This document shows positions 1 through 36,506 of a stretch of DNA of 36,506 nucleotides, piece after piece. The notes below the pieces were generated by a model, which worked only from the letters and a program-made list of their open reading frames with translations, made no database searches and had not been told where the DNA came from. The translations under genes and the position numbers were made by a program. This DNA comes from a virus (Duplodnaviria > Heunggongvirae > Uroviricota > Caudoviricetes): the IMG/VR virus record IMGVR_UViG_2534681651_000007, positions 1 through 36,506 of that record; one strand, written 5' to 3'. Every line of letters starts with the position of its first letter. The first letter of the stretch is position 1.

Positions 1-1284
1 TTACTTCTTCGCCTCTGCAACCACTTTGCTACCCACGCCGCGGTTATTGTATTCCCACATGCGGTTGTAGTTAGTGTCATTCAGATTACGCTGTACTTCG
101 TCGTTATCATCAACGCTGCCGGTGTTACCCGCAAACGGACGATTGGAAATCACCGCATCGGCCCACGGTTTCGCCGTGTTAAAACCTTCGTTGATGGCAC
201 TATCACGGATCACCACCTGACCGTTGGTATTAGCATCAACATCCAGCGAGCGGCCCAGTTGCGCCACGCCATCACCGGAAGCATTGAAACGGCTGTTTAC
301 GGCGAGGAAACCGTAATAGATGTTAGACAGCGTAGCCGGTGCAAACACATACGCTTCTTGCTGAGTACGTGAGTTCACCACGCGGAATTCGGTATTATCG
401 AACACCACTGCGCCGCGACCAGAAACGATATCCACATCCCCTTCAATGTAACTGTTGGTCACCAGAGTACGCGGCTGACGGTTGGTTTCCAGACGGTTTT
501 GCACACCACTGTTGGTGACAAAGAAGGTATTCTGACGACCGAGAATGTTGACGTTATTGATCTGCACTTTGTCGCCATCAGTACGCAGTGCCACCGCCGG
601 ATGGTTACCCGCATCTACGCTATCGCCCAGCGTGTTTTCGATGGTCAGGTTTTGCAGTTGCAGGCCATTGTTTTGTGACCAGAAGACCGCAGAGCAGAGA
701 ACGCCGATACTGTCGCTGCGTTTGCTCTGGCAGCTATCGTACATATACCACGCTGGTTTACCTGGCATATATTTGCCGCGCGGGTTGACGTCGTGACGCC
801 AGTCGGCAGGGCTCATGCCCCCATCAAGGGAAAGCCCAATCTTCACATCAATCGGTTTTTCACCTGTACCGTACAGAGTAATTCCACCCGGAGCGGCAGG
901 GACATACACCGTTCCCTGATACTCACCAGGCATCACGGCAATATACTGGCGCTTGTTGGTGCGCTTGATAATTGCCGCATCTACCGCCGCCTGAATCGTG
1001 GTATGCGTTACACCTTGAGTACCCGCCGGGCCGACAACAAAGTCAGGTTGCGCAGGCAGGGTAATCGGGGAAGGATTCCACGCTGCCGCACCTGGTGTCA
1101 GGGATGCAAAATAGTGTTGAGCATCGAAATTCTGCGCTTCTTTTGCCGACAGAATCGGGCGAGAAGAGGTACCAGGCGCGGTTTGATCAGAAGGACGTTG
1201 ATCGGGCGGTGTTGAGCTACAGGCGGTCAGCGTCACGCCAAAAGCCAATGCCAGCGCCAGACGGGAAACTGAAAATGTGTTCAC
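1..1284 (-). CDS. ybhC: Host outer-membrane lipoprotein YbhC (pectinesterase-like), the gene flanking the lambda attachment site
   Basis: Complete 427-aa ORF with lipoprotein signal (…GVTLTACSS); N-terminus matches recalled E. coli YbhC; lambda att core lies 47 bp beyond its start codon. Confidence 0.85.
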   Translation of the reverse strand: MNTFSVSRLALALAFGVTLTACSSTPPDQRPSDQTAPGTSSRPILSAKEAQNFDAQHYFASLTPGAAAWNPSPITLPAQPDFVVGPAGTQGVTHTTIQAAVDAAIIKRTNKRQYIAVMPGEYQGTVYVPAAPGGITLYGTGEKPIDVKIGLSLDGGMSPADWRHDVNPRGKYMPGKPAWYMYDSCQSKRSDSIGVLCSAVFWSQNNGLQLQNLTIENTLGDSVDAGNHPAVALRTDGDKVQINNVNILGRQNTFFVTNSGVQNRLETNRQPRTLVTNSYIEGDVDIVSGRGAVVFDNTEFRVVNSRTQQEAYVFAPATLSNIYYGFLAVNSRFNASGDGVAQLGRSLDVDANTNGQVVIRDSAINEGFNTAKPWADAVISNRPFAGNTGSVDDNDEVQRNLNDTNYNRMWEYNNRGVGSKVVAEAKK

Positions 1285-1330
1285 AGGTTGCTCCGGGCTA
1301 TGAAATAGAAAAATGAATCCGTTGAAGCCT

Positions 1331-1418
1331 GCTTTTTTATACTAAGTTGGCCTTATAAAAAAGCATTGCTTATCAATTTGTTGCAACGAACAGGTCACTA
1401 TCAGTCAAAATAAAATCA
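1331..1418. other. attL: attL: 15-bp lambda core GCTTTTTTATACTAA (1331-1345) followed by the lambda P' arm with arm-type Int sites (e.g. AGGTCACTAT at 1392-1401)
   Basis: Exact core sequence read directly; flanking sequence ...AGTTGGCCTTATAAAAAAGCATTGCTTATCAATTTGTTGCAACGAACAGGTCACTATCAGTCAAAATAAAATCATTATTTG matches the recalled lambda P' arm; host ybhC on the other side. Confidence 0.9.
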
Positions 1419-2489
1419 TTATTTGATTTCAATTTTGTCCCACTCCCTGCCTCTGTCATCACGATACTGTGATGCCATGGTGTCCGACTTATGCCCGAGA
1501 AGATGTTGAGCAAACTTATCGCTTATCTGCTTCTCATAGAGTCTTGCAGACAAACTGCGCAACTCGTGAAAGGTAGGCGGATCCCCTTCGAAGGAAAGAC
1601 CTGATGCTTTTCGTGCGCGCATAAAATACCTTGATACTGTGCCGGATGAAAGCGGTTCACGACGAGTAGATGCAATTATGGTTTCTCCGCCAAGAATCTC
1701 TTTGCATTTATCAAGTGTTTCCTTCATTGATATCCCGAGAGCATCAACATGCAATGTTGTAGGGATGGCAATTTTTACGCCTGTTTTGCTTTGCTCGACA
1801 TAAAGATATCCATCTACGATATCAGACCACTTCATTTCGCATAAATCACCAACTCGCTGCCCGGTAACAACAGCCAGTTCCATTGCAAGTCTGAGCCAAC
1901 ATGGTGATGATTCTGCTGCTTGATAAATTTTCAGGTATTCGTCAGCCGTAAGTCTTGATCTCCTTACCTCTGATTTTGCAGCGCGAGTGGCAGCGACCGG
2001 GTTTATTGTTATATGGCCTTCAGCTATTGCCTCTCGGAATGCATCGCTCAGTGTTGATCTGATTAACTTGGCTGACGCCGCCTTGCCCTCGTCTATGTAT
2101 CCATTGAGCATTGCCGCAATTTCTTTTGTGGTGATGTCTTCAAGTGGAGCATCAGGCAGCCCCCTCCTTATTGCTTTAATTTTGCTCATGTAATTTATGA
2201 GTGTCTTCTGCTTGATTCCTCTGCTGGCGAGGATTTTTTCGTAGCGATCAAGCCATGAATGTAACGTAACAGAATTATCACTGTTGATTCTCGCTGTCAG
2301 AGGCTTGTGTTTGTGTCCTGAAAATAACTCAATGTTGGCCTGTATTGCTTCAGTGATTGCTATCCTCCTGTCTCGGCCTAATCCAAACTCTTTACCCGTC
2401 CTTGGGTCCCTGTAGCAGTAATATCCATTGTTTCTTATATAAAGATTAGGGGGTAAATCCCGGCGCTCATGACTTCGCCTTCTTCCCAT
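1419..2489 (-). CDS. int: Tyrosine integrase, lambda Int type
   Basis: 356-aa ORF beginning MGRRRSHERRDLPPNLYIRNNGYYCYRDPRTGKEFGLGRDRR, ending ...RDDRGREWDKIEIK, as recalled for lambda Int; adjacent to att P' arm. Confidence 0.97.
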   Translation of the reverse strand: MGRRRSHERRDLPPNLYIRNNGYYCYRDPRTGKEFGLGRDRRIAITEAIQANIELFSGHKHKPLTARINSDNSVTLHSWLDRYEKILASRGIKQKTLINYMSKIKAIRRGLPDAPLEDITTKEIAAMLNGYIDEGKAASAKLIRSTLSDAFREAIAEGHITINPVAATRAAKSEVRRSRLTADEYLKIYQAAESSPCWLRLAMELAVVTGQRVGDLCEMKWSDIVDGYLYVEQSKTGVKIAIPTTLHVDALGISMKETLDKCKEILGGETIIASTRREPLSSGTVSRYFMRARKASGLSFEGDPPTFHELRSLSARLYEKQISDKFAQHLLGHKSDTMASQYRDDRGREWDKIEIK

Positions 2490-2685
2490 TTTTGATCCTC
2501 TTCAAAAGGCTACCTGTTACTGGTCGATTTAAGTCAACCTTTACCGCTGATTCGTGGAACAAATACTCTCTTCCGTCCTTAACCGGTGGTGGGAATATCC
2601 TGCACTCGCGTACCCATCGACGAACTGTTTCAAGGCTTCTTGGGCGTCGCTGGCGTGCGTTCCACTCCTGAAGTGTCAAGTACAT
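2467..2685 (-). CDS. xis: Excisionase, lambda Xis type
   Basis: 72-aa ORF MYLTLQEWNARQRRPRSLETVRRWVRECRIFPPPVKDGREYLFHESAVKVDLNRP...; overlaps int start by 23 nt as in lambda. Confidence 0.95.
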   Translation of the reverse strand: MYLTLQEWNARQRRPRSLETVRRWVRECRIFPPPVKDGREYLFHESAVKVDLNRPVTGSLLKRIKNGKKAKS

Positions 2686-2711
2686 CGCAAAGTCTCCGCA
2701 ATTACACGCAA

Positions 2712-2732
2712 GAAAAAACCGCCATCAGGCGG
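2712..2732 (-). terminator. Hairpin (CCGCC-ATCA-GGCGG) followed by T6 on the minus strand, overlapping the stop of the 55-aa ORF
   Basis: Inverted repeat plus T-run read directly; minus-strand RNA would be CCGCCUGAUGGCGG UUUUUU. Confidence 0.5.
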
Positions 2733-2892
2733 CTTGGTGTTCTTTCAGTTCTTCAATTCGAATATTGGTTACGTCTGCATGTGCTATCTGCGCCCATATC
2801 ATCCAGTGGTCATAGCAGTCATTGATGTTCTCTGCTTCGATAACTCTGTTGAATGGTTCTCCATTCCATTCACCTGTGACTCGGAAGTGCAT
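2725..2892 (-). CDS. Small hypothetical protein (55 aa) just upstream of xis: MHFRVTGEWNGEPFNRVIEAENINDCYDHWMIWAQIAHADVTNIRIEELKEHQAA
   Basis: ATG-initiated ORF I translated manually (below the 60-aa track cutoff); co-oriented with xis/int; sequence feels familiar from lambdoid prophages but function unknown. Confidence 0.6.
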   Translation of the reverse strand: MHFRVTGEWNGEPFNRVIEAENINDCYDHWMIWAQIAHADVTNIRIEELKEHQAA

Positions 2893-2902
2893 TTATCATC
2901 TC

Positions 2903-2930
2903 CATAAAACAAAACTCGCCGTAGCGAGTT
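2903..2930 (-). terminator. Hairpin AACTCGC-CGTA-GCGAGTT followed by a T-rich run on the minus strand
   Basis: Inverted repeat read directly; minus strand reads ...AACTCGCTACGGCGAGTT TTGTTTTAT. Confidence 0.45.
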
Positions 2931-3090
2931 CAGATATAATTTCCACCAAAGGCAGTAGTTGCTTGATGCTAAGAATTATTCAATATCTATTCCTGTAATA
3001 TCTTTTATCTTTTTCCTTGCAATGAAGTGGTCAACAAAAACTGGCCACCGAGTTAGAGTTTTTCCAGTTGTCGCGTATATCAGATGCAAG

Positions 3091-3546
3091 CTACTGTTCG
3101 GATTTTGAGTTACATTTCTGTGCAAACATCTCCACCCCCTGCGCCCGTACTTCAGCCAGGCATTTGCGGAACTCGGAAACGTACTGCTCAACGCTCATTC
3201 CCCAGCTAAGTGGGCATTCGTTGAATGTTTCGCCTTCGTGTTCTTCATCAGGTAGCTCTTTGGCAAAGAACTCACGCTCAATGGCGTGGAGTGTGTCAGC
3301 AAAACGGCGTAAATTACTCAAACCTACCGCAATGGAGAATTCAGGAGCATCACATCCGACGCCCATCTGCTGATATACGGTGGTTTTGAAGGCCTTAAGC
3401 CCAGCATTTTCAGCCGCCAGAGCCTCGCATTTAGCTTCAAGTTCACCGAATTTACGGACAAGATATTCAGCGTTTGTTTCGTTAACCTTTAAATCACGTG
3501 GTATGCATTTACCTTTCAGAAAACCATCCATCTCAATTAGTGTCAT
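3091..3546 (-). CDS. Hypothetical early-left protein (about 151 aa from the ATG at 3546; the track ORF extends to a GTG at 3573)
   Basis: Long ORF in early-left orientation; the ATG at 3546 overlaps the TGA of the upstream 57-aa ORF (ATGA coupling). No recognised motif. Confidence 0.7.
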
Positions 3547-3716
3547 TTGCTTAATTTCTTCCCACTCCGCCACATCGCATTCAGGTATTTGTTTTGATTC
3601 ACTGATGGAAAAGAATTTCTCTTAAGCAATTCCTCTCTCGATGGTATTGGCTTTACGCGTTGGCGAATAATCATTTCTGCCGGAAGAATGCCGGGATTGT
3701 ATGCAAGCCCTCTCAT
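3543..3716 (-). CDS. Small hypothetical protein (57 aa, [36 protein letters not shown]...)
   Basis: Manually translated; start ATG overlaps stop of the upstream gene (ATGA) and its stop overlaps the ATG of the downstream gene, forming a coupled chain. Basic protein. Confidence 0.45.
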
Positions 3717-4003
3717 GATTTACTCTCCACGAACTGGTCAATAGCCATGCTAAGTGACACACCCAAAGTCTCGATATTCTGCTGAATATCCTGTAGCGTC
3801 TGCGCCTGAGATAACAGAATTTCACGGTTGCATAACTCTTTAACCAGATGCTCAAACTTGCTGTAATAACCGATACGGCTTAGTGTTTCTTTCCCTGCAT
3901 TCTCGCCTTCTTTGATAATTCCTCTTTCACTAAGAATCAGGTCGTGTTTGGTTCCGGTAATAACGTATTTGCCTAGGTCGATGTTTAGCTTCATTGTTTT
4001 CAT
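3713..4003 (-). CDS. Hypothetical protein (96 aa, [38 protein letters not shown]...)
   Basis: ORF with GAGGAA Shine-Dalgarno 6 nt upstream of the ATG at 4003; the track's longer 146-aa version starts at an upstream codon inside the preceding gene. Confidence 0.75.
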
Positions 4004-4013
4004 TGTTAATTCC

Positions 4014-4307
4014 TCAGTCATTACTGATAGCGCCATAGCGTGAGCGGTAATTACGCAGGCGCGGGTCAATTTCAGGGAAGTGGGTATATGTGGCTTTGCG
4101 GAATGGTCGGATTGATGTCTGGTAAATTCGCTCGCGCTCTTCTTTCTCTGCAAGCCATATGCAGTGGCGAAATTCCTTTTCCTCTTTTGTTTCCTGCGGT
4201 AGCGACATTATCCGGTCGTAGTTTTTTCTGAATTTATCCAGCACCTCCGATACGGAATTGCCGGAACAGCGGCGCACGTCGTCCGCACCATACAGAGGCG
4301 CTGGCAT
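4014..4307 (-). CDS. Hypothetical protein (97 aa)
   Basis: ORF with AGGAG Shine-Dalgarno 6 nt upstream of the ATG; packed between ssb and the next gene. Confidence 0.75.
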   Translation of the reverse strand: MPAPLYGADDVRRCSGNSVSEVLDKFRKNYDRIMSLPQETKEEKEFRHCIWLAEKEERERIYQTSIRPFRKATYTHFPEIDPRLRNYRSRYGAISND

Positions 4308-4320
4308 GATTTTCTCCTGA

Positions 4321-4836
4321 TTAAATTGCGTGAATAGCGTGACGAGGGAAGGGGAGAGTTACTGGCGCAAATGGTATATCGTCGTCAAACTCCATAGGTG
4401 GTTCGCTGTGATTTCCCTGCTGCTGAGGTTGCTGTCTTTGTTGCTGACCGTTATTTCGCTGAGGTGAAGACTGTTCATTGCCTCCTTGCTTGCCACCAAG
4501 CATTTGCATGGTTCCACCAACGCCCACGATGATTTCGGTTGTGAACCGCTCCTGTCCGCTTTGATCCTGCCATTTTCTTGTCCGCAATTTGCCTTCAAGA
4601 TAAACCTCTGAGCCTTTTCGCAGATACTCGCTGGCAATTTCTGCCAGTTTCCCGCTCATTACCACACGGTGCCACTCCGTCTGCTCCTTTTGCTCTCCAG
4701 TTTGCTTATCACGCCATTGTTCTGACGTAGCAACTGTAAGGTTTGCAAATGCCGTTCCTGATGGTGAATATCTGATTTCTGGATCGTGACCAAGGCGACC
4801 AATAATGATCACCTTATTTACGCCTCTGCTTGCCAT
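4321..4836 (-). CDS. ssb: Single-stranded DNA-binding protein (phage SSB) with atypical C-terminal extension
   Basis: N-terminus [27 protein letters not shown]...EQTEWHRVV...[24 protein letters not shown] matches the SSB OB-fold consensus; Gly/Gln-rich linker; acidic tip [11 protein letters not shown] present but followed by 15 more residues. Confidence 0.93.
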
Positions 4837-5544
4837 TTATGCCGCCTGTTTTAGTTCGTTAACTCTGATGTTCATTACCTGAACGCATTTAGCCTGCGCA
4901 TCCTCATTGCCAGCCATTAATTGCCAGTCATGCTGATAACGCTCGATGAGTTTTTTCTTGTCAGTTTCTGTTGATGCATAATCGCTGAAGTCTTTCAGGA
5001 TTTGTTCGCAGTCAACCGATGGAGATTTCTGGTTGGTATTTTCTGGTGATGGTTTGTTATCTGATGCTGGGATTGCCCATACCGGCAGCGATGGAGGGAG
5101 CCAGTAAAATCCTGTTCCATCCTTCAGTTTTGCCCTGTGCCACCCCTGCTTTTTATCGAGAGATGTTTGTGCGAAACCTTCCTCAAGGTTATACAGATAC
5201 CGACCGATTCCCCACTGAACGGCAGCGCGCTTCATTGCGCCAGAACGACCGCCTTTGACGGCTTCTACTTGCGTGTTTTCAGCAGCATCCCATTTGGTTA
5301 CCCATTCGGAATCAATCTTGATTGATATGCCGCATTCAACTCCGCCGTTGTTGGGAATATCGCGGTATTCATTGCGCCATCCTGCTTTGCCGCAAACATC
5401 GTCCAGGCGTTTCATGATTGCCCTGTTCGTGACATAAGCCAGCACCATAGCCCACACTTTTCCATCGCGTGTTTTACCGCTTTGCTGTATTCGCCATTCG
5501 ATATCTTCAGGGCTGAACGGTTCATCGAATTTATTCAAATCCAT
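4837..5544 (-). CDS. Rad52/Sak-like single-strand annealing recombination protein
   Basis: 235-aa ORF abutting ssb (stop/start adjacent); N-terminal region (...WAMVLAYVTNRAIMKRLDDVCGKAGWRNEY...) resembles the Rad52/Rad22 annealing-protein family as I recall it; occupies the slot of lambda bet/exo. Confidence 0.6.
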   Translation of the reverse strand: MDLNKFDEPFSPEDIEWRIQQSGKTRDGKVWAMVLAYVTNRAIMKRLDDVCGKAGWRNEYRDIPNNGGVECGISIKIDSEWVTKWDAAENTQVEAVKGGRSGAMKRAAVQWGIGRYLYNLEEGFAQTSLDKKQGWHRAKLKDGTGFYWLPPSLPVWAIPASDNKPSPENTNQKSPSVDCEQILKDFSDYASTETDKKKLIERYQHDWQLMAGNEDAQAKCVQVMNIRVNELKQAA

Positions 5545-5643
5545 AATTCACCTCAGAATGGACACGGCCCAAGGAAATAACGTTGATTTAATACTTCTAC
5601 TCGGGACAAATTAAGGCATACCCGCATTCCTTCGCGGTCACCA

Positions 5644-5802
5644 TTATGGCGATACCAGAGAGCTTTCTGCGTGTACATGCGTCTCTGTAACTTGCTCTCC
5701 TTCACTGTGGTTGCAAGTGACATGAATATCTCCTTCGTTACCGATTAAATCTTTCATCTGACGAATGAATTCTTCGTCTGACCAGTTATCTGTAAAACTC
5801 AT
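5644..5802 (-). CDS. Small hypothetical protein (52 aa, MSFTDNWSDEEFIRQMKDLIGNEGDIHV...)
   Basis: Manually translated ORF whose ATG overlaps the kil stop (ATGA). Confidence 0.4.
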   Translation of the reverse strand: MSFTDNWSDEEFIRQMKDLIGNEGDIHVTCNHSEGEQVTETHVHAESSLVSP

Positions 5803-5951
5803 TTCCTGCGATACCACGGAAGGTTGATAGCTGATTTCATCGCTTTATTTGCTTCAAGCCACATTTTTGAATCACCAATAAATCTGGCTATTACTGCTTT
5901 GTTCTGTGTAGCACGAAGCATCTGGTGATTAATGGCTATTTCATTGCGCAT
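5799..5951 (-). CDS. kil: Kil-like host cell-division inhibitor (50 aa)
   Basis: Manually translated: MRNEIAINHQMLRATQNKAVIARFIGDSKMWLEANKAMK...; the segment QNKAVIARFIGDSKMWLEA resembles recalled lambda Kil (QTKFTIATFIGDEKMFREA); overlaps cIII 3' end as in lambda. Start could instead be the internal Met at 5921. Confidence 0.6.
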   Translation of the reverse strand: MRNEIAINHQMLRATQNKAVIARFIGDSKMWLEANKAMKSAINLPWYRRK

Positions 5952-6070
5952 AACGCCTCCAGTTGTTTCTTTGCTGCTCTGATTAATTGTTTAACTCGGC
6001 GTGATAATTCAGATTCGTGCGGGTAGAAAGCGGACATGACGCCGCTACCCGCGAGCTGAAAGTGCATCAT
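5936..6070 (-). CDS. cIII: CIII-like FtsH (HflB) protease inhibitor (44 aa)
   Basis: MMHFQLAGSGVMSAFYPHESELSRRVKQLIRAAKKQLEAL... parallels recalled lambda CIII (MQYAIAGWPVAGCPSESLLERITRKLRDGWKRLIDIL...); AAGGAG Shine-Dalgarno 6 nt upstream of the ATG at 6070. Confidence 0.7.
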   Translation of the reverse strand: MMHFQLAGSGVMSAFYPHESELSRRVKQLIRAAKKQLEALCAMK

Positions 6071-6153
6071 GGGTAACTCCTTATATTTGATTGCATAACG
6101 AAAATGCCTCTCGTGAAGCATTATTGGTATGCGGTAAAGCCGCGCTCAGGCGG

Positions 6154-6402
6154 CTACTCTATTTCTTCTTCGAATGATTTTATTAGTCGGTCAATAACAT
6201 CATCCGTTTCAATATCATTTCCGTCTGATTGCTTTAATACATCTATTGATTCTGCAGCGGTAAATTCCATCGCTGTGAGAAACTCGACAATTGCACACTC
6301 AACGACATATCGTTCTTCATCTGTACGACATGAGATAAAAGAGCATTTAATTGCTGTTATTACTTTTTGTTTAAGTTCTGCAGGATAATCAGTTTTTATC
6401 AT
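6154..6402 (-). CDS. Acidic 82-aa hypothetical protein (C-terminus ...DGNDIETDDVIDRLIKSFEEEIE)
   Basis: ORF with GGAG Shine-Dalgarno; strongly net-negative composition; sits between cIII and the terminator, a slot that holds ral/ea genes in lambda. Confidence 0.75.
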   Translation of the reverse strand: MIKTDYPAELKQKVITAIKCSFISCRTDEERYVVECAIVEFLTAMEFTAAESIDVLKQSDGNDIETDDVIDRLIKSFEEEIE

Positions 6403-6413
6403 CGTTTACTCCG

Positions 6414-6443
6414 TTAAAAAAACTGCCCTCACATTGGAGGGCA
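6414..6443 (-). terminator. Rho-independent terminator (stem TGCCCTC/GAGGGCA, 6-nt loop, T7 run on the minus strand)
   Basis: Minus strand reads TGCCCTCCAATGTGAGGGCAGTTTTTTT; positionally analogous to lambda tL1. Confidence 0.7.
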
Positions 6444-6586
6444 AAGAAGATTTCCAATAATCAGAACAAGTCGGCTCCTGTTTAGTTACGAGCGACATTG
6501 CTCCGTGTATTCACTCGTTGGAATGAATACACAGTGCTGTATTTATTCTGTTATTTATGCCAAAAGTAAAGGCCGAATATTCGGCT

Positions 6587-6775
6587 TCATTCCTCAAACT
6601 TAATCTCTGCTATTTCCCGGTCACCATCGCAAAACAGGTAAGATTCATGGAACTGGTTTATAAATGAAATTATTCTTTCAATTTTAATTAGCGAATATTT
6701 CTGCTCTAATGGGTTATGCGGCTTAAACGAAGCACAGTCCAGAATCGCAGAATTGTATAAGATCCATTTGTGCAT
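6587..6775 (-). CDS. Possible small protein (62 aa from the ATG at 6775)
   Basis: AT-rich ORF; overlaps the 3' end of the upstream gene by about 50 nt; weak ribosome-binding site. Low confidence. Confidence 0.35.
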   Translation of the reverse strand: MHKWILYNSAILDCASFKPHNPLEQKYSLIKIERIISFINQFHESYLFCDGDREIAEIKFEE

Positions 6776-7580
6776 TTTTACCACCACTAGGTGTTAGTGG
6801 TGCCTCAGATAGTGGAACGCCATATTTAGTAAGCCACAAATGAGGCCACTTCATTTGTATCTCTTTTTCATGCTGACATGCTCTTTCAAAATCAGATGGG
6901 ACGTTATTTTTCATATAAAGCCACAGATCATCATCTCTGTTAGGGCACATCCAGCAAAGCGAGGCAGGTGGTGTAGGAAGACCATAATCCTCGACACATT
7001 GAATTGCCATCTGTTTAGTCATTAGCATTTCAATAAGTGGATAGCGCCTCTGCCACTTGCCAGTTGGGTATTTCGCTCTTCGTTTAGCCTCTTCAATGCT
7101 TATCCCCATCCAACTATCCACTCCTCTTGCTGTAAGATACTTCTCTCCATATCTTTCATTTAAAAATCTCTGAATAACTTCAGTTTTCCACTTTATAGAA
7201 CAAAATGCTGGTTGCTTTCCAGCGCACATTCCTTTTGAATCCCTTCCCTCGTATTCTGTGAAATATCCAGGTAGAGGAACGTCTGGATCAGGCCCATCAA
7301 TGTCGTAGGTAGCAAATCTACTTTTAGGAACAATCAGGTAATCAACACCCATATCTTCACAAATAGGAGCTATATATTTTTTCTGATATTCAAATACATT
7401 ACTTGCCTCACGTTCTGTATCTGACATAACGATAATGTCAGGCTTTGGAAGAACGCCAGCATGTACTAAGCAGATTATTGCGTTACTTTGAGTCCCACCA
7501 CCGGAAGAAATAACATTTAGTCTTTCTGGATTATGCTTGAATTCTCTTCTTGGTATGAATTTACTTGTAAATCCTGGCAT
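6723..7580 (-). CDS. PP-loop / PAPS-reductase-like family protein (285 aa), accessory gene downstream of N
   Basis: N-terminal glycine-rich motif NVISSGGGTQSNAIICL resembles (not canonically) the SGGxDS PP-loop of PAPS reductase/ATP-pyrophosphatase enzymes; several Cys pairs near the C-terminus; AAGGAG Shine-Dalgarno; lower GC than flanks. Family assignment is inference. Confidence 0.5.
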   Translation of the reverse strand: MPGFTSKFIPRREFKHNPERLNVISSGGGTQSNAIICLVHAGVLPKPDIIVMSDTEREASNVFEYQKKYIAPICEDMGVDYLIVPKSRFATYDIDGPDPDVPLPGYFTEYEGRDSKGMCAGKQPAFCSIKWKTEVIQRFLNERYGEKYLTARGVDSWMGISIEEAKRRAKYPTGKWQRRYPLIEMLMTKQMAIQCVEDYGLPTPPASLCWMCPNRDDDLWLYMKNNVPSDFERACQHEKEIQMKWPHLWLTKYGVPLSEAPLTPSGGKNAQMDLIQFCDSGLCFV

Positions 7581-7581
7581 G

Positions 7582-7713
7582 TTATCTCCTTGTCTTTACA
7601 ATTTGATAATCCTGACCTGTTTGTTTTGCGTATTGCTCAGCCTGTTCTTTTGTTTTGAAAGAGTTTCCGCAAACCCATCTACCGCAACTTCTGTATTGAA
7701 TTTGGTAGCTCAT
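7582..7713 (-). CDS. Small Cys-containing protein (43 aa, MSYQIQYRSCGRWVCGNSFKTKEQAEQYAKQTGQDYQIVKTRR)
   Basis: Manually translated; ATG 4 nt after the N stop with GAGGGG Shine-Dalgarno; its stop lies 1 nt before the downstream gene's ATG. Confidence 0.5.
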   Translation of the reverse strand: MSYQIQYRSCGRWVCGNSFKTKEQAEQYAKQTGQDYQIVKTRR

Positions 7714-7716
7714 ATC

Positions 7717-8022
7717 TCACCCCTCATACAGTGGTTTGCTGCCTAATTTAATTTTCTGGCGACCAACACAAGTCACACCCATTTCACTCCGTGGCTTGCG
7801 GTAGTAAATACGGTTCTGTTTACGCTCGACTTCTTCTACCTTCTTGCAGCGAAGGCTTCCGAGTGATGCTGCTTTATCTGCCCTGACGCAACCAGAGAAC
7901 TTTAGCGCAATCTTTCGTGCCAATCGCTGTTCTTGCATTGCCTGTTCACGTTGAGCCTGTCTGCGTTCTCTGCGGCGATTTCTGGCGTTATCGTCAGCCA
8001 GATATGTAATGACTACTGTCAT
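7717..8022 (-). CDS. N: N-type transcription antiterminator
   Basis: Arg-rich N-terminus (DDNARNRRRERRQAQREQ); C-terminus YYRKPRSEMGVTCVGRQKIKLGSKPL resembles recalled lambda N (WYSKPGERGITCSGRQKIKGKSIPLI); GGAGG Shine-Dalgarno; downstream of pL/nutL. Confidence 0.88.
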   Translation of the reverse strand: MTVVITYLADDNARNRRRERRQAQREQAMQEQRLARKIALKFSGCVRADKAASLGSLRCKKVEEVERKQNRIYYRKPRSEMGVTCVGRQKIKLGSKPLYEG

Positions 8023-8134
8023 GTTGACCTCCGATGATTGACTTTAGCGGTGACGTGACGGGGGGGGAGGTTAACTCCCTGATGCTGTCGCGCGGCTGCA
8101 CTTCACATCACCCCAAAGCCAACTACTCTTTGGT

Positions 8135-8175
8135 TCCCGCATTTCGGCGGGACAATCCCATCAATGTTAAAGAGC
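8135..8175 (-). promoter_or_regulatory. nutL: nutL: boxA (GGCTCTTTAACA on the minus strand) followed by boxB hairpin (UCCCGC-CGAAAU-GCGGGA)
   Basis: Read directly; the same boxA and boxB core recur downstream of cro. Confidence 0.75.
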
Positions 8176-8221
8176 CTGCCAATCTGTTCCGTTTGGCTAC
8201 CAGCGTCCTGCTGATGACTTA

Positions 8222-8279
8222 AATTTAAGATTTCTTTAATTGATGGTCAAGAGTGTTTTTGAAGAAAACTTAAATTTTA
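8222..8279 (-). promoter_or_regulatory. pL (-35 TTGACC at 8245-8250, -10 TAAATT at 8222-8227, 17-bp spacer) with P22-type OL operators (e.g. ATTTAAGATTTCTTTAAT at 8223-8240)
   Basis: Promoter hexamers with canonical spacing; 18-bp dyad sites of the ATTTAAG-N4-CTTAAAT pattern recalled for P22 c2 operators. Confidence 0.7.
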
Positions 8280-8309
8280 TTGCGAAGTTTAAGTTTTGCT
8301 TTGATTTTT

Positions 8310-8341
8310 AAAGGAAAGAAAAAAGGGGCGAATGCCCCTTA
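8310..8341 (-). terminator. Terminator after the repressor gene (stem GGGGC/GCCCC, loop GAAT/ATTC, T6 on the minus strand)
   Basis: Minus strand reads AAGGGGCATTCGCCCCTTTTTT; hairpin includes the repressor stop codon. Confidence 0.6.
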
Positions 8342-8989
8342 TGGAAGGTTTGCTATTTTTGCATCGACAACTACACCGATGATTTTGCAGTTCCCGTTGA
8401 TCTCAATCATCGGATATTGTGGGTTAAGTGGTTTTAGAAACCTTCTGCCAGCATCAATAACTAACTTCTTGAAAGTTGCCTCGTTTTCTCCTTCGAGCTT
8501 TGCCACTACCAGCTTCCCATTACGAGGTTCTACTTCAGGATCGACTAGTATTATCATCCCTTCCGGGATGCTAAGACCGGCTGGAGCCGTCATCGAATCA
8601 CCCTTTACGTCCAGCCAAAACGAATCTTCTGAACAATCTACGGTTGTATCGTACCAGTTATCTATTGCACGCTTATGATATGGCTCTACAGCTTCCATCC
8701 AACATCCTGCGCTTACCCAACTAATTAGAGGATACGAACCTCTTGGATCATGCCTGCTGTGATAGGCAATGTTTGAAAGACTATCTTCTCCTTTCAACAA
8801 GTAATCAGGGGAGCACTGCAAAGCCTTGGCTAAGGCCAATAGGTTTTCGCCATTGGGCTCAGTTTCAGAACGCTCCCATTGGGAAATAGCAACATTAGAC
8901 ACGCCAACCATCTTGCCAAGGGCAGCCTGCCTAATTTTGAGTTCTTTTCTGCGAGCGCGAATACGCTCACCCATCAGTTGTGTATTCAT
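8339..8989 (-). CDS. c2: Prophage repressor, P22 C2 type (LexA-like autocleaving CI family)
   Basis: 216-aa ORF MNTQLMGERIRARRKELKIRQAALGKMVGVSNVAISQWERSETEPNGENLLALAKALQCSPDYLL... matching recalled P22 c2; HTH N-domain and S24-like C-domain; divergent from cro. Confidence 0.95.
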   Translation of the reverse strand: MNTQLMGERIRARRKELKIRQAALGKMVGVSNVAISQWERSETEPNGENLLALAKALQCSPDYLLKGEDSLSNIAYHSRHDPRGSYPLISWVSAGCWMEAVEPYHKRAIDNWYDTTVDCSEDSFWLDVKGDSMTAPAGLSIPEGMIILVDPEVEPRNGKLVVAKLEGENEATFKKLVIDAGRRFLKPLNPQYPMIEINGNCKIIGVVVDAKIANLP

Positions 8990-9055
8990 AGTTAAGACAT
9001 CTTAAATAAACTTGACTTAAGATTCCTTTGATAGATAATTTAAGTGTTCTTTAAT
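8990..9055 (+). promoter_or_regulatory. OR/pR region: operators AGTTAAGACATCTTAAAT (8990-9007) and ATTTAAGTGTTCTTTAAT (9038-9055); pR -35 TTGACT (9012-9017), -10 ATAATT (9035-9040)
   Basis: 18-bp dyad operators of the same pattern as at OL; canonical sigma-70 hexamers with 17-bp spacing between the divergent repressor and cro. Confidence 0.8.
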
Positions 9056-9069
9056 TTCGGAGCGAGTCT

Positions 9070-9255
9070 ATGTACAAGAAAGATGTTATCGACCACTTCG
9101 GAACCCAGCGTGCGGTAGCTAAAGCGTTAGGCATTAGCGATGCAGCAGTCTCTCAGTGGAAGGAAGTCATCCCAGAGAAAGACGCCTATCGACTGGAAGT
9201 CGTTACAGCTGGCGCCCTGAAGTATCAAGAAAGTGCTTATCGCAAAGCGGCATAA
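9070..9255 (+). CDS. cro: Cro repressor (P22 type, 61 aa)
   Basis: 61-aa ORF immediately right of OR/pR with HTH motif (QRAVAKALGISDAAVSQW). Confidence 0.9.
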   Translation: MYKKDVIDHFGTQRAVAKALGISDAAVSQWKEVIPEKDAYRLEVVTAGALKYQESAYRKAA

Positions 9256-9262
9256 GCAAATT

Positions 9263-9303
9263 GCTCTTTAACAGTTATGGTCCTCATCCCCGCCGAAATG
9301 CGG
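9263..9303 (+). promoter_or_regulatory. nutR: nutR: boxA GCTCTTTAACA (9263-9273) and boxB CCCGCCGAAATGCGGG (9288-9303)
   Basis: Same boxA and boxB core as nutL (on the opposite strand there). Confidence 0.75.
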
Positions 9304-9363
9304 GAATACAACGCGCATCAGTTGGTGCGTATAACTTCTTATTTGTTAAGGAAATACTTACAT

Positions 9364-9642
9364 ATGCAACTTACAAGTACTCGCAAGAAAGCGAATGCAA
9401 TCACAAGCAACATCCTGAATCGAATTGCTGTACGCGGTCAGCGAAAGGTTGCTGATGCATTAGGGATTAATGAATCGCAAATTTCGCGATGGAAAGACAG
9501 CTTTATCCCAAAGATGGCCATGCTTCTGGCTGTGCTGGAGTGGGGTGTTGAAGACGAGGAATTAGCAGAGCTAGCAAAGAAAGTAGCCATGGTGCTGACA
9601 AAAGAAAAGCCTCAAGACTGCTGCAACAGTTTTGAGGCCTGA
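9364..9642 (+). CDS. cII: CII-type transcriptional activator (P22 c1 analogue, 92 aa)
   Basis: From the ATG at 9364: MQLTSTRKKANAITSNILNRIAVRGQRKVADALGINESQISRWKDSFIPKMAMLLAVLEWGV... parallels recalled lambda CII (...AEAVGVDKSQISRWKRDWIPKFSMLLAVLEWGV...). Confidence 0.9.
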   Translation: MQLTSTRKKANAITSNILNRIAVRGQRKVADALGINESQISRWKDSFIPKMAMLLAVLEWGVEDEELAELAKKVAMVLTKEKPQDCCNSFEA

Positions 9643-9676
9643 TGTAGAAAGACTGGATCAATCCACAGGAGTAATT

Positions 9677-9838
9677 ATGACAAAACGTCGTAAGAAATAC
9701 CAGGAAAAAGAAGAGATTCGACACCCTGATTCACCTGAGGGATTAGTGGTAGCCGCAGCAAATAACAGGGCGTTCGCAGAGCGCCTTGTTGGTGTTTACA
9801 GACTAGCCAAAGCAGGAGTGAAACATGGGCGTCGTTAA
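9677..9838 (+). CDS. Small basic hypothetical protein (53 aa)
   Basis: CAGGAG Shine-Dalgarno 7 nt upstream of the ATG at 9677; between cII and the replication genes. Confidence 0.55.
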   Translation: MTKRRKKYQEKEEIRHPDSPEGLVVAAANNRAFAERLVGVYRLAKAGVKHGRR

Positions 9839-10645
9839 GTTAGCTGATTACAGGCCTCAACTGGAGGTCGTGGAGCATCGCGTGGCAGATACCGAAGATG
9901 GTTTCATGCGCGTTGCTAACGAGATTACCGACAGTCTGCTGATGGCTGATTTAACCGTCCGGCAGTTGAAGGTGATGATCGCTATCATGCGCAAGACATA
10001 CGGATTCAATAAGCCGATGGATCGACTCACAAACACGCAGATAGCAGCCATGACAGGTATTCATCACACTCATGTTTGCGCTGCCAAGCGCCAGCTTATT
10101 GAGCGTAAATTCCTCATTGCTGATGGCGTGAAAATCGGAGTGAACAAGGTGGTTTCGCAGTGGATTAGCCAGGACAGCTTAACATTAGCTAAAACAGCTA
10201 ATAAAACATTAGCCAAGTCGGCTAATGGGTATAAGCCAAGTCAGCTAAACACAAAAGACAATATACAAAAGACAATAAATACAAATACCCCCTTACCCCT
10301 AACGGGGGTGGCGATGGGCAGGTTAAACCTGAACGTCGCAAGGCAGAACGCATCGACTACGAATCCTTCCTGAACGCCTACAACACCGAAGTCGGTGACA
10401 GACTGCCACACGCTGTTGCGGTCAACGAGAAACGCAAACGCCGCCTGAAGAAAATCATCCCGCAACTGAAAACGCCAAACGTGGACGGTTTCAGAGCGTA
10501 TGTCAGGGCGTTTGTACATCAGGCCAAGCCGTTTTACTTCGGAGACAACGACACGGGCTGGACGGCTGATTTTGATTACCTGCTGAGAGAAGATTCGTTA
10601 ACGGGAGTTCGGGAAGGGAAGTTTGCAGACAGGGGGATTGCATGA
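9825..10645 (+). pseudogene. O: Replication initiator, lambda O-like, apparently interrupted: N-terminal part in one frame (9825-10373, 182 aa) and a start-less C-terminal continuation in another frame (open from 10235 to stop 10643-10645)
   Basis: N-terminal segment TVRQLKVMIAIMRKTYGFNKPMDRLTNTQ resembles the lambda O DNA-binding domain; ori iterons lie inside the ORF; the second frame has no ATG/GTG start yet ends in an ATGA overlap with the helicase gene. Frame switch must fall between 10250 and 10330, near C5 (10288-10292) and G5 (10304-10308). Confidence 0.65.
10165..10287. repeat. ori: Origin of replication: four ~17-bp dyad iterons (TTAGCC-N5-GCTTAA, TTAGCT-AAAAC-AGCTAA, TTAGCC-AAGTC-GGCTAA, TAAGCC-AAGTC-AGCTAA at 10165, 10186, 10209, 10232) followed by an A+T-rich stretch
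   Basis: Direct repeats at 21-23 bp spacing read directly; architecture matches lambda ori embedded in the O gene. Confidence 0.8.
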
Positions 10646-12018
10646 GACAGGATATCGAAGCGAGCGTTATCGGTGGCCTGCTGATTGGTGGATTAACACC
10701 AACCGCCAGTGACGTTCTGGCAACGCTGGAGCCGGAAGCGTTTTCAATTCCGCTCTACCGGAAAGCCTTCGAGGTTATCCGCAAGCAGGCGCGAAACAGA
10801 AACCTAATCGACGCGCTGATGGTTGCCGAGGCGTGCGGAGAGGAGCATTTCACGTCAATCCTGATGACCAGCAAAAACTGCCCGAGTGCCGCAAACCTGA
10901 AGGGATATGCCGGAATGGTCGCGGATAACTATCACCGCCGCCTGGTGCTGGAAATCATGGATGAAATGCGTGAACCAATTCAGAGCGGAACCATCGACGC
11001 ATCGAGTCAGGCGATGGATGAACTTGTAAAGCGTCTTTCAGCCATCAGAAAGCCCCGTGACGAGGTTAAACCGGTACGGTTAGGGGAAATCATCACTGAC
11101 TACACTGACACGCTTGACAGGCGTCTGAGGAGCGGAGAAGAGTCAGATACCCTGAAGACCGGAATCGAAGAACTTGACGCCATCACCGGAGGGATGAACG
11201 CAGAAGACCTGGTGATTATCGCCGCTCGTCCTGGTATGGGTAAAACCGAACTGGCGCTGAAGATTGCCGAAGGCGTTGCAAGCCGCGTTATTCCTGGTTC
11301 TGACGTCCGGCGCGGAGTATTGATTTTCTCGATGGAAATGAGCGCATTGCAGATTGCAGAGCGAAGCATTGCCAACGCCGGGAGGATGTCGGTTAGCGTG
11401 CTACGAAATCCTGCATCGATGGATGACGAAGGCTGGACGCGTGTTGCTAACGGCATGAGTCAGCTTGCAGATTTGGATGTATGGGTAGTCGATGCCTCGC
11501 GGTTATCGGTCGAAGAAATTCGCTCAATCGCAGAACGGCACAAACAGGAAAATCCAAACCTGTCACTCATCATGGTGGATTATCTTGGCCTGATTGAGAA
11601 GCCGAAAGCAGACCGCAACGACCTCGCAATTGCTCACATCTCAGGAAGCCTTAAGGCGATGGCGAAAGACCTGAAAACGCCTGTTATCTCCCTAAGTCAG
11701 CTTTCACGCGATGTTGAGAAGCGACCAAACAAACGCCCGACAAACGCAGATTTGCGTGATTCAGGAAGCATTGAACAGGACGCAGACTCAATCATCATGC
11801 TCTATCGGGAAGCGGTATATGACGAGAACAGTAGCGCCGCACCATTTGCTGAAATCATTGTGACGAAAAACCGTTTTGGCTCACTTGGTACGGTTTACCA
11901 GCGGTTCTGCAACGGACACTTTGTTGCATGTGACCAGGATGAAGCCAGACAGATTTGCACAGCATCAAATGCGCCTGCTGCGCGTGGCAGACGATATGCA
12001 CAAGGGGCGGACGTATGA
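10642..12018 (+). CDS. Replicative DNA helicase, DnaB family (P22 gene 12-like)
   Basis: 458-aa ORF with Walker A ([12 protein letters not shown]) and DnaB-like motifs; start overlaps the O C-terminal stop. Confidence 0.92.
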
Positions 12019-12045
12019 CCATCTACATCACTGAGCTAATAACAG

Positions 12046-12072
12046 GGGCTATTTACACAGTAGCCCTTTTTT
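12046..12072 (+). terminator. Rho-independent terminator (GGGCTA stem, 9-nt loop, T6)
   Basis: GGGGCTATTTACACAGTAGCCCTTTTTT read directly downstream of the helicase gene. Confidence 0.65.
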
Positions 12073-12101
12073 ATTGGATTAAGAGCGAGGGGTAAGTACC
12101 G

Positions 12102-12284
12102 ATGGTAAATGCATTTATTTGTAGTTTATTTCTTGTCGCGATTTTTCATGGATTCCTTCTGATGATGAGTTTTGTTCTCTGGAATAATGGATATCGCATA
12201 TTGGGAGTAGGTTTTGTTTTACGGTTTTCAGTTGTCTGCGCGTTGCTACCGATAATTATGGCGACTATCAAATATTATTGGTGA
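12102..12284 (+). CDS. Small hydrophobic protein (60 aa, two predicted transmembrane helices)
   Basis: ATG-initiated ORF in an AT-rich pocket after a terminator; composition almost entirely hydrophobic (MVNAFICSLFLVAIFHGFLLMMSFVLW...). Confidence 0.45.
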   Translation: MVNAFICSLFLVAIFHGFLLMMSFVLWNNGYRILGVGFVLRFSVVCALLPIIMATIKYYW

Positions 12285-12311
12285 CACAAAAAATCATCGA
12301 TGGAGAGTGAT

Positions 12312-12650
12312 ATGGACGAATCAAGAAAGCAGTTTGAAGAAAGTTGGTTGCGACGTGGAGGCGAATCTTCAGACCTTATCCGTTACCCTGAAAATCACCA
12401 TGAAATTGGCAGCGGTAATATTGGTGGTCAATACGTGATGGACGATGTTCAAGGCCACTGGCAAACGTGGCAGGCATCGCGAGCAGCTATTGAACTGGAT
12501 ATCGACTGGCCCGAATCGAATGACGACTTTTGGAAAGATGGTGAAGAAGGTGCTTATGCGATGGGTTATGAGGATGGGCGTGACAAAACGGTAATAGCAG
12601 TAATGAAAGCTATCAGAGCCGCTGGAATTAAAGAGAAGAATTTTCGATGA
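12312..12650 (+). CDS. Hypothetical acidic protein (start uncertain: 12300 or 12312)
   Basis: ORF whose stop overlaps the ninB start (ATGA); GGAGAG Shine-Dalgarno upstream of the ATG at 12312. Confidence 0.7.
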   Translation: MDESRKQFEESWLRRGGESSDLIRYPENHHEIGSGNIGGQYVMDDVQGHWQTWQASRAAIELDIDWPESNDDFWKDGEEGAYAMGYEDGRDKTVIAVMKAIRAAGIKEKNFR

Positions 12651-13057
12651 AGCAAACAATCTTCCTCCGAACTAAGCAACAACAGCAAGCTGCAATAAAT
12701 GCCATCCTCGCAACACCACTCGATAAAGACAAGCCAGTCACCATCCGCATTACTGACTACAAGCGCAACCTTGACCAGAACGCAAAATTTCACGCGATGG
12801 TCGCAGATATCGCTAGGCAAGTTCAGTGGCGCGATAAATGGTTAAAACCAGAACAATGGAAGGTTTTGTTGATAAGCGGTCATGCAGTGGCAACGAAACA
12901 GGAAGCTGATGTTTTACCCGGGCTTGAAGGCGAATACGTCAACATTCGCGAAAGCAGCGCGCAGATGAGTGTGAAGCGTATGGCAAGTCTGATTGAGTAC
13001 ACGACAGCATGGGCTATTGGTCAGGGTGTCAGATTTACCGACAGGAGGTATGAATGA
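12647..13057 (+). CDS. ninB: NinB-family recombination protein
   Basis: 136-aa ORF; central motif [22 protein letters not shown] resembles recalled lambda NinB (RSLDQNRKLWACLGDVSRQVEW). Confidence 0.8.
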
Positions 13058-13236
13058 GGCGACAGCGACGAAGTTTCACCGATATCATCTGCGAAAACTG
13101 CAAATACCTTCCAACGAAACGCTCCAGAAATAAACGCAAGCCAATCCCCAAAGAATCTGACGTAAAAACCTTCAATTACACGGCTCACCTGTGGGATATC
13201 CGGTGGCTAAGACATCGTGCGAGGAAAACAAGGTGA
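13054..13236 (+). CDS. ninE: NinE protein
   Basis: 60-aa [54 protein letters not shown]... essentially as recalled for lambda NinE. Confidence 0.9.
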
Positions 13237-13406
13237 TTGACCCAAATCGAAGTTACGAACAAGAAAGCGTCGAGCAGGCTTTAACGTGCGCTAACTGCGG
13301 TCAGAAGCTGCATGTGCTGGAAGTTCACGTGTGTGAGCACTGCTGCGCAGAACTGATGAGCGAACCGAATAGCTCAATGTATGAGGAAGAAGACGATGGT
13401 GATTAG
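13233..13406 (+). CDS. ninF: NinF protein (GTG start overlapping the ninE stop)
   Basis: [57 protein letters not shown] matches recalled lambda NinF; GTGA start/stop overlap. Confidence 0.85.
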
Positions 13407-13788
13407 CCGATACGGACAAATAACGTTTAAACATTTTCAAGACAATCCAACATGGGCTGCTGCGGCTGGATATGACTTTAATTATTTTGATTGTCTGTCA
13501 GTCGCATGTATAGCAACTACCAATGTTGCTAACAATATAATCGATGAATTCTTAGATTTTCCAGACTATCAGGTCAGAGAGTTGCCTGCATTTTTTGTGA
13601 AAGTATCTGTTGCTACAGCTCTGTTATTTATTTTGTTATTCGCATATCCATTGCTTGCCGTATTTGTTTATGTGAGATGCAAACACTCACAAAAGGAATA
13701 CAGCGGAGAGCATACCGAAATTACCAGCCAAAATATGCGTGTGTGGTTGAGGAGATGCCAAGAGAAATGGGGAAGACGTCATGGCTAA
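13396..13788 (+). CDS. Hypothetical membrane protein (about 130 aa) in a low-GC insert within the nin region
   Basis: GAGGA Shine-Dalgarno 7 nt upstream of the ATG at 13396; hydrophobic segment FFVKVSVATALLFILLFAYPLLAVFVYV; AT-rich relative to flanking nin genes; 3' end overlaps the next gene. Confidence 0.55.
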   Translation: MVISRYGQITFKHFQDNPTWAAAAGYDFNYFDCLSVACIATTNVANNIIDEFLDFPDYQVRELPAFFVKVSVATALLFILLFAYPLLAVFVYVRCKHSQKEYSGEHTEITSQNMRVWLRRCQEKWGRRHG

Positions 13789-14071
13789 CCTACGCAAAGA
13801 AGCGCGTGGCAGAGAATGCCAGGTACGTATTTACGGTGTATGCAATGGCAATCCTGAAACTACAGTTCTGGCACATTACCGGATGGCTGGAATTTGCGGA
13901 ACGGGAATGAAGCCTGACGACCTGATCGGCGCATGGGCTTGTAGCGCGTGTCACGATGAAATCGACCGACGTACCCATAATATCGACAACAAAGACGCCA
14001 GACTTTACCACCTCGAAGGCGTGATCAGGACGCAGGCGATACTACTGAAGGAGGGGAAGATTAAGTCATGA
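13781..14071 (+). CDS. YbcO-like (DUF1364) Cys-rich nin-region protein
   Basis: MANLRKEARGRECQVRIYGVCNGNPETTVLAHYR...CSACHDEIDRRTH resembles recalled DLP12 YbcO. Confidence 0.75.
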   Translation: MANLRKEARGRECQVRIYGVCNGNPETTVLAHYRMAGICGTGMKPDDLIGAWACSACHDEIDRRTHNIDNKDARLYHLEGVIRTQAILLKEGKIKS

Positions 14072-14430
14072 ACGAATATCAGTTTGTGCTTCCATACCCG
14101 CCGTCGGTGAATACCTACTGGCGAAGACGGGGAAGACAATACTACATCAGCGATAAAGGCCAGAAATACCGAAAAGACGTTCAGCAAATCATCCGCCAAC
14201 TCAAGTTAGACATTTTCACCAAATCACGACTCCGTATCAAAGTCATCGCAGACGTTCCAGACTCCCGCCGCCGCGACCTCGACAACATCCTGAAAGGTTT
14301 ACTCGACTCCCTTATCCACGCCGGATTTGCGGAAGACGACGAGCAATTCGATGACATTCGCGTAATTCGTGGTGTGAAAGTACCAGGCGGAAGGCTTGGA
14401 ATAAAAATCACCGAACTGGAGAACGCATGA
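14068..14430 (+). CDS. rusA: RusA-type Holliday-junction resolvase
   Basis: 120-aa ORF with the RusA signature (...PDSRRRDLDNILKGLLDSLIHAGF...DDEQ...). Confidence 0.9.
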   Translation: MNEYQFVLPYPPSVNTYWRRRGRQYYISDKGQKYRKDVQQIIRQLKLDIFTKSRLRIKVIADVPDSRRRDLDNILKGLLDSLIHAGFAEDDEQFDDIRVIRGVKVPGGRLGIKITELENA

Positions 14431-14615
14431 ACGCCACAATTCAAACGATACCAGAGCTTCTTATCCAGACACGAGGTAATCAGACCGAAGTGGCGAGGAT
14501 GCTTTCCTGCGCAAGAGGAACAGTGCTCAAGTACAACCGAGACAGCAAAGGCGAGCGTCACGTAATAGTTAACGGCGTCCTAATGGTCAAACAGGGCAAG
14601 AGGGGAAGACGATGA
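14427..14615 (+). CDS. ninH: NinH protein
   Basis: 62-aa ORF ...TIPELLIQTRGNQTEVARMLSCARGTVLKY... resembles recalled lambda NinH. Confidence 0.8.
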   Translation: MNATIQTIPELLIQTRGNQTEVARMLSCARGTVLKYNRDSKGERHVIVNGVLMVKQGKRGRR

Positions 14616-15235
14616 GACTCGAAAGCGTAGCTAAATTTCATTCGCCAAAAAGCCCGATGATGAGCGACTCACCACGGGCCACGGCTTCTGACTCTCTTTC
14701 CGGTACTGATGTGATGGCTGCTATGGGGATGGCGCAATCACAAGCCGGATTCGGAATGGCTGCATTCTGTGGTAAGCATGAACTCAGCCAGAACGACAAA
14801 CAAAAGGCTATCAACTATCTGATGCAATTTGCACACAAGGTATCGGGGAAATACCGTGGCGTTGCAAAGCTTGAAGGAAATACTAAGGCAAAGGTACTGC
14901 AAGTGCTCGCAACATTCGCTTATGCGGATTATTGCCGTAGTGCCGCGACGCCGGGCGCAAGATGCAGAGATTGCCACGGTACAGGCCGTGCGGTTGATAT
15001 AGCAAAAACAGAGCAATGGGGGAGAGTTGTTGAGAAAGAGTGCGGAAGATGCAAAGGTGTCGGCTATTCAAGGATGCCAGCAAGCGCCGCATATCGCGCT
15101 GTAACGATGCTAATCCCAAACCTTACTCAACCCACCTGGTCACGCACTGTTAAGCCGCTGTATGACGCTCTGGTGGTGCAATGCCACAAAGAAGAGTCAA
15201 TCGCAGACAACATTTTGAATGCGGTCACACGTTAG
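14612..15235 (+). CDS. Q: Late-gene antiterminator Q (lambda type)
   Basis: 207-aa ORF MRLESVAKFHSPKSPMMSDSPRATASDSLSGTD... essentially identical to recalled lambda Q; followed by a lambda-type pR'. Confidence 0.95.
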   Translation: MRLESVAKFHSPKSPMMSDSPRATASDSLSGTDVMAAMGMAQSQAGFGMAAFCGKHELSQNDKQKAINYLMQFAHKVSGKYRGVAKLEGNTKAKVLQVLATFAYADYCRSAATPGARCRDCHGTGRAVDIAKTEQWGRVVEKECGRCKGVGYSRMPASAAYRAVTMLIPNLTQPTWSRTVKPLYDALVVQCHKEESIADNILNAVTR

Positions 15236-15277
15236 CAGCATGATTGCCACGGATGGCAACATATTAACGGCATGATA

Positions 15278-15306
15278 TTGACTTTTTGAATAAAGTTGGG
15301 TAAATT
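15278..15306 (+). promoter_or_regulatory. Late promoter pR' (-35 TTGACT 15278-15283, -10 TAAATT 15301-15306) with overlapping qut region
   Basis: Hexamers with 17-bp spacing; sequence TTGACTTTTTGAATAAAGTTGGGTAAATTTGACCCAACG closely resembles recalled lambda pR'. Confidence 0.85.
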
Positions 15307-15445
15307 TGACCCAACGATGGGTTAATTCGCTCGTTGTGGTAGTGAGATAAAAAGAGGCGGCGCTTACTACCGATTCCGCCTAGTTGGTCACTTCGACGTA
15401 TCGTCTGGAACTCCAACCATCGCAGGCTGAGAGGTCTGCAAATGC

Positions 15446-15506
15446 AATCCCGAAACAGTTCGCAGGTAATAGTTAGAGCCTGCATAACGGTTTCGGGATT
15501 TTTTAT
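15446..15506 (+). terminator. tR' terminator (3' end of the short 6S late transcript): long hairpin AATCCCGAAAC...GTTTCGGGATT followed by T6
   Basis: Inverted repeat and T-run read directly at the expected distance from pR'. Confidence 0.8.
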
Positions 15507-15778
15507 ATCTGTGTAACAGGTAAGAGCATTCTCCCTTATGGGGCTTGGCTTAAATGCATTGAGTGCTCTTTCCGTTGTGCTGAATTAAGCGAATACCGGA
15601 AGCAGAACCGGATCACCAAATGCGTACAGGCGTCATCGCCGCCCAGCAACAGCACAACCCAAACTGAGCCGTAGCCACTGGCTGTCCTGAATTCATCAGT
15701 GATAGTTACGCTGCGGCCTTCTTTTTTCCCCTTCCCAATATAAGAACTACGCAATCCGTTACTGGCGGAGGCGTTGCT

Positions 15779-15994
15779 ATGAAATCAATGGACAAAATCT
15801 CAACTGGCATTGCCTACGGAACATCTGCTGGTAGTGCGGGATACTGGTTTTTGCAGTGGTTGGATCAGGTCAGTCCGTCACAGTGGGCTGCGATTGGAGT
15901 GCTTGGAAGCCTTGTGTTGGGTTTTCTCACTTATCTGACAAATCTGTATTTCAAAATCAGAGAAGACAGACGTAAGGCTGCGAGAAGTGAATAA
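15779..15994 (+). CDS. S: Pinholin, phage 21 S21 type, with dual-start motif (MKSM...)
   Basis: 71-aa [72 protein letters not shown] matching recalled S21. Confidence 0.9.
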
Positions 15995-16491
15995 TGTCGC
16001 CATCATTACGCAAGGCTGTTGCAGCTGCTATTGGTAGTGGGGCTGTTGCTATAGCATCAGTGTTGATCACTGGCCCAAGTGGTAACGATGGTCTAGAGGG
16101 TGTCAGTTACATACCATACAAAGATATTGTTGGTGTATGGACTGTATGTCACGGACACACCGGAAAAGACATCATGCTCGGTAAAACGTATACCGAAGTA
16201 GAATGCAAAGCCCTCCTGAATAAAGACCTCGCTACCGTCGCCAGACAAATTAATCCGTACATCAAAGTCGATATACCGGAAACAACGCGCGGCGCTCTTT
16301 ACTCGTTCGTCTATAACGTGGGCGCAGGCAATTTCAGAACATCGACTCTTCTTCGCAAAATAAACCAGGGCGATATCAAAGGCGCATGTGACCAGCTACG
16401 TCGCTGGACATACGCTGGCGGTAAGCAATGGAAAGGGCTGATGACCCGTCGTGATATTGAGCGTGAAGTCTGTTTGTGGGGGCAGCAATGA
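15994..16491 (+). CDS. R: SAR (signal-anchor-release) endolysin, phage 21 R type
   Basis: N-terminal weakly hydrophobic Gly/Ala-rich segment ([20 protein letters not shown]), lysozyme E...D...T motif; start overlaps holin stop. Confidence 0.9.
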
Positions 16492-16925
16492 GCAGAATAA
16501 CCGCGATTATCTCCGCTCTGATTATCTGCATCATCGTCTGCCTGTCATGGGCTGTTAATCATTACCGTGATAACGCCATCGCCTACAAAGACCAGCGCGA
16601 TAAAGCCACGTACATCATCGCTGACATGCAGAAGCGTCAACGTGATGTAGCAGAACTTGACGCCAGATACACAAAGGAGCTTGCTGATGCTAACGCGACT
16701 ATCGAAAGTCTCCGTGCTGATGTTTCTGCTGGTCGTAAGCGCCTGCAAGTCGCCGCAACCTGTGCAAAGTCAACGACCGGAGCCAGCAGCATGGGCGATG
16801 GAGAAAGCCCAAGACTTACAGCAGATGCTGAACTCAATTATTACCGTCTCCGAAGTGGAATCGACAGGATAACCGCGCAGGTTAACTACCTGCAGGAGTA
16901 CATCAGGACGCAATGCCTGAAATAA
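16488..16925 (+). CDS. Rz: Rz inner-membrane spanin
   Basis: N-terminal transmembrane helix plus coiled-coil body; ATGA overlap with R stop. Confidence 0.85.
16687..16872 (+). CDS. Rz1: Rz1 outer-membrane lipoprotein spanin, embedded in the +1 frame of Rz
   Basis: [25 protein letters not shown]... with lipobox VSAC and Pro-rich mature region; wholly inside Rz. Confidence 0.8.
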
Positions 16926-16957
16926 TTTTTTTTGCAAATCACAAAGTCAATTTAATG

Positions 16958-16981
16958 AGCCTCGCGATGCGGGGCTTTTTT
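16958..16981 (+). terminator. Rho-independent terminator after the lysis cassette
   Basis: AGCCTCGCGATGCGGGGCTTTTTT read directly. Confidence 0.6.
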
Positions 16982-17128
16982 ATGTCCGCAGTAAACGCGC
17001 TTCACACGCGCGACTTATGAACACAGAACCTTTCAGGATGACCCTTGAGGATGCCGGTTTGGTGATCGGTGCCTTTCTGTGGGCCGGAATCCTGTGTGAC
17101 AAGGTTCATCACTAAAAGGTAATCACTG

Positions 17129-17659
17129 ATGAAGTACCCAACAGTTATTGTCAATGGTGTGTCCGTTCGTGTTGATGAGGATGGACGCTACAACTTAAAC
17201 GATCTCCATGCAGCAGCAGTTGCAAATGGAGAGGCTACAGAGCAACAGCGCCCAAGCCAGTTTTTGCGTAGCGCGCAGATAAAACGCTTCATAAAAGCAC
17301 TGGAGGCCAAAGTGCAAAAAAGCACTTTGGAACAAATTCAATCACTTAAAATAATCAAAGGTGGTGCGGAACCAGGTGTGTGGGGTGTTGAACTTCTGGC
17401 AATCAGATATGCAGCATGGATTAAGCCGGAATTTGAAATCGAAGTTTATGAAGTTTTCAAAACGGTTGTCCGCCTCGGCGTTGGCGCAATGTCCCGTCTG
17501 AATAGAATCGATCACATCATCAATACTGAAACCAAAGCGATAAGCCAGTGCGCAAGCCAAATGGCGAAGTGGGGCGTTGGTGGGCGAAAAAGATTGCTTC
17601 ATGTTGCACGTGAGAGAGCGGCAAATGAAGTGCAAATGTATTTGCCCGGAATGGTGTGA
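17129..17659 (+). CDS. KilA-N domain protein (176 aa)
   Basis: N-terminal region (VIVNGVSVRVDEDGRYNLNDLHAAA...QRPSQFLRSAQIKRFIKALE...) resembles the KilA-N DNA-binding domain as I recall it; family assignment is from memory. Confidence 0.6.
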   Translation: MKYPTVIVNGVSVRVDEDGRYNLNDLHAAAVANGEATEQQRPSQFLRSAQIKRFIKALEAKVQKSTLEQIQSLKIIKGGAEPGVWGVELLAIRYAAWIKPEFEIEVYEVFKTVVRLGVGAMSRLNRIDHIINTETKAISQCASQMAKWGVGGRKRLLHVARERAANEVQMYLPGMV

Positions 17660-17768
17660 TTCTGCTGGTTAATCCGGGCAGCCCTTCAGTGAGGGCTGCA
17701 ATAATGCTTTATTCGTATGAAGACGAAGGGTAATCTGTAGGCTCTGATTATCTAATGGAGGGTTTATG

Positions 17769-17972
17769 ATGGACAATTATTTTAAATCTGGCGATAACCG
17801 AGTATCTGATTCTGAGCACCAGCGTTTAGTGGCTACCAAAGCAGCTCTTGAAATTATCAAGGCCGCCGTATCTGCCCCTACCGATGCGAAAAACGTGTCT
17901 TATGATTTGGAGGAGGCAATAAAATACCTTCCGCGGTTGACTGATGCTATTCAGGAAACGATTGGTAAATAG
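17769..17972 (+). CDS. Small hypothetical protein (67 aa)
   Basis: GGAGGG Shine-Dalgarno upstream of tandem ATGs; followed by a terminator. Confidence 0.6.
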   Translation: MDNYFKSGDNRVSDSEHQRLVATKAALEIIKAAVSAPTDAKNVSYDLEEAIKYLPRLTDAIQETIGK

Positions 17973-18025
17973 CATTTCGTTTTAGTTTTATTATTTCACC
18001 TTAAATATGAGTAAGATTAAGACAA

Positions 18026-18048
18026 AGCTACCTACGAGTAGCTTTTTT
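18026..18048 (+). terminator. Rho-independent terminator (AGCTAC-CTACGA-GTAGCT followed by T6)
   Basis: Read directly. Confidence 0.6.
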
Positions 18049-18183
18049 AATGGCTATAGCATTAGGAACATAATCATGTAAAAACCGGACAAAGAAGCCA
18101 TCGGACGGCGTCTTGTAAAACAGTAATCAAGATATGCAATACTGAAACGCCGCCTGGTATTCTCTGAGATAAAGAAGAATTAA

Positions 18184-18762
18184 TTAAGTATTAGTCATTG
18201 AATGTTTTATGTGCTCGAATAATGTGAGAGCATCATCAGATAATTCACGCCGAGAGATCCAGTCATGCTCATTCAATTGCCATGCAAGGCCTAAAGCTTG
18301 ATTCAATCCTGGATATGCAATTGGTGAGTCATCAGAGTTACTACTTGCGGCTTCCATTTTGGCTAATGGAATTCTTAAACGATTGATCTTACGTTTATAG
18401 ATCTGTATCTCATTTCGCACATGATTCAATGGAGATCCATCATTTTTTGCAAATTGATCTAATGTTCTTACTAGTTCATACATTCCTAAAACCCAGAGAT
18501 AGGAAGAAGTGATATGATCACTTAAGTCGTGCATTGGGTTTTTTAGATATCCAGTCTTGATGAGTTCAGCATCATCATTAACTAGGCGAGAATCTAGTAC
18601 ACCTAGATGTTGAAGTGTTATTGTCGACCATTGATTGTGGGCCGTAATTGCATGGGAACAGTCAACCCACCTCTTGTTTCTGTCTGCATCAAATAATCCA
18701 GCAATGTAAGCTCTAAGCCTACCATTGTGGGGCTTCTTTAATTCCTCAGACAAATTATCCAT
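18184..18762 (-). CDS. Reverse-strand hypothetical protein (192 aa from the ATG at 18762; the track shows 201 aa from a GTG at 18789) in a low-GC island between lysis and packaging genes
   Basis: AGGAG Shine-Dalgarno 5 nt upstream of the ATG at 18762; AT-rich; opposite orientation to all neighbours. P22 carries an unnamed ORF of about this size in the same slot, if I recall correctly. Confidence 0.75.
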   Translation of the reverse strand: MDNLSEELKKPHNGRLRAYIAGLFDADRNKRWVDCSHAITAHNQWSTITLQHLGVLDSRLVNDDAELIKTGYLKNPMHDLSDHITSSYLWVLGMYELVRTLDQFAKNDGSPLNHVRNEIQIYKRKINRLRIPLAKMEAASSNSDDSPIAYPGLNQALGLAWQLNEHDWISRRELSDDALTLFEHIKHSMTNT

Positions 18763-18782
18763 TTGATCTCCTAGGGTACTAT

Positions 18783-19310
18783 ATGGCACTCACCGACAAA
18801 CAAGAGATGTTCTGTCGCGAGTACCTCATCGATTTAAACGCCACACAGGCGGCTATTCGTGCGGGGTACAGCGCAAAGACAGCTAACCGTACCGCATCCG
18901 AAAACCTGTCAAAACCTGACATCAAGTTAAGAATCGCCGAACTGAAAGCGCAACGCAATGATCTTGTTGGTATTAATGCAGAATATGTACTTAATCGCCT
19001 TCTTGAAATCGACCAGATGGATGTGCTCGACATTCTCCTGCAAAACGGTGAGTTAAAGCCCATTAAAGACTGGCCTAAGGTATGGCGCACAACGCTATCA
19101 GGAATGGATGTTGTGGAGATGGTATCCGCAGATAGTGCCGCACTTCTGAAGAAAATCAAATGGCCTGATAAGGTTAAAAACCTCGAACTTCTTGGTAAGC
19201 ATGTTTCTGTTCAGGCATTTAAAGAACAATCTTCTCACGAGCTAACCGGCAAAGACGGCGGCGCAATCCAGATTGAAACATCACCGATGAGCACTCTATT
19301 CGGAAAATGA
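18783..19310 (+). CDS. Terminase small subunit
   Basis: N-terminus MALTDKQEMFCREYLIDLNATQAAIRAGYSAKTA is the characteristic small-terminase HTH signature; immediately precedes the large subunit. Confidence 0.88.
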   Translation: MALTDKQEMFCREYLIDLNATQAAIRAGYSAKTANRTASENLSKPDIKLRIAELKAQRNDLVGINAEYVLNRLLEIDQMDVLDILLQNGELKPIKDWPKVWRTTLSGMDVVEMVSADSAALLKKIKWPDKVKNLELLGKHVSVQAFKEQSSHELTGKDGGAIQIETSPMSTLFGK

Positions 19311-20722
19311 CCTCGATTAATTCTATCTTTGAACCGTTCATTGAGGCGCATCGCTACAAAGTCGCCAAAGGCGGTCGAGGTAGCGGTAAGTCATGGGCAA
19401 TTGCGAGGCTGCTTGTTGAAGCGGCGCGTCGGCAGCCTGTGCGCATACTCTGCGCTCGTGAACTGCAAAACAGTATCAGCGATTCGGTAATCCGGCTGCT
19501 TGAAGATACCATTGAGCGTGAAGGGTATTCGGCTGAGTTTGAAATTCAGCGTTCAATGATCCGTCATCTCGGAACGAATGCTGAATTCATGTTCTACGGC
19601 ATCAAAAACAACCCGACGAAGATTAAATCGCTCGAAGGTATTGATATCTGCTGGGTGGAGGAAGCGGAAGCGGTAACGAAGGAATCATGGGATATTCTGA
19701 TACCAACCATCCGCAAGCCGTTTTCCGAAATATGGGTGAGCTTCAACCCTAAGAACATCCTCGACGATACCTATCAGCGATTCGTTGTAAATCCTCCCGA
19801 TGATATTTGTCTGCTGACGGTGAACTACACCGACAACCCGCACTTTCCTGAAGTTCTCCGTCTGGAGATGGAAGAGTGCAAACGCAGAAATCCGACACTG
19901 TATCGCCACATCTGGCTAGGTGAGCCGGTAAGCGCAAGTGATATGGCAATCATCAAACGTGAATGGCTTGAAGCCGCAACCGATGCGCACAAGAAACTTG
20001 GATGGAAAGCGAAAGGCGCTGTTGTCTCTGCGCATGACCCATCAGATACAGGGCCAGATGCTAAAGGTTATGCATCGCGTCACGGTTCGGTAGTTAAGCG
20101 CATTGCCGAAGGTCTGCTGATGGACATCAACGAGGGTGCTGACTGGGCTACTTCGCTGGCGATTGAAGACGGCGCTGACCATTACCTGTGGGATGGTGAT
20201 GGTGTTGGTGCCGGGCTACGCAGACAGACAACGGAAGCGTTCTCCGGCAAGAAAATCACCGCCACGATGTTCAAAGGCAGCGAATCGCCATTCGATGAAG
20301 ATGCACCGTATCAAGCCGGAGCATGGGCTGATGAAGTCGTACAGGGTGACAACGTTCGCACTATTGGCGATGTGTTCCGCAATAAGCGAGCGCAATTCTA
20401 TTACGCGCTGGCTGACAGGCTGTATCTGACATATCGGGCGGTTGTCTACGGTGAGTATGCAGACCCCGACGACATGCTGAGTTTCGACAAAGAAGCGATA
20501 GGCGAGAAGATGCTGGAGAAGCTGTTTGCAGAACTGACGCAGATTCAGCGCAAATTCAATAACAACGGGAAGCTGGAGCTTATGACTAAGGTCGAAATGA
20601 AGCAGAAGCTCGGGATCCCATCTCCTAACCTGGCTGATGCGTTGATGATGTGTATGCATTGCCCGGAGTCGGCTGCGCAACCCGACTATTCCAGTTACTC
20701 AATTCCTTGTGGTGTAGGTTGA
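19307..20722 (+). CDS. Terminase large subunit
   Basis: 471 aa with Walker A (GGRGSGKS) near the N-terminus and a C-terminal nuclease-like region; overlapping start with the small subunit. Confidence 0.92.
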   Translation: MTSINSIFEPFIEAHRYKVAKGGRGSGKSWAIARLLVEAARRQPVRILCARELQNSISDSVIRLLEDTIEREGYSAEFEIQRSMIRHLGTNAEFMFYGIKNNPTKIKSLEGIDICWVEEAEAVTKESWDILIPTIRKPFSEIWVSFNPKNILDDTYQRFVVNPPDDICLLTVNYTDNPHFPEVLRLEMEECKRRNPTLYRHIWLGEPVSASDMAIIKREWLEAATDAHKKLGWKAKGAVVSAHDPSDTGPDAKGYASRHGSVVKRIAEGLLMDINEGADWATSLAIEDGADHYLWDGDGVGAGLRRQTTEAFSGKKITATMFKGSESPFDEDAPYQAGAWADEVVQGDNVRTIGDVFRNKRAQFYYALADRLYLTYRAVVYGEYADPDDMLSFDKEAIGEKMLEKLFAELTQIQRKFNNNGKLELMTKVEMKQKLGIPSPNLADALMMCMHCPESAAQPDYSSYSIPCGVG

Positions 20723-20723
20723 T

Positions 20724-22922
20724 ATGGCAGAAAAAAAGATGACTGACTGGCATCGCAAGGTGCTGTGCAACTTTGATAATGCCTGGTCAGCAACGCAGGA
20801 TATGCGTGAGCAGATTATTGAGGCTCAACGTTTCATCAGGGTGTCCGGCGCACAGTGGGAAGGCAGCACAAACGCTGGTTACTCATTTGATGAAGGCAGG
20901 TTTGAGCATTATCCGCGTTTTGAACTGAATAAGATTGCCCGTGAATGTGATCGCATCATTGGCGAGTATCGACAGAATCGCATCAGCGTTAAATTCAGAC
21001 CGAAGGACGATAAGGCATCGGAAGCGTTAGCCGAAAAGATGAACGGAAAATTCCGCGCTGACTATCAGGAAACATCCGGTGGCGAAGCGTGTGATAACGC
21101 ATTTGATGATGCCGTAACGGGCGGATTCGGTTGTTTCCGCATGTGTGCCGATTACGAAGATGAAATGGATCCGAGTAATGAGCAGCGCCGTATAAGCCTT
21201 CTCCCGGTTTACGACCCAGCGACATGCGTTTTCTTCGATCAGGACAGCAAGCAATATGACCGCTCTGATGCTATGTGGGCTATGGAAATGTTCTCCATGA
21301 CGCCTAAAGCGTTCGAGGCTGAATACCCTGATTCCATCGCTGCAAGTCTTTCTCGTGATGACACTGGCACTCAGTATGACTGGTCAACGCCTGATGCCAT
21401 CTATGTTGGACGCTACTACGAAGTTCGCATAGAGAAGGTGAAGCTCACAGCATTGCGTAACCCTATTAGCGGAGAAACGGCAATCTATGATGAAGAGCAA
21501 ATCAAAGATGTTGTCGACGAGCTAACCGATGGCGCATTCGAACTGATTGGTGAGCGAACGGTGAAGAAACGCCGCGTTTATTGCGGCCTTCTGTCTGGCG
21601 CTGAATGGCTGGAAGAACCGAAGCGTATTCCGGGCGAACATATTCCTCTCATCCCGGTATATGGGCGTCGTTCATTTGTTGATAATCAGGAGCGAATCGA
21701 AGGCCACGCAGCAAAAGCGATGGATGCACAGCGTCTTGAGAACCTGATGGTTTCCATGATTGCAGATAACGCCACTCAGGCTGGCGGTGATGGTATTCCT
21801 GTAGTTGATGTTGACATGATTCCTGGTCCTCTCGCCACTCATTGGGCGGAGCGCAACAAAAAGCGCCCGGCGTTCCTGCCGATGGTCAGTCTGAAAAACA
21901 AAAACGGAGATATTACTGCGCAGGCTCAGGTCAGCAGTTATACACCTCCAACACAAATGCCTCCTGCTCTTGCCGGGCTATTACAGTACACCGGAACGGC
22001 TATTCAGCAAATTACAGGTGCGTCGCAGCTTGAGAACATGCCGAGCAACGTCGCTACCGATACCGTTGATAGCATCTTTAACAGGATGGACACGCAGTCA
22101 TATATCTACATGGACAACATGGCTAAATCCATGCGTCGCGCTGGCGTTGTGTGGCTTTCTATGGCGCGTGAGGTCTATGGCAGCGATACGCCAATGCGCA
22201 TCGTTAATGAGGACGGCAGCGATGACGTGGCGCTGATGACTGGTGAAGTGGTTGACCGTCAGACAGGGCAGGTTATCGCGCTTAACGACCTTTCGCAGGG
22301 TAACTATGAAGTGACTGTCGATGTTGGTCAGTCGTTCGCTACTCGCCGTGATGCAACGGTTAAGTCGTTACTTTCCATGCTGGCACTTATCCCGCCCGGA
22401 ACGCCGAAACACGACCTTGTGTCGTCTCTTATTCTCGACAATATGGACGGCGAAGGGATGGAAGACCTGAAAGAATACAACCGCAATCAGTTGCTTCTGT
22501 CTGGCGTTATCAAGCCGAGAACGCCTGAAGAACAGCAGATGGTTGAACAGGCGAAACAACAACAGGCCAGTCATCCGGATCCGGCTATGGTTGCAGCGCA
22601 AGGTCAGCTTCTTGCTGGTCAGGCTGAATTGCAGAAAGCGCAGAACGAACAGGCAGCCATTCAGGTTAAAGCATTCCAGGCACAGACTGATGCTCAGGTT
22701 GCTGCGGCAAATGTTGTGAAAATCCTCGCATCTGCCGATAGCCAGCAGAAATCTGATATCCGCGAGGCTCTGAAACTGCTCGGACAGTTCCAGCAACAGC
22801 AAGGAGACAATGCCCGTGCTGATGCAGAGCTTGTCCTGAAAAGTCAGGCACAGGGCCATGCGCAGCGCATGGACATAAGCAGCATCCTGCAAAAATCAAC
22901 CCAGCAACAACCACAGCAGTAA
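20724..22922 (+). CDS. Portal protein (P22 gp1-like)
   Basis: 732 aa; conserved core and long Gln-rich C-terminal helical tail resemble recalled P22 portal (about 725 aa). Confidence 0.9.
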   Translation: MAEKKMTDWHRKVLCNFDNAWSATQDMREQIIEAQRFIRVSGAQWEGSTNAGYSFDEGRFEHYPRFELNKIARECDRIIGEYRQNRISVKFRPKDDKASEALAEKMNGKFRADYQETSGGEACDNAFDDAVTGGFGCFRMCADYEDEMDPSNEQRRISLLPVYDPATCVFFDQDSKQYDRSDAMWAMEMFSMTPKAFEAEYPDSIAASLSRDDTGTQYDWSTPDAIYVGRYYEVRIEKVKLTALRNPISGETAIYDEEQIKDVVDELTDGAFELIGERTVKKRRVYCGLLSGAEWLEEPKRIPGEHIPLIPVYGRRSFVDNQERIEGHAAKAMDAQRLENLMVSMIADNATQAGGDGIPVVDVDMIPGPLATHWAERNKKRPAFLPMVSLKNKNGDITAQAQVSSYTPPTQMPPALAGLLQYTGTAIQQITGASQLENMPSNVATDTVDSIFNRMDTQSYIYMDNMAKSMRRAGVVWLSMAREVYGSDTPMRIVNEDGSDDVALMTGEVVDRQTGQVIALNDLSQGNYEVTVDVGQSFATRRDATVKSLLSMLALIPPGTPKHDLVSSLILDNMDGEGMEDLKEYNRNQLLLSGVIKPRTPEEQQMVEQAKQQQASHPDPAMVAAQGQLLAGQAELQKAQNEQAAIQVKAFQAQTDAQVAAANVVKILASADSQQKSDIREALKLLGQFQQQQGDNARADAELVLKSQAQGHAQRMDISSILQKSTQQQPQQ

Positions 22923-23012
22923 TTAACCCATAACGTGCAATGGCTGTCTTTATGAGGCCTGGCACCCTATTGCCTTCCGATGGGCTGAACATCGAGTAAA
23001 CAGGGGTAACAA

Positions 23013-23906
23013 ATGGACCAGATGGCAGAAAACACACCAGAAGTTGAAATCGAAACCGACGCGTCAGAGCAGATTCCTGATGATGTCGAACTGGCTGAAG
23101 AAGTCAAAACAGAAGATGGCAGTGAGTCCTCCGGCAATGATGCAGAGGAAGCTACTGAAACTGATGACGACGAATCAGAACAGGAATTCTACTTTGGTGA
23201 CGAAAAGCTGGATTCGCCAACCAGCGAAGATAGCGCAGAGCATGGACTGGTAAAACACCTGCGCAAGACGATTAAAGAGAAAGACCGCGAGCTGAAAGAG
23301 CTGATGCGTCAGTCTCAGAAACCCGTCGAGCAGCAGCCGGTAATCACTCAACCACCGCGAATGCCAAAACTGGATGATGAGGACATCGGGTTCGATGAAG
23401 AAATCTACCAGCAACGCATGGCTAAGTGGGCAGAGGATAACGGCAAGTACCAGCAACAGGAGATGGCTCGCAAGCAGAAGGAGCAGGAGCTTCAGGCTGC
23501 CTATCAAGAGCGATTATCCAAATATCAGCAACGTGTTAAGGCTCTCAAAGTTCCTGGCTATCAGGAAGCTGAGCAGGCCGTACTCGAGGAAATCCCCATC
23601 GAGACACAAAACGCGATCCTGTTTGAGTCAGAGAAGCCGGAAATCGTTGTTCTGGCACTCGGTCGCAACGCTGAACTGCGCAAGCAACTGGCAGAAGCTA
23701 CCAACCCCGTAGCAATTGGTCGTCTGCTGGAACGTATCGAATCGAAGGCCAGAATCATGCCAAAAGCAAAAACCACGGCAGCCACAACCCCGACAGTTAA
23801 GGGAAGCAACGGCGCAGTAATCAACAACCTCGACAAATTGAAAGCCAAGGCGCTGGAAACTGGTGACTGGACGCCGTATTTCGCCGCTAAAAAGGCAAAA
23901 AAATAA
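23013..23906 (+). CDS. Scaffolding protein (P22 gp8-like)
   Basis: 297 aa, highly acidic N-terminus, coiled-coil-rich, basic C-terminus; located between portal and coat. Confidence 0.85.
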   Translation: MDQMAENTPEVEIETDASEQIPDDVELAEEVKTEDGSESSGNDAEEATETDDDESEQEFYFGDEKLDSPTSEDSAEHGLVKHLRKTIKEKDRELKELMRQSQKPVEQQPVITQPPRMPKLDDEDIGFDEEIYQQRMAKWAEDNGKYQQQEMARKQKEQELQAAYQERLSKYQQRVKALKVPGYQEAEQAVLEEIPIETQNAILFESEKPEIVVLALGRNAELRKQLAEATNPVAIGRLLERIESKARIMPKAKTTAATTPTVKGSNGAVINNLDKLKAKALETGDWTPYFAAKKAKK

Positions 23907-23924
23907 CCTATCGGAGCATTAAGC

Positions 23925-25178
23925 ATGGCTAACCAATTAGCAAAAGACCTTGAAATCATGTTCGAAAACTACGTTGAAGGCTTTGAGGCCGCCTGCGTAG
24001 TTTCCCGTAACGCTAAAAAATTCCGTCCCGGTGATACCGCAATGCAGCGAGCAGGTGATGTTCTGTATCGTCCGCAGCATTACCACATGAACATTGAAGA
24101 AGGCCTCGATCTCAGCGGCAAAACGCCTACAGCACTGGTTCAGCGCCTTGTTCCTTCTGTGTTCAAGGAGCCGAAAAACATTCTGTACACTCTGGATGCG
24201 CATGAAATGCGTGACCCGGAACATAAAACTGAAGCTGGTCGAGCCGCAGGTATGCGCCTTGCTGCACAGATTGACTCTGACCTGATTTCCATGGTCACGC
24301 AGCGTGCTACTAACGTGATCACGATGGCTGACTCAACCACAGGTTCACAGGGCCGTGATTTGTGGAACTGTGCGGCAGGTATTGATGCCACCATGACGGC
24401 GATTGGTGTACCTCAGGGTATCAACCGTCGCTCTTTCTGGAACCCCTTCAACTACAAAGACCTTGCTGGCGAGCTTGGTCACCGTGCCTATGCTCAGGGC
24501 GCAACCCTGACAGCATACGAAAAAGCGCAGATCCCTCCGGTTGCGTCCTTCGATAGCTACAAGACCGATATTTCTGGTCGTGTTCCGAAGGGTACAGCAA
24601 CTTCCATTACGCTGGCAGCAGCACCTGCGCACAAAGTTGAAGCGAAAGATGCTAACGATATGCCAGTTGATAACCGACAGGGGACCATTACGGTATCTGC
24701 TGAAGGTTTGCAGGTTGGCGATGCGTTTACCATTGCAGGGGTGAATTCTGTACACCAGATCACCAAAGATACCACCGGGCAGCCGCAGGTATTCCGCGTT
24801 CTGGCAGTAAGCGGAACGACAGTAACTATCTCCCCGAAAATTCTGCCGCCTGACAACGCGGATGTCGCCAGCCGACCATATGCAAACGTTGATGCTAACG
24901 CGGCAAATAGCGCAGCAATCACCATTCTCAACAAGAATGCTGCACCGGCTAACCTGTTCTGGGCTGATGGTTCTGTTGAGCTGATGTACGGCAAACTGGC
25001 GTTCCCGACTGGTCAGGGTCCACAGGTAATGACAGCAACCACAGAGCAGGGCGCTACGCTGATCATGTCTTACGCCTTCGACCACATCAAAGGCGTAACC
25101 ACTGCGCGTTTCACCACTCTGTACGGTTGCTCTGTACTGGTTCCTGAATATACGGGCATCGTTATTGCCGGGCAGTAA
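23925..25178 (+). CDS. Major capsid (coat) protein, P22 gp5-like
   Basis: 417 aa following the scaffold gene; size and order match the P22/Sf6 coat. Confidence 0.85.
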   Translation: MANQLAKDLEIMFENYVEGFEAACVVSRNAKKFRPGDTAMQRAGDVLYRPQHYHMNIEEGLDLSGKTPTALVQRLVPSVFKEPKNILYTLDAHEMRDPEHKTEAGRAAGMRLAAQIDSDLISMVTQRATNVITMADSTTGSQGRDLWNCAAGIDATMTAIGVPQGINRRSFWNPFNYKDLAGELGHRAYAQGATLTAYEKAQIPPVASFDSYKTDISGRVPKGTATSITLAAAPAHKVEAKDANDMPVDNRQGTITVSAEGLQVGDAFTIAGVNSVHQITKDTTGQPQVFRVLAVSGTTVTISPKILPPDNADVASRPYANVDANAANSAAITILNKNAAPANLFWADGSVELMYGKLAFPTGQGPQVMTATTEQGATLIMSYAFDHIKGVTTARFTTLYGCSVLVPEYTGIVIAGQ

Positions 25179-25219
25179 TTTTGGTGGGGCTTCGGCCCCA
25201 TTTTTATTGGGAGAAGACA

Positions 25220-25408
25220 ATGGCACGAACAATGCTCTATAAGCCTGGCAACATGATCACCTGTGGTCAGTTTGCTGTCGATTACATCATTGTTGATGAC
25301 GAAGAAGTTAAATCTCACCTGAAAAAAGGTTGGGTAAAAACTCCTGAAGAAACCGCAACGAAGCAAAAAGTGGCTAAGGCGGAAGAAGATGGCGAAAACG
25401 AAGGGTGA
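25220..25408 (+). CDS. Small hypothetical protein (62 aa)
   Basis: GGGAGA Shine-Dalgarno upstream of the ATG at 25220; between coat and gp4. Confidence 0.5.
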   Translation: MARTMLYKPGNMITCGQFAVDYIIVDDEEVKSHLKKGWVKTPEETATKQKVAKAEEDGENEG

Positions 25409-25850
25409 TCTCGTTCTAAAGGCTTTACGAAAAGCCGGGCTGTATTCCAATGCCACGTTGACAGATGCTGACCCTCAGGCAATTGAAGATGCCATTAATG
25501 ACCTCGAAGACATGATGGCAGCATGGCAGGCTAAAGGTATCGAGCTTGGATATCAGTTTGCTGATACAGAAAACGGCATCATGCCGTTACCTGACGATGA
25601 TTCAGGTATCCCTGCATGGGCAAATGATGGCGTCGCTTTGAAACTCGCTGTGCAAGTGTGCATGGATAACGTCATTCAGCCGTCAGACGCTCTCCTTACC
25701 GCTGCTGACAGTGCATATCAGACAATCTGCATCGCTTTAACCAAAATACCACCACTTGAGCGGCGAAATGACATGCCTCGCGGTAGTGGTAACAAAAGCG
25801 CGTTTACGTGGAATCGGTTTTACATCGAGAAAGATGATCCGAGTACGTGA
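25389..25850 (+). CDS. Head-to-tail adaptor (P22 gp4-like)
   Basis: N-terminus [44 protein letters not shown] resembles recalled P22 gp4 ([44 protein letters not shown]). Confidence 0.88.
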   Translation: [153 protein letters not shown]

Positions 25851-25859
25851 GGTGAATAA

Positions 25860-27278
25860 ATGCCGATTCAGCAACTTCCGTTCATGAAAGGTGTCGGCAA
25901 AGACTTTCGAAACGCCGACTATATCGACTATCTGCCAGTGAATATGCTGGCTACACCCAAAGAAATCCTGAACAGCAGCGGATATCTTCGCTCATTCCCG
26001 GGCATTGCCAAACGTTCTGATGTGAACGGTGTATCTCGCGGCGTCGAGTACAACATGGCGCAGAATGCTGTTTATCGCGTTTGCGGTGGCAAGTTGTATA
26101 AGGGCGAAAGCGAGGTCGGTGATGTTGCCGGAAGTGGTCGCGTATCAATGGCGCACGGTAGGACATCACAGGCAGTAGGCGTTAATGGTCAACTGGTCGA
26201 GTATCGTTATGATGGCACGGTTAAAACCGTCTCAAACTGGCCTACAGACAGCGGATTCATGCAGTATGAGTTAGGTTCGGTCCGTGACATTACGCGTTTA
26301 CGTGGGCGTTATGCGTGGTCAAAAGACGGTACTGATTCATGGTTTATCACTGACCTTGAAGACGAATCGCACCCTGACCGCTACAGCGCACAATATCGTG
26401 CAGAGTCTCAGCCTGACGGCATCATCGGCATCGGAACATGGCGAGACTTCATCGTCTGCTTTGGTTCATCGACGATTGAATATTTCTCCCTGACTGGCGC
26501 AACAACTGTTGGTGCTGCTTTGTATGTCGCACAGCCATCACTGATGGTGCAGAAAGGCATTGCCGGGACTTACTGCAAAACGCCATTCGCTGATTCTTAT
26601 GCGTTCATCAGCAATCCGGCAACAGGTGCGCCGTCTGTATACATCATCGGCTCCGGTCAGGTGTCACCAATCGCCAGTGCGAGCATTGAGAAAATCCTCC
26701 GCTCCTACACTGCTGATGAACTGGCTGATGGCGTGATGGAATCGCTGCGATTTGATGCGCATGAGTTGCTGATTATCCACCTTCCGCACCATGTTCTTGT
26801 TTACGACGCATCTTCAAGCGCCAATGGTCCGCAATGGTGTGTACTGAAAACAGGCCTGTATGACGATGTGTACCGCGCTATCGACTTCATTTACGAAGGC
26901 AATCAGATAACGTGCGGCGATAAGCTGGAATCCGTGACCGGGAAATTGCAGTTCGATATCAGCAGCCAGTACGACAAGCAGCAGAGACACCTGCTGTTTA
27001 CTCCGTTGTTCAAAGCGGATAACGCCAGAGTTTTCGACCTTGAAGTTGAATCGTCAACTGGAGTTGCGCAGTATGCTGACCGCCTTTTTCTCTCTGCAAC
27101 CACTGACGGCATCAATTACGGGCGTGAGCAGATGATTGAGCAGAATGAACCGTTCGTTTACGACAAACGCGTTTTGTGGAAGCGTGTCGGGCGAATAAGG
27201 AAAAATGTCGGCTTCAAATTGCGCGTTATCACTAAGTCACCTGTCACTCTCTCAGGCTGCCAGATAAGGATTGAGTAA
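25860..27278 (+). CDS. Tail hub protein (P22 gp10-like)
   Basis: 472 aa, same length and position as P22 gp10. Confidence 0.85.
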
Positions 27279-27979
27279 TGGTTGATTCATCACTGAATGA
27301 TCCTGTCGTGGTTCAGGCTACGCGCCTTGATGCTTCAATTTTGCCACGCAATATATTCAGCCAGTCTTACCTGCTGTATGTCATAAATCAGGGAGCTGAT
27401 GTCGGCGCAATTGCCGGGAAGGCAAATCAGGCTGGTCAGGGCGCTTACGATGCCCAGGTAAAAAACGATGAACAGGATGTCGAACTGGCTGATCACGACG
27501 CAAGAATCACCGCAAACACAAAAGCGATAAATCTCCTTGAAGTCAGGTTAACAACCGCCGAAGGGAAGATAGTCGTACTGCGTAGCGATGTTGATTACTT
27601 GCTGGATGAGGTTATCGATATTCAGGGGCATCTGGTCACTGTTGACCAAAGACTGGATGACGTAGAAAACGATGTCTCTGGCATTAAGAGTGATTACGTA
27701 TCGAAAACCGTAACAGAATCGCAGTCTCTTGCGTCACCGCTGGATGTAAAAACATCATATTCAGTTGATGGAATTCAGGTTGTTGGAGCAAGAAATACCG
27801 GATGGACTGCAGCCACAGGTACACCTCTTCTTAGCTCATTCAACGCTAACCAGTCATACACAGTCGGCACTACGTACACACAATCCGAAGTCGCAGCCCT
27901 CGCTACAGGTTTGCAGCAGGCGCGGCAGCGTATTCTGGCGCTTGAAACGGCACTTAGATTACATGGGCTGATTGACTGA
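27278..27979 (+). CDS. Tail needle (P22 gp26-like)
   Basis: 233 aa; N-terminus ...[66 protein letters not shown] and C-terminus ...[13 protein letters not shown] match recalled P22 gp26. Confidence 0.92.
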
Positions 27980-28434
27980 TGATTACATTCAAACCAACGC
28001 GAAACATCGACCTGATAGAAGCCGTAGGAAATCACCCTGACATTATCGCCGGGAGCAACAACGGTGATGGATACGACTACAAACCTGAATGCCGTTACTT
28101 TGAGGTGAACGTGCACGGGCAGTTCGGCGGAATTGTTTACTATCAGGAGATTCAGCCGCTGACCTTTGATTGCCACGCCATGTACCTGCCAGAGATTCGC
28201 GGATTCAGCAAGGAAATCGGGCTGGCGTTCTGGCGATACATTCTGACAAACACCACCGTTCAGTGTGTCACATCGTTCGCTGCACGCAAATTCCGCCACG
28301 GGCAGATGTACTGCGCAATGATTGGCCTTAATCGTGTAGGAACCATCAAGAAATACTTCAAAGGCGTGGATGACGTGACGTTTTACAGCGCCACACGCGA
28401 AGAACTAATCGACTTCCTGAATCACGGGAGATAG
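27979..28434 (+). CDS. Head assembly/ejection-associated protein (P22 gp14 position)
   Basis: 151 aa; assignment by gene order (P22 has 26-14-7-20-16). Confidence 0.6.
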   Translation: MITFKPTRNIDLIEAVGNHPDIIAGSNNGDGYDYKPECRYFEVNVHGQFGGIVYYQEIQPLTFDCHAMYLPEIRGFSKEIGLAFWRYILTNTTVQCVTSFAARKFRHGQMYCAMIGLNRVGTIKKYFKGVDDVTFYSATREELIDFLNHGR

Positions 28435-28436
28435 CC

Positions 28437-29132
28437 ATGTTATATGCATTTAAGCTGGGCAGAAAACTGCGCGGCGAGGAACCTTATTACCCTGAAAAAG
28501 GCGGGAAAGGTGGCAGTTCTGATAAAAGCGCAAAGTATGCAGCAGAAGCTCAGAAGTATGCCGCAGACCTGCAAAATCAGCAGTGGCAGACGATCATGCA
28601 AAACCTTGCTCCGTTCACGCCGCTTGCGGAGCAGTATGTTAACCAGCTTCAGAATCTTTCCAGTTTAGAAGGGCAGGGGCAGGCACTTAATCAGTATTAC
28701 AACTCTCAGCAGTATAAAGACCTTGCAGGTCAGGCGCGTTACCAGAGTCTTGCTGCTGCGGAGGCGACGGGGGGGCTTGGCTCGACAGCCACAAGCAATC
28801 AACTGGCCACGATTGCCCCGACTCTCGGTCAGTCGTGGTTGTCAAACCAGATGAGCAACTACAACAATCTGGCAAACATTGGCCTTGGTGCGCTGCAAGG
28901 TCAAGCGAACGCCGGGCAGACATACGCCAACAACATGAGCAGCATTGCGCAGCAAAGCGCAGCACTTGCCGCTGCTAACGCCAATAAACCATCAGGCCTT
29001 CAGACAGCAATTAGCGGCGGAGCTTCAGGAGCTATGACTGGCGCTGCTCTTGGCTCTATTGTCCCCGGACTTGGTACTGGATTAGGAGCGGCAATTGGTG
29101 GCGGGCTTGGCCTGCTTGGCTCGTTGTTTTAA
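28437..29132 (+). CDS. Ejection protein (P22 gp7-like)
   Basis: 231 aa, Gln/Ala/Gly-rich with Gly-rich hydrophobic C-terminus; order and size match P22 gp7. Confidence 0.8.
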   Translation: MLYAFKLGRKLRGEEPYYPEKGGKGGSSDKSAKYAAEAQKYAADLQNQQWQTIMQNLAPFTPLAEQYVNQLQNLSSLEGQGQALNQYYNSQQYKDLAGQARYQSLAAAEATGGLGSTATSNQLATIAPTLGQSWLSNQMSNYNNLANIGLGALQGQANAGQTYANNMSSIAQQSAALAAANANKPSGLQTAISGGASGAMTGAALGSIVPGLGTGLGAAIGGGLGLLGSLF

Positions 29133-29141
29133 GGGGTAATC

Positions 29142-30548
29142 ATGGCTACTTGGCAAGGATCAAATGGCGGATTGTTGGCTGGTATCGGTGGTGTCAACTC
29201 AAACGCTCCGAGCGTAAATGACATCGGCAATACGCTTCAGCTTATCAGGCAGAACAATGATATTGAGCGTTCAGGCGCCAATAATCTTGGGTTGACTGCT
29301 TTGCAAGGTCTTTCAGGTATTGCGGGTGTTTTTCAGCAGGAAAAGCAGGCTCAGCGGCAGAAAGAATTTCAGCAGGCATACGCTAATGCTTATGCGTCTG
29401 GTGATCGCGGTGCTTTGCGTCAGTTGGCTACTCAATATCCAGACCAGATTGAATCTGTTCGTAAAGGCATGGGATTCATTGATGAAGACCAGCGCAATTC
29501 TATCGGCACCTTAGCGGCTGGCGCACGCCTTGCATCATCGTCTCCAGAAGCAATGCAATCATGGCTGCAAAACAACGCCAAGGAACTGGCGCGCGTCGGT
29601 GTTGATCCTAACAACGTTGCTCAGATGTATCAGCAGAATCCCTCAGGATTTGGTGAGTTTGTTGATCACCTTGGAATGGCCGCGCTTGGTCCGATTGATT
29701 ACTTCAATGTTCAGGACAAGATGGCTGGTCGTGAGATTGATCGCGGAAAACTTGCAGAGACAATCCGCAGCAATCAGGCTGGTGAAGCACTTCAGGCGAG
29801 AGGGCAAAACCTTTCCTATCAGTCAGCAATGACTGGGCACAATATCGCAGCACAACGCTTGGCTCTGGATCAGCAAGAGTTCGGGTTTAAGATGCAGCAA
29901 GCGCAGGAAAAGGCTCAGCAGTTGATTAGCGAAGCACCTAAGCTGTCAGTAAACATGGAAAAAGGCATCGAGACGGCTGTAAACAATGCCACAGCATCAT
30001 CAAACTCAGCCAATTCTATGAGTGCGCTTGCTCAACAGTTCAGAGCAGAAAAACCAACGACAGGTTTGTTCGGTAACGCACAGAACATGTTCGCAAAACT
30101 TACCGGAAGCGATACGACATTGCGTGATTTGCGCATCCGACAAAATGCCCTTGTTAACAGTCAGGTTCTTAAATTCCTACCTCCCGGCCCCGCAACGGAT
30201 AAAGACGTTGAGATCGTTCGGCAGGGTGCGCCAACTGACATGGATAATCCTGAGACGGTCGCAAGATGGCTTGATGCGATGGCAAACCTTGAGCGACGAA
30301 ACGCGCAGTTTAATGAGTTTAAAGCCGAGTGGATGAGCGCGAATGGCAACCCTGGACAATCGCGTAATGGCGGTCAGATATTGGGGTTGGATGTTAAAAA
30401 AGGTGAATCATTGGGGAGTGCTGTTAAGAGGTATATGTCAATGAATACTGACGCAGCGCCAGCACAAGATTCGACTCCTTCAGGAGAATCACGGAATCAG
30501 GTTGGAGCATATACCTCAAAATCAGGCATTCAATTTACGGTGGAATGA
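29142..30548 (+). CDS. Ejection protein (P22 gp20-like)
   Basis: 468 aa; order and size match P22 gp20. Confidence 0.8.
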
Positions 30549-32392
30549 TGAAAGTAACTGCAAACGGTAAGACATTTACCTTCCCTGATGGTACGAGCAC
30601 GGAAGATATTGGCACCGCCATTGATGAGTATTTTGCTGGTCAGGCTGTTCAGCAAAAAACTGTCCGCCAGGATAGCAATGAACCAGTACGTGAAGAACCA
30701 TCATTGATGCAACAAGCTGGCGATTGGCTCACTGGTGGTCAAAGTGCAGGGCAAATTGCAGAACAGGCTGGTCGCGGTCTGGTAAACATACCATTCGACG
30801 TATTACAGGGCGGCGCAAGTCTGATTAATGCAATCAGCCAGGGGCTTGGTGGCCCCAAGGTTTTGGATGATGTTTATCGTCCAGTAGACAGACCGACAGA
30901 CCACTACGCTCAAGCTGGAGAAACAATTGGCGGGTATTTAGTTCCAGGAGTTGGAACGGCAGGAAGCATGGCTATTGGATCACTGGCAGAGGCCGCAAAT
31001 CAGAAAGGCGATTTCGCACAAAATGCAGCTAAAAATGCCGGAGTTAACCTCGCCGCTCAGGGTGTTCTTTCCGCAGCAGCAAAGGGAATAGGACGTGGAA
31101 TAACGGCTATAAAAGGCGATATTGCGCCAGAAGTAGCGAAAAAAATTGCCACATCAGAATCGATGGGCGTGACACCTATGACATCTGATGTAATCCCGCC
31201 GAAAAATGCTTTCACTCGTGGCCTTACTCAGGATGCCGAGGGGGCTTTGCTCGGGACAGGATCAAAGCGAGCGGAGCAATATGCAACGCGTAGTAAGCTG
31301 GTAAGTAATTACTTTGACCGTTTTGGTGAGTACAACCCTGATGATGTGGTGAAATCTCTGACCTCCACGTTAAGGGGGCGGAAGGATGCCGCTGGCGCTG
31401 TTATCAATGACGTCACCAATAAAATGGGTAATGCCGCAGTTGATACCACAAATACCATGAATGCTCTGAATACAGCGATCGCAAGACAGGAACGGCTTGG
31501 GACGTCTGCCAATCAAAGCCTGCTTACATCCTTGCGTAACCTACGTGAAGAATTAGCAAACCCTGCAACTGATTTGGATGTTACGTTTGATCTCTTGCGT
31601 CAGCACAGAACGGCATTTAGATCTAATGTTCAGGGAGATGCTATGGTCTTCCCCAACCAGGCAAAAGCAGCTACCAATATGGTAGAGAATGCAATGTCAA
31701 AAGACCTTCGTAACGCAGTTGCTAAAAAACTCGGTGCATCAGACGCAGCAAAATACCTTAAAGCAAATTCCGATTATGCAAACGTTTATAATAAGGTACT
31801 TAATAAAAACATTGCTAACAAGCTCAACAAGGCAAGCAGTGAAGCCAGTCCTGAACTTATAAATACCGTTGTATTAAGCAGAAAACCATCTGACGTGAAA
31901 CGAATCTGGAGCGCATTGGATAATAAAGGGAAAGATGCTATGCGTGCAGCTTACGTCAGCAAAATAGCGGAAAAGGCCGGTGACTCTCCAGCCAAGTTCA
32001 TCACTGAAGTTAATAAGCTGAAATCTCAGTCAGGCGGTGAAATTTACAACACTATTTTTTCTAGAAAGCACATGAAAGAGCTTGATGCTCTTCATGAAGT
32101 TCTACAGCAAACAGCAAGGTCAGACACCGCAAATGTAGTAACTCAGACTGGGCAATCGCAAGCCAACAGGATAAGGACGATTGGCGCAACTGCGACTCTT
32201 GGCGTATCAATGGGGATTGAGGCTGGTTTCGGTGCAATGATGCGCTTGTATGAGTCCAAAGCAGCAAGAAATGCTCTCTTACGTCTGGCAAACACCAAAG
32301 CAGGAACACCAGCCTATGAAAGAGCGCTAAATAATGCTGCAAATGCGATACGCCCTATACTTTCAAGCCAAATTACAGCAGAACAGCAATAA
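30545..32392 (+). CDS. Ejection protein (P22 gp16-like)
   Basis: 615 aa; order and size match P22 gp16; overlapping start with the preceding gene. Confidence 0.8.
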
Positions 32393-32406
32393 AAGATAAG
32401 ATATAA

Positions 32407-32892
32407 CTATCTGATATTACTGCTACTGTTGCATGTTACCGTGTTTCCAAATCCTGAATTGCAGTTTGTATATGTGTCAACGCGTGTTGGGTAAGGTTGA
32501 GTTATAACAGGCTGGCGCGCTTTTTGCTCGATCGCTTGCATTGTGTTTACAGCCTGATAATTCAATAAAGCCTGCTGGAATGCTTGGCTTTGTGCTATTT
32601 GTTGTGCTTGTTCTTGGCTTTGTAATTGAACATAAAGATTCTGAAGCTCAAGTCTTGCCTGTGCGTCACTTATCTTGCCTTCATCGACACCTTGCCCGAG
32701 CATCTTCGCAGCAAGGACATACAGCTTAGGGGTTGGTGCTGATGCCATGCGTGAGTCGTTCTTCACACTGGCATCAAGGCAATTCGCCATGTCGCTAAGT
32801 CTTGGATAACGTTGCTCGCAACTTGCCTGATAGTCGCTAACCTTTGCACACCCTGCCAGCAGAAGCGGGATAATTAACAGTGATTTTTTCAT
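32407..32892 (-). CDS. Lipoprotein (161 aa from the ATG at 32892; signal MKKSLLIIPLLLAGC), Gln-rich mature domain
   Basis: Lipobox LAGC after a hydrophobic signal; AAGGAGAG Shine-Dalgarno; reverse-oriented in the slot where P22 has sieA. Confidence 0.8.
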   Translation of the reverse strand: MKKSLLIIPLLLAGCAKVSDYQASCEQRYPRLSDMANCLDASVKNDSRMASAPTPKLYVLAAKMLGQGVDEGKISDAQARLELQNLYVQLQSQEQAQQIAQSQAFQQALLNYQAVNTMQAIEQKARQPVITQPYPTRVDTYTNCNSGFGNTVTCNSSSNIR

Positions 32893-33026
32893 ATGATTAA
32901 CTCTCCTTATCTTTGCCATCATGGCACTGTTGGGTGTAAATGAGTTATTAACTCAACTGACAATATCTTCACGGAAATACTTTTTATTATTAAGATCTTT
33001 CTGATTCTAACAAAACGGAAAGTAAT

Positions 33027-33446
33027 ATGAAGAGGATTATCGGCGTCGTTGCTGGCGCTATATTGTTATCTGGGTGTGCAACTATTGTTGGTGACGAAAC
33101 GCAGCTTGTGCAAGTGAACAGCAATCCTTCCGGTGCGAGCTTTAAAGTAAAAGACGAATCAGGCGTGATTGTTGCGCAAGGCAAGACCCCGCAAGGAGTA
33201 ACTCTTGCCAAGTCAGATGGTAGTTATTTTGGCAAAAAGAGCTATCAGATCACTATGGAAAAGGATGGGTACGAGCCAGTAACCTTGCCAATCAAAGCCA
33301 ATGCTAATGGTTGGTATATTGGTGGAAACCTTGTGTTTGGTGGGTTAATTGGTTGGCTTGCTGTAGATCCATTTAATGGTGGGATGTATACCTTGAAGCC
33401 AAAAGAGGCAAATGCATCCCTTATACCGTCCACAAAGCAAGACTAA
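33027..33446 (+). CDS. Lipoprotein with PEGA-like domain (139 aa; signal MKRIIGVVAGAILLSGC)
   Basis: Lipobox LSGC; motif NSNPSGASFKVKDESG...GKTP resembles the PEGA domain; Gly-rich hydrophobic C-terminal segment; followed by a strong terminator. Confidence 0.8.
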   Translation: MKRIIGVVAGAILLSGCATIVGDETQLVQVNSNPSGASFKVKDESGVIVAQGKTPQGVTLAKSDGSYFGKKSYQITMEKDGYEPVTLPIKANANGWYIGGNLVFGGLIGWLAVDPFNGGMYTLKPKEANASLIPSTKQD

Positions 33447-33454
33447 TAAATAGG

Positions 33455-33477
33455 ACCCACCTTCAGGTGGGTTTTTT
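33455..33477 (+). terminator. Rho-independent terminator (ACCCACC-TTCA-GGTGGGT followed by T6); the mnt stop codon lies in its loop
   Basis: Read directly. Confidence 0.8.
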
Positions 33478-33714
33478 GTACAAATCCTTCAGCGTATCAA
33501 ACACCATCTTCTTAACAAGTTCGGACTGCTCATCAGCGATGCGTTCTGCATCGTCTCGATAGCCTGAAATTTTGGATGGCTTTGATACAGCATCAGTAAC
33601 TATCTGAACTAATTCTGAATTAAGAGAGCGGCCATTGGATTTGGCTCGCTGTTTTAGTTTTTCCTTTAATTCGTAAGGTAGCCGCAGATTAAATTGCGGG
33701 TCATCTCTTCCCAT
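33463..33714 (-). CDS. mnt: Mnt repressor (ribbon-helix-helix, P22 immI type)
   Basis: 83-aa ORF MGRDDPQFNLRLPYELKEKLKQRAKSNGRSLNSELVQIVTDAVSKPSKISGYRDDAERIADEQSELVKKMVFDTLKDLYKKPT, close to recalled P22 Mnt. Confidence 0.9.
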   Translation of the reverse strand: MGRDDPQFNLRLPYELKEKLKQRAKSNGRSLNSELVQIVTDAVSKPSKISGYRDDAERIADEQSELVKKMVFDTLKDLYKKPT

Positions 33715-33777
33715 TCTTGATGCCTCGCTTTTGTGAGTGGATCGGCATCTTATTATCTGCTGGTTGCATCCTCAATA

Positions 33778-33792
33778 AGACCACTGTGGTCT
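33778..33792. promoter_or_regulatory. Candidate Mnt operator: perfect 15-bp palindrome AGACCACTGTGGTCT between mnt and the tailspike gene
   Basis: Palindrome read directly; half-site resembles the P22 Omnt dyad (GGTCCAC-G-GTGGACC as recalled). Confidence 0.55.
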
Positions 33793-33860
33793 CTTTATTT
33801 GATTAATAATGCATCACTGCGGCAATGCTGCGGCGATTCCTTGTATCTGGAGCAAATTAA

Positions 33861-36506
33861 ATGACAGACATTACAGCCAATGTTGTAGTGAGTATGCCTT
33901 CGCAACTCTTCACTATGGCGCGTTCTTTTAAAGCGGTTGCCAATGGCAAAATTTATATCGGTAAAATTGACACTGACCCTGTAAATCCTGAAAACCAGAT
34001 TCAGGTTTATGTAGAGAACGAAGATGGCTCTCATGCTCCTGTTTCGCAACCAATCATCATTAACGCTGCTGGATATCCGGTATATAACGGACAGATTGCC
34101 AAGTTCGTAACTGTGCAAGGCCATTCTATGGCTGTTTATGATGCGTATGGTGCACAGCAGTTCTATTTTCCTAATGTGCTGAAGTATGACCCGGATCAGT
34201 TTAAACAAAAAGTATTATCAAATGATATGCTAAATATGTCTCCTCTTTATTTTGGAGCTAAGGGGGATGGGATTAGCGATGATACTGAAGCATTTGTCGC
34301 GTTGGAAATGGATATAAAAAATAGGGTTATTGATTTAAGTGGAAGAGCATTTTTTGTTACTAAAAGTTTTATTAAAAATAGCTATATAAATGGTTCTTTT
34401 ATTCGTGATAGCAGTAAACGAATTGCGATTGGTGATCTTAAAGTAAGAGATAAAAGAGAGCCATTGATATTTTCCGGAATGCCAAAAGTATATAACACCA
34501 GACACACGTTGCGCAGAACTGAAGGTGCGGGTGGTTTATATGCGGTCATTCAGGGGTGTTGTTATGATGAAATTAACGACAAGATTTTTACTTTATCATC
34601 TACCACAGCATACGGTTATTGCATTAATGCCTTTGACGTGACGAATTCTGGTGAACTAGGAAGATACGACAGAACTCGTTCTACTGAACTTGGGCATCAG
34701 GGGCTTGGATTGCATCATAATCCTGATGGTACTGTCGTGCTGTGGACATCGAAGCCTTATGGAACTGATGCCGCCAATCAATGTATTTCGATGGAAAATA
34801 TATTGAGTTACACAGGGACAACTAACGGAGTATCTGAAGGTTTTATCACCTGGAAGTTGTTCCCCTATGATGGAATGAGCGCAAGCTCTACTCCAACTGT
34901 ATCAAGTTGTGAAAACTATCTCCTTGCCAAGAAAATTTCATCGGATGGAATTACCTGCACGGTTCGTGTTTTCGACATAGTCAGCATGTGGAATAACAGA
35001 GCTCATAAAACTGATTATAGTGATGATTATTTAGTTGAGTTTAGCTATCAAAAACCATCACAAGAAGCATTTACCCAATCAATTGCTTGCGATGGGGCAT
35101 ACATTTACATACTTGAGTCACATATGTATGTTGGCATGACTAATTATATTTACGTATTTGACTTAACAGGCAGGTTTATTGAGCGAGTAGATATTTCAAC
35201 TGTTGGTGATGATGAAGCAAAATCTGATAGTACAGGAACTCCTGTTTATAAAGAGCCTGAGTCCCTAACAGTAATTAGAACGGAGAGTGGGTATGTTTTA
35301 ACGCTGGGGATATGCACATATAAAGGAGTTGCTGAGAACGGGAAAAATGTATATCTGTTTGATATAGGCAGGTCTGGTTCGGTAGTGCAAAGCAAAGCAA
35401 GCCGTTCTGTATCCAGTAATACTGGTCTTCATAGTTCTGGCTCCCCGGAGTTCAAATATGGAGTAAGGGAGTACAATGATACTTTTCACTGGACAGTTTG
35501 GCCAACAAGAAAGGGTATTCAAACTAACCGGGATAACCCTATATTGTTCCTTGATGGCGGAATTACTGGTGGAATGCAGTTAGCTTCAAATGGTACGGAA
35601 GGGATGAGCAACTCATGGGTTTCTCGGCATCAGTCAGATACCGCAGAAGGACCAAGAGCAATAATGTATAAATCTCGTTCTGGTGTTGTATCAACTGATA
35701 ATTTTGGAGCCCTGCAGACAGGGGATGTATTGGGTACTCATGTATGGGCCGGTGATACGGGTAGTAAGGCTGTGCAATGCGCAAGCATTAAATGCGTCAC
35801 AAGAGGCAATCCTTCCGGAGAAAATATCCCAGTTGCTTTTTACTTTGGAACTATGGGAGAGAGTGACGGCTTGCGTGACAGATGGGTATTAACAGAATTA
35901 GGTCATTTTCGACCATCAGGTTCAAATCTCTATGATATTGGTACACAGTCGAATACTGTCAGAAATCTGTACATCAATAATAGTCCAATTGTAACCAGCG
36001 ACAGAAATTACAAGCAGGATGAAACTTCATTATCTGATGCAGAACTGCGGGTTGGAATGGCTATTTACCCGCTGATAAAAAAATTCAGAATGAAGGATGC
36101 TGTAAAAGAAAAAGGCTTATTAGCGCGTGAGCATATCGGTGTAATTGCGCAAGATATACAATCCATCTTTGCATCGGCAGGGCTTGATGCATTTTCTTAT
36201 GGGGTTCTTTGTTATGAAGAGTGGAATGACGAGTTCGAGAAAGTCTATGCAACAAGAAATGTGACCAGGAAAATTTTGGTTGATGAAGAGTCTGGTCAAT
36301 ATGATGAAATCATAGAGGAAGAAGAGTATGAAACGGGTGAGGTAAGGCTACTTGTAGAATCAGGAAGGAAATTATCAGTGCGCTATGACGAGTTAATGTT
36401 TCTGGCAATGAGCGCACTATATCATCGCCATGAACAGGATATTGCCAATATCACATCAAAGATTAATGATCTGGAAAGATTATTAAAATTAACACTAAAT
36501 GGTTGA
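33861..36506 (+). CDS. Tailspike: P22 gp9-like N-terminal head-binding domain, beta-helix (pectin-lyase-like) receptor domain, C-terminal intramolecular-chaperone (self-cleaving) domain
   Basis: N-terminal about 120 aa ([43 protein letters not shown]...) nearly identical to recalled P22 gp9; motif [16 protein letters not shown] typical of beta-helix glycosidases; near the C-terminus TSDRNYK (Ser and Lys five residues apart) then LSDAELR...IYPLIK, resembling the S74-type chaperone domain. Confidence 0.88.

Follow-up and report, generated by a model that had tools for sequence, protein, structure and literature searches.

The window, by which we mean the whole 36,506-nucleotide stretch of phage DNA that was analyzed, ends with a tailspike gene whose stop codon (36504-36506) is the window's last codon. 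A complete P22-like structural module, integrase through ejection proteins, lies ahead of it. Directly upstream of the tailspike gene are Inj_translocase (gp20-like) and gp16-like genes and then mnt. Such a place in a P22-like genome, after the genes for the ejection proteins and the immI region, fits the PF09008 assignment of the product. The phage backbone is 95-96% identical to those of CUS-3, Kapi1 and Sf101, and the phage is a P22-like prophage of E. coli that occupies the attachment site of lambda. We suggest that the gene product is a receptor-binding tailspike built as a five-part chimera. The features of the locus are as follows.

33849 to 33852, plus strand: Shine-Dalgarno sequence GGAG, placed 8 nt before the ATG, read from the sequence
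33861 to 36506, plus strand: tailspike open reading frame, complete, ATG start, 881 amino acids, 97.8 kDa precursor
33861 to 34199, plus strand: head-binding (virion anchor) domain, amino acids 1-113 (PF09008, 221 bits)
34198 to 34208, no strand assigned: mosaic junction, codons ~113-116, where nucleotide identity ends
34248 to 34445, plus strand: endosialidase-type N-terminal domain, amino acids ~130-195, with the motif GAKGDGxSDDTxAF (PF12218, sub-threshold)
34446 to 35375, plus strand: five-bladed beta-propeller receptor-binding platform, amino acids ~196-505
35376 to 35996, plus strand: trimeric beta-stalk and distal tip, amino acids ~506-712, from PDB sequence matches
35997 to 36503, plus strand: Peptidase_S74 C-terminal intramolecular chaperone, amino acids 713-881, 19.5 kDa (PF13884)
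35997 to 36014, plus strand: predicted autoproteolysis site, Ser713 nucleophile and Lys718 base in T712-S-D-R-N-Y-K718, from dyad alignment
36138 to 36152, plus strand: GVIAQ motif, amino acids 760-764, within HIGVIAQD (residues 758-765)

We found that the protein begins with a P22-type head-binding domain. Residues 1-113 matched model positions 1-113 of PF09008 (221.4 bits against a cutoff of 24; E = 2.7e-66), and the Sf6 and P22 structures were matched across residues 1-120 in a PDB sequence search. An initial annotation, made from the sequence alone, had recognized a particle-attachment domain of this type, and the matches bear it out. Its description as nearly identical to P22 gp9 was overstated: the anchor is 76% identical (86/113) to that of P22 gp9 and far closer to Sf6 gp14 (7sg7; 92%) and HK620 (92.6%). 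Residues 1-113 would attach the trimer to the tail hub in the manner of P22 and Sf6.

At the mosaic junction the DNA ceased to match that of other P22-like phages and of more than 1000 tailspikes of E. coli prophages. Megablast matches ended at gene positions 341-361 and at window positions ~34198-34205, and this end of DNA identity at codon ~114 upholds the proposal of a chimeric, modular protein that arose by domain swapping. Right after the junction, at residues 114-180, GC content falls to 28.9% (GC3 17.9%). The head-binding part has 43.1% GC and the remainder 39.6%; the structural genes of the phage have 49.9%. The receptor part had been called AT-rich relative to the N-terminus. The difference is real and modest for the remainder as a whole, and the stalk, at 43.5%, is not more AT-rich.

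We found that the central part of the protein is, by homology and by model, a five-bladed beta-propeller. PF21311 (Phage_RBD_prop) was the sole Pfam match for this segment, covering model positions 1-226 of 255 at 17.4 bits, below the cutoff of 23.7. Its score in a 71%-identical relative (P0002) was 32.3 bits, and 24 of 40 relatives matched at E <= 0.001. When a profile of the propeller only (A3) was compared with the whole PDB, it matched the receptor-binding proteins of P68 (1e-14), phi11 (1.2e-10), NF5 (1.6e-10) and 80alpha (1.9e-10), and nothing else. The predicted structure, a monomer model with a mean pLDDT of 58, contains five blades (residues ~211-259, 269-312, 328-372, 392-434 and 439-502), consistent with a propeller fold. 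Residues Q231, G278-H279-Q280-G281, R369, Q406, D411, E465 and E467 are invariant in the family. The propeller is homologous to the receptor-binding platform of phi11, 80alpha, P68, NF5 and GA-1 gp12. Membership in the endosialidases was considered and rejected: the proteins have nothing in common beyond the End_N domain and the end of the stalk with S74, and the model is five-bladed. The endosialidase propeller models gave no match, and endosialidase PDB entries aligned only at profile positions 129-179.

The propeller would bind a sugar in a polysaccharide of the cell surface, O-antigen being the likeliest, and probably would not cleave it. This is the least certain step of our explanation. 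We infer sugar binding because the invariant Gln, His and Glu residues match the central cavity in which phi11 Gp45 has been proposed to bind sugar; Q231 and Q406, the cavity Gln residues, are conserved and may line a similar glycan-binding cavity here (PMC4901313). No member of this propeller family is known to be catalytic. For phi11 Gp45, only glycan binding was proposed and no catalysis was described (PMC4901313), so that a depolymerase reading is without direct support. The initial annotation had called the receptor domain a polysaccharide depolymerase and had named a match to a non-enzymatic fibre as the finding that would speak against this. The domain is instead a propeller, with glycan binding only proposed for its phi11 relative, and the homology is in part such a match.

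Alternatively, the same architecture could carry a catalytic propeller, a depolymerase or glycan-modifying enzyme that destroys its O-antigen or capsule receptor. Such an enzyme might be a glycosidase, lyase or phosphodiesterase, and the six-bladed endosialidase propeller of CUS-3 and K1F offers a comparison. We regard this as a serious possibility, though short of an even one. The invariant residues are common to the receptor-binding proteins of phi11, P68, NF5 and GA-1, with no catalysis in the phi11 paper (PMC4901313), and the invariant residues lining the cavity are Gln, whereas GH43-like enzymes have an Asp/Glu triad. The PHROG label stems from annotation and not from an assay, and the role of propellers in phage receptor-binding proteins has been termed "unclear" (PMC12491483). 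Looking for experimental precedent for enterobacterial propeller receptor-binding proteins, we found no mention of propellers in DepoCatalog or in a paper on receptor-binding proteins of Klebsiella temperate phages; EP335 gp13 has an S74 domain and is not described as a propeller protein.

The tailspike is a less common yet recognizable member of known families of phage receptor-binding proteins. The exact protein is also encoded on NCBI contig JH590760.1, a protein cluster with 97% identity to it comprises 269 sequences, and four complete genomes carry full-length copies of the gene at ~97% nucleotide identity. An NCBIfam search gave no match for the tailspike. A single-protein scan of genome contigs likewise gave none, and a scan with an alignment of closer relatives found one locus only, in Leclercia. 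E. coli C carries the same gene within a ~10 kb prophage remnant at argW; as the copy there lies in a remnant, E. coli C as a host says little.

It is very unlikely that the gene has lost its function as a tailspike and is merely left over, inactive, in a defective prophage. The E. coli C copy, beside which the adjoining gene for a family 2 glycosyltransferase (GT2) is truncated, and strain CUVM3, in which the neighboring GT2 gene is split by IS3, would fit such a history. Against it, the open reading frame in the window is intact, has a Shine-Dalgarno sequence and follows a complete structural module. The family-invariant residues and the Ser/Lys dyad are kept, and the 269 clustered sequences and four full-length genomic copies also argue against decay.

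Between the anchor and the propeller lies a short endosialidase-type N-terminal domain, which we take as the second part of the chimera. The window protein scored 14.7-19.7 bits with PF12218, under the cutoff of 26.3, and several relatives reached 26.3 bits; the match was at E <= 0.001 in 24 of 40 family members. The family profile matched the N-terminus of endoNF (1v0e, 3gvj) with E ~5e-13. This domain contains, at residues 130-145, the 16-residue motif that had been read as a beta-helix signature. It is a mere ~16-25-residue motif common to pectate-lyase-like proteins, and a five-bladed propeller follows it. A central right-handed beta-helix depolymerase like those of P22, Sf6 and HK620, with GDG...DDT as its signature, is extremely improbable and, within the reach of prediction and homology, is refuted: GAKGDGxxDDTxAF does open pectate-lyase-like beta-helix enzymes, PF12708 does match 16 residues (13.2 bits) and the family profile does match polygalacturonases, glucanases and phi29 gp12, but PDB beta-helix enzymes match only at profile positions ~120-143, and a beta-helix central domain has no Pfam, PDB or fold match beyond this N-terminal motif of 16-25 residues. 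The GDG-DDT motif alone thus misclassifies such proteins as beta-helix depolymerases, which matters for automated depolymerase annotation and for predicting host range in phage therapy.

The stalk was recognized from its relatives of known structure. A Pfam search gave nothing for residues 506-712. PDB sequence matches placed 4uw8 at residues 611-791, 7y5s at 562-799 and 3gw6 at 681-866, and the last ~100 stalk residues have relatives in T5 pb1, the Kp7 fibre and endoNF, in the segments just before S74. Weak PF12219 matches just ahead of S74 were found in relatives. The stalk had low pLDDT in the monomer model, as expected for an intertwined trimer. The stalk and tip would face the cell and, as has been suggested for T5 pb1, may provide a further site of binding.

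We found that the C-terminal domain is an S74 chaperone, as the initial annotation had proposed. PF13884 matched residues 713-775 with 32.3 bits (cutoff 22), PDB matches to S74 domains included 6eu4, 4uw8, 3gud and 3gw6 (the last aligned over 682-866), and the GVIAQ motif, which has a role in trimerization (PMC3742440), is present. The domain comprises 169 residues, not the ~150 first estimated. In the model it has helices, a long beta-hairpin (791-832) and a C-terminal helix (842-878), and in this it is like the pb1 chaperone (PMC4690869).

The Ser...Lys dyad proposed in TSDRNYK (712-718) was supported by alignment. Ser713 and Lys718 align with S1264A and K1269 of T5 pb1 (4uw8) with "TANGERK" of endoNF (3gw6) and with "SDERHK" of GA-1 gp12 (3gud), whose Ser is the first residue of the released chaperone; the roles of the dyad residues are taken from previous work (PMC4690869, PMC3742440). 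The Ser-x4-Lys dyad is kept in 10 of 11 S74-bearing relatives, the exception being P0003 (TCSREYK). The positions of the T5 pb1 folding sensor, Asp1239 and Arg1250, correspond here to S688 and T699, with Arg701 two residues on (PMC4690869), and 6eu4 has the same T-x-R pattern. In the coliphage receptor-binding protein EP335 gp13, mass spectrometry showed self-cleavage at the conserved Ser (PMC8217332). By homology, then, our results support a self-cleaving S74 chaperone in which the cleavage itself is predicted. The chaperone would drive trimerization and folding of the stalk and then cut itself off through Ser713/Lys718, converting the 97.8 kDa precursor into a mature subunit of 78.3-78.4 kDa and a fragment of 19.4-19.5 kDa.

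The receptor cassette (parts 2-5) moves horizontally among phages whose backbones are unrelated. The same receptor module is also found behind T7-like (T7-tail), Tail_spike_N, SU10-like and multi-spike anchors and behind an anchor of lambda-like siphophages (GpJ-adjacent). An orthologue of a soluble GT2 glycosyltransferase, 45-47% identical, lies just downstream in all five prophage-type contexts examined (5/5), and GT2 was absent in the three contexts without visible lysogeny genes. This linkage to GT2 suggests, as the receptor, a glycan of the cell surface that lysogens modify. GT2 would travel with the cassette in temperate phages and alter the same glycan in lysogens, leading to serotype conversion and superinfection exclusion. 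Genes for O-antigen modification behind the receptor-binding proteins of lederbergviruses are a known theme (PMC10408124).

Taken as a whole, with maturation, receptor binding, cassette mobility and the part played by GT2 included, the five-part explanation is in our judgment likely to be right. More tentatively, and with rather less than even confidence, we suggest that the window encodes a P22-like tailspike with a lectin-type propeller from a Gram-positive, teichoic-acid-binding family, acting either as a non-destructive binder or as a member of an uncharacterized class of propeller enzymes, and that the propeller cassette and the soluble GT2 form a co-mobile unit that recognizes and modifies the same glycan across podo-, sipho- and other backbones. 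If so, binding without destruction of the receptor would be unprecedented for characterized P22-like phages; or else there would be an uncharacterized class of propeller-fold enzymes acting on enterobacterial surface glycans. The host range of a phage is set by the receptor module of its tailspike, and propeller modules are frequent in enterobacterial phages and prophages and functionally uncharacterized, their properties being termed "unclear" (PMC12491483). The locus is a tractable example, with a simple P22-like chassis, clear homology to solved Gram-positive receptor-binding proteins and, linked to it, a glycosyltransferase that may give a clue to the glycan bound.

Several known proteins share parts of this architecture. 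The tailspike of the P22-like phage CUS-3 likewise joins a P22 head-binding domain to a module that is not a beta-helix. It is 77% identical to the window protein over residues 1-148, which include the End_N domain, and its record annotates a "boundary sequence" there. The CUS-3 endosialidase reportedly also ends in S74. The endosialidases (CUS-3, K1F/K1E endoNF; 1V0E, 3GVJ, 3GW6) share the order End_N, propeller, stalk and S74, and their dyad aligns. The sialidase propeller of endosialidases is six-bladed and has a beta-barrel inserted in it, and these enzymes cleave polysialic acid; in contrast, the propeller in the window protein is five-bladed and of a different family.

The closest protein in a deposited phage genome is the tailspike of Escherichia phage Gally (an LF82 prophage, Lederbergvirus), with 38% identity over residues 1-569. 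It shares the head-binding domain, its propeller belongs to the family found here, and upstream it has the same neighbors, two small open reading frames and mnt. However, it has 799 amino acids, a different C-terminal part and no S74 match. We found no data on tailspike function in the Gally paper (PMC9928086). The C-terminus of the L-shaped tail fibre pb1 of T5 (4UW7, 4UW8) is homologous in its pre-cleavage segment and S74 domain (residues 611-791, E = 6e-14), and its scissile Ser and its Lys align with those of the window protein. pb1 differs in being a long siphovirus fibre without a propeller, and its folding sensor has no in-register counterpart in the window protein.

The propeller has its relatives in Gram-positive phages. 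Gp45 of phi11, gp61 of 80alpha and the tail fibre of P68, all Staphylococcus phages, and Gp17 of Brochothrix phage NF5 (5EFV, 6V8I, 6IAB, 9M7X) are PF21311 relatives with 10-14% identity; unlike the window protein, they have coiled-coil stems and C-terminal "tower" domains, and they lack S74 and a P22 anchor. For phi11, a requirement for GlcNAc on wall teichoic acid is reported (PMC4901313). Bacillus phage GA-1 gp12 carries the same receptor cassette: its five-bladed propeller is homologous (hhalign 98.8%, E = 4e-17) and is followed by a stalk and by S74 from "SDERHK". It differs from the window protein in its phi29-like N-terminal anchor, in having no End_N_terminal Pfam match and in its Gram-positive host. 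The two proteins are ~26% identical in the propeller and 41% in S74, and share the propeller motifs PQG, ELGHQGL, TPTIS, Q-x2-ACDG and E-x-EGL. The chaperone of GA-1 gp12 is a structurally characterized self-cleaving domain (PMC4690869, PMC3742440).

We found that the tailspike gene, at the coordinates given in the initial annotation, is one complete open reading frame, and that the window is a P22-like prophage. The features of this setting are:

1-1284 (-), host gene, ybhC-like, pectinesterase family; left end of the window
1419-2489 (-), lambda-type integrase, next after the ybhC-like gene
33861-36506 (+), tailspike, ATG start, 881 aa, complete; its stop is the window's final codon

A GGAG lies 8 nt 5' of the tailspike ATG. 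The prophage backbone matches CUS-3, Kapi1, Sf101 and similar phages at 95-96% DNA identity, and the match ends at ~34200. The exact tailspike protein is present on NCBI contig JH590760.1 (GCA_000242055.1), where ybhB, bioA and bioB come next. Since the ybhC-like gene and integrase are at the left end and these genes are downstream, the prophage is at the lambda attachment site. Elsewhere, this tailspike also occurs within IntS/argW-associated elements.

From the ejection-protein genes to the tailspike, a single regulator was found, an 83-aa Mnt-like protein with Arc and Repressor_Mnt domains (33463-33714, -). No arc or ant was evident between this gene and the tailspike in the window. E. coli strain 'C' differs, as its copy of the tailspike is preceded by ant and two Arc-family genes. 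Two small ORFs (32407-32922, -, 171 aa; 33027-33446, +, 139 aa) with lipoprotein-like N-termini (…LLLAGCAK… and …ILLSGCAT…) and no Pfam match separate the gp16-like ejection gene from mnt. Phage Gally carries the same pair at the same position, and they could be exclusion or moron genes. A terminator-like hairpin, AGACCACTGTGGTCT, followed by a T-run, lies ~70 nt upstream of the tailspike ATG (33778-33792, +). Terminator-like sites numbered 12 in the region, compared to 2.6 expected from shuffles.

The tailspike begins with a head-binding anchor. PF09008 (Head_binding) matched residues 1-113 end-to-end at 221 bits (cutoff 24). The nearest solved structure was Sf6 gp14 (7sg7, E 3e-65), followed by P22 tailspike structures. 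Over the 113 residues the anchor is 92% identical to Sf6 and 76% to P22, which justifies the description 'P22-type' but makes 'nearly identical to P22 gp9' too strong.

We found that the middle region, previously described as a beta-helix, is a five-bladed propeller. Independent lines of evidence, from relatives and Pfam, predicted structure and profiles, agree. The relative P0002 is 71% identical to the window tailspike overall and 100% identical at residues 221-280 and 481-640. It and other close relatives exceed the threshold for PF21311 ('Phage 5-bladed beta propeller receptor binding platform domain'), which was matched by 24 of the 40 family representatives. In the window tailspike itself, PF21311 was the sole Pfam match to the propeller segment, at 17.4 bits, under the 23.7-bit threshold. 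An AlphaFold2 model built from a 13-sequence alignment had 20 strands in residues ~200-500 (pLDDT 70-89), forming five four-stranded blades. The pLDDT was low at the N-terminus because just two alignment rows cover it, and low in the stalk because the stalk is obligately trimeric. A propeller-only profile compared to the whole PDB matched only P68, phi11, NF5 and 80alpha (E 1e-14 to 2e-10).

Judging from sequence, the supposed beta-helix signature, a 16-residue motif found at residues 130-145, is part of an endosialidase-type N-terminal domain (End_N, PF12218). PF12218 was under threshold in the window tailspike; the family profile matched the endoNF N-terminus (E ~5e-13). As far as prediction and homology go, the middle region is not a right-handed beta-helix; only a motif of ~16-25 residues overlaps pectate-lyase-like models.

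The proposed C-terminal S74 chaperone with a Ser...Lys context was borne out. PF13884 (Peptidase_S74) matched residues 713-775 at 32.3 bits (cutoff 22). The last 216 residues matched solved S74-bearing proteins (6eu4, 4uw8, 3gud, 3gw6, 9vvr and 7y5s), of which 4uw8 is T5 pb1, 3gud the GA-1 gp12 chaperone and 3gw6 the endoNF chaperone. Ser713, in the TSDRNYK motif found at residues 712-718, aligned to Ala in the non-cleaving S1264A pb1 construct ('TADARLK'), to Ala in the 3gw6 endoNF sequence ('TANGERK'; presumably the S911A mutant) and to residue 1 of the released GA-1 chaperone ('SDERHK'). Lys718 aligned to the catalytic Lys in all three. The roles of pb1 Ser1264 and Lys1269 (PMC4690869) and of the Ser/Lys dyad in S74 chaperones (PMC3742440) have been described. 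A GVIAQ motif, tied to trimerisation (PMC3742440), is at residues 760-764. Residues 713-881 were modeled as helices, a single long beta-hairpin (791-832) and a long C-terminal helix, the layout published for the pb1 chaperone (PMC4690869). However, the pb1 'folding sensor' Asp1239/Arg1250 is out of register: its positions fall on S688 and T699 in the window tailspike, and Arg701 lies two residues further on. The same offset Arg pattern occurs in 6eu4. Autoproteolysis is predicted to convert the 97.8 kDa protein to products of 78.3-78.4 kDa and 19.4-19.5 kDa.

At alignment positions 712-718, the relative from Leclercia sp. W6 reads T-C-S-R-E-Y-K, and the others T-S-(D/S)-x-x-Y-K. The variant would have either a Cys in place of the nucleophilic Ser or a Ser displaced by one position, and is a possible natural test of cleavage chemistry.

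No Pfam match was found for the stalk (residues ~506-712). Its relatives by sequence are the pre-S74 regions of T5 pb1 (611-791), the Kp7 fibre (562-799) and endoNF (681-866), and weak End_tail_spike matches lie directly before S74 in relatives. A search of 1.84 billion representative proteins showed that other fibre proteins also contain the segment, there as a recurring repeat unit. Release of the pb1 chaperone has been suggested to expose a receptor-binding groove (PMC4690869), so by analogy the stalk could possibly hold a second binding site.

Several propeller residues were invariant or nearly so across 17-40 divergent relatives: Q231, G278-H279-Q280-G281, S348, R369, Q406, D411, E465 and E467. 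In profile alignments (chain numbering +12), phi11 Gp45 Met164-Gln165 corresponds to Q231 and Met329-Gln330 to Q406, and Thr211 aligns at the GHQG motif. These Met-Gln pairs line a proposed GlcNAc cavity (PMC4901313). The E-x-E-G motif is also in P68, NF5, phi11 and GA-1. Since the invariant residues are common to these proteins, they mark a central cavity found across the family and not a site particular to an enzyme. For phi11, a sugar-binding role has been proposed, with no mention of catalysis (PMC4901313). The enzymatic activity implied by 'depolymerase' is unsupported. That the propeller also cleaves a glycan is possible but, we think, doubtful. To our knowledge, all characterised P22-like tailspikes are enzymes, the layout mimics endosialidases, and acidic residues are among the invariants; five-bladed GH folds are among the structural neighbours, and phrog_8280 is labeled 'colanic acid degradation'. 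However, the invariants are mostly Gln and are common to receptor-binding proteins without described catalysis, and phage propellers have been termed functionally unclear (PMC12491483).

We found that the binding cassette is mobile. In >1000 E. coli prophage tailspikes, megablast matches end at gene nt 341-361 (codons ~114-120), consistent with the anchor of ~124 aa delineated for Lederbergvirus (PMC10408124). This junction is also where the backbone match stops and where GC falls from 43.1% to 28.9%. The patch directly past it (34200-34400, aa 114-180; linker and End_N-type domain) has 28.9% GC and 17.9% GC3, well under the values for the remainder of the gene (39-44% GC) and for the prophage (47%). 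The gene was present in full in only four complete E. coli genomes (~97% nucleotide identity); a protein cluster at 97% identity comprises 269 sequences. Behind other anchors, the cassette is 63-79% identical over the middle region:

P0004, SU10-like phage: behind Tail_spike_N
P0007, T7-like phage: behind a T7 tail-fibre N-terminus and Tail_spike_N
P0008: multi-spike phage with baseplate-wedge genes
P0009 and a Leclercia MAG, lambda-like siphophages: fibre gene after a GpJ-like protein

Recombination also occurs within the cassette. P0002 (Tail_spike_N anchor) is ~100% identical at aa 221-300 and 481-760 and 45-70% identical in blades 3-5 (aa ~300-480; compared stretch 34521-35300, aa ~221-480). 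Blades 3-5 may carry specificity determinants. The chimerism and domain swapping that had been proposed thus hold. Overall, the initial observation was largely confirmed, and its interpretation was partly right: it held for the two terminal domains and for the chimerism, and was wrong about the fold of the middle region.

The module is linked to a GT2 glycosyltransferase gene, convergent to it at each of these loci outside the window:

L005:10693-11997 (-), source contig; 434 aa, starts 47 nt past the tailspike stop
L001:8696-9811
L003:10696-11832
L006:7586-9979
L010:7742-9049

The 434-aa protein, from a gene of 34.6% GC, is soluble, with no hydrophobic segment. A terminator-like hairpin (L005:10667-10687; strong 8-bp stem, 6 GC pairs) lies between the two genes, beginning 21 nt past the stop. 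Strain 'C' and CUVM3 carry the same GT2 after the tailspike at 92-95% nucleotide identity, truncated in the former and split by IS3 in the latter, and orthologues come after the module in both lambda-like siphophage contexts (45-47% full-length identity; E 3e-129 and 2e-142). The Leclercia GT2 has an additional ~360-aa N-terminal extension. In this small sample, GT2 was beside the module in 5/5 prophage-type contexts (three P22-like, two lambda-like) and within 5 kb in 0/3 others (T7-like, SU10-like and multi-spike), whose flanks had no visible lysogeny genes. This distribution is consistent with lysogenic conversion of the glycan receptor, a recognised theme behind Lederbergvirus receptor-binding proteins (PMC10408124). 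We take it as an indirect sign that the receptor is a surface polysaccharide made from cytoplasmically built units, most likely O-antigen. The main interest lies in the function of enterobacterial phi11-type propellers and the co-mobile GT2.

Alongside the observed domain homologies, predicted fold, dyad alignment, mosaic junction and GT2 linkage, we suggest a mechanism. Residues 1-113 would dock the trimer to the tail, and three propellers would form a platform whose central cavity binds a sugar epitope. The stalk and tip would point cellward. The S74 domain would template trimerisation of the stalk and then excise itself at Ser713.

The closest relative sharing the full architecture was the neck appendage protein of GA-1, the best match in a viral structure library (E 3e-26, 729 columns); its gene (L004:12157-14376) has S74 at 68.7 bits. 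Its propeller is homologous to that of the window (hhalign 98.8%, E 4e-17), and BLASTP aligned common 'ELGHQGL', 'TPTIS' and 'ACDG.Y.YI'. This homology indicates that propeller, stalk and S74 are an old unit common to phages of Gram-positive and Gram-negative hosts. Among P22-like precedents, the LF82 prophage Gally carries a propeller-type tailspike that is 38% identical and lacks S74. All of the tailspike modules fall into described families, and CUS-3 already pairs a P22 anchor with something other than a beta-helix, its head-binding domain being joined to an endosialidase that has been described as ending in S74.
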